The position numbers and the translations under genes were made by a program. Source: Escherichia phage FL08. Taken from it: a stretch of DNA of 64,000 nucleotides. The stretch lies in sequence record PP400785; one strand, 5' to 3'. The notes under the pieces were generated by a model. The model saw nothing but the letters and a program-made list of their open reading frames with translations, was not told where the DNA came from and did no database searches. Every line of letters starts with the position of its first letter. The stretch's first letter is position 1. This document shows positions 1 to 64,000 of this stretch, piece by piece.

Positions 1-152
1 GCCATTCACATGCTTAGGGGCAGAGACTAACCGAATAGCAATCCGATGACAATCAGGACATACATCAGTATCTCTTTCAGAAATTTTCTTGATTTTTTCG
101 TATTCTTTTGCGCAGTCTTTTGATTGACATTTATAATCATAAAGCGGCATAA

Positions 153-566
153 TTATTCCTTAAAGTGAGCTTTCAACATCTGATACAAGGACCATGCCTG
201 TTCATCATTTTCAATAGTAACTTTCATTACAGGGAATTTAGATTGATCAGTTATCGGTGCAGATTCTTCCTGCTCTTCAGCTGCCTGGTATGGATTTTCA
301 ACTTCATTAAAGAATTCAGCTTCATTCGATGAAAGCCAAATAAAATCTTCATCCAAAATATCTTTACCAGAAGATAGTACTAAATTTCCAGCAAATGACA
401 TAATTTTAATAGGACGCCCAAGAGCATCCACATCTAAAATTTTAAAAGGGTGCATACCTAAACGGCGTGCATAGATTCCGTTATCAGTATGGTCTTTAAT
501 AAAATTTTCTTGAGCTTGTTTATTTTTAAATTGATACCATTTATTAACTTCAAATTTAATAGCCAT
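153..566 (-). CDS. hypothetical protein (137 aa)
   Basis: ORF tightly packed in minus-strand operon; no recognisable motif. Confidence 0.45.
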
Positions 567-784
567 TAATAAATTTCCTTCCAGTAAGTTGTGCCATCTT
601 CAGTGATTTCACGAAATACACCGTAAATTGGTTGTTTATCCCCAACCTTTTCATACACATAAACCGAAGTCAAGTGAGTAAACTTAGCAGTGTGTTCCTT
701 TTGAACTACTACCAAATCTGGATCGAATAATACATCTTCAAATTCATCATTAGTGCAATTCTGAACAATTTTACGTTTCATCAT
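566..784 (-). CDS. hypothetical protein (72 aa)
   Basis: ORF abutting downstream gene with stop/start overlap typical of T4 translational coupling. Confidence 0.4.
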
Positions 785-854
785 AATTTCCTCATTAATT
801 GAACATTGGAGCGATGCGTTTCAGAAGAGTATCAGCGCACCTTTAACGAATTAT

Positions 855-950
855 CCATTTTATTCTTCAAGTTGTTTTCTGTATCAGTAGTTGATATTGA
901 TATAGTACCATAATCAACTACTGATGTATATAGTTTTATGAAAAAATTTT
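855..950 (-). promoter_or_regulatory. early-promoter-like repeat cassette (possibly decayed)
   Basis: Shares tatagtaccat core and upstream leader-like sequence with other cassettes in window but lacks clear GTTTAC -35. Confidence 0.35.
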
Positions 951-955
951 AAACT

Positions 956-1447
956 TTATGCATAGCGAGCTTTGCTGTAGTGTTTAATCCAACTTTCAGG
1001 AATGACTTTGTATGTTCCTAAAAATACCGCGTTGTATAACTTAACGCCATCTTCTACCCATTGATCAGTAATGTATGCACACATAGCGCGAGTACGCTGA
1101 GGAAGTGGTTGTCCACCTTCGGTAAATTCAAACTCATAAGGAGCAATGAACTTGATAGCTTGACCAAGTTTCCACTTAAAGTCTACACCTACATGCGAAG
1201 TATCAATCGTTTCAATTCCTTTAGCAGGAACAGCTTTCAAAAACGCAGGCTCAAGAAATTTCCATCGAACATAACCAAACTGGGGCTTAGACATTCCATC
1301 TTTAGCAATGATACGTACTTTTACTTCAGAATCTTCATCTTTAACACCGTGTTTAAGCTGAATGCTTACAACTTCGACCAATTTTCCTGCTGCTTTAGAA
1401 CGGGATTTATCAGATACACGAGCAATTTCACCGATATTAATATTCAT
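956..1447 (-). CDS. hypothetical protein, paralog A of tandem pair (163 aa)
   Basis: C-terminal segment YITDQWVEDGVKLYNAVFLGTYKVIP closely matches neighbouring ORF 1521..2069. Confidence 0.5.
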   Translation of the reverse strand: MNINIGEIARVSDKSRSKAAGKLVEVVSIQLKHGVKDEDSEVKVRIIAKDGMSKPQFGYVRWKFLEPAFLKAVPAKGIETIDTSHVGVDFKWKLGQAIKFIAPYEFEFTEGGQPLPQRTRAMCAYITDQWVEDGVKLYNAVFLGTYKVIPESWIKHYSKARYA

Positions 1448-1520
1448 AATTATCTCTCACTTGTTAAAAAGATTTTATACTCCACAGGACCATTATACTC
1501 TGGTCCCAAGAGTTTGTAAA

Positions 1521-2069
1521 CTAGCTTACACGAACATTAATCACTGCGCTACGAGGAACTACAGAGTATTCTCCAGCATGAACTACGTTCAGAAGTTCAA
1601 CACCATCTTCAATCCACTGGTCTGTTACCCAACCACAGATAGGATTATCAAAAGGACGACGGATAGACACAGCAGCACACAACAGGTCTGTAGGGTCTTG
1701 TTCTTCAACTTCTTGGAACAGGATGAACTCATCTTCATAAACCAGGTTTTTCTTTATTTTGTTATTATCTAACCGGCGACCGTGGATGACGTAAGATTTG
1801 TCAAACCACTCACTTTTGGCAAATTCTTCAACAATAAATTCGCCTTCGCCAAAAACATCAGTCAGAGTTTTATGACCAGAAATCAAGGCATTAGTTTTAA
1901 TTTTAGGTTCAACCAGTTTGTAGGTTTTGCCGATTTCAATAGCGGTAGTCATAGTAGGTTCCTTAATTTCCAGTGGTTTAACAGGGCATACATAAGTGCT
2001 TACAACATCAAAATCAATCAGTTTAGCTACCGGATTTGGTATGTATTCAGGATTATAATTAAATTTCAT
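1521..2069 (-). CDS. hypothetical protein, paralog B of tandem pair (182 aa)
   Basis: C-terminal segment GWVTDQWIEDGVELLNVVHAGEYSVVP matches ORF 956..1447. Confidence 0.5.
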   Translation of the reverse strand: MKFNYNPEYIPNPVAKLIDFDVVSTYVCPVKPLEIKEPTMTTAIEIGKTYKLVEPKIKTNALISGHKTLTDVFGEGEFIVEEFAKSEWFDKSYVIHGRRLDNNKIKKNLVYEDEFILFQEVEEQDPTDLLCAAVSIRRPFDNPICGWVTDQWIEDGVELLNVVHAGEYSVVPRSAVINVRVS

Positions 2070-2071
2070 AA

Positions 2072-2572
2072 TTATCTCATTTCAATAAAATCTACGAGTT
2101 CAGCATGCGATTTGCGGAACATTACTTGGTGCCCACCAATGATAACTTCATCTTCAGGAACTTCGTATACAGCGAGATAAAATCCTTTAGAAGATAATTC
2201 TTCCCGCTCTTCTCGTGTGAACCATCTCATCATATCATATTCACTAGCGAAAGCAAAATGATAAAGACCTATAAACCATCCTGGAATATGATATTCTACT
2301 CCAACATAATCTTTCTTGAACTTAGTATTAATTACTATATTAGCGTTTTTAACTAATAGTTTATCTTCGTGTGGTAAAGGAATTCTTTTATTATTATCGC
2401 TGTGATGCATAAAATTAGGTCTGTCATAACCTACGTGTAATAGCCACTCTTCGCTCCATGAATCTATTATACTCCTGTACGGCGTTATTTGAACACAAAG
2501 ATTTCGACGTATTGTTATAGCATCTTCATTATTAAGAATACTAAAAGATGATTCAACACGATAAATTTTCAT
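2072..2572 (-). CDS. hypothetical protein (166 aa)
   Basis: ORF in operon, early promoter-like sequence (GTTTAC ... TATTAT on minus strand) just upstream at ~2595..2636. Confidence 0.45.
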   Translation of the reverse strand: MKIYRVESSFSILNNEDAITIRRNLCVQITPYRSIIDSWSEEWLLHVGYDRPNFMHHSDNNKRIPLPHEDKLLVKNANIVINTKFKKDYVGVEYHIPGWFIGLYHFAFASEYDMMRWFTREEREELSSKGFYLAVYEVPEDEVIIGGHQVMFRKSHAELVDFIEMR

Positions 2573-2635
2573 TTTATTATCCTCAGTAGCTATGGTGTTA
2601 TAATACCATAACTAACCGAGGAAGTAAACAACTTT

Positions 2636-3319
2636 TTATCGTTTTGTTGGAAGAGATAGAGGATCGCATTCTTCCTCTGATGGAGCGTCTTCAAGACCCA
2701 TAGCATACCGCAAAGCATACTTCATCATCAGGATGTCTTTCGCACAGTCATGAATAGAATCATGTGCAACAAATCCATCTAAAGTTCCCTTTGGAAGAGG
2801 ACACGTGGTCATATCACGAACAAGGAGAAGTGCTTCAATTCTGGTACGAATATCACGCTGATTCCAGAATTTACATGGTTCTAGCTTAAATGTGTCAAGT
2901 TCATTCTCAGAAACACCATTAAGACGTTGAATATCACGAATTAGATCGACTAAAATTGGAAAATCAAACGACATTCCACGGCACCAGCCTTGAGATTTCC
3001 AAGGATCGATATTATGCGAATTGATGTAATCATTAAATTTTGCAATACCATCGATGGTGCTTACATCTTCATCTGATGGCGCAATATTTTTTCGAGCTTC
3101 GGGAGATTGATTCTTCCACCATTCGATAGTGCTTTTAGTAAAAAGACGATGTCCTTTTTGGCTTTTTAAATCAAATTTGATTTTAATGCCGCGTGAAACT
3201 AATTCATCAAATGTTTCAACTACTTCTGGGTTAGGGTCAAAAGCAATTACAGCTAAATCAATAACAGCTGCTTTTTCACCACTTCCCATTGTTTCAAAAT
3301 CTATAATAAAATCAAACAT
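2636..3319 (-). CDS. dexA: exonuclease A (DexA), DEDD-type 3'-5' exonuclease
   Basis: 227 aa, N-terminal FIIDFETMG acidic exonuclease motif; size and position next to dda as in T4. Confidence 0.85.
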   Translation of the reverse strand: MFDFIIDFETMGSGEKAAVIDLAVIAFDPNPEVVETFDELVSRGIKIKFDLKSQKGHRLFTKSTIEWWKNQSPEARKNIAPSDEDVSTIDGIAKFNDYINSHNIDPWKSQGWCRGMSFDFPILVDLIRDIQRLNGVSENELDTFKLEPCKFWNQRDIRTRIEALLLVRDMTTCPLPKGTLDGFVAHDSIHDCAKDILMMKYALRYAMGLEDAPSEEECDPLSLPTKR

Positions 3320-3594
3320 TAAATTTTCCTTGCTAAATCGCGAATTTGACCTACAGTATAGTCTTGAATATAAACTTTATTAATAGGTTCATCAATAAAT
3401 TTTGCCATAGATTCAATATCTTTTTGCATCTCTTCAAGACTGTATATTATCTTTAAAGCTTTTTCGCGAATAGTAATATTTTCAGGACCAGAATTTTTCT
3501 CAATGACAGCTTTAACATTTGTCATAAGAGATTTAAACTGACACCAACTTAATTCAATCATTAATAACCGCCTTATAAAGATGGCTAATTTCAC
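3319..3594 (-). CDS. hypothetical protein (91 aa)
   Basis: small ORF between dexA and dda, packed. Confidence 0.4.
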   Translation of the reverse strand: MKLAIFIRRLLMIELSWCQFKSLMTNVKAVIEKNSGPENITIREKALKIIYSLEEMQKDIESMAKFIDEPINKVYIQDYTVGQIRDLARKI

Positions 3595-3814
3595 CTAAAA
3601 TGTAATCGCTGATTGTAACAGTTTTTACTTCACCACAAAAGAATTCTAACGCAATCAAATCTCGTTCAATTTCTTCCAATTGAAGCATTAACTTGCCTGA
3701 TTCAGTTTTCACATTTTTGCGATTTTTGCTATAAGCTATTTCATAAATTTCGCTTACTTTATCTTGAAGAAGATAAAACTGATCTTTAGTTATTTCCACG
3801 AATAGCTTCCTCAA
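3554..3814 (-). CDS. hypothetical protein (86 aa)
   Basis: small ORF between dexA and dda; start may lie downstream of track start. Confidence 0.4.
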   Translation of the reverse strand: MRKLFVEITKDQFYLLQDKVSEIYEIAYSKNRKNVKTESGKLMLQLEEIERDLIALEFFCGEVKTVTISDYILGEISHLYKAVIND

Positions 3815-3820
3815 ATTTAA

Positions 3821-5140
3821 TCATACATAAAATACATCATAACGACCACGGGTAACACCAACATAAAGAAGTTGTTGGGCCAATTCAGCATCTGCATAAT
3901 GAATGCAAGGCGTATAAATGAAAGCACGGTCTACAGACATACCCTGAGCTTTATGGAATGTTGATGCAGGAAGTGCTTTCACTTTACTAAACTGTGATTT
4001 AGCATCCCAAAAATCACTCCATGGAGCTTTTCCGCCTTTGTTCCAATTTTTATAAGTTTCTGCCGTTTTACCTAAAAATAGGTTAAACTTATACAGTTCT
4101 TCATCAGATGAAATTATTTTAATCTTTTCACGATAATATTCATCATCGCCATAAGTTTCTACTGTTAAATCCCAGTGACGAATTAGATATTCTCCAGAAA
4201 CACCACGAGCTTTAACAAAGGTTGATGTATACTCTGCTTCTATAATACGAACTAATTGTCCGTTATTAAAAATAATTTCTGACACAGGCTTTCCATCAAT
4301 TTTATATGTTTTAATTAATGGTTCCTGCATTACAATAATTTCACCGACAATAAAATCTTTATCAGTTTCAAAAATCTTTTTACGAATAATGCTATTTAAC
4401 TTGTCAACAGATTTATTCGTAAATGCCATTACGCGATTTTCAAACAAATCATCTAGTGATTTGACGATTGAAAAATAATTTACCATAAAATCGCGTAAAG
4501 CGGTATCACCAGTAAATCCACGTACTCCATGCCCGTCAACAACTTTATCATAAATCCACTTACCGTTACGAACGTCAGTAGCTACATCAATAATAGGAGC
4601 ATTACTGCGTTTAACTTCAGTGAGTTCACACTGATAAAAATCTTTGTGTGTAAAGAATGGACTGATATAAGCAGTATTTTCTCCTGGGTCAACAGGTCTA
4701 ATTTGCTTATTATCACCTATTCCAATTATAGTACACCAAGGTGGGATAGTTGAAAGCAAAATTTTGAAGAGCTTTCTATCATACATTGACACTTCGTCGC
4801 AGATTAATACCCTGCATTTAGCTAAATCTGGTACTTCTTTTTGTTCAAAAAGAACGTTTTCTTCATATGTTACTGGGTTAATTTTAAGAATGCTGTGAAT
4901 AGTACTTGCTTCTTTCCCAGATAGTTTTGAAAGAATCTTTTTAGCTGCATGAGTAGGAGCTGCTAAAATAATACCAGTTTCACCTGTAGATATTAAAGCT
5001 TCAATGATGAATTTGGTAAGAGTAGTCTTACCAGTACCAGCAGGTCCATTAATAGTTACATGATGTTTCTTTTCTTTAATAGCCTTCATAACAATGTTAA
5101 AGGCATTTTTCTGGCCTTCGGTCAAATCATCAAATGTCAT
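3821..5140 (-). CDS. dda: Dda DNA helicase (SF1B)
   Basis: 439 aa, Walker A GPAGTGKT, sequence recognisable as T4 Dda; T4 size 439 aa. Confidence 0.9.
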   Translation of the reverse strand: MTFDDLTEGQKNAFNIVMKAIKEKKHHVTINGPAGTGKTTLTKFIIEALISTGETGIILAAPTHAAKKILSKLSGKEASTIHSILKINPVTYEENVLFEQKEVPDLAKCRVLICDEVSMYDRKLFKILLSTIPPWCTIIGIGDNKQIRPVDPGENTAYISPFFTHKDFYQCELTEVKRSNAPIIDVATDVRNGKWIYDKVVDGHGVRGFTGDTALRDFMVNYFSIVKSLDDLFENRVMAFTNKSVDKLNSIIRKKIFETDKDFIVGEIIVMQEPLIKTYKIDGKPVSEIIFNNGQLVRIIEAEYTSTFVKARGVSGEYLIRHWDLTVETYGDDEYYREKIKIISSDEELYKFNLFLGKTAETYKNWNKGGKAPWSDFWDAKSQFSKVKALPASTFHKAQGMSVDRAFIYTPCIHYADAELAQQLLYVGVTRGRYDVFYV

Positions 5141-5448
5141 CGTAAATTCCCTGCAATTGGTATACTAACAATACGCCCAGTATCTAAAATTCGCTGATAT
5201 AATCTTTGTGTGTCTACATCAGGCTTAACATGTTTAACTTCTATTTTATTAAACCAAAATTTACGTGGAGTCTCAACTAATCTTGGAATTCCCTTACCTA
5301 AAGCTAGTCGATACTGCTCTTTAAGAGTAGTAAATACTTTATCAGCAATATTCCATTCAAAAAATACAGCAGGACGATGTTCATCAAGTGGAACTGGCGC
5401 TGTAAATCCGTCTTTGTCTCGGTAAACTATCGCATATACATAAACCAT
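5137..5448 (-). CDS. hypothetical protein (dda.1 position)
   Basis: 103-aa ORF overlapping dda start by 4 nt. Confidence 0.45.
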   Translation of the reverse strand: MVYVYAIVYRDKDGFTAPVPLDEHRPAVFFEWNIADKVFTTLKEQYRLALGKGIPRLVETPRKFWFNKIEVKHVKPDVDTQRLYQRILDTGRIVSIPIAGNLR

Positions 5449-5449
5449 A

Positions 5450-6196
5450 TTATCCTCGGATAAGTTTAAAAATTGAACAATTTAGCGGGTATCCTCTTTT
5501 CAGTTTAAGTTTATCAATAAAAGACAAATTTTGATATCGCTCTACACCTTGAATAATTTTATCACACATATCATATTGCATTTCTGCTTCTGACAGCTTT
5601 TTCACAATTTTCCAATCCGAGCCTTTAAGAAGAACGTTCAATTTAACAACTTCAGCGCCTTCTGCTATGCGAGAACCATCAATACGTGCTTTAAGTGCTA
5701 TAATCCTTAGCTTAATGTCAGAGGTCTGTTTTGATTTAGAAAGCTGAGAAATGTGTTCAATTCGGTTTTCACGTTTTTTCTGTATAGCTTTAATTTGATT
5801 ATAAGTCTTTTTGATTTTAGCCCATTTCTTTTCATCTAAATTTAGTTTATGAACTTTTTTCGCAGATGAACGACCAATTCGCAAAGCAAATAAATCACGC
5901 TTTTCAATCAACTCTTCTAAAGTATAATCAGAACGAAATGTATTATACTTTTTCTTTACTGCAATAACATTCCCTTTAATGTATCCAACGTTATTATCAA
6001 AACGTTCTAATGATAATTTCTCTCCTTCAATACGATTATCAAAAGGTTCTCCCGAGTAAGCGCAAACTTTTTGATCTAAAATGTTCTTAATGTAATTGAA
6101 GTCTAAGTTAAAATCTTTAGAACGTCTTTTTGCAGATGCCTGAGTGTGCTCTAAACGACGTTTAATTTTACGAATTTGATTATTAGACAGTTTCAT
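5450..6196 (-). CDS. hypothetical basic protein, possible Srd-like (T4 srd position)
   Basis: 248 aa Lys/Arg-rich ORF between dda.1 and mod genes; assignment by position and size only. Confidence 0.4.
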   Translation of the reverse strand: MKLSNNQIRKIKRRLEHTQASAKRRSKDFNLDFNYIKNILDQKVCAYSGEPFDNRIEGEKLSLERFDNNVGYIKGNVIAVKKKYNTFRSDYTLEELIEKRDLFALRIGRSSAKKVHKLNLDEKKWAKIKKTYNQIKAIQKKRENRIEHISQLSKSKQTSDIKLRIIALKARIDGSRIAEGAEVVKLNVLLKGSDWKIVKKLSEAEMQYDMCDKIIQGVERYQNLSFIDKLKLKRGYPLNCSIFKLIRG

Positions 6197-6319
6197 ATTT
6201 TTCTCACATCTTACGGACGGTTAACTACTTATACTATAACATTTTTACTTTAACTTGTAAACAACTTTATGTAAAAATGCTTTAAAACTTTCGTGGTATA
6301 ATGAATCTAAGTCCTTCCA

Positions 6320-6922
6320 TTATAGATTAAATCCTTCAAAATCAAGAGTATAGATAGCGTATGTTGAATACTTTTTGTACTCATATCTATCTGCAATTCT
6401 AAATACACTTCCAGCTGGTATCATTACTTCTTGTTCATCTGAAACTAATTCCATATTACGATAACGATGGCTATCCGGAAACTTAAAGTTTGGATTGTAT
6501 TCTTTACAGCGTAGAGCTTTTATAGCATACTCCTGGAAATTGAATACCATAGGAGCTTTGAATTCAAAAATAACTTGTGTGTTATACTCTAAACTGGAAG
6601 CAAAATGCAGAGCTATATTTTTATCATATGAAGCTGATACTACTTTATCAAATGTAATAACATCAATTCCTTGATTTAATATTTGTTTAGTCTCAACTGG
6701 AACACCTCTCCAAAGAGGTTTATCGTTTGGTTCCAAACGAGATTTGATTATTTCATTTAACCAAGTATGGTCATCTGGTTTGTTGGTAATACAATGAATT
6801 AAAAGTTCAATTTCAGATAAATTAAACCCTTCAGAAAGTAATTCTTCACGAATAGAAGCACGCACCGATGCATCCATTGATTTTATTTTAAAATCTTTTA
6901 GTTGCATTACTGAGTATTTCAT
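6320..6922 (-). CDS. modA: ADP-ribosyltransferase, ModA-like
   Basis: 200 aa (T4 ModA size); Arg (WRGVP), STS-like (SASYD) and catalytic EQE (EQEVMIP) motifs of R-S-E ADP-ribosyltransferases; modA/modB order assigned by size. Confidence 0.65.
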   Translation of the reverse strand: MKYSVMQLKDFKIKSMDASVRASIREELLSEGFNLSEIELLIHCITNKPDDHTWLNEIIKSRLEPNDKPLWRGVPVETKQILNQGIDVITFDKVVSASYDKNIALHFASSLEYNTQVIFEFKAPMVFNFQEYAIKALRCKEYNPNFKFPDSHRYRNMELVSDEQEVMIPAGSVFRIADRYEYKKYSTYAIYTLDFEGFNL

Positions 6923-7542
6923 TCAACTACCTCAATATCATAAACTTTAAATGTTCCAAATGAATCGTGTAATTTTTCTTTTGAAATAGAAGTTATTTTA
7001 TACTTTCCAATTGGAATCATCCATTCTTGTTCACGCACAATCATCATTAAGTTATCAGTACGCTCTGAATCTAATCCATCAGTATCTTCATACGTGTACT
7101 TAAACTCAGTATTAGGAGAAGAAAGTATAATATCGCTGATATGGTCAGAATAATTAAAAGCTTTATTAGTTTTTAAGCGAAGTATTATTTTAGTAAAATA
7201 TTCAGCGTAAGAAAAAGAACATGCTGTGAGCAAACTAGTAGTAAATGAATCTACCCTGTTCGTTGAAAACACTTCTCCAACTTGTAAATCTTTAATAAGT
7301 TCTTTTGTTGATTTTGATATACCACGATATAACTGATAAGGCGATTTAGTTAAATGCTTTTTAATGATTTTATTCAACTGCCTATGAAGAGCTTCATTCT
7401 TTTTAGCTTCCATACATTGCCAAAGAATTGACTGCTCAAAGTCAGTAAATTTTTCACAGACTTTTTTATACATATCATATTGAAAATCAACGCTTTCAGC
7501 TTTTATAGATAACTGTTCAACATCTGCAAGATTAATAATCAT
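6919..7542 (-). CDS. modB: ADP-ribosyltransferase, ModB-like
   Basis: 207 aa (T4 ModB size); YRG ... STN ... EQEWMIP motifs; paralog of adjacent ORF. Confidence 0.65.
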   Translation of the reverse strand: MIINLADVEQLSIKAESVDFQYDMYKKVCEKFTDFEQSILWQCMEAKKNEALHRQLNKIIKKHLTKSPYQLYRGISKSTKELIKDLQVGEVFSTNRVDSFTTSLLTACSFSYAEYFTKIILRLKTNKAFNYSDHISDIILSSPNTEFKYTYEDTDGLDSERTDNLMMIVREQEWMIPIGKYKITSISKEKLHDSFGTFKVYDIEVVE

Positions 7543-7609
7543 GATAGCCTCCGTATACTTCAGAAGCTATCATATCATCGTTAGAAAGGAAAGTAAACAA
7601 CTTTTTGAA

Positions 7610-7792
7610 TTATTTTGCCCAGGGAGCCCAGGGCGGAGGGTCAAGATGGTATGAAGCTAGTTCTTCTAGAAGAGCATCTGGGGCTTCAATTCCATAATTC
7701 TGTAATACTATACGGTACTCTTTCTTATAATCACTAGAATCATTCTGGATATTCGTAGAATGATTATCTTCTAACATCTCAAATAAATCCAT
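7610..7792 (-). CDS. hypothetical protein (60 aa)
   Basis: small ORF, packing only. Confidence 0.3.
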   Translation of the reverse strand: MDLFEMLEDNHSTNIQNDSSDYKKEYRIVLQNYGIEAPDALLEELASYHLDPPPWAPWAK

Positions 7793-7800
7793 ATTAATTC

Positions 7801-8271
7801 CTAGCGATAAAAACCAAAATGACGATTAGCTTCAATAATCTTTCTTTCTTCTTCGGACATTCTCCAGCGTAGTCCAACATCAAAATGAGCCCAGACCATC
7901 TTAACAAATGCATTTATATCTTTAATATCTTCAATAATGAATGTTTTACTTTTAGAAGGTTGACTAGCTAATTTAACTTTATCGTCTTCAAACAGGTCAA
8001 AAAGACCATATTCATGAGCTCTTTTATAGCCTTTAATAGTTAAAGCTTCAGAAGAAGAAAACGGTGAATCAGTATTCTGCAAAATATCTTCAGTATGCTT
8101 TATAATTAGAATAACATTTTCTGGATATTTTCTTTCTTTTATATCTTTAATTAAAAGATCCGGATTTTCTGCTAAAGGAATAATTAATGAGCACTTTTTA
8201 TCAAGCGTATTCACTGATTTACCTTCTTTAGACATAAATTCTATTGAATAATGTTTTGCTACTTCAATCAT
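7801..8271 (-). CDS. hypothetical protein (156 aa)
   Basis: ORF in operon. Confidence 0.45.
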
Positions 8272-8424
8272 GGGATTTCCTTTTGCCTACTAATGGACCG
8301 TCGGGAATTTTGTTTTCCTGGATATATTTCTCATTTTCTTCCATCATTTTACTGCCAATTTTAAGAAGCAAATCCATTGCTTCATTTGCTTTTGCTTTAG
8401 CCTCTTCCAGCGTCATATCTTTGC

Positions 8425-8628
8425 TCATGATTTATCCCCATAGATGTCTCTCATCAATTTAAGCGCTGAGCGTTCTAATTTCTTTTCTTTCTCGGCACTA
8501 ATCATTGATTTCATCCATTCTTCTGATTCGTTCTGCATTTCTTTATTTGCCTGTTCAACCCAACCATCATCAATATACATTGAGTTTGGTCTATTGAACC
8601 ATTCAAGCATCTTCTTCAGAGCTTTCAT
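8425..8628 (-). CDS. hypothetical protein (67 aa)
   Basis: small ORF. Confidence 0.35.
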
Positions 8629-9100
8629 TTGTTTTACCTAAAACAACAGTAGGAGCATCATCAAATTCATGAATTTTGAGCAAATTTGGATGTAAACTAT
8701 TCCATACAGAAGAAATAAAGTATGATAAAGCATCTTCACTCGCAATTATAAATTTATTTCCTTTATCTATTTTCCAACTATATACTGAATCGTACGAATA
8801 AAAAGATAAAGGTTTATCATTATATTGTTCTGCGCTAACATTAATGTATTCTGATTTAGTAAATGCTTCAATTGCTCTAAACGGAATATTTGGTACAGTT
8901 TCAATAATACCAATCTTTTTAAGTTTTATTTCAGCATCTTCTGGAACTGGCATTGAAACGAAATTTTCTACGAGATACATTGGGTCACAATAACCCTTAT
9001 CAATCATTACTGCTACAGTAATTGGAACATCTTTAGCAAATGACAAACTATTACTGCTAATATACATTTCAAACAAAATCGCTTCCATAATTTTCCTCAA
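8603..9100 (-). CDS. hypothetical protein (about 161-165 aa; possible Mrh-like by position)
   Basis: ORF between modB and soc; start uncertain. Confidence 0.45.
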
Positions 9101-9435
9101 TCACAAGATGTAGATGAACAACTAGAATCACAAGAACTTCCACATGAATCGCCCGTCCACACATGAACAGGAACATTAGTATCATATGAATCAGAACTAG
9201 ACTGTGTATTCTGCGTATTAGATGATGTAGGTGTTGACCAACGCCAAGGATTTTTATAATATTCCTGGGCTTCTTCATAAGTCATAGTAACTGCTTCTAC
9301 TGTTCCATCTCCCATATAAACATATTCAACTACAGTTAAAGGAAGGTAGTCATTTGAAATAGGAACTACACCTTCTCCGGGAGTTGTAGAGAAAAAATCC
9401 GTAAAGAAACTTTTAAACCAATTAAAGATAAACAT
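9097..9435 (-). CDS. hypothetical protein with Cys/Ser-rich C-terminal tail
   Basis: Start moved to MFIFNWF (TAATG stop-start overlap with upstream ORF); hydrophobic N-terminus; C-terminus [18 protein letters not shown]. Confidence 0.45.
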
Positions 9436-9647
9436 TACAAAAAGCCTCTTTGAAATTCGACTCTTTGAAATCCACCCCAATCAGTGTATCGCATTTCAGC
9501 ATTGAACTCGACTGAACCATCTGCATGCATCATGAATGAATGCGTGACGACATCACAATCCCAGCTTTTCATACCCCATTTATCAGCGATAGCTTTATCA
9601 AGAACCTTCTGGAGGTCTTCATTTGGTTTAATCCAACGATTTAACAT
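9435..9647 (-). CDS. hypothetical protein (70 aa)
   Basis: small ORF upstream of Cys-rich ORF; stop overlaps its start. Confidence 0.4.
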   Translation of the reverse strand: MLNRWIKPNEDLQKVLDKAIADKWGMKSWDCDVVTHSFMMHADGSVEFNAEMRYTDWGGFQRVEFQRGFL

Positions 9648-9718
9648 AGTGTTCTCCTCTATAAGATATTTTTATTATACCACACTCATTTTGACATGTA
9701 AACCATAAAATGAAAAAA

Positions 9719-9736
9719 GGAATCCCGGAGGATTCC
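9719..9736 (-). terminator. intrinsic terminator hairpin downstream of soc
   Basis: ggaatcc-cgga-ggattcc inverted repeat followed by U-run on minus transcript. Confidence 0.6.
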
Positions 9737-9745
9737 TTAAATTAT

Positions 9746-10003
9746 TTAACCACCGACACCAGGTGTCGGTGTAACAGTCCAAAGACCTTCATTAGCAGTG
9801 ATCCATTCAGTACGCTGATTTTCTTCATATACTGTAGAATATGCTGCTTTTTCAGAAGGGAATGTCTGATAATGAGCATCAGAAATTTTGTGAACATCAG
9901 AATAAAGAGGGAAAGCTACAGAAATTTCTTTACCCTGAATTGTACCACCATCAACTGCTTGGTCAAATGTTTTGATATTAACATAACCACGAGTACTAGC
10001 CAT
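9746..10003 (-). CDS. soc: small outer capsid protein Soc
   Basis: Sequence MASTRGYVNIKTF...ISVAFPLYSDVHKIS...YQTFPSEKAAYSTVYEENQRTEWI recognisable as T4 Soc. Confidence 0.85.
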   Translation of the reverse strand: MASTRGYVNIKTFDQAVDGGTIQGKEISVAFPLYSDVHKISDAHYQTFPSEKAAYSTVYEENQRTEWITANEGLWTVTPTPGVGG

Positions 10004-10033
10004 GTAATTCTCCTTTTATTTAAATTACATGAT

Positions 10034-10041
10034 TATTTATA
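10034..10041 (-). promoter_or_regulatory. late promoter (TATAAATA) for soc
   Basis: Minus-strand TATAAATA about 30 nt upstream of soc ATG; matches T4 gp55-dependent late promoter consensus. Confidence 0.6.
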
Positions 10042-10071
10042 ATAAATTCTCGCGGCTTTTAAGACGAGCTG

Positions 10072-10590
10072 TTAATAACCTCGGTCTTGACGAGCGAAAT
10101 TTTCAGCATTTTTCAGATAATAAAGTTTAAAGATTTCTTCTGCTGTAAGACCAAGACCTTGAAACATGTTCAGAACAAAATGGAGAATATCAATCATTTC
10201 GAATTTGATTTCTAACTGGTCCTGTGGAGACAAATCAGTAATCAGAGTTTCACGACGTTCACCATGCTGAGCTTTCCACGGCTTCCATACAGCAGATGCA
10301 TCTTTTTCGCCATTGCTCATACCACCAAGAGAAGTCAGAAGTTCGCGGAATTCATCATCAATATAATCTTTCTGATTACGCAGCCAATCAACAACTTCAC
10401 CTGCAGTAGCCAAATCATCAGGATGACGGTTATATTCAGGTTTATCTTTAGCTAAACGAACTTGCAGAGATTTCTGCATATCAAGCATTACCTGCAGCGG
10501 GTCTTTTTCATCACCGAGAATATCCCAATATTCATTTTGAGCTTTATCAGCGCCTTCGATCAGTTGACTACATTCGTTGAAATGTGGCAT
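10072..10590 (-). CDS. 56: dCTPase / dCTP pyrophosphatase (gp56, MazG-like)
   Basis: 172 aa; position between soc and 61; all-alpha MazG-like composition; T4 gp56 about 171 aa. Confidence 0.8.
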   Translation of the reverse strand: MPHFNECSQLIEGADKAQNEYWDILGDEKDPLQVMLDMQKSLQVRLAKDKPEYNRHPDDLATAGEVVDWLRNQKDYIDDEFRELLTSLGGMSNGEKDASAVWKPWKAQHGERRETLITDLSPQDQLEIKFEMIDILHFVLNMFQGLGLTAEEIFKLYYLKNAENFARQDRGY

Positions 10591-10591
10591 G

Positions 10592-11242
10592 TTATTTTTC
10601 CTTTCTTATGAAGTTTTCTATCATATGTCTATAGCAGATATTAGGATAACCTGCCTTGACAGCTATTTTATTAAATTTTGTGCGCTTAGGTCTATTATTA
10701 TAAACCCATAATTCATAAAGCGCATCATAACTATTCCATATTTCTCCTCGCCTAGGATTTGGTAAACCATATCGAGGTGAATTTTTACCGCTAAATCTTC
10801 CTTTTCGGGCTTTACTCATATTAGCCTTGGCTTCATCGGATATAATTTTACCTTTATGAGCTAGACGCATTTTGGCTTTAGTTTCTTCTGGGGTCTTTTT
10901 GCCTTTAATCCATGACGGCTTGCCATATCTAGGATTATTTTCACCCGAGAAAAGAACAGAGTTTTGGATTTTAAGGGTTTCTATTAATCTACTTGTTAAT
11001 TTAACACCTTTATTATATCGCATTAAATTTACAGCATAATGCAATCCTCTCACATCTGGATATATTTTAGTTAATAATCTATGAGCTATAAAATGCTCAC
11101 GCGCAGTTAACTCAACAAGATTGTTTTTGTCATCTGCTCCTCCTATACATCTAGGAATTATATGATGGCGTTCTTTATATCCGCCAAGATGCCGGCATTT
11201 AGCTTTTGTAATTAAAGCCGAGTAAATTTTTTGGTAATTCAC
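10592..11242 (-). CDS. HNH homing endonuclease (Mob-like)
   Basis: N-terminal HHIIPRCIGG...NLV.LT..EH..AH HNH motif; C-terminal NUMOD-like repeats (NPRYGK, SPRYGL). Confidence 0.8.
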   Translation of the reverse strand: MNYQKIYSALITKAKCRHLGGYKERHHIIPRCIGGADDKNNLVELTAREHFIAHRLLTKIYPDVRGLHYAVNLMRYNKGVKLTSRLIETLKIQNSVLFSGENNPRYGKPSWIKGKKTPEETKAKMRLAHKGKIISDEAKANMSKARKGRFSGKNSPRYGLPNPRRGEIWNSYDALYELWVYNNRPKRTKFNKIAVKAGYPNICYRHMIENFIRKEK

Positions 11243-11313
11243 ATATATCCTTTCAATTCATGGGTTAGTAGATTAATTATACAATAAATATATAAAAGCA
11301 ATAAGGAGGACAT

Positions 11314-11514
11314 ATGGTACAAAAATTAATGGCACTTGTTGATGCCATAAAAGGTAATAAAAAACGTATAGCTTTTACTATTTCTGCTATGGTAGGAATT
11401 TTACTCTGGAACTTTATTTTATCACCCATTGCAATTGCACATGGTATTAATATTCCAGTAGTTACTCTTGATACATTCGTAGATTTAGCATTTGCTTTAG
11501 TTGGGTTAATTTAA
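11314..11514 (+). CDS. small hydrophobic (membrane) protein, 66 aa
   Basis: Plus-strand ORF preceded by consensus Shine-Dalgarno (AAGGAGG, 5-nt spacer); two predicted TM segments. Confidence 0.5.
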   Translation: MVQKLMALVDAIKGNKKRIAFTISAMVGILLWNFILSPIAIAHGINIPVVTLDTFVDLAFALVGLI

Positions 11515-12539
11515 ATCTTAGCATATTTAGATAACCGCATTTTAGCCATCAACCCCTGTGCAATATTATTTTTCATATATTCCATAATTTGTTCAGGGGT
11601 TGCACCTTCCTTTCTAATCATATCATTAACATCTTTTGATTTCCAGGGAGATTTATCCCAAAACATAACCCTTTCTCCTGCATCAACTAATTTAGTCATT
11701 CGCTTGATAGTGTCAGGGTGACGAGGTTCATTATCTAAAACCCATACTCGTCTATCTTTAAATGGAACAACTTCTAGGTCTAATTGACCACCCGTAATAG
11801 CTATACCATTTTCAATAAAAAGCGAATCTATAGGTCCTTCTAGAACATATACATCACCGTCTTTAACTCGTTCGACTCCATATATTTTTGTTGCCTCAGG
11901 ATAAGCTTTAATGGTGATATATTTTTGAGGAGCATCTTTCTTTAATGCACGTCCTTGAAAAGACTCAGCTTTTCCATTAGCATTATAAATTGGAATAACA
12001 AGACGAGGCTCAGGTATTTCCTTTTTATATGTTCCCGGTGCTATGCTATTAACTAATTTAGGCCATTCGGTTGTAAACCAAAGATATTTCCATTTATCCT
12101 TTGGAATACAACGAGCTTTTACATATTTTATAATTGGATGGTCTTCCGCCAGTTTATCTAATCTAACACATGACGGAAGAGATTTAATTATTTTCTTCTC
12201 AGGTTGTTTAGGAAGTTCTTTAGGTTTTTCTACTGGACGACTTTTACCTTTTTCTTTTCTTATTTCAAAAATATACTCACGATATAAATCGGGTTCAAAC
12301 TCCTTTAAATATATTCCGATTGGTGCATGATAGTTACAGTTATAACAATGAATATTTCCTTCATTATTATCGCCATAATACCATCCACGGGCTTTATTTT
12401 GGTCGGTTTTTGAATCTCCACAAACAGGGCATCTAAACCGCAATTTAAAAGTTGAACTATTATTTACTTGTGTGAATTTAGGTAAATGAGCTAATGCACG
12501 GTATGCAAACTCATTATCAATCCAAGGTATTGATGACAT
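11511..12539 (-). CDS. 61: DNA primase (gp61)
   Basis: 342 aa; N-terminal zinc ribbon CPVCGDS...CYNC; TOPRIM-like core; T4 gp61 size. Confidence 0.9.
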   Translation of the reverse strand: MSSIPWIDNEFAYRALAHLPKFTQVNNSSTFKLRFRCPVCGDSKTDQNKARGWYYGDNNEGNIHCYNCNYHAPIGIYLKEFEPDLYREYIFEIRKEKGKSRPVEKPKELPKQPEKKIIKSLPSCVRLDKLAEDHPIIKYVKARCIPKDKWKYLWFTTEWPKLVNSIAPGTYKKEIPEPRLVIPIYNANGKAESFQGRALKKDAPQKYITIKAYPEATKIYGVERVKDGDVYVLEGPIDSLFIENGIAITGGQLDLEVVPFKDRRVWVLDNEPRHPDTIKRMTKLVDAGERVMFWDKSPWKSKDVNDMIRKEGATPEQIMEYMKNNIAQGLMAKMRLSKYAKI

Positions 12540-12541
12540 TT

Positions 12542-12706
12542 TTACTCTTCTTTTTCTTTAGATTCCTCTTTTTTCTTTTTAGGAATCTGTTCAGGACCTT
12601 TATTTACTACAGCGCCTGACGTTGTTCCAGTAGAGATATTTTCAGGATTACCACCTGAATCTCCAGCTACCATATCTTCTTTGATAAATTCTTTATATGT
12701 TTTCAT
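12542..12706 (-). CDS. small protein (54 aa) with capsid-targeting-sequence-like N-terminus
   Basis: Sub-threshold ORF exactly filling the 61-upstream gap; SD AGAGG; N-terminus MKTYKEFIKE resembles T4 CTS MKTYQEFIAE; Lys/Glu-rich tail. Confidence 0.4.
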   Translation of the reverse strand: MKTYKEFIKEDMVAGDSGGNPENISTGTTSGAVVNKGPEQIPKKKKEESKEKEE

Positions 12707-12707
12707 A

Positions 12708-13064
12708 TTAACCTCTATTCATAAAAGCATTAAAAATTTGGTCATCAATAGATGGTGCAGTAATATTTTCTGCATCATTTAGCAAATCATTAATTTCATC
12801 AGATAGCATAACACATGTACCTTTATTTCCTGTAATTGTTACTGCGCAATTACGAACGTTTTCTTTATTAAATTTTAGGTTAATATTTTCGTAATGAAAA
12901 TCCTTTAATGCTGAATATATTTTTAAAATAAAATTATCTTTTACTACAATAAACCCAACCTCACTATTAAAACGTGGTTCATGGAAACTGTAATAAACCT
13001 TTTCATCTATAAAATCGTATGAAATTTTTTCCATTTTTAAATATGAAAATTCAGAACTATACAT
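12708..13064 (-). CDS. hypothetical protein (118 aa)
   Basis: ORF in 61-41 interval. Confidence 0.45.
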   Translation of the reverse strand: MYSSEFSYLKMEKISYDFIDEKVYYSFHEPRFNSEVGFIVVKDNFILKIYSALKDFHYENINLKFNKENVRNCAVTITGNKGTCVMLSDEINDLLNDAENITAPSIDDQIFNAFMNRG

Positions 13065-13076
13065 ATTAACCTCTAA

Positions 13077-13370
13077 TTACTCACCTACCACTTCAGCGAT
13101 AATATTTTTATTATTAAAGTTTTTATCGCAATACAGAACATAATTATACTGCATTACACCACCAGACTTAAGCTGTTTTTGCACTTCGGCTTTCATTTCA
13201 GGACGATCACGCTCAACGATATTCATAATATCCGCTTCAATTTGAGTTTCAACTTCAGTCTGATCCGCAGTCATAGACCATTCACACAAATCTTTATCAT
13301 ATCCTGCCATAGCAGGCTGAGCAGCACAAGAAGCCAAAGCAAAAATTGTAGCAAAGATAAATTTTTTCAT
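13077..13370 (-). CDS. hypothetical secreted/periplasmic protein (97 aa)
   Basis: N-terminal signal peptide MKKFIFATIFALASCAAQPAMA. Confidence 0.5.
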   Translation of the reverse strand: MKKFIFATIFALASCAAQPAMAGYDKDLCEWSMTADQTEVETQIEADIMNIVERDRPEMKAEVQKQLKSGGVMQYNYVLYCDKNFNNKNIIAEVVGE

Positions 13371-13430
13371 GATAATCTCCTCAGTAGTTTATGTTTATAT
13401 AGTATCTCAATTTCCAATAAAAGTAAACAG

Positions 13431-13730
13431 TTATTTTAAAACTTCTGCGTAATCACATGTTACAAACTGTTTCTCTAGCTTAACGATCTTACGAAAATAC
13501 CTTTTACACTGACGAATCTGCCTCTTCGTAGGGCGAACAGCAAACTTAATAAATTCCACTCGACCAAATGGAGGGTTTTCTTCTGCTGGAATATCTAACA
13601 CCAATTCCCACATATCTGCAATAAGTGCTTTGAATTGCGTATTTTTCCTGACGTTATACGGAGTAGGTTTAAATAAAACAATATGCATATTATCCTCGGC
13701 AATCCACTTCACACACTTTCTTGTCATCAA
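13431..13730 (-). CDS. hypothetical protein (99 aa or shorter)
   Basis: ORF in 61-41 interval; overlaps upstream ORF so true start probably internal. Confidence 0.4.
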   Translation of the reverse strand: MMTRKCVKWIAEDNMHIVLFKPTPYNVRKNTQFKALIADMWELVLDIPAEENPPFGRVEFIKFAVRPTKRQIRQCKRYFRKIVKLEKQFVTCDYAEVLK

Positions 13731-13872
13731 TGAAAGCTTTAACTAATGCTTTATTAACTTCAGCATATTGAGTAGTAGCCCATTGAACGTCATCTTTCAT
13801 CATTGTGATTTCTTTAGTAAACATGCTTTCATTCTTAAACCACCCCATAAAAACTACCTTTACCAATTCCAT
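13690..13872 (-). CDS. possible Dmd-like antitoxin (60 aa)
   Basis: 60-aa ORF immediately downstream of gene 41, the position and size of T4 dmd (61.5); sequence identity not verified. Confidence 0.4.
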   Translation of the reverse strand: MELVKVVFMGWFKNESMFTKEITMMKDDVQWATTQYAEVNKALVKAFIDDKKVCEVDCRG

Positions 13873-13930
13873 AACAATCTCCTCATTTAACCAACAAGAC
13901 TACTATACCATAGTCTTGTCAGCTTGTAAA

Positions 13931-15358
13931 CTAAAATTTTAATTCATTTGCCAAAGCATCTAACTGAGCTCGAGTGGATTCATTTCTTTGATAACGATTC
14001 TGCTCAGCCTGAATCTGTTGTGAACCTGCTACTTCGTTCACTTCAGTTGGAGTAGAATCTTGTTCAATTTCTACCCATTTCTGATTTCCCTTTTGAACAC
14101 CCATCAAAAACTTATTCCATTTGTTCTTATCACCATATCGTGATTTGATTTGCTTAATGAGTTGTTGTTCAGCAGCTGCTAGCTCCTCGGTTTCAATGAC
14201 CGCAAGCATAAAATCGGCTGTTGCTGGAAGACCAGCAGATTCTGCAATATCGCTCATGTTAACATCGGAAGAGTCCCAAGCTTGTTTACCAACCTGTGCT
14301 GCAGTCCAAAGAACAGTTTCGGTTTCAACAGCCAGAGCACGCAATTCCTCGGCAATAGCTTTAACAGTTGTGTAACTATTTTCTGAATAAACTCTAATGC
14401 GGCAAGATTTACAAATACCTAGATAGTCGACAATAATGATTGTTGGAACAAAATTCTTCTTGAGCTTCAATTCGTTTAAAAGTGATCGAAATGTATTAGC
14501 GTCTGCTCCACCAGTAGGATACTGTTTAACGATTAAACGGCCGAGAGTAGATTTCTCACGCCATTTTTCCATTTTTCCTTTATATTCAGCGTAAGAAATA
14601 TGCCCATCATCAATGTCATCAAGAGAAACATCAAGCATGTTAGCGTCAATACGCTTAGCACAGACTTCTTCTGCCATTTCCATGGAAATATAAAGAACAT
14701 TATGTCCGAGCTGTAAATAATCTGCCGCTAATGAACACAATCCTAATGATTTACCAACGTTAACGCCAGCCATTAAAACGTTCAGTGTTCCAGTTTCAGC
14801 TCCGCCTTTCGTAATTTTGTTTAGAATTCTGAGTTTAAATGGAACCTTACGAGCTTTATTCATATAAGATAGCCAACGCGCTTCATAGTCATCCATCCAA
14901 TCATGACCAACGTAGCTATCAAATGAAATTGATAATGCTTGGCGCATGATGTCAGGAATAGCACCTACATCTGGCATTTTCTTATTTCGTTTTTCCGGAG
15001 GAAGCTCAGCATTAGTTTGAATTTCGATTATTTTAGACGTAGCATTAAACATCGCCCTTTGCTGAACATATTTTTCTGTTTCTTTTACTAACCAGCTGTG
15101 GTCTTCTGGAGAATCAGCCAGTTTTGAAATAAGTGTTTTTACACCAGAATATTCTGTTTCAGTAAATGAACTATTTTCTAATGCAACATTTAACGCATTA
15201 ATAGATGGAACGCTATGATACTCATTAACATGAGATTTAATTAATTTGAATGTATTTTTAGCTGGACCACTTTCAAAATATTCTGAATCCATATATGGCC
15301 AAACTTTTGAAAAATAAGCTTGATCAAATATGAGATGAGAAAGAATAATTTCTACCAC
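13931..15358 (-). CDS. 41: replicative DNA helicase (gp41, DnaB-like)
   Basis: 475 aa; Walker A GVNVGKS; T4 gp41 size and neighbourhood. Confidence 0.9.
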   Translation of the reverse strand: MVEIILSHLIFDQAYFSKVWPYMDSEYFESGPAKNTFKLIKSHVNEYHSVPSINALNVALENSSFTETEYSGVKTLISKLADSPEDHSWLVKETEKYVQQRAMFNATSKIIEIQTNAELPPEKRNKKMPDVGAIPDIMRQALSISFDSYVGHDWMDDYEARWLSYMNKARKVPFKLRILNKITKGGAETGTLNVLMAGVNVGKSLGLCSLAADYLQLGHNVLYISMEMAEEVCAKRIDANMLDVSLDDIDDGHISYAEYKGKMEKWREKSTLGRLIVKQYPTGGADANTFRSLLNELKLKKNFVPTIIIVDYLGICKSCRIRVYSENSYTTVKAIAEELRALAVETETVLWTAAQVGKQAWDSSDVNMSDIAESAGLPATADFMLAVIETEELAAAEQQLIKQIKSRYGDKNKWNKFLMGVQKGNQKWVEIEQDSTPTEVNEVAGSQQIQAEQNRYQRNESTRAQLDALANELKF

Positions 15359-15367
15359 ACTTACTCC

Positions 15368-15730
15368 TTAAAAGAATTTAAATTTTTTCTTTGACCTTTT
15401 ATTAAATGCATCTTGTAGTTGCATTGTAATACATTTTTCTACATGAGGAGCTAACTCAGCTTTTCTTTCTTGGTCAAGAACAGCAAAGTCCATTACGACT
15501 TTTCCATCAACCCAATCTAATTTTGTCACATACACAATGTGTGTAGAACCATCTTCTAGTTTAATGACAATCTCCTGGATAACATTTTCCATAGCAGATT
15601 TAATTATCTTAAGAGACTCATTAAAAAGACGTTCTTTTCTTTCTTCTTCCCCCTCCGAAGAGGGGGATTCATCGATAATTTCTAGATCTAAATCTAAATC
15701 ATCTTTATTCATTAAATTCTTCCATATCAC
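15368..15730 (-). CDS. 40: head vertex assembly chaperone (gp40)
   Basis: 120-aa acidic ORF between uvsX and 41 as in T4. Confidence 0.55.
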   Translation of the reverse strand: MIWKNLMNKDDLDLDLEIIDESPSSEGEEERKERLFNESLKIIKSAMENVIQEIVIKLEDGSTHIVYVTKLDWVDGKVVMDFAVLDQERKAELAPHVEKCITMQLQDAFNKRSKKKFKFF

Positions 15731-16886
15731 TTAACTGCTCGAGGTCAGTTTCTAAATCAGATGCTGATTTACTTTTACTTTCTGGAGATTTAAATTTTTC
15801 AACCTTTGAGTTAATCAATTCATCAACTTCAGCTTCAACAATTTCATTGCTATCAATAGCACCTAACTGATAAGCACGTTTAATAGCATCTCGGAATGGT
15901 TGATGCTTAAATAAAGGACCCCAGAATGTAGTGCAGTTGGTATCTTTTGCACGCCAAGATTTTTCTTCGCGAATCATCTCACCGGTTTCTTCATCAAGAA
16001 ATTCACGGGCATACCAGCCATTTTTAGGTTTTACCACGAATCCTAATTCTAGAGCCATATCTAACAATCCAGAATAAGGATCGATACCACCGTCAAATTT
16101 AACATCAATAAAGAATTTACTTTTTTCTTTAACGGTACGAGATTTTTCTACATTTAGAACAAATTGATACCCCTGAAGATCAGAACCATCTTTAATCTGG
16201 CGTTTACCGATAATGAATACGGTATCAGCCGAATACATTACGCCTGTACCACCTGTCATCACGGTTTTACTAAACATTTCAATTGTTTCAATTGTATGGT
16301 TAACCGCAACACATGGAATATTTTTAATGCTAAAATAAGGAGTAACAATACGGAATAATGACTTCAGTGATTTAGCACGAGTCATATCTGCCACAGATTT
16401 TTCATTCAAGGCATCTTCCGTTTCTTTCTTAGAAGCCATATTACCGATTGAGTCGATGAATACAATAACCTTTTCACCACGCTCAATAGCTTCAAGCTGA
16501 TTCACCATGTCAATTTTCAGTTGTTCAACTGACTGGATTGGTGTATGAATTACTCGTTCCGGGTCAACTCCCATGGATCGCAAATAAGCTGGAGTAATAC
16601 CAAATTCGCTATCATAGAATAGACAAACCGCGTCAGGATATTTGTTCAAATATGCCGCAACCATAGTCAAAGACATATTTGATTTAAAGTGTTTAGAAGG
16701 CCCTGCGAAAATAGTTAAACCAGACTGCATGCCGCCATCAATCGCACCAGAAATAGCAATATTAAGCATTGGGATTTTTGTACGGATTACATCCTTTTCA
16801 TTAAAGAATTTAGATGTAGTCAGTTCAGCAGTCATTTTAGAAGTGGAAGCTTTAATCAAACGGGATTTTAAATCTGCAATAGACAT
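15705..16886 (-). CDS. uvsX: UvsX recombinase (RecA/Rad51 family)
   Basis: 393 aa; Walker A GPSKHFKS; long stretches recognisable as T4 UvsX. Confidence 0.9.
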   Translation of the reverse strand: MSIADLKSRLIKASTSKMTAELTTSKFFNEKDVIRTKIPMLNIAISGAIDGGMQSGLTIFAGPSKHFKSNMSLTMVAAYLNKYPDAVCLFYDSEFGITPAYLRSMGVDPERVIHTPIQSVEQLKIDMVNQLEAIERGEKVIVFIDSIGNMASKKETEDALNEKSVADMTRAKSLKSLFRIVTPYFSIKNIPCVAVNHTIETIEMFSKTVMTGGTGVMYSADTVFIIGKRQIKDGSDLQGYQFVLNVEKSRTVKEKSKFFIDVKFDGGIDPYSGLLDMALELGFVVKPKNGWYAREFLDEETGEMIREEKSWRAKDTNCTTFWGPLFKHQPFRDAIKRAYQLGAIDSNEIVEAEVDELINSKVEKFKSPESKSKSASDLETDLEQLSDMEEFNE

Positions 16887-16963
16887 TCATTTTTTCCATA
16901 GGCATCATTATATTTTCCTCACTGGTTAAAGATAGAGTAATTATAACACAATAAATTTAGGCA

Positions 16964-17812
16964 TTAATCAACTGCTATCGGATGAATAGCATTAAACTTA
17001 TGAAATGCTTCTGATTTTTCTTTACGCGAAACACACATGCGAAGAACCTTTAATGGCTCGTCTTCTTCACCCAACGATTTTCGTTTTTCAATATTAGAAG
17101 TTTTCCAACGAGCTTGTTCTGGAAACTCTCTATTGATTTGCTCAAGCGCTCTATTATGTTTAGAATTACTACGAATTGAACTGCACCCGCCAGGAGCTTG
17201 TGCTTTTCCAGATACAACCAGATATTTGAACAAGGCCAAATGCGGATAACCTTGATTAATTAAATTGAGAAATGCATACATATCTTCGCATAAATCAATT
17301 TTTCCATACCCAATTTGTTCTGTCGTAAGTTTTCCGAGGTCATACCATGTATTCGTGAATCCATATGAATTTTCACGATAATTACCCCAAGATGAAGTAA
17401 TTTTAAAAATAGGTAGACGAGCATGACCATGATAATACCCGCAATCCATGGCATCCTCAACATATTGAATCAATTCATAGAACTGTTCACGAGTCAATTG
17501 ATTGACTTTATCTACACAACGACGATCATCTCTTTTTCGCATTGAACTCATACGAATAGTAGTATCATCGTCAATCATCCAGATTCGTTGACCTGCATAC
17601 ATATCAGTAATTGCTTTACGAGTACCGGCAATTCCATTTACATCATCAGGAATAGTTATAATTTTAGCTCTAGACCCATAGGCATCATAATAAGCTTTTT
17701 CTTCGTGTTCACGTACTACAATATGTGGTTCATAATCAGTCGGAAACATATCAAGGGCAGAAACTGCCCCTACACGTTGATAGCTTGGAATTACGAATTG
17801 AATCATTTCCAC
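16964..17812 (-). CDS. glycosyltransferase with DxD motif at the bgt locus (possible T2/T6-type beta-glucosyl-HMC-alpha-glucosyltransferase)
   Basis: 282 aa; WMIDDDT DxD motif; lies between uvsX and 42 where T4 has 351-aa bgt, but does not resemble T4 Bgt. Confidence 0.5.
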   Translation of the reverse strand: MEMIQFVIPSYQRVGAVSALDMFPTDYEPHIVVREHEEKAYYDAYGSRAKIITIPDDVNGIAGTRKAITDMYAGQRIWMIDDDTTIRMSSMRKRDDRRCVDKVNQLTREQFYELIQYVEDAMDCGYYHGHARLPIFKITSSWGNYRENSYGFTNTWYDLGKLTTEQIGYGKIDLCEDMYAFLNLINQGYPHLALFKYLVVSGKAQAPGGCSSIRSNSKHNRALEQINREFPEQARWKTSNIEKRKSLGEEDEPLKVLRMCVSRKEKSEAFHKFNAIHPIAVD

Positions 17813-18543
17813 TCACCGTTATAATCTTTTTTCACAATATGAGTTTCGCCAGTATTCCACCAATGATCAACCAAGTAAAAATGACGAGAATATACATGAA
17901 GACTTCCAACATTCCATATAATAGAACCTGCTTTATACTGACGAGTTGAATCGCCTGCATTCAAATCAGATACTAATTTATCTAATACGTATTTTTGCCA
18001 TGCATAATCATTACGGAATCCGAAGACCACGTCATTTGAGCGCATGCTTACTACTGCATTGACTTTCTTATCACGAATCAGGTACTGTACTGTATTCGTA
18101 CACATGAAATCTGACATACCATCTTTATTGTAGTCAAATTGCATGGATGGACGAGTATAAATCATGATACCACGTCGAGAATCAGGATTTTGACCAAGTT
18201 CAGCTAAACACATATCATACTGGGCATAGTTATCTTCTGACCAGATAGCCCAGCCATAATTCGAGTTAATTTCACCTTTAGAAGATGCTACTTGTTGCCA
18301 AATCTTCGGTGTTTCACCCGGAATATCTTTAACAAACAGACTTTGAGACTTGTACCATTCAAGTTCACGCTGAATGTATTCATCATTAAGAGCGCCAAAA
18401 ATAAACGGTTCATCTGCTACAAATGATGCGCCAATAATTTCAATAGTTTTAACGCCAGTTTTATCAACTACGAAATCTTTTTCTTTTAATGCAAGCCCCA
18501 AATGAAGACGGATTTCTTCAACTGTCATAGAGTCACTAATCAT
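17803..18543 (-). CDS. 42: dCMP hydroxymethylase (gp42)
   Basis: 246 aa (T4 gp42 size); thymidylate-synthase-like sequence. Confidence 0.9.
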   Translation of the reverse strand: MISDSMTVEEIRLHLGLALKEKDFVVDKTGVKTIEIIGASFVADEPFIFGALNDEYIQRELEWYKSQSLFVKDIPGETPKIWQQVASSKGEINSNYGWAIWSEDNYAQYDMCLAELGQNPDSRRGIMIYTRPSMQFDYNKDGMSDFMCTNTVQYLIRDKKVNAVVSMRSNDVVFGFRNDYAWQKYVLDKLVSDLNAGDSTRQYKAGSIIWNVGSLHVYSRHFYLVDHWWNTGETHIVKKDYNGEWK

Positions 18544-18696
18544 TTAAACCTCAATTGATACATTCATATTTAACTTGTAACAGTAATAAACCCCACCCTA
18601 TGATAAGAGTTGGAATCATAGCAGGAACTGTTACGCTATAGTATATACTTATTATAACCATCAAGATTAAAAGCAACACTGTTATAATTTTGCTTT

Positions 18697-18948
18697 TCAT
18701 TCCTTCTCTCTGATGATAATTACCTGATTTGGTTGTGCAGACTTTTTAGTTTCACCCGCAATTGACCAAATAAATGTAATAAACCAACCAATAATTGACC
18801 AGTTAAACAGTAAAGACGTGAAAAAGATTCCTACTGTAGATTTTGACCCACGCATCAAGGCGATAAACCATGGAAGCATGTATATAATAATAGCCAACAC
18901 ACCTGAAACTAAAACCATAAAAATTGAACCTGCTACTAAAGTTTCCAT
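18697..18948 (-). CDS. imm: superinfection immunity protein Imm
   Basis: 83-aa two-TM membrane protein between 42 and 43; T4 Imm is 83 aa. Confidence 0.75.
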   Translation of the reverse strand: METLVAGSIFMVLVSGVLAIIIYMLPWFIALMRGSKSTVGIFFTSLLFNWSIIGWFITFIWSIAGETKKSAQPNQVIIIREKE

Positions 18949-18955
18949 GTTTTCC

Positions 18956-19336
18956 TCACTTAGTCAAATTTTTTACACATGAATTATAAGAATTCACTAC
19001 ATACTCCATCGGAGCATTTTTACCAGTACGCCATTGGTAATTATTAGCCCAATTAGCCCAAATTTCGGCGCAGTAGTTTTCAATTTTTTCTTCGCGTGTA
19101 ATTACATCTGAATTACGATATGCTTGAGCAGATTCATCTGGACGAATAGCTTCGTCAAAATTCGCCTGCATTTGTTCTACTGTTTGCTTTGGAGCTTCTT
19201 TATAACACTTGACATTAGGATTATAAAATTTGCTTGAACAGTTTACAATTTTTCCTGCATCAGACTGATTTACTACCGGTCCTTGAGCTACACAACCAGT
19301 AAGACCTAATGCAATAACCAAAATAGCGATTTTCAT
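18956..19336 (-). CDS. putative lipoprotein (imm.1 position)
   Basis: Signal peptide with lipobox LTGC at N-terminus. Confidence 0.5.
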   Translation of the reverse strand: MKIAILVIALGLTGCVAQGPVVNQSDAGKIVNCSSKFYNPNVKCYKEAPKQTVEQMQANFDEAIRPDESAQAYRNSDVITREEKIENYCAEIWANWANNYQWRTGKNAPMEYVVNSYNSCVKNLTK

Positions 19337-19346
19337 AATAATTTCC

Positions 19347-19583
19347 TCAAATGCAAGTAGTAATTACTCCAGTAGTGCTTATGCAGGTATTACCCATTTG
19401 CACACCTAAAGATCCATTTGTATTCACATGAAGATTATCATCAATTTTAACTGATATTTTACCATTAGTGTGAATAACGGTGCTAGATTCAATCACAGGT
19501 TGAGTATCATTTTCAACACTAACAAATGGAACTGCTGCTAATGCAACTAAACAAACTGCTAAGCATCCCATAACAATTTTCAT
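19347..19583 (-). CDS. small secreted protein (78 aa)
   Basis: Start moved to ATG (MKIVMG) preceded by GGAG; signal peptide; track start is a TTG inside the promoter leader. Confidence 0.45.
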   Translation of the reverse strand: MKIVMGCLAVCLVALAAVPFVSVENDTQPVIESSTVIHTNGKISVKIDDNLHVNTNGSLGVQMGNTCISTTGVITTCI

Positions 19584-19609
19584 TTTATTCTCCAAATCCG
19601 TATTAGTTG

Positions 19610-19670
19610 ATAGTTGTATAGTACCATGGAAGAACAGTCTTGTAAACAGTTTTGTGAAAATTTTTTTAGG
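19610..19670 (-). promoter_or_regulatory. early promoter cassette (GTTTAC -35, TACTATAC -10, A/T-rich UP element)
   Basis: Minus strand aaaattttcacaaaactGTTTAC-18nt-TACTATAC; -10 and leader repeated near-identically at 47770..47830, 62488..62550. Confidence 0.6.
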
Positions 19671-19735
19671 GAATTCTAAAGGTCCAGAATCATCTGTTTT
19701 TCATAAGTATAGATTTATATTACTTGTATGAAAAA

Positions 19736-19751
19736 GGGACCCGGAGGTCCC
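19736..19751 (-). terminator. intrinsic terminator hairpin downstream of gene 43
   Basis: gggacc-cgga-ggtccc hairpin followed by U-run on minus transcript. Confidence 0.6.
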
Positions 19752-19764
19752 TAGATTTATTCTA

Positions 19765-22461
19765 TCAGCCAAACAGGAAGTCTAACGAAGCTTTTTCTTC
19801 ATAGTCCATACCAGCCGATTCACACATGCCTGCAAGCGGTTTAACAAACGATTTTTGGAACAAAGTTGAGTAGTCAATCCAAGACAGTACGTCAGAACGA
19901 ATTTCTTTTGGAAGTTCTGTACCCGACGGCCAAGCAATGCACTTGTCACCAAATGGATTTCCTTCACGCAATGGAAGAACCATTACTTTATTTCCATCCA
20001 AAATTGGAGCTACACCTAAACCGCTAACAGCTCGACGATAAGTTAGCACACCACGAATATGGAACGGACATTTAAATCCTGGCCAACCTTTATCATCATA
20101 TTTCGCTATATCGTTCGCAGTTTTTACTTCAGCAATAACTTTATAGTCAAGTTGACGATATTCTTTCTCGAAGTTCTTGTAATATTCTTGGACAGACTCT
20201 TCACCTTCCTGAAGAATACGACGAATACTTTCTTCGAGAGCTTCTTGGACCGCTTTAGGCGTTGAACTCTGCTGAGTTTCCATACCCATGATTTTTAGAT
20301 GTGGTTCAGCAAAACGCTTATCTTCCATATCATAAACGTTCAGAGCATAACGCTTTTTCGCTTTCCAAAATCCACCAACGCCCTTTGAACCAAGTGGAGG
20401 GCAAGAAATAGCTTCACGGTCCATATGCATCAGATGCTCGCGGTTATTCATATAATCACATAACTCACGATATGCAACATCAATCATAGGTTCCATCTTT
20501 TTCTTACCGAACTGATTCATGAATTCAACTAAATCGTTCTGCTCTTTGAATCGGTCAAGACCAACTTTTTCAATAACTTTATCTACACAAACATATACCG
20601 AATCAGTATCACCTGCTGCAATGAAATCTTCGCCATTAGTTCCGCATACTTTATTCAGATATTCATTAATTTTACGAGCAATCCACTGAATACCGACTTG
20701 GCCAAAAATTGTGATAGCAGTAGCATTTCGCAAATCATAGTAACGGAAATGAATATTACCAAGAGCACCATAAAGACTGTTAATGAGAATTTTACGGTTC
20801 AGCTGATTTGTATTAGCAAGTGTAGCCGCTTTTTCACATTCTTCAATCAGACTATTGAGAACAGATTCGGTGTAATTCGACAGTTCATTTAAAAAATCAT
20901 CAGTGAACTTAACATATCGTTCAACTTCTGGTTTAGTTGAACAAGACCCTGCGCCTTTCATAATAATCTTTTTAATAGCTTCGGCATTCATTTCTTCAGC
21001 GAACATTTTCTTTTTCCAGTCTTTACGCTGGAAAAATACTTTAGCGATTTCCTTTGGAATGATACCTTCTTGATGCTTATCATACATCCATCCATTCGGA
21101 GAACAAGAATATTCTTCACTTGGCTTAGGAGCTGTTCCTGCGATATATTCATGAATTGGATGAACTTTAAATTGTCCACGAATAGTCTCAGGACTAATGT
21201 TAACCTGACGAATAATGCTCGGATACAGAGACGTCAAGTCAAAACTCATAATATATCGACGAGCAATTGGTTTAGGTTCAAACACAAATGCACCCGGAAA
21301 ACTCTGTTTAACGTGCGAACCTTGTTGAGGAATAACCTTATGTTCACCTTTCAATGAGTTAAAAATAATAGCATCCCAGGTTTTAATAGGACTCATTACA
21401 CCAGAAAAAGGCATTTTAGCGTAATAAGACATACTTAAAACTAGATCGATAAACCCGCGAATTTTATCAATTGCTTGAACTGATTCTACGTCAATGATGT
21501 TATAACTAATGTATCGTTGATGATTAGTCTCACGAAGTTTATTAATAGGACCATCATACGGTAATTTACCTTTTTTGGTTTCATGTTGAGCAACTGATTC
21601 CAAAGAGAATGACGGCAAATTAGTAAAAGCGAATTTCTTGTACAAATCTAAATAATCAAGAATAGATACGCCATCAATAGAATAAATTTCTTTGCTACCG
21701 TACATATTTTGAATTAGTTTAGATTTTACTCGACCGATTGGAGAGAAGCGTTTCATACTACGTTCACCGAGAACCATTTTAACACGATTCATGATATACG
21801 GAACGTCAAATCCCTCAATATTCCAACCGGTAAAAATAGCAGGTCGTTTCTGTTCCCAGAGATTAATATATTCCATGAGCATATCACGCTCATTATCAAA
21901 TGACATATAAATTACTCGGTCAAGAATTTCTTGAGGAACTTCATCACCACCTTCACAGTCAAGCTTAGCAGCTAACTTTGCATCCCATTTTGATACTGAA
22001 CCGTACATTGAATTCAACAAATCAAAGACGTAAAAACGATCGTCAATTGAATCATAATGAGTGATAGCATCAATTTCATATTCAGCTTTCATTGGGTCAG
22101 GAAATTTATCACCAGTAACCTCAATGTCACAGTTAGCTACACGAACAAATTTTCGGTCATAAACAATTTCTGAACCATACGTATCACTGATATAAGCGAG
22201 TTTAAAATCGTTCATACCAAGAGCTTCGAGACCGATGTCTTCCATTCGCTTCATCCAATCTCGAGCATCTTTCATTGATTGAAATTTTTGAGGAGCGCAA
22301 TTTTTACCATAAATGTCTTTGTACTTTGACTCTTCCTTACAATGCCTAAACATAGTTGGAAGATATTCTACTTCACGAGTACGTTCCTTTCCGTTTTCAT
22401 CAATATAACGTTCAACAATGTTATTTCCGACTGTTTCGATAGAGATATAAAATTCTTTCAT
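19765..22461 (-). CDS. 43: DNA polymerase (gp43, family B)
   Basis: 898 aa (T4 gp43 size); exonuclease and polymerase motifs incl. DTDS; sequence recognisable as T4 gp43. Confidence 0.95.
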   Translation of the reverse strand: MKEFYISIETVGNNIVERYIDENGKERTREVEYLPTMFRHCKEESKYKDIYGKNCAPQKFQSMKDARDWMKRMEDIGLEALGMNDFKLAYISDTYGSEIVYDRKFVRVANCDIEVTGDKFPDPMKAEYEIDAITHYDSIDDRFYVFDLLNSMYGSVSKWDAKLAAKLDCEGGDEVPQEILDRVIYMSFDNERDMLMEYINLWEQKRPAIFTGWNIEGFDVPYIMNRVKMVLGERSMKRFSPIGRVKSKLIQNMYGSKEIYSIDGVSILDYLDLYKKFAFTNLPSFSLESVAQHETKKGKLPYDGPINKLRETNHQRYISYNIIDVESVQAIDKIRGFIDLVLSMSYYAKMPFSGVMSPIKTWDAIIFNSLKGEHKVIPQQGSHVKQSFPGAFVFEPKPIARRYIMSFDLTSLYPSIIRQVNISPETIRGQFKVHPIHEYIAGTAPKPSEEYSCSPNGWMYDKHQEGIIPKEIAKVFFQRKDWKKKMFAEEMNAEAIKKIIMKGAGSCSTKPEVERYVKFTDDFLNELSNYTESVLNSLIEECEKAATLANTNQLNRKILINSLYGALGNIHFRYYDLRNATAITIFGQVGIQWIARKINEYLNKVCGTNGEDFIAAGDTDSVYVCVDKVIEKVGLDRFKEQNDLVEFMNQFGKKKMEPMIDVAYRELCDYMNNREHLMHMDREAISCPPLGSKGVGGFWKAKKRYALNVYDMEDKRFAEPHLKIMGMETQQSSTPKAVQEALEESIRRILQEGEESVQEYYKNFEKEYRQLDYKVIAEVKTANDIAKYDDKGWPGFKCPFHIRGVLTYRRAVSGLGVAPILDGNKVMVLPLREGNPFGDKCIAWPSGTELPKEIRSDVLSWIDYSTLFQKSFVKPLAGMCESAGMDYEEKASLDFLFG

Positions 22462-22521
22462 AGATATTCCTTAGTTTATAGCCCGAGTTATTAGGCTCTT
22501 GATATATTATACTCCAATTAA

Positions 22522-22535
22522 GGGGCCGAAGCCCC
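22522..22535 (-). terminator. UUCG-tetraloop hairpin between regA operon and gene 43
   Basis: ggggc-cgaa-gcccc on plus = GGGGC-UUCG-GCCCC in minus transcript. Confidence 0.55.
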
Positions 22536-22539
22536 TTGC

Positions 22540-22761
22540 TTAAATTAGTACTATTTGTCGGGTGAAAATTGTCAATCCATCTGCATTAATTGACTTAACG
22601 ACCGCGGTAAAGTGTTTTTGTTCTGGGTGAACTAATTTTTGAAATTCTACCTGAAATTTTAGTTGAAGGTTTTCTGGTAAATCGAAAAGTGTTTCTGTTG
22701 CAGAAAGACTATATTTTTCTTTAAGAGACGCCATGTATTCTTGCGGAGTTATAGCAGTCAT
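22540..22761 (-). CDS. hypothetical protein (73 aa)
   Basis: ORF between regA and 43; start trimmed to internal ATG abutting regA stop. Confidence 0.4.
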   Translation of the reverse strand: MTAITPQEYMASLKEKYSLSATETLFDLPENLQLKFQVEFQKLVHPEQKHFTAVVKSINADGLTIFTRQIVLI

Positions 22762-22762
22762 A

Positions 22763-23131
22763 TTAATTACCAATCGTATATTTAGGAACGAGTTTCCATT
22801 CATGTTTTTGTTTAAAAGAAATAACTCGGAAGTTATTAGTTAAATCTTTCATAAAAGTTCTTTGACCAGGAACGATTTCAATCAGTCCCCAATCTTCTAA
22901 TAGCCATGCAATCGAATCACGACGAACTTCATCTTCTTCTGTCATTTCAACTTGACGACCATCCATACGAAGCATTTCTTTAAAATGAACGATATAGTAT
23001 AGTCCTTTTTTCTGAAGAATATGACAGGACTGATACAGAACTTTATCTTTATTATTAGCAATTCCCATACGAGTCAAAGTTTCTTTTACTTTCAGAAAAT
23101 CTTCAGGTTTTTTAAGAGTAATTTCAATCAT
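22763..23131 (-). CDS. regA: translational repressor RegA
   Basis: 122 aa; sequence recognisable as T4 RegA; position downstream of 62. Confidence 0.9.
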   Translation of the reverse strand: MIEITLKKPEDFLKVKETLTRMGIANNKDKVLYQSCHILQKKGLYYIVHFKEMLRMDGRQVEMTEEDEVRRDSIAWLLEDWGLIEIVPGQRTFMKDLTNNFRVISFKQKHEWKLVPKYTIGN

Positions 23132-23132
23132 T

Positions 23133-23696
23133 TTACCATTCCAATGCTAGTTTTTTGAGTTGTTTCTGTTCTTTTACGTTCTTAGTCACTTCTTTCAAAA
23201 AATCATCCGTGACTAAACCTTTTAGTTCTTTTAATACTAAAGGAAGTTTTCCATTTTTAGTAAGAATTGATTTATAGTTAATTGCATCATTTGTATTAAC
23301 TTGATACCGCTTAGCAAGTAACTTAATAATCAATACTTCGGTGGAATCTTCAACCAGTTTTGCCCATTTACCATATCTTTTACCACGAGGAACTGCAGCC
23401 ATTAGATAATTAAAATGAGCTTCATCACTTAAGCCTGATCCAATTAAATTCATAGCATATACAGCTGGCATGCACTCTGGAAATTGTGATAATGCATTTT
23501 CAACCATGAATTTTGAATAATCTTTTTGGGCAATTGAGCATTTAGTTTTATTATTAATAGCTCCAATTATTTCAAAAAATTCATTTTCAGCTTTTTCTTT
23601 AAAAGAATCAGCAGCAGATTGGACAGCTGTCCAATCTTTTGAATACCAAGCAACTTGATGCTCGTTTAATTGAATATCATCTTCAAATAAGCTCAT
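23133..23696 (-). CDS. 62: clamp loader small subunit (gp62)
   Basis: 187 aa (T4 gp62 size); between 44 and regA. Confidence 0.85.
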
Positions 23697-23697
23697 A

Positions 23698-24672
23698 TCA
23701 CTTCCACTGCATTTCGCATGCTAATTGAATGAAAAGATAAGCTAAATGCAATTCAGTATTAGCTGCAATACCATGATACTGATTATTTTCGCCGACAATT
23801 TCGTACATACGAATAATACTCTGTGGTGTTACACGTGAATAGATTTCTTCGGCAAGTTTACCCACGAACCACGAATAATCGGCTGCATATTTTGGTGCTA
23901 AAGCTCTGAGTTGTTTAACATCTTTATTTTTGAGAGACTCAAGAACATCATCAATAGCACCACGATCGTTAGTAACCAGTGATAAAATACCAGCATCCAA
24001 AACACCTTTAGATGAATAACTATCGAGCTCACCAATAGTTTTACGAAAATCAGGAAAATTCTTTTTAACCAAAGCTGCTACAACTTTCATATCAGCTATA
24101 GCAATTCCTTCATGCTTGCAGATTTCAGTCAATCGACGAATCATCTGCTTCATCATTTCAATTTTATCTTCATCAGTCGGTTGACCGAATGTAATAACAC
24201 GACAGCGTGACTGAAGCGGTTTAATAATACCATCAATATTGTTAGCAGTAATAATAATACTACAGTTTGAACTATAAGCTTCCATAAAGGAACGAAGATG
24301 TCGCTGAGACTCTGCTAACCCTGAACGGTCAAATTCATCAATAACGATTACTTTTTGACGACCATCAAATGAAGCTGCACTAGCAAAATTAGTCAAAGGA
24401 CCACGAACGAAATCAATTTTACAATCTGACCCATTCACAAACATCATATCAGCATTTACATCATGACACAATGCTTTTGCTACAGTCGTTTTACCTGTTC
24501 CTGGAGAAGGAGAATGAAGAATAATATGTGGAATTTTACCTTTACTTGTAATAGATTTAAAGGTTTCTTTATCAAAGGCGGGAAGAATACATTCATCGAT
24601 AGTAGATGGACGATATTTCTGTTCAAGAATGTGTTCTTTTTCATTTACGGTAATCATAATTTCCTCATTCAA
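23698..24672 (-). CDS. 44: clamp loader ATPase subunit (gp44, AAA+)
   Basis: 324 aa; Walker [15 protein letters not shown] Walker B, SRC-like motif. Confidence 0.9.
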
Positions 24673-24692
24673 GTTTTAGTGTAAATTATAAA

Positions 24693-24704
24693 GGGCCGAA
24701 GCCC
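24693..24704 (-). terminator. UUCG-tetraloop hairpin between 45 and 44
   Basis: gggccgaagccc inverted repeat followed by U-rich tract on minus transcript. Confidence 0.5.
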
Positions 24705-24708
24705 TCTA

Positions 24709-25395
24709 TTAAAAATCATGGGTAGAATCAGCTTCAAGAGCTACTACATAATTCGCGTGTTCACCTTCAAATTTAGCAGCACCTTGTTTACCTTTTGCCC
24801 AGAGCAGAAGTTTATAATTTCCTGGTTGCATTTTCATATTTGCCATATTGATAATGAAATTAAATGTATTTTCACCATCATAATCACCAAGAGTCAAAGA
24901 ATATTTAACACGGGTCAGAGCAGAATCTTCTACTTTATTAAAACCGTTAATTACGATTTTACCTTCTTTTACTGTGATAGCAATTGTATCAATTTGCAGA
25001 CCACGAGATACACGTAACAGTTGTTGAAGGTCTTCAGCTTTAATTTCGGTAACAACAGATGCTACCGGGAATGGAATTGGTTTATTAGGAGCAACTACTG
25101 TACTTGGATCGGCTGCTGGCCAAAAAATTGTTGAGCGAGCATCAGCAATTTTAATATTTCCATCTTCTGACTGGGAAATTTCTGCATCATCATTAACTAG
25201 AGACAGAATACCGAGAAAACCGTTCAAATCGTAAATTGCTACATCAAAATCAATAACGTCAGAAATATTTGCTTCCGCATAAGTTGTACCATTAACTGCG
25301 CGAGTCATAATAAATTGACCGGATTTAAGCATAATACCAGAGTTAATAGTAGCGAAATTTTTAAGCAGAGCAGTAGTATCTTTAGACAGTTTCAT
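24709..25395 (-). CDS. 45: sliding clamp (gp45)
   Basis: 228 aa; sequence recognisable as T4 gp45. Confidence 0.9.
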   Translation of the reverse strand: MKLSKDTTALLKNFATINSGIMLKSGQFIMTRAVNGTTYAEANISDVIDFDVAIYDLNGFLGILSLVNDDAEISQSEDGNIKIADARSTIFWPAADPSTVVAPNKPIPFPVASVVTEIKAEDLQQLLRVSRGLQIDTIAITVKEGKIVINGFNKVEDSALTRVKYSLTLGDYDGENTFNFIINMANMKMQPGNYKLLLWAKGKQGAAKFEGEHANYVVALEADSTHDF

Positions 25396-25450
25396 GTAAT
25401 TTCCTTCAATTCAAATGAGATTTAATTTTATAACTAATTTAATAAAGCAA

Positions 25451-25840
25451 TTAACGATTAAAATCAGCTGCGATTGTTTCGGCAACAATTTGAGCAGCAA
25501 CAATTAGACGTTCATCTGCATTGCCGCAATATTCATCTTCAAGGCGTTCACCACATGAAGTCATAATAAATTTAGCACCAGCGTTTAGGGATTCTGTAGT
25601 ATGTTTGCGCATTAGTTCAATCCATTTATTACTTACTTCACGATCGATAGCTTCATAATACGCATGACGAGCAGGTGCAGATTTAATTTTGTTCTGAATA
25701 ACTTCCATTGCGTTATCAGAAAGAGACAAAACCCATGCTCGACGAATTTTATTTTGGTTTTGTGGATTTGATTCAGAACGCACGTGTTTTGGCTGAATAT
25801 CTTTTACATCAACAGTATAATTCACAGTAATTTTAGTCAT
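25451..25840 (-). CDS. rpbA: RNA polymerase binding protein RpbA
   Basis: 129 aa (T4 RpbA size), located just upstream of 45. Confidence 0.7.
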
Positions 25841-25849
25841 AATACACCT

Positions 25850-26041
25850 TTAGTCATAATAATCAGTAACAGTCCAAGCTTCATTTCTATTGGACATTAT
25901 TTTTGTATATTCTGCTTTAAATGCATTCCTAAGCATAGATTCAGTAACTATATGCTCTTCATTAGAAAAATTATTTCTCAGAATATATCGTTTTATTTCA
26001 GGAATAGTTAATAGATGCTGTCCGGTTGAATATTCTGCCAC
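25850..26041 (-). CDS. hypothetical protein (63 aa)
   Basis: small ORF upstream of rpbA (45.2-like position). Confidence 0.4.
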   Translation of the reverse strand: MAEYSTGQHLLTIPEIKRYILRNNFSNEEHIVTESMLRNAFKAEYTKIMSNRNEAWTVTDYYD

Positions 26042-26092
26042 AATTCCTCCGTATAAATATGTTTATCACTCGCTGTATCAAAAGGATATGTT

Positions 26093-26809
26093 ATGAATTA
26101 TAAACTAATTTATGAAAAGTTAATCTCTAATGCTAAATCTCGAAAACTTGATTGCTATACTGAATCTCATCACATTATACCACGCTGTTTAAATGGCAGC
26201 GATGATGCTTCAAACTTAGTAGATTTAACACCAGAAGAGCACTATGTAGCTCATCAACTTTTAGTAAAAATTTATCCTTCTGAACCAAAATTAGTCTATG
26301 CTGCTAACATGATGACAGTTTCCACGAAATACGCTAAACGCAACAATAAAACTTTCGGTTGGATTCGTCGTAAACTCTGGGAAATAGAAAAGAATAAAGA
26401 ATTCTCCCAAGAGACACGAAAGAAAATGTCTGATGCAGTAGCTAATAAAGCAAGACTAACTTGTCCTCATTGCGGTAAGTCTGGATTAAGCGGGAATATG
26501 AATCGATGGCATTTTGATAACTGCCCGAATCACCCTAATCCTAAAGTTAGACCACCGATGTCTAAAGAACACAGAAATAATATCTCAAACGGGCTTAAAG
26601 CAATCATTCTTGAAGAAACATCCTGCGAATTCTGCGGAATGATAGGCAAGAAATGCGTTATCGCAGCGCATAGAAATTTCTGCAAGAAAAATCCAAATGG
26701 ACGCAAGAAAACTGAAAAGACTGGTACTTGCGTCCATTGTGGTAAAGTTACCACTTTCGGAAATTTATCAAGGTGGCATAATGATAACTGTAAATATAAA
26801 CCTAGCTAA
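26093..26809 (+). CDS. HNH homing endonuclease (Mob-like) with C-terminal Cys-rich zinc-finger repeats
   Basis: Plus strand; N-terminal ESHHIIPRCLNGSDD...NLV.LT.EEH..AH HNH motif shared with the two minus-strand HNH genes; CPHCG / CEFCG / CVHCG repeats. Confidence 0.8.
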   Translation: MNYKLIYEKLISNAKSRKLDCYTESHHIIPRCLNGSDDASNLVDLTPEEHYVAHQLLVKIYPSEPKLVYAANMMTVSTKYAKRNNKTFGWIRRKLWEIEKNKEFSQETRKKMSDAVANKARLTCPHCGKSGLSGNMNRWHFDNCPNHPNPKVRPPMSKEHRNNISNGLKAIILEETSCEFCGMIGKKCVIAAHRNFCKKNPNGRKKTEKTGTCVHCGKVTTFGNLSRWHNDNCKYKPS

Positions 26810-28490
26810 TCTTAGCTAAACTAAATCTACCAACTTTTTCCATTTGAATATGCTGACCATATTCTTGTGGGTCATGGTCTTTATGCGAAATTATGAAGAA
26901 GTTGGTATCCTTCAAACCATCTAAAATTTTAGCTACATTTTTAATACCTTCAGCATCAAATGCACCGTCATACACTTCATCAAGAAATAAACAACTTATT
27001 TTAACACCTGAAACTTTTTCAGCAATATCACGCCAAGTAAATAAAAGAGCAATATCAATTCGTGCTTTTTCGCCTTGACTGAATGAAGCATAACTAAAAT
27101 CTTCGCGACCGCGGGATTTAATTGTCTCATTAAATTCTTCATCTAATGTAAACACATAATCCGCTTCCATTATTTTAAGATAATGGTTAATCTGCTTATT
27201 AAATAATGGAATGTACTTTTTAATAATAGCACCTTTAATACCAGAATCTTTGAGCATATCAGTCAAAATTCCTCGGTGGTATTTTTCCATTACCAAATTA
27301 GTTTTTGTCTTAACAATTTTATCAAGTTCTTCTTGAAGCAGTGCTATTTCATCAGCATGGTCAATAAACTCAGAAGATGCTTTTTCTATAGCTGCTTTAA
27401 CTTTTTTGGCTTTATCTACCGTCGTGATTAGAGATTGCTTTTTATTGCGAATATCATTTGCCAACGACTGTTGGGTTTTAATATTATCTCGGTATTCATC
27501 AACAAGAACTTTTAAATTATCACGATGTGTTGAAAGCTGTTCAAACGAATGAGTACATTCAGAAACTTTATCTTTAATTTTAGAAACAACTTTATCACCG
27601 GAACTTAATTGTGACAAACAGGTTGGACATAATCCACCTTCGTGATACATATTAATGACTTTATTATACGAGTCAATTTTCGATTTAATTAAAAATGCTT
27701 CTTGGCCGATTTTATTAAATGCATCAGTCGGGTCTTCATCCAAAACAATATTAACTAATCTTTCATTAGCTTCTTCTATTTCCGATTTTAGCGTTCTAGC
27801 TTCTTTTGCCAAATCATCGTACATATTTTGCAGACGAGTAAGGTTGTCACCCGTTAATTTTTTCTGGCGTTCAACGTTATCATTATATATTTTAATTTGT
27901 TGGATAATACTATCTCTTTTAACATCAAGCACTTGGTTTTGTGAATTTAATTCACGTATTAGCGCTTTATTAAGCTTATCCATTTCAGCTAATGTTCCTA
28001 CCTCAAGCAGGTCTTCCACAAGCTTTCTTCGTGCAGGGGTCGACAAACCCATGAAAGGGGTATACCCTGCTGTACCAAGGACAACAATCTGCTTGAAACT
28101 GGCATATGACATTCCGATAAGCTGTTCAAATTCTGCTTGGAAATCTTTACTGCTGGCAGATTCATTAAGACGTGTACCGTTAACGGTGATTTCGAAAACG
28201 TTTGGTTTTTGTCCTCTTTTGATATAGTACTTTTTCTCATCATATTCCATCCACAGTTCAACTAAAAGTTCTTTCTTATTTGTGCTGTTTATTAATTGAC
28301 CTTTCTTTACATCACGGAATGGCTTGCCAAAAAGCCCAAATGTGATGGCTTCTAACATAGTAGACTTACCACCGCCATTTCGTCCAGTAATAAGAGTTTT
28401 TTGAACCTTATCTAATTGAATGTCAATAGGATTTCCACCTACTGACATTATATTTTGATACCTAACTCGGTTTAGTTTAAAATTCTTCAC
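26802..28490 (-). CDS. 46: recombination endonuclease subunit gp46 (Rad50/SbcC-like)
   Basis: 562 aa; Walker A GRNGGGKST, central coiled coil with CPTC zinc hook, C-terminal signature/Walker B LFLDE. Confidence 0.9.
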   Translation of the reverse strand: MKNFKLNRVRYQNIMSVGGNPIDIQLDKVQKTLITGRNGGGKSTMLEAITFGLFGKPFRDVKKGQLINSTNKKELLVELWMEYDEKKYYIKRGQKPNVFEITVNGTRLNESASSKDFQAEFEQLIGMSYASFKQIVVLGTAGYTPFMGLSTPARRKLVEDLLEVGTLAEMDKLNKALIRELNSQNQVLDVKRDSIIQQIKIYNDNVERQKKLTGDNLTRLQNMYDDLAKEARTLKSEIEEANERLVNIVLDEDPTDAFNKIGQEAFLIKSKIDSYNKVINMYHEGGLCPTCLSQLSSGDKVVSKIKDKVSECTHSFEQLSTHRDNLKVLVDEYRDNIKTQQSLANDIRNKKQSLITTVDKAKKVKAAIEKASSEFIDHADEIALLQEELDKIVKTKTNLVMEKYHRGILTDMLKDSGIKGAIIKKYIPLFNKQINHYLKIMEADYVFTLDEEFNETIKSRGREDFSYASFSQGEKARIDIALLFTWRDIAEKVSGVKISCLFLDEVYDGAFDAEGIKNVAKILDGLKDTNFFIISHKDHDPQEYGQHIQMEKVGRFSLAKIS

Positions 28491-28750
28491 AAAAGATTCC
28501 TTTTAATGTATCTTTTAGACCATTCTATCATATCATCATAATCTAAAAAGTATTCATCAAATTCAGCCATGCAAACAACACCTTGTGCTGCTTTTGATGT
28601 GATATAAATTATTCCAACATATCTAGAATCTTCTTCGGTATAATCAATGTTTGCTATGAATTCATCATTAATGTCAAATGTCGAAAACTTCACAGTATGC
28701 ATCCTTAATACAAGATACGGCCATATCTCGCAATGATTTAGGTGTGTCAT
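28487..28750 (-). CDS. hypothetical protein (87 aa)
   Basis: small ORF between 47 and 46. Confidence 0.4.
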   Translation of the reverse strand: MTHLNHCEIWPYLVLRMHTVKFSTFDINDEFIANIDYTEEDSRYVGIIYITSKAAQGVVCMAEFDEYFLDYDDMIEWSKRYIKRNLL

Positions 28751-28937
28751 TATCTAAAATGTTGAAGTTAAAAGATACAGCCCAATCTGTACAGACCGTA
28801 ACTTTTTTAATACAATTATCTTCAACTTCTAGTGGTTCAAACCAATATTCAATAATTTCTTTATGCCCAATATCATCTTTTACTTCGCATTCAAAATGCT
28901 GACTCATCATAACATTTTTAAATTCATCAAAAGTCAT
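28674..28937 (-). CDS. hypothetical protein (87 aa or shorter)
   Basis: small ORF between 47 and 46; overlaps neighbour so start may be internal. Confidence 0.35.
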   Translation of the reverse strand: MTFDEFKNVMMSQHFECEVKDDIGHKEIIEYWFEPLEVEDNCIKKVTVCTDWAVSFNFNILDNDTPKSLRDMAVSCIKDAYCEVFDI

Positions 28938-29953
28938 TGTGTTGCCTCTACATATAACTGATTTGCATATTGAATAAGTGCTTCACGGTCAGAATCAGTG
29001 ATGTCTGGAATTGCATTAATGTATTCTTCCATCAACGTCTGAAGCGATTGAACTTCAACTTCTTCACTATCATCTGACCCGACAGAGTTATCAATCTTTG
29101 ACACAACTCGTAATGAATGCACAACTTTTTCTAGTTCAGATTCGAACTTCGTCAGATTTTTGTCTACTTCAGTTACTATAACACGTACTGATAGATTTGT
29201 AAAATCTTTATAGTCAATTTTTCCTTTAAATGGATAATGAATTCTACGATGCCAGGTAGTGTTGTTTGGAATAAATTCCATTCGTTCTGTTTCTGTATCA
29301 AACATCCAGAACCCACGAGGGTCATTCTCGTCACCTGCAGTTAGTGTCCATGGTGTCCCAATATACTTGACGTTTGCAGCCTCAGAAATAGTATGGAAGT
29401 GACCAGACCACACTTCTTTATAAGTCTTAAGGAAATCAGGTTCAAGACCATGAGATTTCATTCCTTTATAAAAATAAAATCCGTTCAGTTCCCAGTGACC
29501 AACACAAAAAGAAGCAGATGAAGTTTTGATATGCTCAAGAATTTCACCAGTATTTTCTTCACACATCCAAGGAATTAAATCAATCAAACATCCATCAAAA
29601 TCTACTGTAGTAGGCTTATCATACACTTTAACATTAGGATATTTAGCCAAAAGCTCAGTAGAGGCATTTGGATGCATTACATTTTTGTAGTGGAGATCGT
29701 GATTTCCTACAATAGTATGTAATGTGATTCCAGCGTCATCAAGCATTTGAACTATTTCACGGGCAAACTCCATAGTTTTATGCGTGATTGCTTTTCGCAC
29801 ATCAAAAATATCACCATATTGAATCCATACAGTAATTCCATTTTTCTTAGAATATTCTATCGCTTGCTTAATTCCATCAATTTGAATACCGCGAATCCAC
29901 TCATCATCAGCTTTAACGCCTAAATGCCAATCACCCAAGTTTAGTATTTTCAT
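28934..29953 (-). CDS. 47: recombination endonuclease subunit gp47 (Mre11/SbcD-like)
   Basis: 339 aa (T4 gp47 size); calcineurin-like phosphoesterase motifs GDWHLG, GDIFD, GNHD. Confidence 0.9.
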   Translation of the reverse strand: MKILNLGDWHLGVKADDEWIRGIQIDGIKQAIEYSKKNGITVWIQYGDIFDVRKAITHKTMEFAREIVQMLDDAGITLHTIVGNHDLHYKNVMHPNASTELLAKYPNVKVYDKPTTVDFDGCLIDLIPWMCEENTGEILEHIKTSSASFCVGHWELNGFYFYKGMKSHGLEPDFLKTYKEVWSGHFHTISEAANVKYIGTPWTLTAGDENDPRGFWMFDTETERMEFIPNNTTWHRRIHYPFKGKIDYKDFTNLSVRVIVTEVDKNLTKFESELEKVVHSLRVVSKIDNSVGSDDSEEVEVQSLQTLMEEYINAIPDITDSDREALIQYANQLYVEATQ

Positions 29954-30554
29954 GGTGTCTTTTCCATCCTAATTTAGCTGCTTTTGAAACCAGTTCTTTA
30001 ATTTTTCCTTTTGTCCATTCAGGACCAGGAGGTTCATGACATAACATTTGCTTAACTCCGTTATTATACCATTTTTTACCTTTATTATGTGATGAAGCTT
30101 TAAATTTATTTGACCTTCCTTTTACATAACCTTCTGGAATATAAGGCAAAAAGGCAGATTTTCCTGTTAATGGATCATGTGAATGTATATTTCCTTTACA
30201 ATTATGAGAACCATATAATGGATGATTTTGTCCTTTATTATCTCTTCCAAACGAACCTTTTGGAGCAGCATATGACATATTAAAGAATAATGGATTTTTA
30301 ACTGCATCATGCAATCGTTGATAATATAACTCGCATTTAATAGCTTCTTCACGCGTATCAAATTCAGCTAAAATGCATGAATCAAATAAGTGAGGATTAT
30401 CTGAAAGCTCTTTATTATAAATTTTCTTATACTTTTTAGATAAAACTGAACCATGATATCCAGCTAAATGCCTATCTAAAGACGTAGATCCAATATAAAA
30501 AGGAGGAAGTTTATCTCCACTATATATTGTTAAATAAGTTATATATTTTTTCAT
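29931..30554 (-). CDS. GIY-YIG homing endonuclease (Seg-like)
   Basis: N-terminal YITYLTIY...FYIGST GIY-YIG motif; C-terminal NUMOD-like GxxHPLYG repeats; inserted between 47 and a-gt. Confidence 0.65.
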   Translation of the reverse strand: MKKYITYLTIYSGDKLPPFYIGSTSLDRHLAGYHGSVLSKKYKKIYNKELSDNPHLFDSCILAEFDTREEAIKCELYYQRLHDAVKNPLFFNMSYAAPKGSFGRDNKGQNHPLYGSHNCKGNIHSHDPLTGKSAFLPYIPEGYVKGRSNKFKASSHNKGKKWYNNGVKQMLCHEPPGPEWTKGKIKELVSKAAKLGWKRHHENTKLG

Positions 30555-30716
30555 ATATCAAGAACCGTCATTGAAATGCAAAATAAAATTATTGAAATAA
30601 ATCCATCTGGAGTGCTAAAGAACCCAATCCAACATGCTCTAGTGAATAGATAAAATGCAAGAAAAAGTATCACATATCCAAGAAATATCATTATATCAAA
30701 CTCCGTATAAAGCTAA

Positions 30717-30730
30717 AGGGCCGAAGCCCT
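30717..30730 (-). terminator. UUCG-tetraloop hairpin immediately downstream of a-gt
   Basis: agggccgaagccct adjacent to a-gt stop codon. Confidence 0.5.
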
Positions 30731-31933
30731 TTATTTTGTAATAATGTCAAACTGTTCTTTAAAGCAGAAGCTTGAATCTTGATGTTGATACAAAAATTCA
30801 TACGCTTTTTCTCGCTCACGGTCATAAAGAGCTCGGTCAGATGACAGTTCTTTAATACGTTCAAATGTTGATTCCATATCATTTTCATCAAACCAAATGA
30901 TACCACTATCATGCGAGGTCAAAGGAGTATTATCAACACGGAATTTTAAATTTTCGCCAGTAGATTTCCAAAATACCGGAATTGTTCCACATGCACCAAG
31001 CTCGAGGTGAGTATATTCTAAAGAACGTTGTAGATATTTTTTATCCAACTTACTCAACTGATAACCAAATCCGGATTTACTCATGCGTTCAAGCATTTCG
31101 CTATTTACATAACGGTCGAGAATTTGCGTCGGCAAATTAGGAGCAATTTTAATTTGGTCTACTTGATGAAGACGATAATACTCGTATGGAATTCCTTTTT
31201 CTTTAATAGGAATGAACGCTGGAGAACGTTCCAGACCTTCCATAATAGTACTTAGTCCTGCAGGTTTAAGATGTTTTTCGTGAAAATCAAACATCTGATA
31301 AAAACCTTTCCATGTAGTCGTACGACCAATCCAACGGTTGATATTCATGTTAATTTCAGAAACATCTTTCCAGTAGGTTGATCGAACCTTCGCAATATCC
31401 ATAGGAGGCTGAAAGTTGTATACGGTCGGTGCTTCTTCAATATCATCAAACAGAGAAACTGTTTCTGGATACCATTCTTTCATCAGAACTTTATTAAAAT
31501 CGCCATTATCAGAATGACTAAAAATAACATCAGCTCGACGAACAGTTTCTTCTAATCCCAAATTTCGACGCAAAGAAAGAGAAGAATGGTCATGCTGATA
31601 AACTACAACACGAACCGAAGGTTTAATGTTATCAATAATTTTTTTATAGTTATTAATAGTGTCTTCTTCAACTGAAGTAGCAGGAACTGAATTGATAATT
31701 AGAATATCACAATCATTTACCAGCTTAAGTGTTTTATCGTATTCTTTTGCCAATAAAACCGGAATTGAAAATGATTTATAATCATGTGCACAGTTACGAG
31801 TAAATGATTTATCTTTAGCATAAACCAAAGTTACTTCATGACCATTTTTAATAAACCAATCACGCTGCTCAAGAGAAAATTTAGTTACACCACAACCTTC
31901 AAGACCTCGAGCCATAAAAATACATACTTTCAT
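30731..31933 (-). CDS. agt: DNA alpha-glucosyltransferase
   Basis: 400 aa; N-terminus ICIFMARGLEGCGVTKFSLEQRDWFIKNGHEVTLVYAKDKSF recognisable as T4 a-gt. Confidence 0.9.
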   Translation of the reverse strand: MKVCIFMARGLEGCGVTKFSLEQRDWFIKNGHEVTLVYAKDKSFTRNCAHDYKSFSIPVLLAKEYDKTLKLVNDCDILIINSVPATSVEEDTINNYKKIIDNIKPSVRVVVYQHDHSSLSLRRNLGLEETVRRADVIFSHSDNGDFNKVLMKEWYPETVSLFDDIEEAPTVYNFQPPMDIAKVRSTYWKDVSEINMNINRWIGRTTTWKGFYQMFDFHEKHLKPAGLSTIMEGLERSPAFIPIKEKGIPYEYYRLHQVDQIKIAPNLPTQILDRYVNSEMLERMSKSGFGYQLSKLDKKYLQRSLEYTHLELGACGTIPVFWKSTGENLKFRVDNTPLTSHDSGIIWFDENDMESTFERIKELSSDRALYDREREKAYEFLYQHQDSSFCFKEQFDIITK

Positions 31934-31983
31934 TTAATATCCTCTTTGTTTTGGTTTATTTTACCAAAAATTTATAAAGCAAT

Positions 31984-32003
31984 ATAGGAGCCGAAGCTCC
32001 TAT
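31984..32003 (-). terminator. hairpin upstream of a-gt (terminator of 55.x transcripts)
   Basis: ataggagccgaagctcctat inverted repeat. Confidence 0.45.
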
Positions 32004-32176
32004 CCGCATAATACGCCATACAAAGGCTCATTAGAACTTCTAAATTTTATGCGCTTATATGTTATAGTTCCTTCTGCTTTAGCTTTATCATGAGACTCTT
32101 TAAAACGTCTCATCATTTCCTCTTTAGAGGAACGAATTTTATTATAATCTATTTCAGAAGTCTGGGTGTTCATCTT

Positions 32177-32383
32177 TCATAACTGCCACCATTTTTTAAC
32201 TTGATAAGAATCAACCCACACTTTCATATTAGGGTCTGCTCTTACAATAGGAGGATTAACTTCTTTAATTGAACTATCATGGTATTCTTTTTCAGAAATT
32301 TTCACACAAAGATGACCATTCAAAGATTCAGTAAATCCTGCATTAATTTTAAGACGCTTGAATTTTACGTGTGTAAGCATCAA
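32177..32383 (-). CDS. hypothetical protein (68 aa)
   Basis: small ORF between a-gt and 55. Confidence 0.35.
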   Translation of the reverse strand: MMLTHVKFKRLKINAGFTESLNGHLCVKISEKEYHDSSIKEVNPPIVRADPNMKVWVDSYQVKKWWQL

Positions 32384-32666
32384 TCATATCCTCAATCTGC
32401 GATCTAGTAGTCTTCCAAAGAATACTGATGAGTTCATCGTTATATGGCTGTTTTAGAATATCCCGACTTTTCTTGATAGCATATTCGTATTGAGCAAAAT
32501 TATTATTTTCAGCTGCAATCTGAGCGTGCTTATAAAGACGATTCAGTTCGCGTTTGTTTTTAGACAATAACTTATTTGCTTTTCTTTCTGCTTCAAGACG
32601 GTTCTTTTCTTCAATAGAAGAAATAAGCTTTTCCACTTCATCATTAATTTCGGGTTTATCAGTCAT
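32349..32666 (-). CDS. hypothetical protein (105 aa)
   Basis: ORF between a-gt and 55. Confidence 0.4.
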   Translation of the reverse strand: MTDKPEINDEVEKLISSIEEKNRLEAERKANKLLSKNKRELNRLYKHAQIAAENNNFAQYEYAIKKSRDILKQPYNDELISILWKTTRSQIEDMIDAYTRKIQAS

Positions 32667-32667
32667 A

Positions 32668-32886
32668 TTATTTCTCTAATATAAAATAAAAATCATCATC
32701 TGTTAAATGATACCGATAGTTTAATTCTACACCATTAGATTTAAAAGCGGTATCATACGGATTTTCTGGATCAATATCAATGTCAAGAGCTAAAACTTCC
32801 CTGAGATACATTTTAAGTAAATAGGGAATAGCTTCAACTTCAGGTATTTCTTCCAAGAATCCGGAGAGGTTAATCGTTAGCCTCAT
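32668..32886 (-). CDS. hypothetical protein (72 aa)
   Basis: ORF immediately downstream of 55. Confidence 0.4.
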
Positions 32887-33433
32887 ATAAAAAATCCAAA
32901 CTAGGAGAATCGTCTACAACACTTTTCTTTTCAGCCCCCGGTGTTCTATAGGTTGATTCTTCGTAATGCGTCATTTTATCATAGATGTCTTGAATAAAAG
33001 TTTCATCTATTAACGCAACCATATCGTCGTCACGACTGTCATAGACATTGTGAACGAAGTAACTATATTTCTTTGCAACTTCCTTACGTTCTTTTTTAAT
33101 ACGTTGGACGAATGCATTAAAACAAGCTTGAGTTATATACGCATGTGGGTTTTTATATTTCGTTTCGTCAAAATTGTGAAGCCCCTTAATAGAAGCTTCT
33201 ATACCATCTGCAATCATTTCTTGTTTCCAAGACTGGGTGTATCCTGAAAAGTTGAAACGTTTAGATAAGCCTTCTGCAATAAGCATAATGGCTAATCCGA
33301 TAGTATCATTCTGACGAACTACTTTATTTGGGTCTTTATTATTTGCTAATTCTGTTTTCCAATCAATAATAGCCTGTAAAAGCTCTTTATTGTTTACGTA
33401 ATTATATTTAGGCTTAGTTTCTGACATTTTCAC
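32870..33433 (-). CDS. 55: late-transcription sigma factor gp55
   Basis: 187 aa; sequence recognisable as T4 gp55 (T4 size 185 aa). Confidence 0.85.
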
Positions 33434-33505
33434 CTCTTAGCTCAATTCATAGATCTATTATATCATAATATTTGAAGATCTATCTTAAAGCATAGAGGAT
33501 ATCAG

Positions 33506-33775
33506 TTATCTAAGTAAGCAGTATGCTTGGAACACTTTCTCCATCATCTTTTTAAATTCATGAATATCTATATAATGACTAGTTAGATCAGCATGATATA
33601 AAAAGTCTAAAAACTTTTCATGTGTACTAACATATTCACTTTCATTTAATTCAGAAACATGGCTTTCCCAATATCCAACACCAGTCTTATTTGGGAAAAA
33701 TGAAATTTTCATGTATTGGTCAACATAGAAAATGCCATAATTTTCAATAGTAATAGAAATATTAATAAATTTCAT
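33506..33775 (-). CDS. hypothetical protein (89 aa)
   Basis: ORF upstream of 55. Confidence 0.4.
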   Translation of the reverse strand: MKFINISITIENYGIFYVDQYMKISFFPNKTGVGYWESHVSELNESEYVSTHEKFLDFLYHADLTSHYIDIHEFKKMMEKVFQAYCLLR

Positions 33776-33993
33776 ACATTCATCAATTTAGCCGCTTCAA
33801 GAGCTGCATCTAGTGAATCAAATTGGTCAACATATTCAATTAATTCGCCGTAATTAGCGTATAACCACCATTGGCTAAATTCATACTCAAGGATGAATCC
33901 GTTTCCTTCAATTTGAGTTAAACCAATGCCATTTGTATTTACTTCATATCCGGCAAGACGCAAATCGTTAATAAGAGCTTCGTTCATATTCAT
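33772..33993 (-). CDS. hypothetical protein (73 aa)
   Basis: ORF, 4-nt overlap coupling. Confidence 0.4.
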   Translation of the reverse strand: MNMNEALINDLRLAGYEVNTNGIGLTQIEGNGFILEYEFSQWWLYANYGELIEYVDQFDSLDAALEAAKLMNV

Positions 33994-34316
33994 ACCTTAG
34001 TAATTTTCAGGTCTGCAAATTTTTTCTTGCGTTGATTTTTCATACGACGAATAGTTTTATCAGAAATTTCATGCTTTTGATAAGCTTTAGATTCTACACC
34101 AAAAGCTTTAACATCAAATTCTGACAAGATATATTGAACCAACAATTCACGGACAGTATTGCGTCCAATCTTCTGATCATTCTGTTTCATCGTCTGATGA
34201 AGCTCTTTTTCCCATTTATCCAAAATTTGAGGAGTTACAATATCGCCTTTTTCTAGCAAAGAAACTACTTTATCATATGCATAAGAATTGATGGCGTTTT
34301 TAATTTGAATAGTCAT
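33990..34316 (-). CDS. hypothetical protein (108 aa)
   Basis: ORF, basic C-terminus. Confidence 0.4.
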   Translation of the reverse strand: MTIQIKNAINSYAYDKVVSLLEKGDIVTPQILDKWEKELHQTMKQNDQKIGRNTVRELLVQYILSEFDVKAFGVESKAYQKHEISDKTIRRMKNQRKKKFADLKITKV

Positions 34317-34356
34317 ACATTATCCTCAATTACGTTAAAATTTTATTATCCAAAAA

Positions 34357-34370
34357 AGGGCCGAAGCCCT
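34357..34370 (-). terminator. UUCG-tetraloop terminator hairpin
   Basis: agggccgaagccct followed by UUUUUU on minus transcript. Confidence 0.55.
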
Positions 34371-34570
34371 TAGCTAAACTTTTTGGCACCCTTCCAGCCT
34401 TCGTACATCATTGCGACTGACAATGACAAAGCTCCTTCACATGCTGCATACTTATTATTCCAGAACCAATTTAGAAAAACTTCATCCTCAATACCATTGT
34501 GTTTCATGTTCTGGAAAAATTTGGCGCGTTCTTCGGCAATTCGCTGTGATAATTTAGATTCAGGATTCAT
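34370..34570 (-). CDS. hypothetical protein (66 aa)
   Basis: small ORF. Confidence 0.4.
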   Translation of the reverse strand: MNPESKLSQRIAEERAKFFQNMKHNGIEDEVFLNWFWNNKYAACEGALSLSVAMMYEGWKGAKKFS

Positions 34571-34705
34571 TTAAATTTCCCACCAATTGCCATTTTCATC
34601 AATAAATTTAATCCAGTCATTTACTGACCACTTGGTCGTATCGCCTTTTGGAGTAACATTTAAAGTATATAGTCCTTGCTTAAAAAGCATTCGTTTGATA
34701 TTCAT
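34571..34705 (-). CDS. hypothetical small protein (44 aa)
   Basis: start trimmed to internal ATG just downstream of upstream ORF stop. Confidence 0.3.
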   Translation of the reverse strand: MNIKRMLFKQGLYTLNVTPKGDTTKWSVNDWIKFIDENGNWWEI

Positions 34706-34712
34706 ATTTTCC

Positions 34713-35006
34713 TCAGCTGTAACGATAACACTCGTTTGATTTACGTTTAGCAACTCGTTGAGAAGTATTATAATCAAAATCATCGTCAATGTAAACTGAT
34801 TTTTTCAACTTTCTTACTTCACCGCGTAATTGACGATTTAACTCATCTTTAACTTCTGAATCAATACCTTTCATTCTACGCCATTTATCTGAGCGAAAAA
34901 TGTTTTCAACCATATCTTTATGACTTACACCATCAGGAGCTTTACGTTTTCCGAAATAGTCATAATCACGCACTTTTAAGTCTTTACGACGATACGTTTT
35001 ACCCAT
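34713..35006 (-). CDS. hypothetical basic protein (97 aa)
   Basis: start trimmed to MGKTYRR ATG preceded by AAGGAA. Confidence 0.4.
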   Translation of the reverse strand: MGKTYRRKDLKVRDYDYFGKRKAPDGVSHKDMVENIFRSDKWRRMKGIDSEVKDELNRQLRGEVRKLKKSVYIDDDFDYNTSQRVAKRKSNECYRYS

Positions 35007-35189
35007 GGAGTTTAATTTCCTTAGCAACTGAACTAAATACAGCACGATCGCAAATCATCTGTTTATTCCATTTAAGTACAGTATAATGAACATCTAGATC
35101 ATCTACTGCTGTAACAATAACAATATGTCCGTTAACACGATAATACTGATCTCTTTTAATCTCTTTATCAACCATATCAAATCCTCAAA

Positions 35190-35255
35190 GGTAATTCATA
35201 TGTTAATAATACCACAGTTTGAACTTCTTGTAAACAACTTTGTGAAAATTATTTT
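35190..35255 (-). promoter_or_regulatory. early promoter (GTTTAC -35 with upstream A/T tract)
   Basis: minus strand aaaataattttcacaaagttGTTTACaag ... tattatta. Confidence 0.5.
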
Positions 35256-35315
35256 AGGGAATGATAAGAAGGGAACGATAGTTAGAATGGTAATATACAG
35301 AATGTGAGAAAGAAA

Positions 35316-35328
35316 GGCCCAGAGGGCC
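35316..35328 (-). terminator. hairpin downstream of nrdH
   Basis: ggccc-aga-gggcc inverted repeat just after nrdH stop. Confidence 0.45.
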
Positions 35329-35332
35329 CATC

Positions 35333-35641
35333 TTAGTCTTCTATGATATCTCTATCATATCCAAGTGAAATGAGAGTTTCTTTGAAGTGTTTAATGTTCT
35401 TTTGTCTAGAATCATTGATGAAAATGACTGGATAACGAATGTTAAGAGATGTGAATCCAGCTCGTTTAGCAAGAGATACAATCAGTGGACGATCATACTC
35501 AATCTTACCATTATTTGTAAGAACTTTATAGAAAGTAAAAGGAGCATTGAGCTCCTTTAGAAGTTTTGTAACTGATTGACATCCAGGACAACGACCTACT
35601 TCATCTGGAATTCCATAGACTTCAATCTTATTTTGTTTCAC
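35333..35641 (-). CDS. nrdH: glutaredoxin-like protein NrdH
   Basis: 102 aa; CPGC redox motif; position next to nrdG/nrdD. Confidence 0.7.
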   Translation of the reverse strand: MKQNKIEVYGIPDEVGRCPGCQSVTKLLKELNAPFTFYKVLTNNGKIEYDRPLIVSLAKRAGFTSLNIRYPVIFINDSRQKNIKHFKETLISLGYDRDIIED

Positions 35642-35643
35642 AA

Positions 35644-35856
35644 CTATTCCTTACTAAGAGCAGAATTCAGCTTGTTAGTAATTTTATCCAGACGCTCATT
35701 AAACTCACTAGAAGATAAGCCCTTTTCTGGAGAAATCAAACTAATCACGAAAAATATAGCAATAAAAGGAATAAGGAAAATAGCTCCAACTGCCATAAAC
35801 AGAAAGAATGTTACAGTTGTAAGAAAATCAGCTAAACCTTTACGAAATTTATACAT
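35644..35856 (-). CDS. small membrane protein (70 aa)
   Basis: single long hydrophobic segment. Confidence 0.4.
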   Translation of the reverse strand: MYKFRKGLADFLTTVTFFLFMAVGAIFLIPFIAIFFVISLISPEKGLSSSEFNERLDKITNKLNSALSKE

Positions 35857-35971
35857 ATTTTACCCTTAATTGATTAACCAAGCATTGATAAGCACTAAAC
35901 TATACTGCGAATAAAATTCTGGACCAAAATGAAAAATCATATCATTTATAGTATCCATAATGTAATTCAAT

Positions 35972-36442
35972 TTAATCATGTTTCCACACCCAATCGGTAT
36001 TTGACCAAAGTCGCTGATTATTTGATCCTCGCCACAGCTTTTTAGTCGGAAGATTTTTCTCATACTTCCCATCAATAATAACATCAACATATTTAAGCAT
36101 TTCTAGTTGTTTAATATCTTCAAACTTATATCCTGTCCACAACCAAATGCTTTTATTGGGATAAAGATTTTTTACTGTTTGAACAATGCAATGAATAACA
36201 TCTCGGTTATCAGGATAGAGAGGGTCTCCTCCAGTTATAGTTAATCCTTCTATATAATCATTATTCAAACATTCAATTAATTGTTCTAGTGTTTCGCCAG
36301 TGAATGGAATACCATTTCTAGCATTCCATGTTGATTTATTATAACACCCTTCACATTTATGCAAACAACCTGTAACGAAAAGAACGACCCTGCAACCAGG
36401 GCCATTCACAAAATCGCAAGGATAAAATCTATCATAATTCAT
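35972..36442 (-). CDS. nrdG: anaerobic ribonucleotide reductase activase NrdG (radical SAM)
   Basis: 156 aa; CLHKCEGC CxxxCxxC radical-SAM cluster motif. Confidence 0.85.
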   Translation of the reverse strand: MNYDRFYPCDFVNGPGCRVVLFVTGCLHKCEGCYNKSTWNARNGIPFTGETLEQLIECLNNDYIEGLTITGGDPLYPDNRDVIHCIVQTVKNLYPNKSIWLWTGYKFEDIKQLEMLKYVDVIIDGKYEKNLPTKKLWRGSNNQRLWSNTDWVWKHD

Positions 36443-38256
36443 TGGTGCTTAACCCTATGCATGATTTCTTTATTTTTACCGAGATTAAATCCGCGTTCGT
36501 TCGGATTTCCCAAATAACCACATGTTCTTCTTATTGTATTCATCTTTTTAGGATCAGTTTCTCCACAAATAGAACAAACAAATCCGTTTTCGGTAGGAGT
36601 CATTTCATGGGTACTTCCACATGTAAAACATTTATCTACTGGCATATTAACACCAAAATAATCTAAATGTTGCGCAGCATAATCCCATACAGCCTCAAGA
36701 CCCTTTAGGTTATTTTTCATATCAGGAAGTTCAACATAAGAAATGTGACCACCTGTCGCAATGAAATGATATGGCGCTTCACGAGAAATCTTTTCAAACG
36801 GAGTAATATTTTCTTCTACTGAAACATGGAAACTATTAGTGTACCAGCCTTTATCGGTAACATCTTTTACACTTCCATATTTTTCTGTATCAAGTTTACA
36901 GAAGCGGTAACAAAGGTTTTCAGCAGGAGTCGAATATAAACTAAAAGCAAATCCGGTTCTTTCAGTCCACTGTTTAAGATGAGCATTCATTTTAGTTAAA
37001 ATTTCTTGTCCAATATCACGACCGACAAGAATATTCAATTCGTGAATACCAATGTATCCTAAAGACACTGAACTTCTACCGTTTTTAAATAACTCAATTA
37101 TATCGTCATCGGGTTTAAGACGAACCCCGAATGCACCTTCTTGGTAAAGAATAGGAGCAACAGTAGCTTTAACTCCTTTTAAGGAACTAATTCTACACAT
37201 CAAAGCTTCAAAACACAAATCCATTCGCTCATTGAATAATTCAGTAAATTTCTGTTCATTGAATTGTGTTCCAATATAAGAATCTAACGCAATACGAGGA
37301 AGATTCAGTGTTACAACACCAAGATTATTACGTCCATCAAGAATTTCATTACCAGTCGAATCTTTCCATACGCTCAAGAAACTACGGCAACCCATTGGAG
37401 AAATAGGAACAGATGAACCAGTGATAGCTTTATTGTTCTTAGCTGAAATAATATCAGGATACATCCTTTTGCTTGCACACTCTAAAGCAAGCTGCTTAAT
37501 ATCATAGTTCGGATCGTCTTTATAAAGATTAACACCTTCTTCAACGAACATAACAAGTTTAGGGAAAATAGGAGTTATCCCGTCACGACCAAGACCTTTA
37601 ATACGATTTTTCAGAATTGCTTTCTGAATCATTCGTTCAGTCCAGTCAGTTCCCGTACCAAATGTAATTGTTACAAAAGGCGTTTGTCCGTTTGAACTAA
37701 AGAGAGTATTTACTTCATATTCATAAGCTTGGAATGCATCGTATACGTCTTTTTCTGTTTTAGATTGAGCATAATTCAACGCATCAGCGATTTGCCATTT
37801 TTCTGCATCCTCAATATGTTTTGCATAGGTGCGTTTAACATAAGGAGAAAGTACTTTATCTACATTCGCAAAAGTTGTTCCGCCATATTGATGGGAAGCA
37901 ACTTGCGCAGTAATTTGTGCCATAATTGCAGTAGCAACACCGATTGATTTAGGAGTTTCAATCTGTGCATTACCGAGCTTAAATCCGTTCTCAAGCATTC
38001 CTTTTAAATCTACTAAACAGCAATTAGTAAAAGGCAATGATATACTGTAATCTAAATCGTGAAAATGAATTAATCCGACATTATGAGCATTTACAATATG
38101 GCTCGGAAGAATACTACAAGCGATATGTTTAGAAACAATACCGGCCATTAAATCTCTTTTTGTTGGAAAGACACGAGAATCTTTGTTGGCATTTTCGGTA
38201 TTTAATTCTTTATCTTTATTTGAAATAAAATTTAAAACATCTTTCTCTAAAGACAT
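36439..38256 (-). CDS. nrdD: anaerobic ribonucleotide reductase NrdD (glycyl radical enzyme), uninterrupted
   Basis: 605 aa continuous ORF; C-terminal glycyl radical motif RRTCGYLG; C-terminal Cys4 zinc ribbon. Confidence 0.9.
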   Translation of the reverse strand: MSLEKDVLNFISNKDKELNTENANKDSRVFPTKRDLMAGIVSKHIACSILPSHIVNAHNVGLIHFHDLDYSISLPFTNCCLVDLKGMLENGFKLGNAQIETPKSIGVATAIMAQITAQVASHQYGGTTFANVDKVLSPYVKRTYAKHIEDAEKWQIADALNYAQSKTEKDVYDAFQAYEYEVNTLFSSNGQTPFVTITFGTGTDWTERMIQKAILKNRIKGLGRDGITPIFPKLVMFVEEGVNLYKDDPNYDIKQLALECASKRMYPDIISAKNNKAITGSSVPISPMGCRSFLSVWKDSTGNEILDGRNNLGVVTLNLPRIALDSYIGTQFNEQKFTELFNERMDLCFEALMCRISSLKGVKATVAPILYQEGAFGVRLKPDDDIIELFKNGRSSVSLGYIGIHELNILVGRDIGQEILTKMNAHLKQWTERTGFAFSLYSTPAENLCYRFCKLDTEKYGSVKDVTDKGWYTNSFHVSVEENITPFEKISREAPYHFIATGGHISYVELPDMKNNLKGLEAVWDYAAQHLDYFGVNMPVDKCFTCGSTHEMTPTENGFVCSICGETDPKKMNTIRRTCGYLGNPNERGFNLGKNKEIMHRVKHQ

Positions 38257-39068
38257 AATTCTAATTTATCCTTTTGAAATTCTTCGTCTAAATATGGGTT
38301 CCAACCCATTTTAAACCTTTTGATGAAATTATCAATTCTAAATTTCGGTAAATTTAACTCCGCAAAAATAGATGATTTACTTTTAAAATCTGGACCTAAA
38401 TAATCATATAAAATTTCTGCGTATTTTAACCATAATATATAAGTACCAGATTTAATTGCTCTAGGAGTTTTCCAAGGTTTTACGCCGTACATCGGATTTC
38501 CACTTCCTTTATGCCTGATAGAAGATGAAATTCCAATTTTAATTTTAGCTTCCTTTGTGTGCGAAAATCCATGATGTGGATTTTCTTTCCAGTATTTTTT
38601 AGAAGCTTCTGATATTTTCTTTCTGGCTAAATTAGTATGATGCTTTCCATAAAATCCATGATTTTTACCTTTATTACGATTTCTTTTAATCATGGTTATT
38701 GATTGCTTTTCTCTAGTTTCTTTAGAAGGAGAAACACCGTACGTTGTAAATTGACCATTAGCATATGCTAAATTAAAATACTCTTTATTCCATATATCTT
38801 TTTCTATATTCTTTTGAAATTCAGCTTCAATGCTAGTTATTTGTTCATCTCCGACTAATTGAAAATATAATATTTCAACTTTCGGTGTTTCTTTCAACAG
38901 AGCTTTTTGAAATTCGGAAGATGACGAAGACGAATAATAAAATTTACCATTTTTATCAATAATATTCGTTCCGTCAAAAGTGCAATTGGTTTTACTTCCA
39001 ATATAATAATATGGCGGGGTTTTAGCATTAATTCTACTAATAAATGATAGTTTATATACTACATTCAT
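38247..39068 (-). CDS. GIY-YIG homing endonuclease (Seg-like), free-standing upstream of nrdD
   Basis: N-terminal VYKLSFISRINAKTPPYYYIGSKTN GIY-YIG motif; NUMOD-like repeats (NHGFYGKHHT, GSGNPMYG). Confidence 0.65.
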   Translation of the reverse strand: MNVVYKLSFISRINAKTPPYYYIGSKTNCTFDGTNIIDKNGKFYYSSSSSSEFQKALLKETPKVEILYFQLVGDEQITSIEAEFQKNIEKDIWNKEYFNLAYANGQFTTYGVSPSKETREKQSITMIKRNRNKGKNHGFYGKHHTNLARKKISEASKKYWKENPHHGFSHTKEAKIKIGISSSIRHKGSGNPMYGVKPWKTPRAIKSGTYILWLKYAEILYDYLGPDFKSKSSIFAELNLPKFRIDNFIKRFKMGWNPYLDEEFQKDKLELCL

Positions 39069-39538
39069 TTTAAACTCTTTCTAAGCTGCTTCTTAAATGA
39101 AGCTATTAACTGTGTTTTGGTGTCAGATTCATTATATTCAAATCCTCTTTGAAGCATCTCGGCCATCATTTCCTCTTTTCCTAAACGAGAAAATTCCTTT
39201 GATTTATCTCCAACAAAGTTAGGGTGAATATTATTTTGGGTGTAATCGGATTTTAAGTAAGTAAGTAAATTTTCTAACCATTCAAGATAATCAACACCTT
39301 GTCCCTTTAAGCCAGAACGATTAAATTTATGCTTCATTTGACCTTCTGCGGCATTGCAGAGATTACAAAGCAATCCACGTACCTTTCCAGCTTTCGGTCC
39401 GTTTAATTCATGGTCATGGTCGAGGTGATTAGCTTGAACATCAGGATTTAGTTCTCGTTGGCAAATTAAGCATTTACCGTTTTGCGCATCATAAAATTTC
39501 TGTTTTTCTTCTTTATATAATTTGCCAGTCAATAACAT
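39065..39538 (-). CDS. 49: endonuclease VII (gp49), Holliday junction resolvase
   Basis: 157 aa (T4 gp49 size); CLICQ ... HLDHDHELNG ... CNLCN zinc/H-N-H-type motif. Confidence 0.85.
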   Translation of the reverse strand: MLLTGKLYKEEKQKFYDAQNGKCLICQRELNPDVQANHLDHDHELNGPKAGKVRGLLCNLCNAAEGQMKHKFNRSGLKGQGVDYLEWLENLLTYLKSDYTQNNIHPNFVGDKSKEFSRLGKEEMMAEMLQRGFEYNESDTKTQLIASFKKQLRKSLK

Positions 39539-39579
39539 AATAAACCCTTACCTTAAATAGATAAGGGTATTTATTATTT

Positions 39580-40083
39580 TCAAGTATTGTAAAACATTTG
39601 ATGCAATCGCTTATATTGCCGAATCTTTTGGTCAGAAAAAGAAATTTGATTTTCAAGCCATTCAATGTATTCTGCGGCAGCTTGCATCAGGTTACCTTCA
39701 TAGCCATCGTTATTTTCTTGTGCAGCTAATTTAGCTAATGCGTATGAAATACGTTCACCTTGAAAATCGGCTTTAGGCTTCTGAACAACTTGATTAGTTC
39801 GCTCTACAACTTCTTCAATTTCGCCATTTTCGACTGATTCAGTATTCCACAAGCACCAATACGTAATTGGCTTATCGTAGATGTTAATAATTTTTCCATC
39901 AGAAAGTTCAATTTCAATAATTCCAGTGTCAGGCTCTATATCATCTTCACATTCTTTTGCAAGTTCACGAACTTTAAAGACAGTACCTGCACTAAGTTCC
40001 GGCCAGTAATTACACAACCCTGTATCAGCACGATTAATTCTAAACCACTTATCTACTGTAATCATGTCCCATCTCCATATCAA
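39580..40083 (-). CDS. hypothetical protein (pin position)
   Basis: 167-aa ORF upstream of 49 where T4 encodes Pin; identity not verified. Confidence 0.4.
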   Translation of the reverse strand: MIWRWDMITVDKWFRINRADTGLCNYWPELSAGTVFKVRELAKECEDDIEPDTGIIEIELSDGKIINIYDKPITYWCLWNTESVENGEIEEVVERTNQVVQKPKADFQGERISYALAKLAAQENNDGYEGNLMQAAAEYIEWLENQISFSDQKIRQYKRLHQMFYNT

Positions 40084-40188
40084 TTAAGTCATTTATCGTT
40101 GGTTCATTATATACTGTTTCTTCATCAGTGTAAACCGGTTCTTCCGGCTCTGGCTCTACAGTTTCCCATCTAGCCGCCCACCAAGGTT

Positions 40189-40509
40189 TTATAGCGTAAT
40201 CCATTCTCGTACTGTCTGAGTTACTACACGTTCTCGAAGCTCAACCAGTTCAACGGTAGGAACTGCATAATACCAGTCAGAATGGTAAGAACCTGAGCGA
40301 GATTCATTTACAGAAACATATACGTAGTGTTTTGGGCTAAAGTAAATTACTCGGCGATATTGGCATTTGCCTTGTTGAGTCCATTCTTCGGATTCAATCT
40401 GAATAAGATAGTCGGAAAAATCGAAATCATAGTTTTCCGAAAATGCATCGTGGTCTTCGATGATTTCGCTCAGAACTGCATCAACATCTAATTTATTTTC
40501 AATAGTCAT
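40189..40509 (-). CDS. hypothetical protein (106 aa)
   Basis: ORF in operon. Confidence 0.4.
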   Translation of the reverse strand: MTIENKLDVDAVLSEIIEDHDAFSENYDFDFSDYLIQIESEEWTQQGKCQYRRVIYFSPKHYVYVSVNESRSGSYHSDWYYAVPTVELVELRERVVTQTVREWITL

Positions 40510-40519
40510 TTTTCACCAA

Positions 40520-40729
40520 TTAATTTCGCAATTTATTAAGTTCTTCATAATCAATCCAGGATTCTAATCCTGATGGCAAATCAGATTCAATTTCCCACAG
40601 AAGTTCTTCAATTTTATGAAGACGATCTAATTCTTCAGCTGGAATAGTAACCATTGATGGAGCTCTTGATACACTAATATCGTAAATCATATTTACCCCA
40701 GTTTGACCATACAATCGCCGTATTTCCAC
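40520..40729 (-). CDS. hypothetical protein (69 aa)
   Basis: small ORF. Confidence 0.35.
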   Translation of the reverse strand: MEIRRLYGQTGVNMIYDISVSRAPSMVTIPAEELDRLHKIEELLWEIESDLPSGLESWIDYEELNKLRN

Positions 40730-40908
40730 TTAGAAATAGACTTTTCACCATTAGAATAATAAACTTCGAGTTTAGCGCGGCCATTTTTAATTTGAATAAC
40801 CTTGGCTGTCATCAAAGTTCCATACCCATAGTAAACTGCAACTTCATCACCTACATATACCGCGCTTCCGCGGTAATCATGGATATAATCAGTTCCTTCG
40901 AGCATCAT
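40693..40908 (-). CDS. hypothetical protein (71 aa)
   Basis: small ORF downstream of nrdC. Confidence 0.4.
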   Translation of the reverse strand: MMLEGTDYIHDYRGSAVYVGDEVAVYYGYGTLMTAKVIQIKNGRAKLEVYYSNGEKSISKWKYGDCMVKLG

Positions 40909-41168
40909 TTAAAGTATTCCCGCAATTGGTCAAATCCACCAATATGACTTCCATCAGGAGCAAATACCTGAGGCATTGTCAAGCCGATTTGAGTATCACG
41001 ACCTAGTTTAGTCAGAAGCTCAGCGATTTTCTCATCATCAAAAACACCTTTTTCCGGCATAATGTTGATAAATTCAAACGGCTGTTTCTTCACGGTCAAA
41101 AGACGTTTTGCATTATCGCAATACACACATTTATGGATGTTGCTATCATAACCATATACTTTAAACAT
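40905..41168 (-). CDS. nrdC: thioredoxin/glutaredoxin NrdC
   Basis: 87 aa (T4 NrdC size); CVYC redox motif. Confidence 0.8.
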   Translation of the reverse strand: MFKVYGYDSNIHKCVYCDNAKRLLTVKKQPFEFINIMPEKGVFDDEKIAELLTKLGRDTQIGLTMPQVFAPDGSHIGGFDQLREYFK

Positions 41169-41169
41169 A

Positions 41170-41412
41170 TTATTCCTTAATTCCTAGTACTTGTTTAAAA
41201 GTCTCGTCGTAATCAAGACTTTGGCCCGTTTGTTCTTTATGTTTGTATATAATATCACTTACTTCTGATAGCATATTTTTATATGAACGAGTTAAAGCAG
41301 ATTTAAGCACGCTGTATCTATCAGGAAATTTACCATGTTCATTATAATAAGCTATTGCTAATTCACGGACTGCCTTTTCAGCAGTCTCCATATATTCTTT
41401 ACGCTTGGTCAT
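41170..41412 (-). CDS. hypothetical protein (about 73-80 aa)
   Basis: ORF trimmed to avoid zinc-ribbon gene upstream; alternative start at 41391. Confidence 0.35.
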
Positions 41413-41713
41413 TTTCTTCTCGGTCAAATCGGTGTTTACAATGACGACATTTATAACGAAGATTACTAGTCTGCCAATGGACCAATTGCACCTGTTCAGT
41501 TCCACATTCAGGGCAATTAGGAACGTTTTTAGAAGCACGTTCGCGGCGTTCAACCATGACCATTACAGAATCCCAATTAATAGGGCTGCTATAATCATCA
41601 CAACCATAAATCTTTCCACGCATTTCCAAATCGTCTTCTTCACCAGCCATAATAATTTTAATTAGACTAGAATTACTTGAAGCTGCAATGTCTTCTAATA
41701 GACGCTTTTTCAT
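41399..41713 (-). CDS. zinc-ribbon protein (104 aa)
   Basis: CPECG ... CRHCKH Cys4 zinc-ribbon arrangement. Confidence 0.45.
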
Positions 41714-42666
41714 TTCAATACCTCAATAGCATTACGTAAACCATTTGCTTTTGCATTAAGAGCTTTTAACAATTTGGTGTGTTCTGCAATTTGGGCTTCA
41801 ACTTCAATCAAACGAGCATTGAGATATTCACGTTCTTCGCTCAAGTTATCAACTTTTTCTACTTTAGGTTCTTTTACAACTGGCTTATACGTATTAGGGT
41901 TCTTCAGTTTAATTAGAATGCGTGAACTGTATAACATTGAACCATTATCTTCGGTTTCATCATACATTTCTACTACGTCCATGATTTTTAACATCATGCG
42001 AAGTTTATAAGACAACGAACGAATAGTTTTGTTGTGCTTATTAATTTCTTTAGCTGTCATGGTGCCGAGATTACGTGAGTAATAATAAGGAACCTGGATA
42101 TTAATTAATACTGATGAACCACCTGGCTTGTGTGTTACTTCATCAGCAATAACCCAGTCCTTAACATGAACTGTATTTGTACGGTCATCGCCTGCGGTAA
42201 ATAGTTTACGAGCATGCTTAAAAAGCATATTCACTTGGTCATTGAATTGACAAGCGAATTTATCAGCAAATTTAGTTTCAGGAATGGTAGATAACCAATC
42301 AGCCAAATGGGTCTTTTTAACATCGTTAACAATAGTAAATTCAACCAAATCGGTTATAGATGTCGCAGATTTAATGAAGCTCGGCTTCATAAAGTTTTTA
42401 ATGTTCTCATGAGCTACAGTAGAAGATAACATACGAGAACGTTTAAACCATTCAAGCAAATTGCCTAACGAATGAGAATAAGCGTTTTGAGTATCTTTAC
42501 AGATATGATTTTCCTGGCCAACATATTGAAGGAAATCACGAAGAATATTATTAATTACTGCTCTGTGTCCGATCTGATAATTGCGGTGTTTAGTAATAAG
42601 ACTGTCAAAATAATCAATATAATGTTTACGAGTCATATTAATCTCCTCAGTAGAAAGTAAGAACAT
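41710..42666 (-). CDS. hypothetical protein with C-terminal coiled coil (318 aa)
   Basis: Large ORF; last ~45 aa heptad-rich ([44 protein letters not shown]). Confidence 0.5.
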   Translation of the reverse strand: MFLLSTEEINMTRKHYIDYFDSLITKHRNYQIGHRAVINNILRDFLQYVGQENHICKDTQNAYSHSLGNLLEWFKRSRMLSSTVAHENIKNFMKPSFIKSATSITDLVEFTIVNDVKKTHLADWLSTIPETKFADKFACQFNDQVNMLFKHARKLFTAGDDRTNTVHVKDWVIADEVTHKPGGSSVLINIQVPYYYSRNLGTMTAKEINKHNKTIRSLSYKLRMMLKIMDVVEMYDETEDNGSMLYSSRILIKLKNPNTYKPVVKEPKVEKVDNLSEEREYLNARLIEVEAQIAEHTKLLKALNAKANGLRNAIEVLK

Positions 42667-42693
42667 TATACCACATCCTTGTGGCGAAGTAAA

Positions 42694-43713
42694 CTAGTTT
42701 AGTGCATTTAGTGCATTGTTCAGTTTAGAACGTTGCTTCGTGAGATTTTTGACTTTTTCTTGAGCTTTTTCTAGCATCTTTTCAGCTTCTAACACTTCAT
42801 TAGTTGCTTTAACGAGTTCATCATCTACTGCCTTAAGGGACTTCTCAATCGCATCCGCGTGCCATTTTTCAACAGGTTTAAGACTCGGATTTTCAACAGG
42901 AAGAAAATTCGCTTTATTGAATTTCCATGCATCCTTATTACCTGAACTATACATCCAATATTTAGGATCGTTTGATGAGTAATTGGATAAATTTAAGATA
43001 TCTTGCACTTCCTGCTTTTTCTCTTGCGGGATTTCGTCCTTTCTCAAAAAATCGTATTTAAATGAAACGATCATATCAAGTTCATATGTTGTTGTGTCTA
43101 ATTTAAATCGCTCAAAACGAGGTAAAATCTTAGACTGAACAGCGGCAACAACATCCATATACTTAAATGCTTCTGCCAACTGCGATTTAAGGCATTCGCA
43201 AATTGAAAGAGAATTTTTTGTATTAGGTTTAAAGCTAATTCGTGCAGTTCTATTATTTTCTTTAAATGGTCTTACTTCCATCTGAAGAGTATAACCATCA
43301 AATTTCAGATTCTTTAAGTTAATATCAGAGCCCTTTAATCGACTAGCAGTAGACAAAATTTGCTTTAATTGTTTACGAAATAGAGCAATAAATCTCCATT
43401 CAATACGATAATGATTTGGATTAAAAAATCCTGTTGATAAATCAACCTTACTCTGACCAACGCCTTGAACAAATAGAGGATTTTTATAATCAATAGTTTT
43501 ACAGAAATCGGTGAGCTGCTCACGAGCAGTCATTTGTGTAATATATCCCGCTTTACTAAAATGACGTAACCATTCACTGCTATTCATATACTTAAAGTGA
43601 ATGGAACTATTAACTCTATCAGGGTCTAAATTATTTTGGCACAAAAATGTCATAACATTACGGGTATAGCTGGCATTACGAACCATATCTTCAATTTGAG
43701 AACGAGTTTTCAT
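42694..43713 (-). CDS. hypothetical protein with C-terminal coiled coil (339 aa)
   Basis: Large ORF; coiled-coil tail (DELVKATNEVLEAEKMLEKAQEKVKNLTKQRSKLNNALNALN). Confidence 0.5.
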   Translation of the reverse strand: MKTRSQIEDMVRNASYTRNVMTFLCQNNLDPDRVNSSIHFKYMNSSEWLRHFSKAGYITQMTAREQLTDFCKTIDYKNPLFVQGVGQSKVDLSTGFFNPNHYRIEWRFIALFRKQLKQILSTASRLKGSDINLKNLKFDGYTLQMEVRPFKENNRTARISFKPNTKNSLSICECLKSQLAEAFKYMDVVAAVQSKILPRFERFKLDTTTYELDMIVSFKYDFLRKDEIPQEKKQEVQDILNLSNYSSNDPKYWMYSSGNKDAWKFNKANFLPVENPSLKPVEKWHADAIEKSLKAVDDELVKATNEVLEAEKMLEKAQEKVKNLTKQRSKLNNALNALN

Positions 43714-43721
43714 AGTGTTCC

Positions 43722-44627
43722 TTAAGATTTAAGTAAATCAACAATTTTAATTAATTTTTCACGCTCAGATTTAGCTTTACTACTCAATCCAGATAATCTG
43801 AAAATTTCATCGTCATATTGTTGAATAGAAATATTCAGCTCTTCAATTTGCTTATTAAAATAATCAATTTGTTCAGAATGTTTTTCGTTACTACGAACTG
43901 GTACAAGTTTTGTAGGCAATTTAGTTGAACTGGATTCATCCGGGCGATAAATTAAAATACAACTTGAACCAATAGGGCATTTAGCACCAGATGAATATTC
44001 TAATGTTCCGGCTTCTTTTAAAACTTCAAAAGCTAAACAGAGATGATGCCCCATATTAACATAATCTGTAGAGTGAGCTCTGATATAATAATCATCGCCG
44101 CGAATACTAAATTTAAAGCATTTAAGGTCTTCTGTATTATTGGTCTTAAAAATCATTTGTTTATCTAGACCTTTAGCTAATCGAGCGCCTAATGCTAATA
44201 ATCGTCGTTGATTTTCCCACAAATCCGCAATCATTTGATCGAATGATAATTTCGGCATTAGTCGACCATAAAGGTCATATCCTTTATTATAATTGCGAAG
44301 GATTTCACTCGCATTAATACGAGACAACGCTCCAATTTTATTAAGGGCTTTCATGATGCGATCAGATAAACTCATTCCAGACCCGTTTGTTCGCTGTAAA
44401 TGTTTTTCTAATCCAAATCCAATATCAACTTTAAATTTATCTAAAATTTCAGCATGAACATCTCTGTCAATAACACTCAAATCCAAAGTTGTGTTAAATC
44501 TATGAAAAAACTTATCTGGCTCTCCACGACGAAATACAGTCCATTCATTCATCATTTTTTTATTAACTAAAGATTTAATTACTGCATTGACATTATTAAT
44601 TACTACTGACATATTTTTCTCACTCAA
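43722..44627 (-). CDS. hypothetical protein with C-terminal coiled coil (301 aa)
   Basis: Large ORF; coiled-coil tail (IDYFNKQIEELNISIQQYDDEIFRL). Confidence 0.5.
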   Translation of the reverse strand: MSEKNMSVVINNVNAVIKSLVNKKMMNEWTVFRRGEPDKFFHRFNTTLDLSVIDRDVHAEILDKFKVDIGFGLEKHLQRTNGSGMSLSDRIMKALNKIGALSRINASEILRNYNKGYDLYGRLMPKLSFDQMIADLWENQRRLLALGARLAKGLDKQMIFKTNNTEDLKCFKFSIRGDDYYIRAHSTDYVNMGHHLCLAFEVLKEAGTLEYSSGAKCPIGSSCILIYRPDESSSTKLPTKLVPVRSNEKHSEQIDYFNKQIEELNISIQQYDDEIFRLSGLSSKAKSEREKLIKIVDLLKS

Positions 44628-45028
44628 TTTTCAATTTTACTAAATACACAGAATATGATGGAAAAGACTATATAAGCACCGCATACAGATTGAACTAATA
44701 CCATTCCAAAGAACCAAACAATATTATCAAACAATGTCTGTTTTACGTCGAAAGGACGTAAACTTACAGTAATATTATCACCTTTTTCTATTGACGAATA
44801 CATCTCTGGTGAAATATATTCACTAAATCTATAACCGTCTTTGAGTTCATATACGGCAATAAACGATAAACTAGACCCCTTTCCTTGAGTTCCTGTAAAG
44901 GTATTAACTACAGTAACATCATAATCTTTATAATGCATATAATCATTAATTGCGTAATAACCATATGCAATTACTATACATAAACAACATATCAATAAAT
45001 TCAATCTTTTAATTATCAACTGTTTCAT
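44624..45028 (-). CDS. membrane protein (134 aa, TM at both ends)
   Basis: N- and C-terminal hydrophobic helices. Confidence 0.45.
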   Translation of the reverse strand: MKQLIIKRLNLLICCLCIVIAYGYYAINDYMHYKDYDVTVVNTFTGTQGKGSSLSFIAVYELKDGYRFSEYISPEMYSSIEKGDNITVSLRPFDVKQTLFDNIVWFFGMVLVQSVCGAYIVFSIIFCVFSKIEN

Positions 45029-45083
45029 AATAATCTCAATTAAAAGGGCTTAGAACCATTATACCATCCTTGGTATAAAGCGG

Positions 45084-45611
45084 TTATGCGAGTACCGTCT
45101 TTAACCGTTCTTCAAACTTCCGAAGAGTATTCTGGCGTTCAGCTCTTTGCTTTTTGTAAGTTTCAATACGCTCTGAAATGAGAGTGTATCGTTCATTTAC
45201 TGATTCTTTCATAAAATCAGGAATTTCACGAGAAGCTTTAATCTCATCAAATTTATCAATAACAGCTTGCTCTTCAGCAATTAAGTTATCATACATCAAA
45301 ATATCTTTCTTGATGAACTCAATATCTTCTTGAGTTACACGAGATAATTTAGATGCTTTATCCTTTTTGTACTGTTCGTTAGTATCACGAGACCAGTGTA
45401 ATGTACGATTTTTATTCGTATTTTTGTAAATTTCTACAATACCAATCTCATCGATAATAACGATCCAATTCCAACGAGATTTGTAAATTTGTCCTCCATC
45501 AACCGTGATTTCACCTCCAATTGAGATGTCATTAAAGAACTTGCTTTGAGCTTCAGATTTAAATTTACCATCATTGTAGTTTACCAAGTTGAAAATATCT
45601 TTAGCATTCAT
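45084..45611 (-). CDS. hypothetical protein with C-terminal coiled coil (176 aa)
   Basis: Start trimmed to ATG after GGAGG; track start lies inside promoter. Confidence 0.45.
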   Translation of the reverse strand: MNAKDIFNLVNYNDGKFKSEAQSKFFNDISIGGEITVDGGQIYKSRWNWIVIIDEIGIVEIYKNTNKNRTLHWSRDTNEQYKKDKASKLSRVTQEDIEFIKKDILMYDNLIAEEQAVIDKFDEIKASREIPDFMKESVNERYTLISERIETYKKQRAERQNTLRKFEERLKTVLA

Positions 45612-45617
45612 TTTCTG

Positions 45618-45675
45618 TTCCTCCGTAGTTGATAGTTGTATAGTACCACAGAGGAACGGTCTTGTAAACAACTAA
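45618..45675 (-). promoter_or_regulatory. early promoter cassette
   Basis: tagttgatagttgtatagtaccac ... cttgtaaaca core shared with other cassettes. Confidence 0.5.
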
Positions 45676-45986
45676 AAGAAACTTCTTTCACAATTTTTTC
45701 CACTGAACCACGCGCTCACTGCTTTCTTAGTCTCAGGAGCAGTGTTATCCATAAACCATTCAAAGGCAGCCTTTTTATGATTCTGGAGGGCTTCTCGGGC
45801 TTTAATCTGCTCACGGTCTATTAACACTAACATATGAGCCTTTCTTGTCACCATGGGCTTCTTATGATTTTTTGAATACTCCCAGTCATTTGTCCATCGC
45901 ATTGTCGTTGCGAATTGAAATACAGCTTCTTTAATTTTAGTTTCGTAAATTTCACGAGCCTTTGAGTATAACATCATTACCTCCAT
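45672..45986 (-). CDS. hypothetical protein (104 aa)
   Basis: ORF in operon. Confidence 0.4.
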   Translation of the reverse strand: MEVMMLYSKAREIYETKIKEAVFQFATTMRWTNDWEYSKNHKKPMVTRKAHMLVLIDREQIKAREALQNHKKAAFEWFMDNTAPETKKAVSAWFSGKNCERSFF

Positions 45987-46057
45987 TTACCAGTTTAATT
46001 CTAGTCATCTTTTTGATGGCAGTCCATATAATCTATTTCTGAACTGCCTTTTTTGTC

Positions 46058-46777
46058 TTAGGATTCTTCTAAATGTCTTTTCTGAAAAGTTGATACCATA
46101 CTACGATACGGTTCATTTGGATATCCGTGTTTTATAGCTTCCTTTGTAAATTTTCTCCATCCATATTTAGTTTCTTTCCAAAGCTCGAATAATTCATCTT
46201 CATACTGCCATATAGTTAAATGAGAACGCTTTGCAGCTTTAATTCCATTAATATGCTTTTCTTTTACTGCAGGATTGCTTAGTTTCTTTTTAATAATATT
46301 ACTAACTTTTCTAACAAAAACTGGGTCCTTATATCGTTGCGAAGTTTTTATTGAAGTGTTTAATTTAGCTTCCGGCGTGGATGTAACCTCTTTCATCTTT
46401 TTCTTCATATGCTGTATATGATTAGGATTTTTCCATAAATTTATAGAATGCTTTTTGCATTTTATCCTAGTTTCATCTGCAACCTTTCCTCCTTCACCCC
46501 CGTATGACAGGTTAACACAGTTTTTTCCATATTTCAATTTACCTGCCATGATATATAATATTTCAGCTTGTACCATTTTATCATAATTATCAAAAACTTC
46601 TAAAACCGTTTTTGATAATATGTGGTCATTTGACACTTTTACACGTTCTATATAATTTCCACTACCAACATACGAATCATTGATGTTATTAGTTATATGT
46701 CGACCATAATAGTATTTCTTAATACCTGTCTTTAAATTTAATATTTCAGTTTTATAGATAGTAAAATATTTTTTCAT
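46058..46777 (-). CDS. GIY-YIG homing endonuclease (Seg-like)
   Basis: N-terminal IYKTEILNLKTGIKKYYYGRH GIY-YIG motif; basic C-terminal DNA-binding region. Confidence 0.65.
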   Translation of the reverse strand: MKKYFTIYKTEILNLKTGIKKYYYGRHITNNINDSYVGSGNYIERVKVSNDHILSKTVLEVFDNYDKMVQAEILYIMAGKLKYGKNCVNLSYGGEGGKVADETRIKCKKHSINLWKNPNHIQHMKKKMKEVTSTPEAKLNTSIKTSQRYKDPVFVRKVSNIIKKKLSNPAVKEKHINGIKAAKRSHLTIWQYEDELFELWKETKYGWRKFTKEAIKHGYPNEPYRSMVSTFQKRHLEES

Positions 46778-47742
46778 TTTAATAATACCGTTTCAGCAAT
46801 TTCTTCCCAACCGTTTTTGTCGGTCATAATAAAGTCAGCAAGATAAAGAGCAGTACGCAGTGAAACATTGCGTAAACGATTAACATTAACTTTCATCCAT
46901 GATAATGCTTTATAAGTTTCTTCATCAGAAAGACCGCGCTTTTGCATCATGTCAGTTGAAAGAATAACATCTTCAACCCTGACCATAATTTCTTCATTAG
47001 TGTGAACACCCAAATCCAAATAAACCGAGCGGGACACTAATGCTTGTAAATGTGGAGCAAGTTTAGTACCACGGTCTAATTCGCGGTCAATGTCAACGTT
47101 TGTGATAAAAACAATCGTTCCTTTAAATTCAAACTCACGCTCAATGCCTTTTTCTTCTAAGTAAGAAGATGCAGTGCTCCAGCAGACTTTACGGGTCTCT
47201 CCAGTGTCCAGAGCGGCTTTTAGAAGATTAAGAATGTCCATATCAGAGAAAACATCCACATCATCAATCAAAAGGACAGAATTCTCTTCACGATTATTCC
47301 AAAGCTGCTCATAAAGACCAATACCAGAGATTTTACCATTAATGCTTTTATATTCAATGTATCCAATATCATTTGCTTTATTTAAAGCTTTATCTAAAGA
47401 ATACGTTTTACCAATACCTGCTGCTCCCGAGATAATTAATGAACGAATGTTTCCGTTAATAATACCATTCGTCATCATTCCCATAACATTAAATCTTTTA
47501 TTAATGCGGGTTTTCATATCTTCATACGATTCTTTAACTTCTTCAACTTTTACACCATCATATGAAATGTCTGATTTGTAAACCCAAACACCGCGACGCT
47601 TACCGTCAATTTCAACAAAAACTTTACCATCTCCTTGTGCATCTACCGGAGCATTATCAGGAAACCACTCACCTAAGAGTTCAAAAGTTCCAGAGATTTC
47701 TTTACCAAAGTAGATACCCTTATTGATAGTTACAGTTTTCAT
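46774..47742 (-). CDS. P-loop NTPase (about 323 aa)
   Basis: Walker A GAAGIGKT; Walker B-like LLIDDVD; start trimmed to MKTVTI ATG after GGAG. Confidence 0.55.
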   Translation of the reverse strand: MKTVTINKGIYFGKEISGTFELLGEWFPDNAPVDAQGDGKVFVEIDGKRRGVWVYKSDISYDGVKVEEVKESYEDMKTRINKRFNVMGMMTNGIINGNIRSLIISGAAGIGKTYSLDKALNKANDIGYIEYKSINGKISGIGLYEQLWNNREENSVLLIDDVDVFSDMDILNLLKAALDTGETRKVCWSTASSYLEEKGIEREFEFKGTIVFITNVDIDRELDRGTKLAPHLQALVSRSVYLDLGVHTNEEIMVRVEDVILSTDMMQKRGLSDEETYKALSWMKVNVNRLRNVSLRTALYLADFIMTDKNGWEEIAETVLLK

Positions 47743-47769
47743 TTTATTCTCCAAATCCGTATCAGTTGA

Positions 47770-47830
47770 TAGTTGTATAGTACCATAAAGCTTTATGCTT
47801 GTAAACAGTTTTGTGAAAAATTTTTGAAAT
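47770..47830 (-). promoter_or_regulatory. early promoter cassette
   Basis: GTTTAC -35 and TACTATAC -10; leader and RBS identical over ~50 nt to cassette at 19584..19630. Confidence 0.6.
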
Positions 47831-47835
47831 AAAAA

Positions 47836-47853
47836 GGGAGCCCGAAGGCTCCC
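47836..47853 (-). terminator. UUCG-tetraloop terminator hairpin
   Basis: gggagcc-cgaa-ggctccc followed by U-run on minus transcript. Confidence 0.55.
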
Positions 47854-47855
47854 TA

Positions 47856-48866
47856 TCATTTATAATAACTTCGGTGGTTTTCAAGATAGACCTTCTCAAG
47901 GAAGTCATCCCAGAAACCCATGTCTACTTTTTGCTGCATACCATTCTTAGAAGCTTCAGTAGATGCTGCTTCTACTTGATCGACCACATCTTCCAAAAAC
48001 TCTTGAACTGTTTTAAATGGATGTTTACCCAACTTCACGTCGAGAATAAATGGAGCATCTTGAAGTGGATAGACTAAGTCACCAGTTTTGTAAATTTCCA
48101 ATAGTTGGAGTCCACCACGACAAGCATGACTCAGAGCTTTCCAGTCAATACCTTCGTTGGCTTCGGCCTTACGAGCGCGTTCACCGTATTCAGCATCTAA
48201 TTTGTTCAGTGACTGCTTAAGCTCAATAAGAGAAAGCGTTGTCTGATATTTACGACCCAACACAGTGTAAAACGTCTGTGGGCCTGTTTTCTCATGATTA
48301 TGAAACACCCATTCACAAAATTCGTTTTCTGGAAGACGATGCTTAATATCTTCAACTTTAGTGCGACGTTGCTTAATAGAACCATCTTCTTGGTAATCAA
48401 CCCATTGCTCAGGGATTTGATTAACTACTTTCAATACATCACGTAATGCAGCCAAACGAGAACCCTTGACACCGTATTTAGAAGCTTGCTTGCGGACATA
48501 TCCTAAATATGATTTCATGTTAGTCGTATAAAAACGAGAACGGTTGTCTTGAATAAACTTCCACACATCAGGCAAATCAGATTTAACCACTAGCTCAGGT
48601 GGAGTGTGAAGCATATCTAATGCTACAGTTTCACCATCTGCTGCTAATTTAAAGAAATATTTAAGACTGTATAGTTCATGGTCAATATCATCTTTAGTGT
48701 TTTTAGATGATGTGTTGTTAGTGTTTTTACTCATGTGCTCTTTGACATTTCCGATAAGAATATCGCGAGCAGGAGGAACAAAAATTTCTTTAAAATCTAC
48801 ATCAGATTCTGGGGTAGAAGTTCCATAAAGATGACTACCAAAATAAGACTTAACTACAGTTTTCAT
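47856..48866 (-). CDS. Pol-beta-superfamily nucleotidyltransferase-like protein
   Basis: N-terminal G-S-x10-D-x-D signature (GSHLYGTSTPESDVD); start taken at MKTVVK (track ORF extends to 48902). Confidence 0.5.
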   Translation of the reverse strand: MKTVVKSYFGSHLYGTSTPESDVDFKEIFVPPARDILIGNVKEHMSKNTNNTSSKNTKDDIDHELYSLKYFFKLAADGETVALDMLHTPPELVVKSDLPDVWKFIQDNRSRFYTTNMKSYLGYVRKQASKYGVKGSRLAALRDVLKVVNQIPEQWVDYQEDGSIKQRRTKVEDIKHRLPENEFCEWVFHNHEKTGPQTFYTVLGRKYQTTLSLIELKQSLNKLDAEYGERARKAEANEGIDWKALSHACRGGLQLLEIYKTGDLVYPLQDAPFILDVKLGKHPFKTVQEFLEDVVDQVEAASTEASKNGMQQKVDMGFWDDFLEKVYLENHRSYYK

Positions 48867-49629
48867 TATTAGACCTTTCATAATCTTCATTAAATTGTAC
48901 AATCAATCGATGATAATTAGATTTTGGATATCCTAATTTACTTATATAAGTTCCGAATGACCCACGTTTAGGTCTATTTAATTTAATCCATAACTTATAA
49001 AGTAAGTCATAGTCTTGCCAATGTTTACCAGTTCTTTGTCTAATTTTAGATGAATTTGATTGTTTCTTTTTAGTTTCAAAATTATTCAAAGATTTTTTGA
49101 CTGCAGCAGAGTGTTTTTCTTTAACTCCCGGTCGTTTAAAAGCAGCTTTCACCCCTTTAGATATTTTTTCTTTAACTTCCGGTTTGTTTTGTGCTTCTAA
49201 CTGGGATTCTGAAATTTTAGCCCTTATTTCAGGAAGACTTAATGTTATCGAACGTTTTTCTCTGTATTCATTAGACTTCCACATTTCTTTCATTGTATTA
49301 GAATGTATTTTTGAAAATTTTTCTCTAACTAACTGATATCCTCTTGAAGTTAATTTGAGATTTCTTCCTAAAGAATCTTCTCCAAAATTATAAAATGACC
49401 ACCATGCATAAATTAATCCAGGCGAATTATAATGAATTTTAGCTAAAAGCCAATGGGCTATAAAATGCTCTCTAGCTGTTAATAAAACTAGATTATCAGA
49501 ATCATCATTACCACCAATACAAGATGGAATAATATGATGCTTTTCCGTATAAAAATTTAATTTAGATTTATCTAATTTTCTGAGTTTTCCTTTCTTAATT
49601 AAATTATTATATACTTTAGTATAATTCAT
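48850..49629 (-). CDS. HNH homing endonuclease (Mob-like; mobD position)
   Basis: N-terminal EKHHIIPSCIGGNDD...NLV.LTAREHFIAH HNH motif; Lys-rich C-terminal repeats. Confidence 0.8.
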   Translation of the reverse strand: MNYTKVYNNLIKKGKLRKLDKSKLNFYTEKHHIIPSCIGGNDDSDNLVLLTAREHFIAHWLLAKIHYNSPGLIYAWWSFYNFGEDSLGRNLKLTSRGYQLVREKFSKIHSNTMKEMWKSNEYREKRSITLSLPEIRAKISESQLEAQNKPEVKEKISKGVKAAFKRPGVKEKHSAAVKKSLNNFETKKKQSNSSKIRQRTGKHWQDYDLLYKLWIKLNRPKRGSFGTYISKLGYPKSNYHRLIVQFNEDYERSNNENCS

Positions 49630-49703
49630 TGGTTCTTCGTCTCATTTAATTTTGCTTTGCATTTATAACACATGTCTGTTCCACTTGAAATAAACATATT
49701 TCC

Positions 49704-50261
49704 TCACTTTGAAATCATAGTTGGAATGACAGAATCAAGATAAGTCTTTAGCGCAATAGCTTCGTCTTTGGTAAATGTGACAATATGTGATCGAAAATCG
49801 TCAATTTGGCGAATAGATACTACATCTCCCTCTTCATAACATTTTGATACATTTAAAAGAGTTTCATCATTCTGATTGCAAGCGTTAGTAATAATAGCAT
49901 TGCAATTTTTGAGCCATTTTAAACTATGTTTTCTTTCATTAGAATAATAAAAATATTTAATCTTAGCTATAAAACTATCCCAATGGATAACTGATAAACG
50001 CATTGACTCACTTTTAATATTAAATCCTGGGCATGAAGAATAAAAATGAATTTTGTGCTCATCATTGATGCTTACAATTTTATCAGTATAAGGATATTCA
50101 ATTTGGGTTAAATGAATAATTTCACTAGATGTAAAATACAGCATATCGTCTTTTTGCGTCAAACGATACATGTTATTTACTTTTTCTATAGCAAATTCAC
50201 CAAAAAGCGGACTAACTTCTAATACTAATCGTTTCATATTGATTCTCTTCGACTCGCTCAC
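49704..50261 (-). CDS. hypothetical protein (185 aa)
   Basis: ORF in operon. Confidence 0.45.
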   Translation of the reverse strand: MSESKRINMKRLVLEVSPLFGEFAIEKVNNMYRLTQKDDMLYFTSSEIIHLTQIEYPYTDKIVSINDEHKIHFYSSCPGFNIKSESMRLSVIHWDSFIAKIKYFYYSNERKHSLKWLKNCNAIITNACNQNDETLLNVSKCYEEGDVVSIRQIDDFRSHIVTFTKDEAIALKTYLDSVIPTMISK

Positions 50262-50430
50262 AATTACATACTCCTTTGAATAATATCAATAATGTTGTTC
50301 ACCAAATTATAAGTAAACATTGGGTAATTTTATATTGAATCATCACATACACAACAAACAAAATTTTCATTCTCTTCTCCCCAGCAGTTGACAAGATTAC
50401 TATACCATAACCTTGCCAACTTGTAAACCA

Positions 50431-50604
50431 TTAAATGACGTTTTCAATAAAATTCTGAAGCTTTGTATGAGCATCAACCATGATTTTCATTTCTTCTTTG
50501 GCGAAAGCTATACCTCTTTCCCGAGAAGAACACTCATAGTCAGAAACTGCATTAGCATATTCTTCAATTAACTTCATTAAAAACATCTGCTTTTCAGTTT
50601 TCAT
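50431..50604 (-). CDS. small acidic protein, member of MxT(R/E)(E/K)Q paralog family (57 aa)
   Basis: Sub-threshold ORF MKTEKQMFLMKLIEEYANAVSDYE...; resembles N-termini of 50594..50788, 50791..50982, 52793..52981, 52978..53163. Confidence 0.35.
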   Translation of the reverse strand: MKTEKQMFLMKLIEEYANAVSDYECSSRERGIAFAKEEMKIMVDAHTKLQNFIENVI

Positions 50605-50788
50605 TATTCCACCTAATCATTTCAAGATATTGAACTAACTTAGCTTTAGATTTATCCAAATCCTTTTTAGCTGCTTCTATACCGTCGTATGAATATCCTT
50701 CACAATGCTCAACTGCTAATTGATATGAATCTATTTCAATATCACGTGCTAATTTAATGATTTTTTCAAACTGTTCGCGTGTTAGCAT
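50594..50788 (-). CDS. small acidic protein, paralog family member (64 aa)
   Basis: MLTREQFEKIIKLARDIEIDSYQ N-terminus shared pattern. Confidence 0.4.
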   Translation of the reverse strand: MLTREQFEKIIKLARDIEIDSYQLAVEHCEGYSYDGIEAAKKDLDKSKAKLVQYLEMIRWNNEN

Positions 50789-50790
50789 AC

Positions 50791-50982
50791 TTAAACTCTC
50801 GTATTATGATCGATAATTTCATCAAGAAACATATCTAACGCTTCTACAGCATTATTAAATTTAGCTTCAAATTCTTCAATACCTGATAAACCTGATAAGG
50901 CAAAGTTAATGCGTTCCTCATCTGCTTTACGAATTAAAGCTACCAATTCCTTAATTTTATCCGCTTGTTCGATACTAATCAT
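50791..50982 (-). CDS. small acidic protein, paralog family member (63 aa)
   Basis: start trimmed to [17 protein letters not shown]. Confidence 0.4.
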   Translation of the reverse strand: MISIEQADKIKELVALIRKADEERINFALSGLSGIEEFEAKFNNAVEALDMFLDEIIDHNTRV

Positions 50983-51170
50983 TATTCCACCACATATGAA
51001 AGAGAGAACATTGCACACGCCATGTGAGTTGCAACTTCATCACACATATTATAACGTTTCTTAAGAAGTTCTACAAGTTCTTCACTAGTAACTTCATCCA
51101 TGTCGACGAAAAAATCACCATTAATGATGACGTAGATATTTCCTTCTTGATTGAGTGCTTCAATTTTCAT
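50982..51170 (-). CDS. hypothetical small acidic protein (62 aa)
   Basis: start trimmed to MKIEALNQ after GGAG; track start is inside promoter. Confidence 0.4.
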
Positions 51171-51187
51171 GATGTTCTCCTCTTTAT

Positions 51188-51232
51188 CCGATAGTTGTAT
51201 AGTACCACAGCTCAAACGGAAAGTAAACCGGT
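51188..51232 (-). promoter_or_regulatory. early promoter cassette
   Basis: gatagttgtatagtaccacag ... gtaaacc core. Confidence 0.5.
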
Positions 51233-51244
51233 AAAATGAAAAAA

Positions 51245-51260
51245 GTCTCCCGAAGGAGAC
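51245..51260 (-). terminator. UUCG-tetraloop terminator hairpin
   Basis: gtctcc-cgaa-ggagac followed by UUUUUU on minus transcript. Confidence 0.55.
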
Positions 51261-51265
51261 TAATG

Positions 51266-51652
51266 TTATTCGAGGGAAAGAAGATACTTACTCTGGTAAA
51301 ACATTCCAGTAATATCATCTATCGTGCTTTGGATGGCTGGAGGCATTTCTTTATAAATGCTGTTAGATTGGTCTAGTATGCGATCAATCATTTTAATTGT
51401 GTCGGTAGGAAGTTTACTGGCATCTGGAATTGAAGGTGTGTATTTTCTACCAGAATACCCCAAATATTGCTCACCAAATTTATCAATCAAATCTGGTAAC
51501 TCGGAGAAAATAAAATCGTATGCTTTGTGTCTAGCATAACTTTTAGTTTCAAAATGTGCAGAATGAAAATAAGCTTGTGCAGCCATTAATAAACCTAAGT
51601 ATTCATCTGCCTTTGAAGGTTTTCCACTTTGTGAAAAGTCGCTGAATTTCAT
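51266..51652 (-). CDS. hypothetical protein (rI.1 position)
   Basis: 128-aa ORF downstream of rI. Confidence 0.45.
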
Positions 51653-51942
51653 TCAGTCTCCAATTTAATGTTCATAATTCTAGCGTATGATTGTGCCATC
51701 TCCGCGCCTCGCTCTATACATTCAAAATCAGAAGAGCACGGGTCATTTTTATAGGTCGTTCTCATAAAACTATAGAATTGTTCAGACGATTCTACGCTTT
51801 TATTTTCAAAAAGCATATAAACGTGCCTAATACCAGATTCCATAAATTTATCAAAATGAGGATCGACATTCGCTTCAATTGGTGGAGATAAAACAAATGA
51901 CAATCCTAGCATGGCAAATAGTGCCGTTGCTTTTAAGGCCAT
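51649..51942 (-). CDS. rI: lysis inhibition regulator RI
   Basis: 97 aa; signal-anchor N-terminus and sequence recognisable as T4 RI. Confidence 0.8.
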   Translation of the reverse strand: MALKATALFAMLGLSFVLSPPIEANVDPHFDKFMESGIRHVYMLFENKSVESSEQFYSFMRTTYKNDPCSSDFECIERGAEMAQSYARIMNIKLETE

Positions 51943-51954
51943 AAAGGCCTCCTA

Positions 51955-52167
51955 TCATTTTTGTCCTGTATTTACTTTATGCCGATGCACGGCCTTAACT
52001 TTATCAAGGTATTTTTCAAAATTTCGCAATCTAGTATAGTCTGCCGGAGATTGGTTGAGTGATACTTCTCGACGCAAAGCTGAAATGATATTTCCAACTT
52101 CCCTACGAATTTCATCTAATTGAAGCACAGTAAGATTGCGAAGTTGCTTTTCAGTTAATTGTAGCAT
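51955..52167 (-). CDS. hypothetical protein (70 aa)
   Basis: ORF between tk and rI. Confidence 0.4.
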
Positions 52168-52209
52168 ATATACCCCTTTAGTTAGATAAACCTATTTATA
52201 ACTTTTGCA

Positions 52210-52791
52210 CTAACCGAGCTTTTTAGTTAATTCATTCCAATGTTTTCTACACAAAGAAACATAAATTTCATCACCAATACAGATTTGATTACCTTCTTTA
52301 ACTGGTGTTCCATCTTCCATTAATCGAGCTGTCATAATCGCTTTTTTTCCGCAATGACAAACTGCCTTTAGTTCAATAAGTTTATCTGCAATCGCTAAAA
52401 GTTCTTTAGAACCTTCAAACAATTTTCCAGCGAAATCAGTCCTTAATCCATAAGCCATAACAGGAACATTATATGTATCAACAATTCGGCTCAATTGATG
52501 CACTTGTTCAGTTTTTAAAAACTGAGCTTCATCTACAAATACACAATGAATATCTTTTTGTGCTTCAGCCCATTTATAGAACTCGAAAATATCCATATCA
52601 TCTGTGATAATATTCGCTTCCTGTTTAATTCCAATGCGAGAAACGACTTCACAGACAGAGTCGCGAGTATCAATAGCAGGCTTAAGAACTAATACACTCA
52701 TTCCGCGTTCTTTATAATTATGTGCAGCAGTCAAAAGAGAAGCAGATTTTCCAGCATTCATTGCTGCATAAGTAAAAATTAAACTCGCCAT
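52210..52791 (-). CDS. tk: thymidine kinase
   Basis: 193 aa (T4 Tk size); P-loop AAMNAGKS; C-terminal Cys4 zinc motif. Confidence 0.9.
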   Translation of the reverse strand: MASLIFTYAAMNAGKSASLLTAAHNYKERGMSVLVLKPAIDTRDSVCEVVSRIGIKQEANIITDDMDIFEFYKWAEAQKDIHCVFVDEAQFLKTEQVHQLSRIVDTYNVPVMAYGLRTDFAGKLFEGSKELLAIADKLIELKAVCHCGKKAIMTARLMEDGTPVKEGNQICIGDEIYVSLCRKHWNELTKKLG

Positions 52792-52792
52792 T

Positions 52793-52981
52793 TTAGTCCT
52801 TAGTTAAATTTTCTAAATATGTTTCTAAATCATTTTCAGCTTTATCGATAGATTTTACTAATTCGTAATATGTTTCGGCATCTCCATAATCAGAAGATAA
52901 TTCAAAAGACAAATCCTTTTCTAAACTAATAATTTCACCAACTAAAAATAATATTTCGTTCTTTTGTTCGCGAGTAATCAT
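52793..52981 (-). CDS. small acidic protein, paralog family member (62 aa)
   Basis: MITREQKNEILFLVGEIISLEKDL pattern. Confidence 0.4.
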   Translation of the reverse strand: MITREQKNEILFLVGEIISLEKDLSFELSSDYGDAETYYELVKSIDKAENDLETYLENLTKD

Positions 52982-53163
52982 AATGAATTTATATAATCAA
53001 TGAGTTCTTGTTCTTTATTATCGAATTCTTTAGAAAGTTCTTCGTATTCATTTGCATTAAAAGGACCGCATTCATCACAAACTTTTTCCAATTCACTGTT
53101 TTTATCCATAACTTCGTGGATAAGAGAAAAGAGTTTGTCTTTTTGTTCTTTGCTTAAACTCAT
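52978..53163 (-). CDS. small acidic protein, paralog family member (61 aa)
   Basis: MSLSKEQKDKLFSLIHEVMDKNSELE pattern. Confidence 0.4.
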   Translation of the reverse strand: MSLSKEQKDKLFSLIHEVMDKNSELEKVCDECGPFNANEYEELSKEFDNKEQELIDYINSL

Positions 53164-53329
53164 ATATTAATTTCCAAAAGTTTTAAAATAATTCGCTTTT
53201 GCTTAAATATTTCCACAGTTAAATGATCAGTATCTTTTTGACCAATTCCAATGGCAAAACCTTTATTAACAGCGAGTTCAATTAAATTATCAAGTTCACG
53301 TAACACTTCATATTGTAACTCAGAACTAT

Positions 53330-53542
53330 TCATTTCGGTTTACCTTCTTTAACGAATTCTGGATAAGGATAAAATCCCGAATAAAATCCTTCACCTTTAT
53401 GATTGATGCATCCTTTATTAGAACAATAGCACCAATAATCAAAATCACAAGCCATTTCATCGTTGCATAAAGCAAAAACAACCGGCCATTTACACTTTTC
53501 ACAGTGGGCATTTTTAAGAATACTAGTTTGGCTCATAACCAT
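53330..53542 (-). CDS. small Cys-rich (putative zinc-binding) protein (70 aa)
   Basis: 7 Cys incl. CEKC pair. Confidence 0.4.
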   Translation of the reverse strand: MVMSQTSILKNAHCEKCKWPVVFALCNDEMACDFDYWCYCSNKGCINHKGEGFYSGFYPYPEFVKEGKPK

Positions 53543-53760
53543 GTCACCTTTAAGCAGTATTCTTCTACATGCTGTTTACGACCTTTCTTATCAATAAAGG
53601 TATATTCAACGAATGTTCCAATGTAGTCTTTATCTACATCATGTGGACTATTAATTGGACATTTAGTACGGCAAATGCGTTCCCATTGACGAATAATTAC
53701 TGCCTTATTCTTTGGGTCATATGGATGTGGATAATGTATATTCATAATAACGGTTCCCAA
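53533..53760 (-). CDS. hypothetical protein (75 aa)
   Basis: ORF in operon. Confidence 0.4.
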   Translation of the reverse strand: MGTVIMNIHYPHPYDPKNKAVIIRQWERICRTKCPINSPHDVDKDYIGTFVEYTFIDKKGRKQHVEEYCLKVTWL

Positions 53761-54209
53761 TCAACAATCACAATTTCTAATTTAGAGGAATATGTATCTA
53801 AAATATCTTCAATAATATCCCAGTTCCCTTTACCTATGCCTGCACCAATCCTAGGCATATAGATTGTAGGTTTAATCAGTTTATTTTTACCAAACTCATT
53901 TAATTTTAACATACAATTCATTAAAGCGGAATACTCAAAATTTGGCCCTGGTTGAAATTGAGTATAAAGATTAAAGCAGTAAGCTTTATGAGTCCTAAAG
54001 TATTTTTCATAAACTGAGTAAGAACCAAGTTTAGTTACATCACCCCATTCAGTCTGTAATTTATCAGCTTCCAAAATTTTAGGGAAAGCTTTGGTTAATT
54101 GACCCGCTACGCCTGAACCCATAGTATGAAAACAATTGCATCCATGCGCAATATTTTTACCTTCAGCGAAAAGGGCGACAATATCGCCCTTGATATATTT
54201 TACAATCAT
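53742..54209 (-). CDS. macro domain protein (ADP-ribose binding/processing)
   Basis: 155 aa; macro-domain signatures GDIVALFAEGKNIAHGCNCFHTMGSGVAGQL and PRIGAGIGKGNW. Confidence 0.6.
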   Translation of the reverse strand: MIVKYIKGDIVALFAEGKNIAHGCNCFHTMGSGVAGQLTKAFPKILEADKLQTEWGDVTKLGSYSVYEKYFRTHKAYCFNLYTQFQPGPNFEYSALMNCMLKLNEFGKNKLIKPTIYMPRIGAGIGKGNWDIIEDILDTYSSKLEIVIVDWEPLL

Positions 54210-54553
54210 CTAGTACTCAATCCTCGATTATAAGAATCTACCAAACGGTCAACCATTGAATGACAAGCGGCTTTATCTTTCTCCTCCGCAACTGAACATT
54301 CTAAGGTATTCCACTTTTTAGCATATCGTTTTAATAATGTATCATTTTTGTATCTGCTTGATTTATCTCTTTCTCCGTCTTTATATGCATATATTAATTT
54401 CTGTGCAAATTCAGCTTGGCATGCTTTATTTTTCCCACAATAATCTGCCGCAGTGCGGTTTACATATTCTCTAATTTCAGTATATGATGTATCTGCTGAC
54501 GCAGAAGCAGAAAATGAAATTAATCCTATACATAAAACCAAAATTTTAGTCAT
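54206..54553 (-). CDS. secreted/periplasmic protein (115 aa; vs position)
   Basis: Signal peptide MTKILVLCIGLISFSASASA; size equals T4 Vs but identity not verified. Confidence 0.4.
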   Translation of the reverse strand: MTKILVLCIGLISFSASASADTSYTEIREYVNRTAADYCGKNKACQAEFAQKLIYAYKDGERDKSSRYKNDTLLKRYAKKWNTLECSVAEEKDKAACHSMVDRLVDSYNRGLSTR

Positions 54554-55091
54554 TTACTATTTCCAAAAGTTTATTATTTTTAAGGTAATTAGCCTTTTCT
54601 AGGACTTCAGAAGCATATTTAGAACCAGCTTTAACATTCCATCCCGAATTATAAGAGGATATTGCTTTTCTTATATCGCCCTTATGTATATTTAACCAAT
54701 AAGAAAGTTCAATGTACGCCCAGGAAGCTGAATTGGATCGTTTATTCAACATTCTTTTTATTTCAGCATCGGTCATATTATAACCAAGTTCCTTAACTCT
54801 TGCTCGCATAGTAGGCAAATAATTTTGGAACATTCCGTAGGCGTGATGCTTTGGTTTAGATTTTAAATTAACTCCGCCAGAGCTTTCTTGCCATAAAATG
54901 GCTGCCATTATATGACCTAATCCACTCTTGTGGATATTTTTGTGTGTTTTATATTTTCCATCCTTAGAAAATTGTTCCCCGAATTGATATGCATAACGCA
55001 TGTTATCGAGTTGGACATTACTGAAAGTATGCTCGGAGCTATGTGCCATCATTGAAATGGCCAATAGACCAGCGAGTAGTGCTTTTCTCAT
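54546..55091 (-). CDS. secreted lytic transglycosylase-like protein (SLT domain)
   Basis: Signal peptide; ILWQESSGG catalytic-glutamate motif typical of lytic transglycosylases. Confidence 0.55.
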   Translation of the reverse strand: MRKALLAGLLAISMMAHSSEHTFSNVQLDNMRYAYQFGEQFSKDGKYKTHKNIHKSGLGHIMAAILWQESSGGVNLKSKPKHHAYGMFQNYLPTMRARVKELGYNMTDAEIKRMLNKRSNSASWAYIELSYWLNIHKGDIRKAISSYNSGWNVKAGSKYASEVLEKANYLKNNKLLEIVND

Positions 55092-55098
55092 GCTTACC

Positions 55099-55560
55099 TC
55101 ATTGAGTTTTAATTACTGCTTTAGAAGCCTTTCCTGGTAAACGACGACTGTTGATAATTGCCATCCTACATTGAAGTGACGGGTCTTTGAACTTCTCGTT
55201 AGGTTTACAAACTGTAAATCCAAGCCAAAGATTTCCATCTGTGATTTCTAAACGTCCAGGACGATATTCAACCCCATCAATAAAATCTTCGTCAATGTCA
55301 GGACGCGGAGGCATACTCAGGAATTCATTAACTTCTAAAACATGGTCTTTTATTTTATGGAATAATTCAAAAACGTATGTCTCATCAATCTCCCGTTGAA
55401 TTGCGCGATCAAGAAGATGTTGAGAATATTTTAGATGAAACGATGAGACCCCTGCTGCTTTTGATGCCTCACGAATCTCATTGTTAATTTGACGAAACTC
55501 CGACTCAAAGTGACGACGAAGCTTATTTCGACGGATAAAAACTTCTGTATTGATAGTCAT
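55099..55560 (-). CDS. regB: endoribonuclease RegB
   Basis: 153 aa (T4 RegB size); sequence recognisable. Confidence 0.85.
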   Translation of the reverse strand: MTINTEVFIRRNKLRRHFESEFRQINNEIREASKAAGVSSFHLKYSQHLLDRAIQREIDETYVFELFHKIKDHVLEVNEFLSMPPRPDIDEDFIDGVEYRPGRLEITDGNLWLGFTVCKPNEKFKDPSLQCRMAIINSRRLPGKASKAVIKTQ

Positions 55561-55691
55561 GTTGTTCTCCTCTTAACTGATAGAAAAATTATACCACAGT
55601 CAAGAGGAAAAGTAAACAGTTATTCTTTAAATCTAATCAATTTATTCATAGACTTTGAAACTTCTGCACGAACCTCATGTAGATTTTTGAG

Positions 55692-55940
55692 CTATTCAAG
55701 ACGCTGCGTATAGTAAGCAATTTCATCTTCTTCGAGACAGTCCTGCGAATCTTCTTTAAGATAACGTGCATAGTCCTGGAAAGCGTTACGGATTACTTCC
55801 TGGAAATCATCAAGACTTTGAATTTTCTTAGGAGCAGCAGATACACGACGAGGGGCAGTATAATACTCATAACCAAACCCTGCGCTTAATTGAGCCATTA
55901 GTATTTTTCCTCTGGTTGGAACACTGCACGACAAGCCCAC
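55692..55940 (-). CDS. hypothetical protein (82 aa)
   Basis: ORF in operon. Confidence 0.4.
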
Positions 55941-56200
55941 ATACTGGCTTCTTTGAGTTTCGTTTTAGCAATAGTTAACTGATCGAGGCTTTCGGCATAA
56001 TTCTTCGCGAATTCACAATCTTCACAATTATCTAGTGCTTCCCAGAATTCATCATACAAAGCATCAAAGATAAGTCCTAAACGAACTTCAGCGTCTTTGA
56101 TAGCATTCACTTTACCGATTTTCTCTTCAGTATGTGGTTTATAACCCTTAATATCTTCAATCATATTTGACTTCCTCACCAGTACATAAATCATATTCAA
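55898..56200 (-). CDS. hypothetical protein (100 aa)
   Basis: ORF in operon. Confidence 0.4.
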
Positions 56201-56378
56201 CTAAACGAATAGGTTCATGAATGCCATATCCCTGAACAGAAATTTCTGTCGTAGGATAAATTCCATCAATATCACCCATATTCCAGGCTTCATTAAATTG
56301 CTGTTCGCCTGAATTACTAAACCACTCGGCGAAAGCATTTAGCACATCTTTAGAACCTTCAATAATTATCTTTGCCAT
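56157..56378 (-). CDS. hypothetical protein (73 aa)
   Basis: ORF in operon. Confidence 0.4.
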   Translation of the reverse strand: MAKIIIEGSKDVLNAFAEWFSNSGEQQFNEAWNMGDIDGIYPTTEISVQGYGIHEPIRLVEYDLCTGEEVKYD

Positions 56379-56740
56379 TACAAACTCTCGGTGAAGGTAC
56401 GAGCGATAACGTCGCGCTGCTGTTCCGGAGTCAGAGAGTTAAAGCGAACTGCATAACCGGATACACGGATGGTCAGCTGCGGATATTTTTCCGGATGCTT
56501 AACTGCATCTTCCAGAGTTTCACGACGCAGAACGTTAACGTTCAGGTGTTGACCACCTTCAATTTTAACTGTAGGTTGTTGCTCAATTTCAATTTCACGG
56601 GCATGCAAACCGTAGAAAATTTCTGGGTCTACAAAAGAGTCCTCTTTAAAGGTTTTAGAGACAATAATTCGTGCTTGAATACCATCTTCAAAATAAATAG
56701 TACCTTTATGTGTGCCTTCAAGAATTTGATATGCTTTCAT
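56378..56740 (-). CDS. autonomous glycyl radical cofactor (GrcA/YfiD-like)
   Basis: 120 aa; glycyl radical signature RVSGYAVRF near C-terminus; PFL C-terminal domain-like. Confidence 0.7.
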
Positions 56741-56747
56741 ATAAACC

Positions 56748-57077
56748 TCAATTAGAAAATAAATTTATCCAAGATTGTTCTTTAATTAAAAATGGCTCAG
56801 AATCATATGCCATTAAACTTTGCGTAATTAATCCTTTAAAAGGTCCATCAATAAATTCCATGGTAAAATATGGAATTTTATTCATTAGCCGTGCATTAGG
56901 AGCAGTGCACAAAACTCTGCATCCTTTGAATACGCCTTTTTGTAATTTGTATTGCTTAGGATAAAATTCGCTTAAAATGTTATTTTTTGCTAAAATTTCA
57001 AAATGATTCACCAATTTATTTTTAATAGTTTTTGGCGAAAAATAAAGATATTCGAAAAGCTGAGTGTCTGTCATCAT
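56748..57077 (-). CDS. hypothetical protein (about 110 aa)
   Basis: start trimmed to ATG overlapping upstream stop. Confidence 0.4.
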
Positions 57078-57613
57078 TGCATTCCAATTACGAAAAACTG
57101 TGGACGAGTAATACCACCAATACAACATTTAATATTACAGCAGCAGTGTACAGTGTCAATATGGACACTATAAATCTTATCCATATCAGGAGATTTGACA
57201 GGCTCATCAATTATATACAAAATTCGCGAAAGCGATAAACCTCTGAACTTACTTCCTTTATTACCAATAAAACTGCGTACAGAATCAGTAAATAAACGAA
57301 AACGTATATCATCATTAGAATAACGCGAAAATTCCTTTTTGATGTTATTTGCAGAAATTTTAGCATAAGCTGAAGTATTAGAAAGAACAATAACTGTTCC
57401 GCCATCATACAACCAATTAGCAGCGAAGTTAGTCACAGCAATTGATTTACCGGATTGACGTCCACCATCTAGTCGAAGTGTGCAATACTGTTTAAGTAAG
57501 TCTTCAAATGGCGGGATATATTCGTTTTTACAAATTTCTTCTACTCTAGCATCAGAATGGTGTGTAAAAGCATTCATCAGGGATAGATAAGGACCAGTTA
57601 AAAATGTTCTCAT
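57074..57613 (-). CDS. P-loop-containing protein with Cys-cluster C-terminus
   Basis: GRQSGKS Walker A-like motif; C-terminal HCCCNIKCC; start trimmed to MRTFLTG. Confidence 0.45.
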   Translation of the reverse strand: MRTFLTGPYLSLMNAFTHHSDARVEEICKNEYIPPFEDLLKQYCTLRLDGGRQSGKSIAVTNFAANWLYDGGTVIVLSNTSAYAKISANNIKKEFSRYSNDDIRFRLFTDSVRSFIGNKGSKFRGLSLSRILYIIDEPVKSPDMDKIYSVHIDTVHCCCNIKCCIGGITRPQFFVIGMQ

Positions 57614-57754
57614 TTTGTTCTCTCTAGGTTTGGGACAATTCATGCGCCATGAATTGTCCATTTCTGTATTTACCCATTACCGCACTTAGGCTCGACCTTA
57701 TTACAGGTTGGCGGGAATCCCTTATAGAATCATAAGGTCCAGGTTGTTCCCATA

Positions 57755-58228
57755 TTATTTGAACGATTTAACGTACTGAATAGAACCTTTACTATTTACA
57801 AAGACAATTTTACCATTTTTATTATACATGGTAGCAGTACGTTGATAGCCATAAGTTTGTTTACCAGATTGATAACCAACTAATGCGAAATTATCTTCAC
57901 CCATTTTATTCTGTTTAGCGCGAATGCGTTCATGGCCATGTGCCATAAGAACCTTAGCATCACCTGTTGCAATGGATCGACGAGTTTTTTCATCTTCAAC
58001 TGTATTAACAAAATCGTCAAATGAATCAAATTTAGCATGAGATTTATTATACAGTTTTCCATCTACTGCATAATTATATCCTTGTACATCCATCTCAACT
58101 TCTGTACCATCATCCAGTACAGCAGTGATTTTCTGTCCTTTTTTAAATTTCAAAAGATCAGTAAAAGATTCAGCAATAATTTGAGAATTAATAGCTGCTT
58201 CAGTAATAAATTCTTGATATGTTTTCAT
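57755..58228 (-). CDS. internal protein (IP) with capsid targeting sequence
   Basis: N-terminus MKTYQEFITE matches T4 CTS MKTYQEFIAE 9/10; basic 157-aa body; position upstream of regB, adjacent to e. Confidence 0.6.
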   Translation of the reverse strand: MKTYQEFITEAAINSQIIAESFTDLLKFKKGQKITAVLDDGTEVEMDVQGYNYAVDGKLYNKSHAKFDSFDDFVNTVEDEKTRRSIATGDAKVLMAHGHERIRAKQNKMGEDNFALVGYQSGKQTYGYQRTATMYNKNGKIVFVNSKGSIQYVKSFK

Positions 58229-58322
58229 GTGTATCCTTTAAATGTAAATATTTTAATTAATAATTTATCTCTTCAAGTAACTGTGAATATACTATCACAA
58301 TTCTAGGAGAAAGTAAATAACT

Positions 58323-58853
<531 letters not shown>

Positions 58854-59309
58854 TTAAAAGAGGGTGTTCATTATTCGGTAAAGTGAAGGACCCATCACAT
58901 ATTGCCACTGAGTACGAGGAATAAGAGCAAAAGCGTCCATTTCTGGAATCATAACGCCATCTTTATTTTCAAAATAAGACTCGCAGCGGCAATTTCTAAA
59001 CATCTCATGCTCTACTGGAATCGTATAATAAAATAACTGTAGGTCTTTATTACTAGAATATTTAAATACACCTAGGTCTTCTAGAAGGTCTGGATTATAA
59101 TTGCTAAAACCGGTCTCTTCTAAACATTCTCTTCGTGCTGCATCTAATGCGCTTAAATCCGAATTTTCTACACGGCCCTTTGGAATATCCCAACGATGTG
59201 CCATCATTCCAGGCTTACGAGAACCAGTAACCCGACCCATAAATAAATCTTTATCTTCTGTCATAAAGATAATACCAGCTGATAATGTTTTCATTTTAAT
59301 TTCCTGCAT
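58854..59309 (-). CDS. nudE: Nudix hydrolase NudE
   Basis: 151 aa; Nudix box GRVENSDLSALDAARRECLEETGF. Confidence 0.8.
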   Translation of the reverse strand: MQEIKMKTLSAGIIFMTEDKDLFMGRVTGSRKPGMMAHRWDIPKGRVENSDLSALDAARRECLEETGFSNYNPDLLEDLGVFKYSSNKDLQLFYYTIPVEHEMFRNCRCESYFENKDGVMIPEMDAFALIPRTQWQYVMGPSLYRIMNTLF

Positions 59310-59779
59310 TCAGTGATAAAGTTATTTAAATTTTGAGTATATTTCTTTTCATCAAAAATCTTTTGTTGTCTGCGTAAACGCCATGGCATTTCAATGAACA
59401 CACACCATATCCCAGATAATATTGCTGCTGTCAAAATATTAACAAATATAGTACAAAGAACCCAATCTCCTATTCTGTCCATTGGATTTTTTCCAAAGAA
59501 GTAAAATACGAATGATGACACAGGAAGACTAATGATATACCACAGAAGCATATTCTTATCCGTAAACCATTCAGCGTTCGTTAACTTAGCACGACCGTTT
59601 TGAATACACACGAATTTATCGTCTGTTATAGTAGATGGCTTAGCTGCTTGATATCCCATTCTAAACTCCCTAATCAACAAATTTTTCATATCTTCGGAAC
59701 AACCATTCCAGTCAACTCTATCAACTGAAATGCCATCGTCCCCATCGTCTAAATCATACCAGCGAGTTTTTAAAATCAT
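59291..59779 (-). CDS. membrane protein (162 aa)
   Basis: two hydrophobic helices in C-terminal half. Confidence 0.45.
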   Translation of the reverse strand: MILKTRWYDLDDGDDGISVDRVDWNGCSEDMKNLLIREFRMGYQAAKPSTITDDKFVCIQNGRAKLTNAEWFTDKNMLLWYIISLPVSSFVFYFFGKNPMDRIGDWVLCTIFVNILTAAILSGIWCVFIEMPWRLRRQQKIFDEKKYTQNLNNFITECRKLK

Positions 59780-59855
59780 TTGATTTTCCTACAATTACTC
59801 ACAAACTCTTCCATTGATTCTTTTTCAATATAAGACATGTAGCTATTATATTCTT

Positions 59856-60137
59856 TTAATTGTATTTTGTAATCTTTTTTCTTTGCCAATTTATTTTAAA
59901 ATTATCATAATGAAAATATAACATAGTACCAAAGAATGAAAATAATGAAATCGCTATAGTATAACGAAGTTCACTCCAAACCTCTGTTATAATTACTGTG
60001 CCGTCAATGTTTAAAATAAAACAGTCAATTAACAATCCAATAAGACTACCCGCAAGAGCTGCAAATACTGATACAGCAAGAATTAATAGTGCCTCAGGAA
60101 ACGAATATTTGACTTTATTTAATTTTGGCTTTTGCAT
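59856..60137 (-). CDS. small membrane protein (93 aa)
   Basis: two TM helices. Confidence 0.4.
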   Translation of the reverse strand: MQKPKLNKVKYSFPEALLILAVSVFAALAGSLIGLLIDCFILNIDGTVIITEVWSELRYTIAISLFSFFGTMLYFHYDNFKINWQRKKITKYN

Positions 60138-61087
60138 CGTGATTCCTTAACAAATTTCATAATTTCATTAAATTCATACATATCAAGTTTAAGCTGATGT
60201 TCTTTTTTAATCTTTTTGCACTGGGCTTTCCAATCACGTACACGTTTACGATAGTGTCTTCCTTGATACCAGTATCCTACCCAATTTACAGGTATTAATA
60301 AAAGCGGAACTACCAATGGAAGAATTAGTGTTGCTCCAAATATTACACCAGATTCAATATCAGTCATAACGTCTATAACCATTCCAGCAATCAGCAGAAT
60401 CACAAATGATACAGCTACCACAGGACCTATTAACACATCAGTAGAAATTATCTGACGCTTTAATTCATACTTCAACGGTTTACTTGGAAGGTATAGTGAT
60501 GGTTTTGACATATTCTCTGCATTCCTTAACAAATTTTCTAATAATAAATCGCTTTCAAAATTGGGATTTTCTACGAATTTATCAAAAAGATCATCAACAA
60601 TAGTTAAGATATTCTTTTTACTAAGAATACGTTTATTTTCATGCTTCGTTTCAGAATCAACTATAAGAGTAAAGAAATATTTCTTGCCCTGAAATTTTAC
60701 AGTAGTATCAATATAAAATAAATTTGACTTTTGTAAATTACGTTTAAACCATGCATCACTTAAACTATAAACGCCAAGATAATCATAATCGTCGTTTAAA
60801 TAACAGACCGTCCATTCAGGAGAAACAAAATCAGTAAATTCAACGTCAAAATCGCATGTTAATAAATGAATTGATTCAATACTGTTAATAAGTATTCCAG
60901 GACGTATTAAAGACTTTTTACCTCTGGAAAATCTTCCAGAAAGACTTTCATCAGTTTCATATGAAGAACCCCAATAATAATTACGTCCTTCTGCCATACG
61001 TTTAAGAGCATTTAATAATTGATCTGGAACATCAACCTGTCTTTGGAACTCTTCAAACATTGAATTGAAATCACTTTGCATTTTCAT
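60119..61087 (-). CDS. membrane-anchored protein (322 aa)
   Basis: soluble N-terminal domain, two C-terminal TM helices, basic tail. Confidence 0.45.
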   Translation of the reverse strand: MKMQSDFNSMFEEFQRQVDVPDQLLNALKRMAEGRNYYWGSSYETDESLSGRFSRGKKSLIRPGILINSIESIHLLTCDFDVEFTDFVSPEWTVCYLNDDYDYLGVYSLSDAWFKRNLQKSNLFYIDTTVKFQGKKYFFTLIVDSETKHENKRILSKKNILTIVDDLFDKFVENPNFESDLLLENLLRNAENMSKPSLYLPSKPLKYELKRQIISTDVLIGPVVAVSFVILLIAGMVIDVMTDIESGVIFGATLILPLVVPLLLIPVNWVGYWYQGRHYRKRVRDWKAQCKKIKKEHQLKLDMYEFNEIMKFVKESRCKSQN

Positions 61088-61107
61088 TCCTACTTACTCC
61101 AAGTAAT

Positions 61108-61123
61108 AGGGGCCGAAGCCCCT
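61108..61123 (-). terminator. UUCG-tetraloop hairpin
   Basis: aggggccgaagcccct inverted repeat. Confidence 0.5.
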
Positions 61124-61128
61124 TATCA

Positions 61129-61722
61129 TTATTTCAGAGAATTAATATATTCCTGAACATCGGCAGAGGTAGTTTCAACCCCAGAAATATTACCATTAAA
61201 GGTTTCAACTCGAGCAAGAGTATCTTCAATATCAACCTTAGTCAGCGCTGCAATTTCAACTACATCATCAGCAGTACTAATTCCAAGTGCATTCGCTGCA
61301 CGAGTTTCACGGATATATTCCAATTTAACTGCAAGTTCTTGGCGAGCATCATCTAACTCAACTACTTTCTTAGCGATTTCAATTCGCATTTCAGCATAAC
61401 CATCAGCTTTAGTAGTCAGCTGTTCAGCTGTTCGACGATATAGCAAACCGAGTTTAGCATGCATTGTTACATCTTGACCTTCGGAAAGAAGCTTGCGAAT
61501 TTCACGCTCTTTTGATTCGGCTTGCTTATTCTTTTCGACAATAAGTTCACGAATACGCTTTTCTTCATTAATAGATTTAACGGAAGCAGTTTTTAGATCT
61601 TTAATCTTATCAAGTAGTTTTGCTGCCGCAGCAGTATACTGTTCTTCAACAGATAAATTTTTAGCCATAGCAGAACCAAGTTTAGTGCGAATAAACTCAA
61701 CAATTTTCTTCAGCATGTTCAT
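61129..61722 (-). CDS. coiled-coil protein (197 aa)
   Basis: heptad-rich alpha-helical sequence throughout. Confidence 0.45.
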
Positions 61723-61797
61723 AGCATTTCCTTTAGTTAATTAAGAGTTTTTATAATCCGTGGGAGTATTATACTCTACTCCCAAGAGTTTGTAAAC

Positions 61798-62130
61798 TTA
61801 TTCTTCGTCCAATTCATCAATAAATTTATCGATACTACTATTAATAGACTCATCGATGATTAACAAAGCATCATCATCCATAATATTAATATTTTCTAAA
61901 GCATCAATATAAGCTTGATTGACTATAGACCATGCCCTTTGAAAATATGGGGCTTCATCATCAGGACTGAACCAACGTACACCTTCAAAGATACGTTTGG
62001 CATAATCTAACACCCATTGTACAGGCATGTTTTGAGAACGTTCGTTAAACTCTTTAAAGTCCTTAGATTCAAAAAGCTCTTCAGGATAATAATTTCTATT
62101 ACAAAAAGCTTTACTAAAGTTACGTTTCAT
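61798..62130 (-). CDS. hypothetical acidic protein (110 aa)
   Basis: ORF preceded by GTTTAC early-promoter-like sequence. Confidence 0.4.
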   Translation of the reverse strand: MKRNFSKAFCNRNYYPEELFESKDFKEFNERSQNMPVQWVLDYAKRIFEGVRWFSPDDEAPYFQRAWSIVNQAYIDALENINIMDDDALLIIDESINSSIDKFIDELDEE

Positions 62131-62186
62131 AATGTTCTCCTCAAAGTTATAGGCTCATAATATCTCAATCATGAGCCTGTGTAAAC

Positions 62187-62450
62187 TTATTTCATATTAT
62201 TGAAATATTCTTCTGCGATTTCATCGTTATCATGGTAAACTTTAGAAGACAGTTTAACATAACCTTCAGCAGTGAACATGTTAATCACAACCTTTACAGT
62301 ATACCACTGACCATCTTCATTACCCATTACTGCGTAAGTTTCAAACATCGGATGATCAGGACCGATAACTTTAATATCATTCACTGTACGACCAAAATCT
62401 TCTGAAACACATTTCATAAAGAAGTTGAACAGTTCGCCGTAATTATCCAT
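62187..62450 (-). CDS. hypothetical protein (87 aa)
   Basis: start trimmed to ATG after GGAG; track start is a TTG in promoter leader. Confidence 0.4.
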   Translation of the reverse strand: MDNYGELFNFFMKCVSEDFGRTVNDIKVIGPDHPMFETYAVMGNEDGQWYTVKVVINMFTAEGYVKLSSKVYHDNDEIAEEYFNNMK

Positions 62451-62487
62451 TTCATTCTCCAAGTTGTTTTCTGTATCAGTAGTTGAT

Positions 62488-62550
62488 AGTTGTATAGTAC
62501 CATGGAAGGGTAAGGATGTAAACTGTTTTGTGAAAAAATTTTTAAAAAGT
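62488..62550 (-). promoter_or_regulatory. early promoter cassette
   Basis: aaaaattttttcacaaaacaGTTTACatcc-18nt-TACTATAC on minus strand. Confidence 0.6.
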
Positions 62551-62633
62551 TTTGGGGAATTCTAGGGCAGGGAGGGGCAATTAAAAGATAGGATAATATA
62601 TTATAAAGGGTAGAAACTAAATGATGTCTAGAG

Positions 62634-62649
62634 AGGCCCGGAAAGGCCT
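62634..62649 (-). terminator. hairpin (aggcc-cggaa-aggcct)
   Basis: inverted repeat in 3' region of IP-like gene. Confidence 0.4.
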
Positions 62650-62660
62650 AGATACCAAAA

Positions 62661-62684
62661 AGCCCCAACCTTTTGGTCGGGGCT
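62661..62684 (-). terminator. terminator hairpin, copy 1 of direct repeat flanking IP-like gene
   Basis: agccccaacc-tttt-ggtcggggct; followed by UUUUU on minus transcript; near-identical copy at 63217..63240. Confidence 0.55.
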
Positions 62685-62691
62685 AAGAATG

Positions 62692-63165
62692 TTATTTGAT
62701 TTGTTTAGCAGACCAAATGCGATCTTTAATAATTTTTTGGATGTCTTCAACATACTCTAGGTCATGAGCATGTGGATTATCTTTGAAACTATGAGCTCGC
62801 GCAAGTTTCTGGCCTTCGGTCTTAATTATCAAAAGTTCTTTAAGAATTGCTTCATACCTAGAGATAATTCCTTTAGCAATATTTTTTTCTTGTGCTGCTT
62901 TAGGGTCAGCCTTAGGAGCAGGTTTACCTGAAGCCTTTGCAAAAGCAGCTCCAGTAGCAACTAAACTTTTCCAGGCCATACTAACTGCATTTCCCGTAAA
63001 TCCTTCCGCTTTCATGTCGCGTGCGAACTGGAATCGCGATTCATCAGAAGCATCTTTATAAGAATATTTACCCGCTGCAATGGCTGCTTTTGCGACAGCT
63101 TGAATTTCGGTGCTAGATGCTTCATTTAACACCGCTTCATTTAAAAATTGAGTATATGATTTCAT
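62692..63165 (-). CDS. internal-protein-like protein with CTS-like N-terminus
   Basis: 157 aa; N-terminus MKSYTQFLNE resembles CTS; Lys/Ala-rich; late promoter TATAAATA upstream. Confidence 0.55.
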   Translation of the reverse strand: MKSYTQFLNEAVLNEASSTEIQAVAKAAIAAGKYSYKDASDESRFQFARDMKAEGFTGNAVSMAWKSLVATGAAFAKASGKPAPKADPKAAQEKNIAKGIISRYEAILKELLIIKTEGQKLARAHSFKDNPHAHDLEYVEDIQKIIKDRIWSAKQIK

Positions 63166-63201
63166 CTTATTTCCTGTTTTAATTCGTGGTTTTAATATAC
63201 T

Positions 63202-63209
63202 TATTTATA
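63202..63209 (-). promoter_or_regulatory. late promoter (TATAAATA) for IP-like gene
   Basis: minus-strand TATAAATA ~35 nt upstream of ATG, directly after terminator hairpin. Confidence 0.55.
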
Positions 63210-63216
63210 CTAAAAA

Positions 63217-63240
63217 GCCCCAACCTTTCGGTCGGGGCTA
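63217..63240 (-). terminator. terminator hairpin, copy 2 of direct repeat
   Basis: agccccaacc-tttc-ggtcggggct with U-run on minus transcript. Confidence 0.55.
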
Positions 63241-63287
63241 AGCCTTGCGGCAACCTTGTCGGGGTTCCACCTGCTAAGGCAAGTGTT

Positions 63288-63382
63288 TGTACGAAACGCC
63301 GGGATTCGAACCCGGTTATCAAGCAGTTGACGCTACTCAATATTTTTAAAAGGCCATATCTCGACCATATCCGAACGTTCCG
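63288..63382 (-). ncRNA. tRNA-like / small stable RNA candidate (unresolved)
   Basis: Minus-strand T-arm CCGGG-TTCGAAT-CCCGG and 7-nt acceptor-like 3' segment pairing with CGGAACG ~90 nt upstream; could not fold a canonical cloverleaf by hand. Confidence 0.3.
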
Positions 63383-63555
63383 TCAAAAACGCTACTCGGC
63401 TTACGGCAAAGATATTTCCTCGAATCGATAATTCGGTGCGCCGTTTCTGCTGTGATGTAAGGGGACATTAACAAAACATAAAGATTTATTAATGCCAGTC
63501 CTTAAACAGGGAACATCAGTCCGACGACTTGCCGGTAGCGACCCGGCTTCTTGTC

Positions 63556-63631
63556 TGGTCGAGGCAGTAGGGATCGAACCTACGACCCAGGACTTAGAAG
63601 GTCCTTGCTCTTCCTTCTGAGCTATGCCTCG
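63556..63631 (-). tRNA. tRNA-Arg (anticodon TCT)
   Basis: 76-nt cloverleaf on minus strand: 7-bp acceptor CGAGGCA/TGCCTCG, anticodon loop CTTCTAA, T-loop GGTTCGATCC, encoded CCA. Confidence 0.85.
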
Positions 63632-63634
63632 TAG

Positions 63635-64000
63635 TTAAAATTTCATTTTTCGACCTTTAAACCATCCTTCTGGAATTGGGTCAGTTTTCTTAATACGTTT
63701 AGAAACTTTTTCATCTAATGAATGAATCCACATCATACCAAATTGGGAATTCTTTTCACCTTTCTGGTGATTATTTTTAGCGTGAGATTCTTTCATTTTA
63801 TTAATAGTTTCAGGAGTATGGGTCTTACCCAAGAAAGATTTAGTATTTAAAAATTTCTCTCTATACTTAGGATTATCCCAAAGCTGTTTAAACCTTTCTG
63901 AACCCATTTTACGATATTTTTCTTTAAGGTCTGGGTCGTTCTCAAATCTGGTTTTAAAAGCGGCAGCTCCTTTTAAGGAAGCTTCTTTCTTTTTATCCAA
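63635..64000 (-). CDS. GIY-YIG (Seg-like) homing endonuclease, C-terminal part; segB-like by position
   Basis: Truncated by window edge; NUMOD-like repeats (GKTHTPETINKMKESH, GEKNSQFGMMWIH); stops 3 nt from tRNA-Arg. Confidence 0.5.
   Translation of the reverse strand: MDKKKEASLKGAAAFKTRFENDPDLKEKYRKMGSERFKQLWDNPKYREKFLNTKSFLGKTHTPETINKMKESHAKNNHQKGEKNSQFGMMWIHSLDEKVSKRIKKTDPIPEGWFKGRKMKF

Follow-up and report, generated by a model that had tools for sequence, protein, structure and literature searches.

A cassette with a late promoter behind the rnaC terminator of T-even phages encodes a putative injected internal protein and probably exchanges its cargo through short repeats

To our knowledge, the injected internal proteins (IPs) are the only accessory proteins of T-even phages whose action precedes the expression of phage genes. 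The genes for these proteins are polymorphic and shuffled, share a common leader and conserved expression signals, and occupy the ipI locus and the ipII/ipIII locus (Repoila 1994, EMBO J 13:4181, as summarized in PMC12373910, PMC4122927 and PMC3012670). It was shown in 2025 that Ip1, Ip2 and Ip3 each block a different GmrSD type IV restriction enzyme (PMC12373910). In T4-type genomes, recombination at terminator/promoter motifs yields insertions and deletions, and the homology that T4 recombination needs is less than 50 bp (PMC2839356). Both IP polymorphism and the shuffling of modules at terminator/promoter motifs are already established, and the locus described here leaves these concepts unchanged.

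The window, that is, the whole 64,000-nucleotide stretch of Escherichia phage FL08 (PP400785) that was analyzed, is Tequatrovirus DNA, 97.6% identical to that of Yersinia phage fPS-2. The gene order is that of the T4 map: segB, tRNA-Arg (63556-63631), rnaD, rnaC, the ORF considered here, e.8, e.7 and e.6. The small stable RNAs rnaD (63434-63554, minus strand) and rnaC (63290-63428, minus strand), which end the tRNA transcription unit, were located by local alignment to rnaC and rnaD of T4 and RB33 and serve as context only; an Rfam scan of positions 62000-64000 returned tRNA-Arg, with no matches for rnaC/rnaD, the spacer described below or the hairpins. A sequence-only reading of the window had proposed an ORF that starts with MKSYTQFLNE behind a late promoter, and both elements are borne out. 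The gene occupies 62692..63165 on the minus strand and encodes 157 amino acids (start MKSYTQFLNEAVLNEA), with a ribosome-binding site, AGGA, about 6 nt ahead of the ATG. The T4-type late promoter TATAAATA is found at exactly 63202..63209 (minus strand), directly past the T-run of the upstream hairpin and 36 nt 5' of the ATG. The bare motif is not enriched in the window (6 matches vs 11.3 expected), and it is the position of the late promoter that matters, not its mere presence. The promoter is likewise placed in fPS-2, RB33, C6, moskry and L013-L025, with a 7/8 variant in WFbE185 and WL-3; in MHG19, TATAAATA lies 5' of the respective ORF behind a different hairpin.

Stem-loop and folding-energy analysis agrees with the earlier description of two near-identical terminator hairpins that differ at one loop base. 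Hairpin copy 1 (63212..63241, minus strand), an intrinsic terminator that ends the tRNA/rnaD/rnaC unit, marks the left edge of the cassette and is its candidate left homology arm; copy 2 (62657..62686, minus strand), a near-duplicate of copy 1, is the terminator of the cassette itself and forms its right boundary and candidate right homology arm. In each hairpin (63216-63239 and 62661-62684), 7 of the 10 stem pairs are GC, the loop reads GAAA or AAAA, and a T5 tail follows; the RNA folding energies are -20.7 and -19.7 kcal/mol and the z-scores -3.5 and -3.7, respectively. In full, the direct repeat measures 36 nt (62652-62687 and 63207-63242, 34 of the 36 positions identical) with a spacing of 555 nt, and its 30-nt core occurs twice in the 64 kb against zero expected occurrences. 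A single hairpin corresponding to copy 1 is present at the same place in T4, PST and T2, and is annotated as a potential terminator in the T4 record X03016. The notion of a cassette flanked by its own hairpins holds for copy 2, but copy 1 is the resident tRNA/rnaD/rnaC terminator, which is single in T4; the description of the gene as a packaged unit stands in the sense that it is terminator-insulated and has its own late promoter. The single T4 hairpin, with G in both the loop and the tail, could also be viewed as combining features of copies 1 and 2, a weak case given that fPS-2 and RB33 carry these polymorphisms in other combinations.

Downstream of the cassette is a spacer (62523..62656, minus strand) that belongs to the conserved Tequatrovirus backbone, is C-rich in the coding strand and G-rich in the plus strand, and contains a weak second hairpin (z = -1.9) and an A/T-rich tract. 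It is followed by the sigma-70-type early promoter of e.8 (62494..62522, minus strand; TTTACA, 17-nt spacer, TACTAT and a TG extension), which is predicted in the fPS-2 annotation and conserved in all Tequatrovirus loci examined, and by e.8 itself (62187..62450, minus strand, ATG at 62450; phrog_2678), the first early gene downstream and part of the context outside the cassette. The G-richness that had been attributed to the 3' flank of the cassette is real, with 30% G in the plus strand of 62545-62650 vs 14.9% window-wide (99.9th percentile), the maximum GC skew of the window at this location, and an ordinary GC content of 0.30-0.42; it is, however, not a cassette feature, being equally present in phages that lack the cassette. 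Indeed, the spacer is about 95% identical in T4, PST, RB33, WL-3 and fD1, irrespective of the cassette state. Because the G-rich spacer with the e.8 promoter is also found in the cassette-less T4 and the upstream hairpin is resident, neither belongs to the cassette. An assignment of the spacer to T4 oriE was discarded, as a review places this origin near repEA/repEB with 12-nt iterons. A G-quadruplex function of the spacer was also considered; the only canonical motif of this kind in the window (62554-62577, plus strand) is degraded in T4 and PST.

Comparison with T4 shows a single gap of 555 nt between the repeats, equal to the repeat period, whereas the flanks are identical at 421 of 445 positions. 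T4, T2, T6 and PST have nothing inserted at this site; in other relatives, it contains cargo A (that of the window), cargo B or C, an A+C tandem, or an unrelated ORF with a late promoter. Alternative cargos at the same site were found in C6, moskry, WL-3, MHG19 and IMG/VR contigs, and in Mosigvirus mar005p1, two members of one species carry different cargos. At least 80% of the cassette is present in 469 of the 644 matching phage records, and the ORF is intact in 469 records; T4, T2, T6 and RB10 match through the single hairpin only. Among the junction queries, we trust the counts for A-to-spacer (277 records) and for the tandem junction A-to-C (128 records) but not those for 'empty' (302) and rnaC-to-C (165), these state counts being confounded because the search joins nearby pieces. 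A span-based, evenly spaced sample of 60 records was used instead, in which the 41 Tequatrovirus rows include 8 empty sites, about 20 with A only, 5 with C only, 3 with A+C and 5 whose insert is larger. Thus, the proposal that the repeat-bounded unit is swapped as a module is upheld across the T-even phages, with empty, A, other-cargo, tandem and non-IP states all observed.

The exactness of the T4 gap, which leaves one intact hairpin, bears directly on an alternative under which the hairpins are ordinary terminators of rnaC and of the ORF that are alike by descent or convergence, with the insertions and deletions produced by illegitimate recombination or by SegB co-conversion. SegB of T4 is known to co-convert flanking DNA, and segB, a homing endonuclease gene, lies about 470 bp upstream of the cassette; furthermore, the hairpins that close the B and C cassettes are unrelated to the rnaC hairpin, and neither a circular excision product nor a copy of the cassette elsewhere in a genome was seen. 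The absence of a terminal copy of the rnaC hairpin from the B and C cassettes implies that repeat-mediated excision cannot account for all states. Nevertheless, a further hairpin copy separates the two cassettes in the A+C tandems, and the 3' hairpin of the Mosigvirus A cassette is more like the rnaC hairpin found locally in Mosigvirus than like that of Tequatrovirus, both of which argue for a role of the repeats. In addition, short homology suffices for phage recombination, and PeSLs have been shown to recombine in this way (PMC2839356). We consider the ordinary-terminator explanation unlikely and favor exchange through the repeats and the leader.

A possible part of the leader in such exchange is suggested by the comparison of L020, which carries cargo A, with C6, which carries cargo B. 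The two are identical from the rnaC trailer through the hairpin, TATAAATA, the UTR, the ATG and the leader to ..LTEA, apart from 2 mismatches, both in leader codons, and are unrelated beyond this point, so that homology stops at the predicted protease site. With the leader stripped, cargo A shows no significant similarity to B or C (E of 0.005-0.04), whereas B and C are related to each other (E = 4e-6) and A is related to the N-terminal domain of the fHe-Yen9-01/KP01 protein (E = 2e-26). PHROG membership might suggest a single gene family for all alleles, an idea that fails given this lack of significant similarity between the leader-stripped A and B/C proteins.

Judging from its residues, the N-terminus, codons 1-15 (MKSYTQFLNEAVLNE; 63121..63165, minus strand), is a T4-type capsid-targeting leader of 10-15 residues with two (L)xE prohead-protease motifs. 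The resemblance to the T4 capsid-targeting sequence (CTS), suggested earlier, proves to be a good match: the family consensus MKTYNEFLNE.vL.E|A shares 7 of 10 positions with MKTYQEFIAE|A of T4 IPII/IPIII and has an I/L substitution in addition. The leader of the window, MKSYTQFLNE, is less canonical than the consensus. Sites of the gp21 type, LNE|A, are recognizable at residues 8-11 and 13-16 and are conserved throughout the family, predicting cleavage after E10 and/or E15; the same rule yields the published 76-residue IPI* (PMC3012670). The leader region also weakly matches phrog_7857, 'internal virion protein'. Six-frame translation of the window gives 3 matches to the motif M[KY][ST][YF].[EQ]F[ILT].E, all of them where an ORF begins, and none was obtained in any of 30 shuffles. 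However, an early-region ORF, 61.1 (12542-12706), has a CTS-like start as well, MKTYKEFIKE, so the motif by itself is no proof of packaging.

This early-region ORF, with a start that is just as good, is what one would cite in favor of an unpackaged, late cytoplasmic accessory protein whose CTS likeness was inherited without a targeting function, for instance via recombination with ip genes; the below-consensus leader of the window would fit as well. The virion data bear on this point from both sides. The protein, whose absence from virions had been named as a refuting finding, is listed as particle-associated in a relative: the fD1 orthologue, g140 (151 of 157 residues identical), was scored as PPAP by LC-MS/MS above a strict threshold, but the preparation is not clean. 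The same preparation scored rIIA, DenV, NudE, lysozyme and 672 host proteins, so that the proteome is contaminated by clearly non-structural proteins, and 113-137 of the 277 phage gene products were scored, making it non-specific. Against an unpackaged protein, conservation in the family is highest in the leader with its LxE|A sites while the cargo has diverged past recognition, with the L020/C6 break falling exactly at the predicted cleavage site, and the late promoter would drive expression at the time of prohead assembly. Taken with the detection of g140, these features render an unpackaged protein very unlikely in our assessment; by analogy with the T4 IPs, the protein is probably packed in the head and injected with the DNA.

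The predicted mature protein has about 142 amino acids, a mass of 15.5 kDa and a pI of 9.55. The full-length product is modeled as two-domain and all-helical, with a P/A/K-rich linker between the domains; the pLDDT of the AF2 model is 79.7, with residues 1-15 below 50, suggestive of a disordered leader. The only PHROGs match of the ORF is phrog_2280, 'unknown function', and a Pfam search returned no family matches. Foldseek comparison of the model with PDB yielded no fold matches with E below 1, and that with BFVD returned members of the same family only; BLASTP of the cargo against T4 IPII and IPIII was not significant. In the Pfam, PDB and BFVD searches, no sequence or fold likeness to characterized anti-defense proteins, including IPI*, was detected, and a literature search for RB32ORF133c gave no matches.

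The property that the mature cargos do share with the T4 IPs is charge: all are basic, with pI of 9.5-9.8 and net charge of +7 to +14, compared with pI values of 9.56 and 9.65 for IPII and IPIII. This feature is central to the possibility that the protein is packaged but structural or DNA-associated, a histone-H1-like component that organizes or neutralizes DNA or aids ejection, its variability reflecting weak constraint. The cargos also share the Pro/Ala/Lys-rich linker, and the B cargos contain a long KPAKPAKAPVAKP-type tract, which we take to resemble the DNA-binding tails of H1 and AlgP. Moreover, the gene is often truncated or lost at no obvious cost, and around 1000 internal protein molecules are embedded in the DNA of T4 (PMC3012670). 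Conversely, every T4 IP that has been tested is a specific inhibitor of type IV restriction (PMC12373910), and the replacement of cargos within a species together with tandem stacking looks like diversifying host-range equipment, not neutral drift. On balance, a structural role appears rather unlikely.

The reading that we favor, and that we consider probable although by no means certain, is that of a self-contained late unit located past the tRNA/rnaD/rnaC terminator that encodes a putative injected internal protein and is swappable via the repeats and the leader. The unit comprises the late promoter, the ribosome-binding site, the 157-aa ORF and its own terminator, inserted directly after the rnaC terminator. 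By analogy with T4 IPI-III, the leader would carry the protein into the prohead scaffolding core, where the gp21 prohead protease would cut it off at LNE|A, and the mature protein of about 15.5 kDa would remain with the packaged DNA and enter the host alongside it. Once in the host, the protein might act against host defense or on the incoming DNA, which is the activity that we tentatively put first, although with less than even confidence; an anti-restriction function in particular is suggested purely by analogy. Recombination between the hairpin copies, or within the block of hairpin, late promoter, UTR and leader, could delete, insert, swap and stack cargos, and the neighboring early transcription units would stay undisturbed, since a promoter and a terminator come with each unit.

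Unoccupied in T4, T2 and T6 and filled with other or extra cassettes in relatives, the site looks like an unannotated third polymorphic internal-protein locus. Expert annotations that name Ip genes (Ip7 in RB33, IpIV-VI in PST) leave the ORF or the site unnamed, PST being a phage without the cassette. A broader interpretation, which we regard as possible but doubtful, is that the rnaC/e.8 junction is a dedicated, integron-like landing site for injected counter-defense proteins, where a constant linker of hairpin, late promoter, UTR and cleavable leader is retained while cargos are swapped, stacked and discarded by short-homology recombination, and where each class (A, B/C and A/B mosaics) would disarm a different defense. 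If so, absence from the model phages T4, T2 and T6 would explain why the locus went unnoticed. The locus contributes two or more unrelated classes of candidate cargo, carried in several hundred sequenced phages of Tequatrovirus, Mosigvirus and Dhakavirus; these classes are missing from T4, T2 and T6, and many of their carriers are therapy candidates. It also provides a clean natural example of module exchange, with the 555-nt indel, the tandem stacking and the leader/cargo homology break, and can be used to probe how short regulatory repeats drive the plasticity of T4-type genomes.

Among the known systems, the closest are T4 IPI-III, with which the cassette protein shares the MKTY.EF(I/L).E leader, the LxE|A site and the character of a small, basic, dispensable protein. 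As in the T-even IP loci, the number, order and identity of genes vary extremely at a fixed site while the leader and expression signals are conserved, and the orientation matches that of the surrounding early genes. Unlike those loci, the cassette resides between rnaC and e.8, rather than adjoining 57B or between e and denV/vs.8; the classical e-proximal IP locus of the window contains a separate gene of the IpIV type (57755-58228). The cargo proteins are unrelated to IPI-IV, and the cassette protein is not named Ip in the records examined. Whereas T4 ipI/II/III and PST ipV/VI have sigma-70-type early promoters within 90 nt upstream, the cassette has TATAAATA directly behind a terminator. The cargo shows no sequence or fold relationship to the GmrSD inhibitors IPI*/Ip2/Ip3 in the comparisons with Pfam, PDB and BFVD and in BLASTP against IPII/IPIII.

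The putative N-terminal targeting peptide, with predicted cleavage at (L/I)xE and presumed delivery inside the head, recalls Alt, gp67 and gp68, the gp21-processed CTS head proteins; these differ from the cassette protein in that they are conserved parts of the core or enzymes, have their genes in the head cluster or elsewhere, and do not form polymorphic cassettes. Packaging of foreign proteins as CTS fusions (Mullaney and Black, as described in PMC3012670) similarly relies on an N-terminal targeting peptide for delivery to the head interior. With respect to genome architecture, the cassette is akin to PeSL cassettes (Arbiol 2010, PMC2839356; Comeau 2014, PMC4122927), in which ORFs of plastic regions are bracketed by stem-loop terminator/promoter motifs and end points of indels and replacements fall in the repeated motif: here, the hairpin repeat delimits the 555-nt gap, and A/C and A/B homology breaks off either at the T-run of the hairpin or where the leader ends. 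In both cases, transcriptional insulation would permit harmless gain and loss of modules. The 5' promoter of the cassette, however, is the late TATAAATA and not a strong sigma-70 early promoter, so the motif is not of the PeSL type on both sides; likeness to PeSLs is confined to the 3' side, where the e.8 early promoter comes after the hairpin, the two being separated by a 134-bp spacer in Tequatrovirus. A further distinction from PeSLs is that the leader-coding segment of the cassette doubles as a region of homology.

The open reading frame at 62692-63165(-) encodes a 157-aa protein with the N-terminus MKSYTQFLNEAVLNEA, which, as the sequence-only reading had noted, resembles the capsid targeting sequence (CTS), the leader with a gp21 protease site, of T4-type internal (injected) proteins (IPs). 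The late promoter TATAAATA predicted for this gene was found at 63202-63209(-), 36 nt from the ATG, with AGGA about 6 nt before the start codon; as a bare motif, TATAAATA is not enriched in the window (6 found versus 11 expected), and its weight at this locus lies in placement, not in count. The two terminator hairpins are near-identical as described, differing at one loop base: each consists of a 10-bp stem with 7 GC pairs, a four-base loop and a T5 tail, and scores as an intrinsic terminator (folding energies of -20.7 and -19.7 kcal/mol, z about -3.6). The direct repeat around the hairpins extends to 36 nt (34/36 identical, spacing 555), and its 30-nt core has no further copy in the 64 kb.

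Over 62100-63700, identity is 97.6% to Yersinia phage fPS-2 and 93-98% to hundreds of T4-like coliphages, and by sequence this part of the phage is assigned to Tequatrovirus. The cassette lies after a tRNA/small-RNA transcription unit and before e.8, which opens the e.8-e.1 early cluster, outside both classical internal-protein loci. Upstream are the homing endonuclease gene segB (3' part at 63635-64000(-), continuing past the window end, about 470 bp from the cassette), tRNA-Arg (63556-63631(-)), and rnaD (63434-63554(-)) and rnaC (63290-63428(-)), both placed by alignment to T4 and RB33; downstream are e.8 (62187-62450(-)) and, beyond it on the same strand, an ORF at the e.7 position and e.6. 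The two small stable RNAs (species 1 and 2; 63290-63554(-)) matched no Rfam family, even in a permissive E-value scan. To judge from T4 SegB, the endonuclease might promote the spread of whichever cassette state is linked to segB, by co-converting flanking DNA.

Comparison with T4 delimits the cassette. In T4 the hairpin is present once, and the same spacer and e.8 promoter come right after it. At this locus, global alignment of the window with T4 gives a single gap, exactly one repeat period (555 nt) long, with 421/445 identical positions in the flanks; this identifies the upstream hairpin as the terminator resident at the end of the tRNA/rnaD/rnaC unit, and it is annotated as a potential terminator in the T4 record X03016. 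The G-rich 3' flank that had been pointed out is real (30% G on the + strand versus 14.9%, 99.9th percentile, the GC-skew maximum of the window). This spacer (62523-62656) and the early promoter TTTACA-N17-TACTAT (62494-62522) belong to the Tequatrovirus backbone, being about 95% conserved in T4, PST, RB33, WL-3 and fD1, whatever the upstream content. The features listed in the sequence-only reading were all confirmed, and its interpretation is supported in part: the proposed unit is IP-like and modular between its hairpins, its upstream hairpin and its spacer come from the backbone, and the late promoter, the ribosome-binding site, the ORF and the second hairpin make up the cassette proper. 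Tequatrovirus phages share the spacer, but Mosigvirus and Dhakavirus lack it. The spacer contains the sole canonical G-quadruplex motif of the window (GGGGAATTCTAGGGCAGGGAGGGG, 62554-62577(+)), which is degraded in T4 and PST.

The comparison across genomes that the sequence-only reading had called for gave a clear result, namely that the site varies in modules between phages. In a phage collection, the cassette query matches 644 records, with at least 80% of the cassette covered in 469 of these; T4, T2, T6 and RB10 match through the hairpin alone. Junction-specific queries detected cargo A, the class present in the window, joined to the spacer in 277 records and to cargo C in tandem in 128. 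We sampled 60 evenly spaced rows from the 729 records that match the T4 rnaC-e.8 interval and assigned locus states by match span in the 41 Tequatrovirus rows: 8 are empty (~460 bp), about 20 carry cargo A (~1015 bp), 5 carry cargo C (~1138 bp) and 3 carry A+C (1689 bp), and in 5 the rnaC half alone matches, implying a larger insert. A third hairpin copy separates the two units of the A+C tandems. A single species, Mosigvirus mar005p1, harbors two cargos, a 154-aa A-type protein in WFbE185 and a 210-aa B-type protein in moskry, and Dhakavirus C6 has a 205-aa B-type cargo.

In IMG/VR contigs, an unrelated 184-aa non-CTS ORF (phrog_2143, function unassigned) with its own TATAAATA occurs before B, after A or alone. 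It starts with MKLLKYLSWILLVPLDF, has a hydrophobic N-terminus, and occupies the same rnaC-proximal site in the Dhakavirus-like contigs L013, L014, L020, L023 and L025 (e.g. L025 3424-3978(-)). Truncated or remnant cargo copies were found in Shigella phage SfPhi01 (P0006, 111 aa), in contig L022 (a 126-aa B-type ORF) and in contig L021 (an MKLLK* remnant after the A' terminator), which is consistent with dispensability and continuing decay. In phage WL-3 (L006, MT968995.1), an intact 187-aa C-type ORF at 1622-2185 is missing from the deposited annotation, which has tiny ORFs on both strands instead.

The breaks in homology fall at two places. Between A and C in Tequatrovirus and between A and B in Mosigvirus, identity extends as far as the T-run of the rnaC hairpin, beyond which the sequences are unrelated. 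The Dhakavirus-like L020 (A) and C6 (B) match all the way from the rnaC trailer across the hairpin, TATAAATA, the 5' UTR and the ATG into the leader (..LTEA), except for two mismatches, both in leader codons, and the match ends at the predicted protease site. Hence both the hairpin and the promoter/UTR/leader block probably act as exchange points.

No Pfam family was found for the cassette protein, and all cargos belong to phrog_2280 ("unknown function"). Two database searches over billions of proteins yielded about 40 clusters at 90% identity and 25 representatives at 50%, all unnamed proteins and mostly on ~165-175 kb contigs, so the family appears to be limited to Tevenvirinae-type phages. 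With leaders stripped, profile comparison links B to C (E 4e-6), and comparisons of A with B or C are not significant. Cargo A aligns with the N-domain of mosaic proteins from Yersinia phage fHe-Yen9-01 (P0009, gp153) and Klebsiella phage KP01 (P0010) (57-60% identity; hhalign E 2e-26), the C-terminal parts of which align weakly with B-type cargos; this mosaicism suggests that recombination may also occur inside the P/A/K linker. As judged from these alignments, one leader is common to at least two cargo classes, and mosaics occur in addition. In an AlphaFold2 model (pLDDT 79.7), the leader (residues 1-15) is disordered, three helices form the N-domain, the P/A/K linker is modelled with low confidence, and the C-domain is helical. 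Fold searches with this model gave no match in PDB and, in BFVD, its own family alone. Cutting at the last (L/I/V)xE within the first 24 residues, a rule that recovers the known 76-residue IPI* (PMC3012670), gives predicted mature cargos of 15.5-21.5 kDa with pI 9.5-9.8 (T4 IPII, 9.56; IPIII, 9.65). By analogy with Ip1-3 (PMC12373910), the cassette protein may have an anti-defence function; a histone-like, DNA-associated role is a serious alternative.

The cassette is also present in Yersinia phage fD1, where its product, g140, is identical to the window protein at 151/157 positions. In LC-MS/MS of fD1 virions, g140 is scored as a particle-associated protein (PPAP) at the strict threshold, with "No" for a similar protein in T4 (Table S3 in PMC8309999). 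That preparation was impure, since it also scored rIIA, DenV, NudE, lysozyme, 113-137 of 277 phage products and 672 host proteins (PMC8309999). The fD1 data show expression and co-purification of g140, short of proving an internal location.

Taken as a whole, the rnaC/e.8 site is probably a third, unannotated internal-protein locus, the reading that we consider most likely. The gene would be expressed late and insulated by its terminator, the leader would target the product to the prohead, and gp21 would trim the leader before delivery with the DNA; short-homology recombination at the hairpin and the leader could allow the unit to be gained, lost, swapped or stacked. Cassette members occupy the rnaC site in Tequatrovirus, Mosigvirus and Dhakavirus, and further family members are present in the unclassified Tevenvirinae Yersinia phage MHG19, at the equivalent position, and in fHe-Yen9-01 and KP01. 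Because members span these genera, the empty site of T4, T2 and T6 is more likely to result from deletion than to be ancestral.

Two other ORFs in the window have CTS-like starts. One (12542-12706(-), 54 aa; phrog_1823, unknown function) occupies the T4 61.1 position, flanked by a 61.2-like ORF and the primase gene. Its N-terminus, MKTYKEFIKE, is as good a leader as those of real IPs, yet the surrounding region is early and TATAAATA does not occur close by; either this ORF encodes a small packaged peptide that has escaped recognition, or it cautions that the motif alone does not prove packaging. The classical e-proximal locus (57074-58817(-); e, 58323-58817; vs.8, 57074-57661) holds a single IpIV-type gene (57755-58228(-), 157 aa, MKTYQEFITE.., phrog_3155, "internal virion protein"), with no ipII, ipIII or denV between e and vs.8, whereas fD1 has denV, PST has ipIII, and T4 has ipIII, ipII and denV at this locus.

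The cassette locus brings no conceptual novelty; its value lies in the candidate injected proteins that it supplies and in the clear case of cassette exchange that it offers. Unlike the classical ip genes, which have sigma-70-type promoters within 90 nt upstream, the cassette described here has TATAAATA. As at the rnaC/e.8 site, conservation at the classical IP loci covers the leader and the signals for transcription and translation, according to the accounts of Repoila 1994 in PMC12373910 and PMC4122927, and the shuffling mediated by PeSLs, the promoter-early stem-loop regulatory cassettes of T4-type phages, follows the same logic as the exchange at this site (PMC2839356, PMC4122927).

Follow-up and report, generated by a model that had tools for sequence, protein, structure and literature searches.

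The closest described system is the tRNA cluster of bacteriophage T4, whose primary transcript of ~1.75 kb gives rise to eight tRNAs and to the species I and II RNAs, and in which transcription terminates past the species I RNA gene (PMC2330249). When the tRNA-Arg of this cluster matures, the segB mRNA is severed at its extreme end (PMC2330249). In the curated T4 record (NC_000866), segB is followed on the same strand by tRNA-Arg, by rnaD after 1 nt and by rnaC after a further 6 nt; the last two are misc_RNA features, rnaD being the 'species 2 RNA' of 119 nt (71053..71171) and rnaC the 'species 1 RNA' of 139 nt (70908..71046). RNAC has been detected by Northern blot in T4 infection, where it accumulates as a stable species, and both RNAC and RNAD are classed as late RNAs with unknown functions (PMC9697503). 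Papers from 2010, 2022 and 2025 alike call the roles of rnaC and rnaD unknown (PMC3014915, PMC9697503, PMC12685909), and when a T4-like phage was evolved on a semi-permissive host, every line acquired a convergent SNP in rnaD (PMC12685909).

Here we analyse the corresponding region of Escherichia phage FL08 (PP400785), within a stretch of 64,000 nucleotides that we refer to as the window. A sequence-only reading had recognized a tRNA-Arg beside a segB-like gene, together with a T-arm-bearing element that resisted folding into a cloverleaf and that, it suggested, may be a long-variable-arm tRNA, a stable RNA like T4 species 1 or 2, or a decayed tRNA. It omitted the minus strand, on which every feature of the tRNA and stable-RNA interval lies, and the second RNA gene, rnaD, which fills 120 nt between tRNA-Arg and the T-arm element.

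Comparison with T4 and other phage records

BLASTN of 63180-63660 (minus strand) against 50,697 phage records matched 939 of them, nearly all T4-like phages of enterobacteria, and because the best matches are 97-99% identical we assign the window to a Tequatrovirus (T4-like coliphage). The rnaD-rnaC stretch was matched in 798 of the 50,697 records, the best at 99% identity. RNA genes rnaC and rnaD are annotated under this match in RB27, RB9, RB59 and GiZh; the RB27 and RB9 records, which carry both names, are 99% identical over the stretch. Coordinates were transferred by pairwise alignment to T4 NC_000866, a comparison that the sequence-only reading had itself proposed and that maps rnaD to 63435..63554 and rnaC to 63290..63428, with identities of 136/139 for rnaC, 103/121 for rnaD and 79/85 for the trailer plus terminator. 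We have very little doubt that the minus strand of 63211..64000 carries the distal part of a Tequatrovirus tRNA operon and that the T-arm element is the 3' third of rnaC, so that, among the three options, the T4-like stable RNA was the right one. The transcript would run from the 3' end of segB through 3 nt, tRNA-Arg(UCU), 1 nt, rnaD (120 nt), 6 nt and rnaC (139 nt) into the trailer hairpins and the terminator. The features of the interval are as follows.

63635..64000, minus strand: segB-like homing-endonuclease gene, 3' part, 121 codons plus stop, running off the window end (ORF list, BLASTP)
63556..63631, minus strand: tRNA-Arg, anticodon UCU, encoded CCA (ARAGORN; Rfam RF00005, 65.8 bits)
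63435..63554, minus strand: rnaD (species 2 RNA) homolog, 120 nt (mapping to T4; RB27/RB9 annotation; ten-sequence alignment)
63290..63428, minus strand: rnaC (species 1 RNA) homolog, 139 nt, predicted tRNA-shaped four-way junction (alignment to T4; MFE; covariation; model R1)
63246..63289, minus strand: 3' trailer with small hairpins between rnaC and terminator (fold; IME08 sequence)
63211..63239, minus strand: intrinsic terminator of the tRNA/stable-RNA unit (terminator scan; conserved in T4)

Membership of the two RNA genes in the T4 rnaC and rnaD families is assigned by homology and synteny. The homology of rnaC to its T4 counterpart is full-length, with three substitutions only and a score of 154.5 bits under R1, a covariance model built from the rnaC alignment. 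As in T4, it has the same length, trailer and terminator, and lies 6 nt past rnaD and after tRNA-Arg, in the same order and with the same spacing, no gene standing between it and the terminator of the tRNA operon. For rnaD, homology (nhmmer E 2e-21 to T4) is accompanied by a position directly 3' of tRNA-Arg. Nothing contradicts the identification. Beyond the terminator there is an extra ORF cassette that T4 does not have. The content of the interval is made up of already-known T4 features, with nothing new in kind, and for this window the import is small: the textbook T4 tRNA-Arg beside segB and the species 1 and 2 RNAs are rediscovered. The present analysis shows the T4 gene identity, the fold and covariation of rnaC, and its conservation inside the tRNA arrays of seven genera, with a covariation-supported rnaC secondary structure as a by-product.

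tRNA-Arg and the segB-like gene

The canonical tRNA-Arg that the sequence-only reading had placed at 63556..63631 is borne out by two methods. ARAGORN calls tRNA-Arg(tct) at 63556..63631 on the minus strand with tct at position 34, and RF00005 matches 63559..63631 on that strand with 65.8 bits (gathering score 29, E 4e-12), so that score, cloverleaf and anticodon all mark it as a member of the family; 63556-63558 are its encoded CCA. This is the only tRNA that ARAGORN finds in the 64 kb window. T4-like phages likewise have a tRNA-Arg(UCU) with the same anticodon and encoded CCA in the slot between segB and rnaD, and in records that have no segB (e.g. JB75, 99% identical) a tRNA-Asn is annotated adjoining tRNA-Arg. 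The allele here is not that of T4, with 50 of 80 aligned positions identical to T4 tRNA-Arg; it is the one carried by IME08 and VR25 (74/76 identical).

The segB-like gene ends with a stop at 63635-63637 and the tRNA-Arg begins at 63631, leaving a spacer of 3 nt (63632-63634), as had been read from the letters. That no other tRNA lies in this gap is true, and trivial at such a length. Over the 121 aa that lie in the window, identity to T4 SegB (residues 101-221) is 82% (BLASTP, E 2e-73), which upholds the segB-like assignment by homology. The 'GIY-YIG' label that the ORF had been given does not rest on anything visible in the window: its N-terminal ~100 codons, including the GIY-YIG catalytic domain, would fall beyond position 64000, and the label is one by homology to SegB. 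Pfam returned nothing on the visible 121 aa. The segB fragment is a mosaic when compared with T4, the last 183 nt being 181/183 identical and the preceding 183 nt only 121/183.

rnaD

As in T4, rnaD begins 1 nt past the CCA of tRNA-Arg. Its differences from the T4 gene lie mostly in the central hairpin, and its 3' end reads CACCG where T4 has CACCA, so that a CCA is not fully encoded here. We aligned ten homologs from Tequatrovirus, Gaprivervirus, Dhakavirus and Marfavirus. The 5' hairpin, GCCGG-GUCGCUA-CCGGC at 63531-63547, takes the form RCCGG-GUCGCUA-CCGGY across the ten, with a closing pair that covaries between A-U and G-C, and the core segments AAGUCGUCGGACUGA..GUUCCCUG and AUCACAGC.GAAACGGCGCA are invariant. 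The 3' segment, also invariant, ends in GGCGCA, and in eight of the ten homologs CC comes next. The central hairpin is lineage-specific and is swapped wholesale between lineages rather than drifting. Because the core is invariant, the rnaD fold receives almost no support from covariation.

Fold and covariation of rnaC

Positions in rnaC are numbered so that RNA position p equals window coordinate 63429-p. The MFE fold of rnaC (-49.3 kcal/mol, z -3.8, none of the shuffles as good) is closed by its own 5' end, which pairs with the strand adjoining the T-arm. Homologs were taken from PG7 and Pet-CM3-4 (Karamvirus), Entb_45 (Kanagawavirus), Melville (Gelderlandvirus), TG1 (Tegunavirus), Klebsiella phage P545 (Marfavirus) and IMG/VR contigs, and the full 139 nt are conserved in Tequatrovirus, Gaprivervirus, Karamvirus, Kanagawavirus, Gelderlandvirus, Tegunavirus and Marfavirus. 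RNAalifold on eight rnaC sequences returned the same fold, with compensatory changes in 25 of its 46 pairs. Across 13 sequences from the seven genera, 89.0% of cells are paired, compared with 38-47% when partners are slid, 25 of 48 pairs have changed on both sides, and 0 of 500 shuffles reach the covariation score. The thirteen homologs thus support a predicted tRNA-shaped four-way junction, and on four homologs outside its training set (T2, VR25 and two IMG/VR contigs) R1 scores 115-153 bits. The principal elements of the predicted fold are listed here.

63421..63427, minus strand: acceptor stem, 5' strand CGAUUCG, p2-8, seven pairs with 63292-63298
63357..63414, minus strand: long extended arm, p15-72, ~58 nt, 14 of 23 pairs (helices 3 and 4) compensatory
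63317..63342, minus strand: helix 5, 10-bp stem with 6-nt loop CGUCAA, p87-112, 8 of 10 pairs compensatory, loop nearly invariant
63299..63315, minus strand: T-arm CCGGG-UUCGAAU-CCCGG, unique in the window, 2 of 5 stem pairs covarying
63292..63298, minus strand: acceptor stem, 3' strand CGUUUCG, p131-137 (alignment, covariation)

At the acceptor end, rnaC resembles a tRNA closely. The T-arm that had been described as clean, CCGGGTTCGAATCCCGG, stands at 63299..63315 on the minus strand; it is the sole match in the window even at two mismatches (0.00 expected from shuffles) and combines a canonical 5-bp stem with a UUCGAAU loop. It is stacked straight onto the acceptor stem, whose 3' strand, the CGTTTCG at 63292..63298 rightly read as acceptor-like, is followed by U (63291), A (63290) and an invariant CAA. 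As in a tRNA, a 7-bp acceptor thus adjoins a 5-bp T-stem that is capped by a 7-nt T-loop, and compensatory changes occur in both the acceptor (alignment columns 4-10/136-142) and the T-arm helix (119-123/131-135). The T4-type acceptor, CGAUUCG/CGUUUCG, contains two internal U.U mismatches. Such mismatches are present in 12 of the 13 sequences, and in Yersinia phage TG1 (CGGUCCG/CGGACUG) they are replaced by U-A and C-G. Pair 3 is A-U in the T4 type and G-C in most other genera.

The remaining arms are not those of a tRNA. A 3-bp helix, AGG/CCU (63418-63420 with 63351-63353), carries the long arm, which occupies the place of the D-arm, and a 9-nt U/A-rich linker separates the long-arm helix from the 10-bp helix. 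Helix 5 sits in the place of the anticodon arm, from which it differs in its dimensions (5-bp stem and 7-nt loop in a tRNA), and 1 nt separates it from the T-arm. The arms that covariation supports are thus the extended hairpin of ~58 nt and the 10-bp stem capped by a 6-nt loop, and rnaC has neither a 5-bp anticodon stem with a 7-nt loop nor a D-arm. Several loops and linkers are nearly invariant, and the conserved unpaired motifs are the CGUCAA loop, a UUGAC loop and an A-rich linker. The failure to fold a cloverleaf locally, within ~90 nt, is explained by the closure of the acceptor by the 5' end of rnaC itself, ~130 nt upstream. The distance of about 170 nt that had been given from tRNA-Arg to the T-arm segment needs correction: the T-arm starts 240 nt past the 3' end of tRNA-Arg, and what starts ~173 nt downstream is a ~94-nt tRNA-Sec-like sub-fold (63291..63383) alone.

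This sub-fold is the basis for reading the element as a working tRNA of the class II or Sec-like type, ~94 nt in length, with a long variable arm and an 8-bp acceptor, ACGGAACG/CGUUUCGU, in which p46-53 would pair with p131-138. The helix is perfect in the window but for one G.U, the Rfam tRNA-Sec model gives a weak match to 63291..63383 (16.4 bits, E 2.1), and ARAGORN calls a 95-nt tRNA-Met in PG7 and a 96-nt tRNA-Phe in Pet-CM3-4 on the rnaC-homologous stretch, which is annotated as tRNA-Met in the PG7 GenBank record. Both the weak tRNA-Sec match and the two ARAGORN calls rest on the 8-bp helix, however, and that helix shows no compensatory pairs and has one position unpaired in 10 of 13 sequences, whereas the competing pairing of the 5' end covaries. 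The 'anticodon' changes from CAT to GAA between close homologs and is read from a junction strand; ARAGORN is silent on the element in this window, T4, Melville, TG1 and P545; and the annotated T4 RNA is 139 nt long, not 94. A search of Rfam at E<=10 over 63100-63700 gave no RF00005 match besides tRNA-Arg, and the tRNA-Sec score compares with a gathering score of 47. We consider a class II or Sec-like tRNA extremely improbable.

A decayed tRNA, left over from a tRNA array and without a function of its own, would be consistent with the location in a tRNA cluster, the perfect T-arm and the missing anticodon arm, and the clean absence of rnaC from Dhakavirus indicates that it is dispensable in some lineages. 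Yet the whole 139-nt RNA is conserved in seven genera with 25 compensatory pairs and nearly invariant loops and linkers, from which we conclude that its structure is under purifying selection, and the T4 RNA accumulates as a stable species (PMC9697503). This explanation is very improbable.

We conclude that rnaC is tRNA-shaped at its acceptor/T end and is neither a decoding tRNA nor a decayed one. With a canonical tRNA (RF00005) it shares the 7-bp acceptor joined to a 5-bp T-stem, the UUCGAAU loop and the setting in a tRNA array, and it differs from canonical, class II and Sec tRNAs in its length of 139 nt and in having no D-arm and no 5-bp/7-nt anticodon arm. It falls outside the tRNA, class II tRNA, tRNA-Sec and tmRNA families: its tRNA-Sec score is below threshold, its 8-bp 'acceptor' does not covary, and ARAGORN found no tmRNA. 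The tRNA-like domain of tmRNA, mascRNA and the bacterial Y-RNA-like YrlA are acceptor/T-arm mimics that use tRNA-processing enzymes for their biogenesis. The mascRNA (14.2 bits) and permuted tmRNA (10.1 bits) models match rnaC locally, at 63299-63315 only, and beyond the T-arm rnaC has no sequence or model similarity to tmRNA, mascRNA or YrlA.

Distribution and annotation

In PG7, Melville and Pet-CM3-4, rnaC lies inside the tRNA array, between tRNA-Trp and tRNA-Gly, and rnaD was not detected in these three phages. Conversely, the Dhakavirus phages IME08, AnYang and IME540 have kept rnaD and the trailer, with rnaC exactly absent. The two genes behave as independent cassettes. A looser pattern search of IMG/VR yielded 31 loci, 23 of them new, of which covariance-model search identified three as true rnaC (L146, L150 and L156). 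In genome contigs the pattern TTCGAGGA..GGCCTT..TAACC matched at least 120 loci. When the matches listed were searched by nhmmer with the rnaC profile, none proved to be a true homolog; the pattern is too loose to gauge the presence of rnaC in bacterial genomes.

Our data are evidence that wrong or missing annotation of rnaC is widespread. Neither rnaC nor rnaD is covered by a family in Rfam 15, and at E<=10 both receive chance-level matches only (tRNA-Sec, isrK, mascRNA, permuted tmRNA and others); the Rfam check suggested by the sequence-only reading supports its tRNA-Arg. For want of such a family, annotation pipelines leave the two genes blank, place spurious 'hypothetical protein' features over them or miscall rnaC as a tRNA-Met or tRNA-Phe of 95-96 nt. 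The covariation-supported rnaC model (A6/R1) could seed an Rfam family.

The protein labels raise the question of whether the stretch encodes small proteins. Many GenBank records have one to three 'hypothetical proteins' annotated over the rnaD-rnaC stretch, and mechanical ORFs do exist here, at 63346..63474 (minus strand, 42 aa), 63179..63340 (minus strand, 53 aa) and 63186..63431 (plus strand, 81 aa). Against this, homologs differ by single-base indels inside the ORFs (alignment columns 20, 60, 76 and 85), substitutions track RNA base-pairing and not codon structure, and the curated T4 record has misc_RNA there. We give the coding explanation virtually no credence.

Biogenesis and possible functions

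The maturation of species 1 RNA involves RNase P, RNase E and RNase III. We propose that the acceptor/T-arm minihelix would let the host tRNA-maturation machinery excise rnaC, with RNase P acting at the 5' end and trimming at the 3' end, and that it may also stabilise the RNA. Cleavage by RNase P at the 5' end of rnaC would at the same time release the 3' end of rnaD. The 5' end annotated in T4 (U1) lies 1 nt upstream of the canonical RNase P cut position, and the 3' end of rnaC is followed by ACA in the T4 type, by UCA in TG1 and by CCA only in the Marfavirus type. This offset and the U.U mismatches of the acceptor stem weigh against the proposal, and since CCA is lacking at the 3' end in most genomes, processing and any tRNA-like activity of rnaC may be atypical.

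These features might be all that there is to explain, rnaC and rnaD acting solely in cis as processing and stabilising modules of the polycistronic tRNA precursor, which supply defined RNase P and 3'-end sites and shield the 3' end of the precursor. It speaks for this that in T4-type phages the two genes close the operon, immediately ahead of the terminator, that the rnaC 5' cut would generate the rnaD 3' end, and that after 50 years there is no known phenotype or target (PMC3014915). In PG7, Melville and Pet-CM3-4, however, rnaC is internal and not terminal, a processing handle has no need of the CGUCAA loop, the UUGAC loop or the A-rich linker, and the convergent rnaD SNP hints at a host-dependent role (PMC12685909). 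We regard a purely cis-acting role as unlikely, though one to be taken seriously. The conserved unpaired motifs, the internal position of rnaC in some arrays and the rnaD SNP argue for more than a processing handle.

As a best guess, which is speculative and held with the same low confidence as the cis-acting role, we suggest that rnaC mimics a tRNA without decoding and ties up a host or defence factor that binds tRNAs. More doubtful still is the fuller proposal that rnaC is a selected mimic, maintained as a mobile cassette within tRNA arrays of at least seven T4-like genera and acting in trans on a tRNA-binding factor, with rnaD having a separate, host-dependent role, as the convergent SNP hints (PMC12685909). 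If rnaC does act in trans, it could possibly act as a decoy, diverting either a defence nuclease that targets tRNAs or an enzyme of tRNA processing or modification. The comparative structure singles out the acceptor/T module, the invariant CGUCAA loop and the A-rich linker as targets for mutation.

SegB motif, trailer and downstream cassette

The core recognition motif of SegB is GGTTCRANTCC (PMC2330249). A motif scan found its sole match in the window in the DNA of the rnaC T-arm, at 63302-63312, where the SegB-type motif reads GGTTCGAATCC. This could link SegB cleavage to the spread or loss of rnaC; a 2026 paper on SegB and Septu (PMC13096335) makes no mention of rnaC or rnaD.

Downstream of rnaC, 63205-63292 folds at -38.3 kcal/mol (z -4.1). 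In the Dhakavirus phages, which have no rnaC, the trailer sits directly after rnaD (IME08 sequence). The terminator has a 10-bp stem at 63216-63239, in which seven pairs are G-C, and a U-tract after it, and matches the T4 unit in ending transcription after the species I RNA (PMC2330249). The two ORFs searched drew nothing from Pfam, and PHROGs returned families of unknown function only. The terminator is duplicated 555 nt downstream, and the two copies flank a late-promoter-driven ORF of 157 aa that is without a counterpart in T4.

Independent behaviour of rnaC and rnaD

Sequence comparison indicates that rnaC and rnaD, the homologs of T4 species 1 and species 2 RNA, behave as independent cassettes. 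Dhakavirus phages (IME08, at 1497-1660 of its locus L006, and loci L022 and L023) retain tRNA-Arg, rnaD, the trailer, and the terminator, and rnaC is exactly absent from them, leaving the junction CACCGAA|CACTTG. In PG7, Melville, and Pet-CM3-4, rnaC sits between tRNA-Trp and tRNA-Gly, and no rnaD is detectable in these three phages.

Both RNAs are poorly represented in existing annotation. Only 5 of 60 sampled records name rnaC or rnaD, and many Tequatrovirus records carry one to three "hypothetical proteins" across them. ARAGORN miscalls the rnaC homolog of PG7 (locus L003, 2554-2648) as a 95-nt tRNA-Met(CAT), with which the GenBank annotation agrees, and that of Pet-CM3-4 (locus L008, 1547-1642) as a 96-nt tRNA-Phe(GAA). 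A "terminator-like" site returned by a consensus scan on the plus strand of the window (63531-63547) was rejected as a false positive because it is just the rnaD 5' hairpin read on the opposite strand.

Mosaicism at segB and tRNA-Arg

The tRNA-Arg(UCU) allele of the window (63556-63631) differs from the one carried by T4, with 50 of 80 aligned positions identical, whereas it nearly matches those of Dhakavirus IME08 and Gaprivervirus VR25 (74/76). The segB fragment (window 63635-64000) is mosaic relative to T4 segB. We infer a recombination junction within segB, since identity to the T4 gene is 181/183 in the last 183 nt versus 121/183 in the 183 nt before, and a second junction at the segB/tRNA-Arg boundary. 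Records at 99% identity that lack segB (e.g., JB75) have tRNA-Asn annotated beside tRNA-Arg.

GGTTCRANTCC, the core motif recognized by SegB (PMC2330249), occurs only once anywhere in the 64 kb window, in the DNA of the rnaC T-arm (GGTTCGAATCC, 63302-63312); the T-arm of the neighboring tRNA-Arg, GGTTCGATCCC, does not match this motif. SegB may therefore have a secondary cleavage site in rnaC, at a distance of about 320 nt from its own gene.

rnaC 3' end and a possible alternative pairing

The 3' acceptor strand of rnaC is followed (window 63285-63291) by U-N-CAA in every homolog, with CAA invariant. At N, T4-type phages have A, TG1 has U, and Marfavirus-type phages have C. The T4 annotation ends rnaC at the A in the N position, and an encoded CCA after the acceptor strand occurs only in the Marfavirus type.

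Within rnaC, ACGGAACG (p46-53; window 63376-63383) has two possible partners:

upstream GCGUUUU, forming conserved helix 4
63291-63298, 3' acceptor strand CGUUUCGU, forming 8 bp

Across 13 homologs, the 8-bp pairing has no covariation support, and 82% of cells are still able to pair. It is possible that T4-type phages have an alternative rnaC conformer containing this helix.

A probable cassette insertion downstream of the operon

A 36-nt segment carrying the operon terminator is present twice, at 62652-62687 and 63207-63242; the copies are 94% identical and 555 nt apart. Associated features are:

62692..63165, minus strand, 157-aa ORF enclosed by the two segment copies
63202-63209, minus strand, T4 late-promoter box TATAAATA upstream of this ORF

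T4, unlike the window with its two terminator copies around the ORF, has a single terminator and lacks the ORF, so the arrangement looks like a moron-type cassette insertion. The sole match of the 157-aa ORF is phrog_2280, a family of unknown function, and other ORFs occupy its slot in G28 and IME08.
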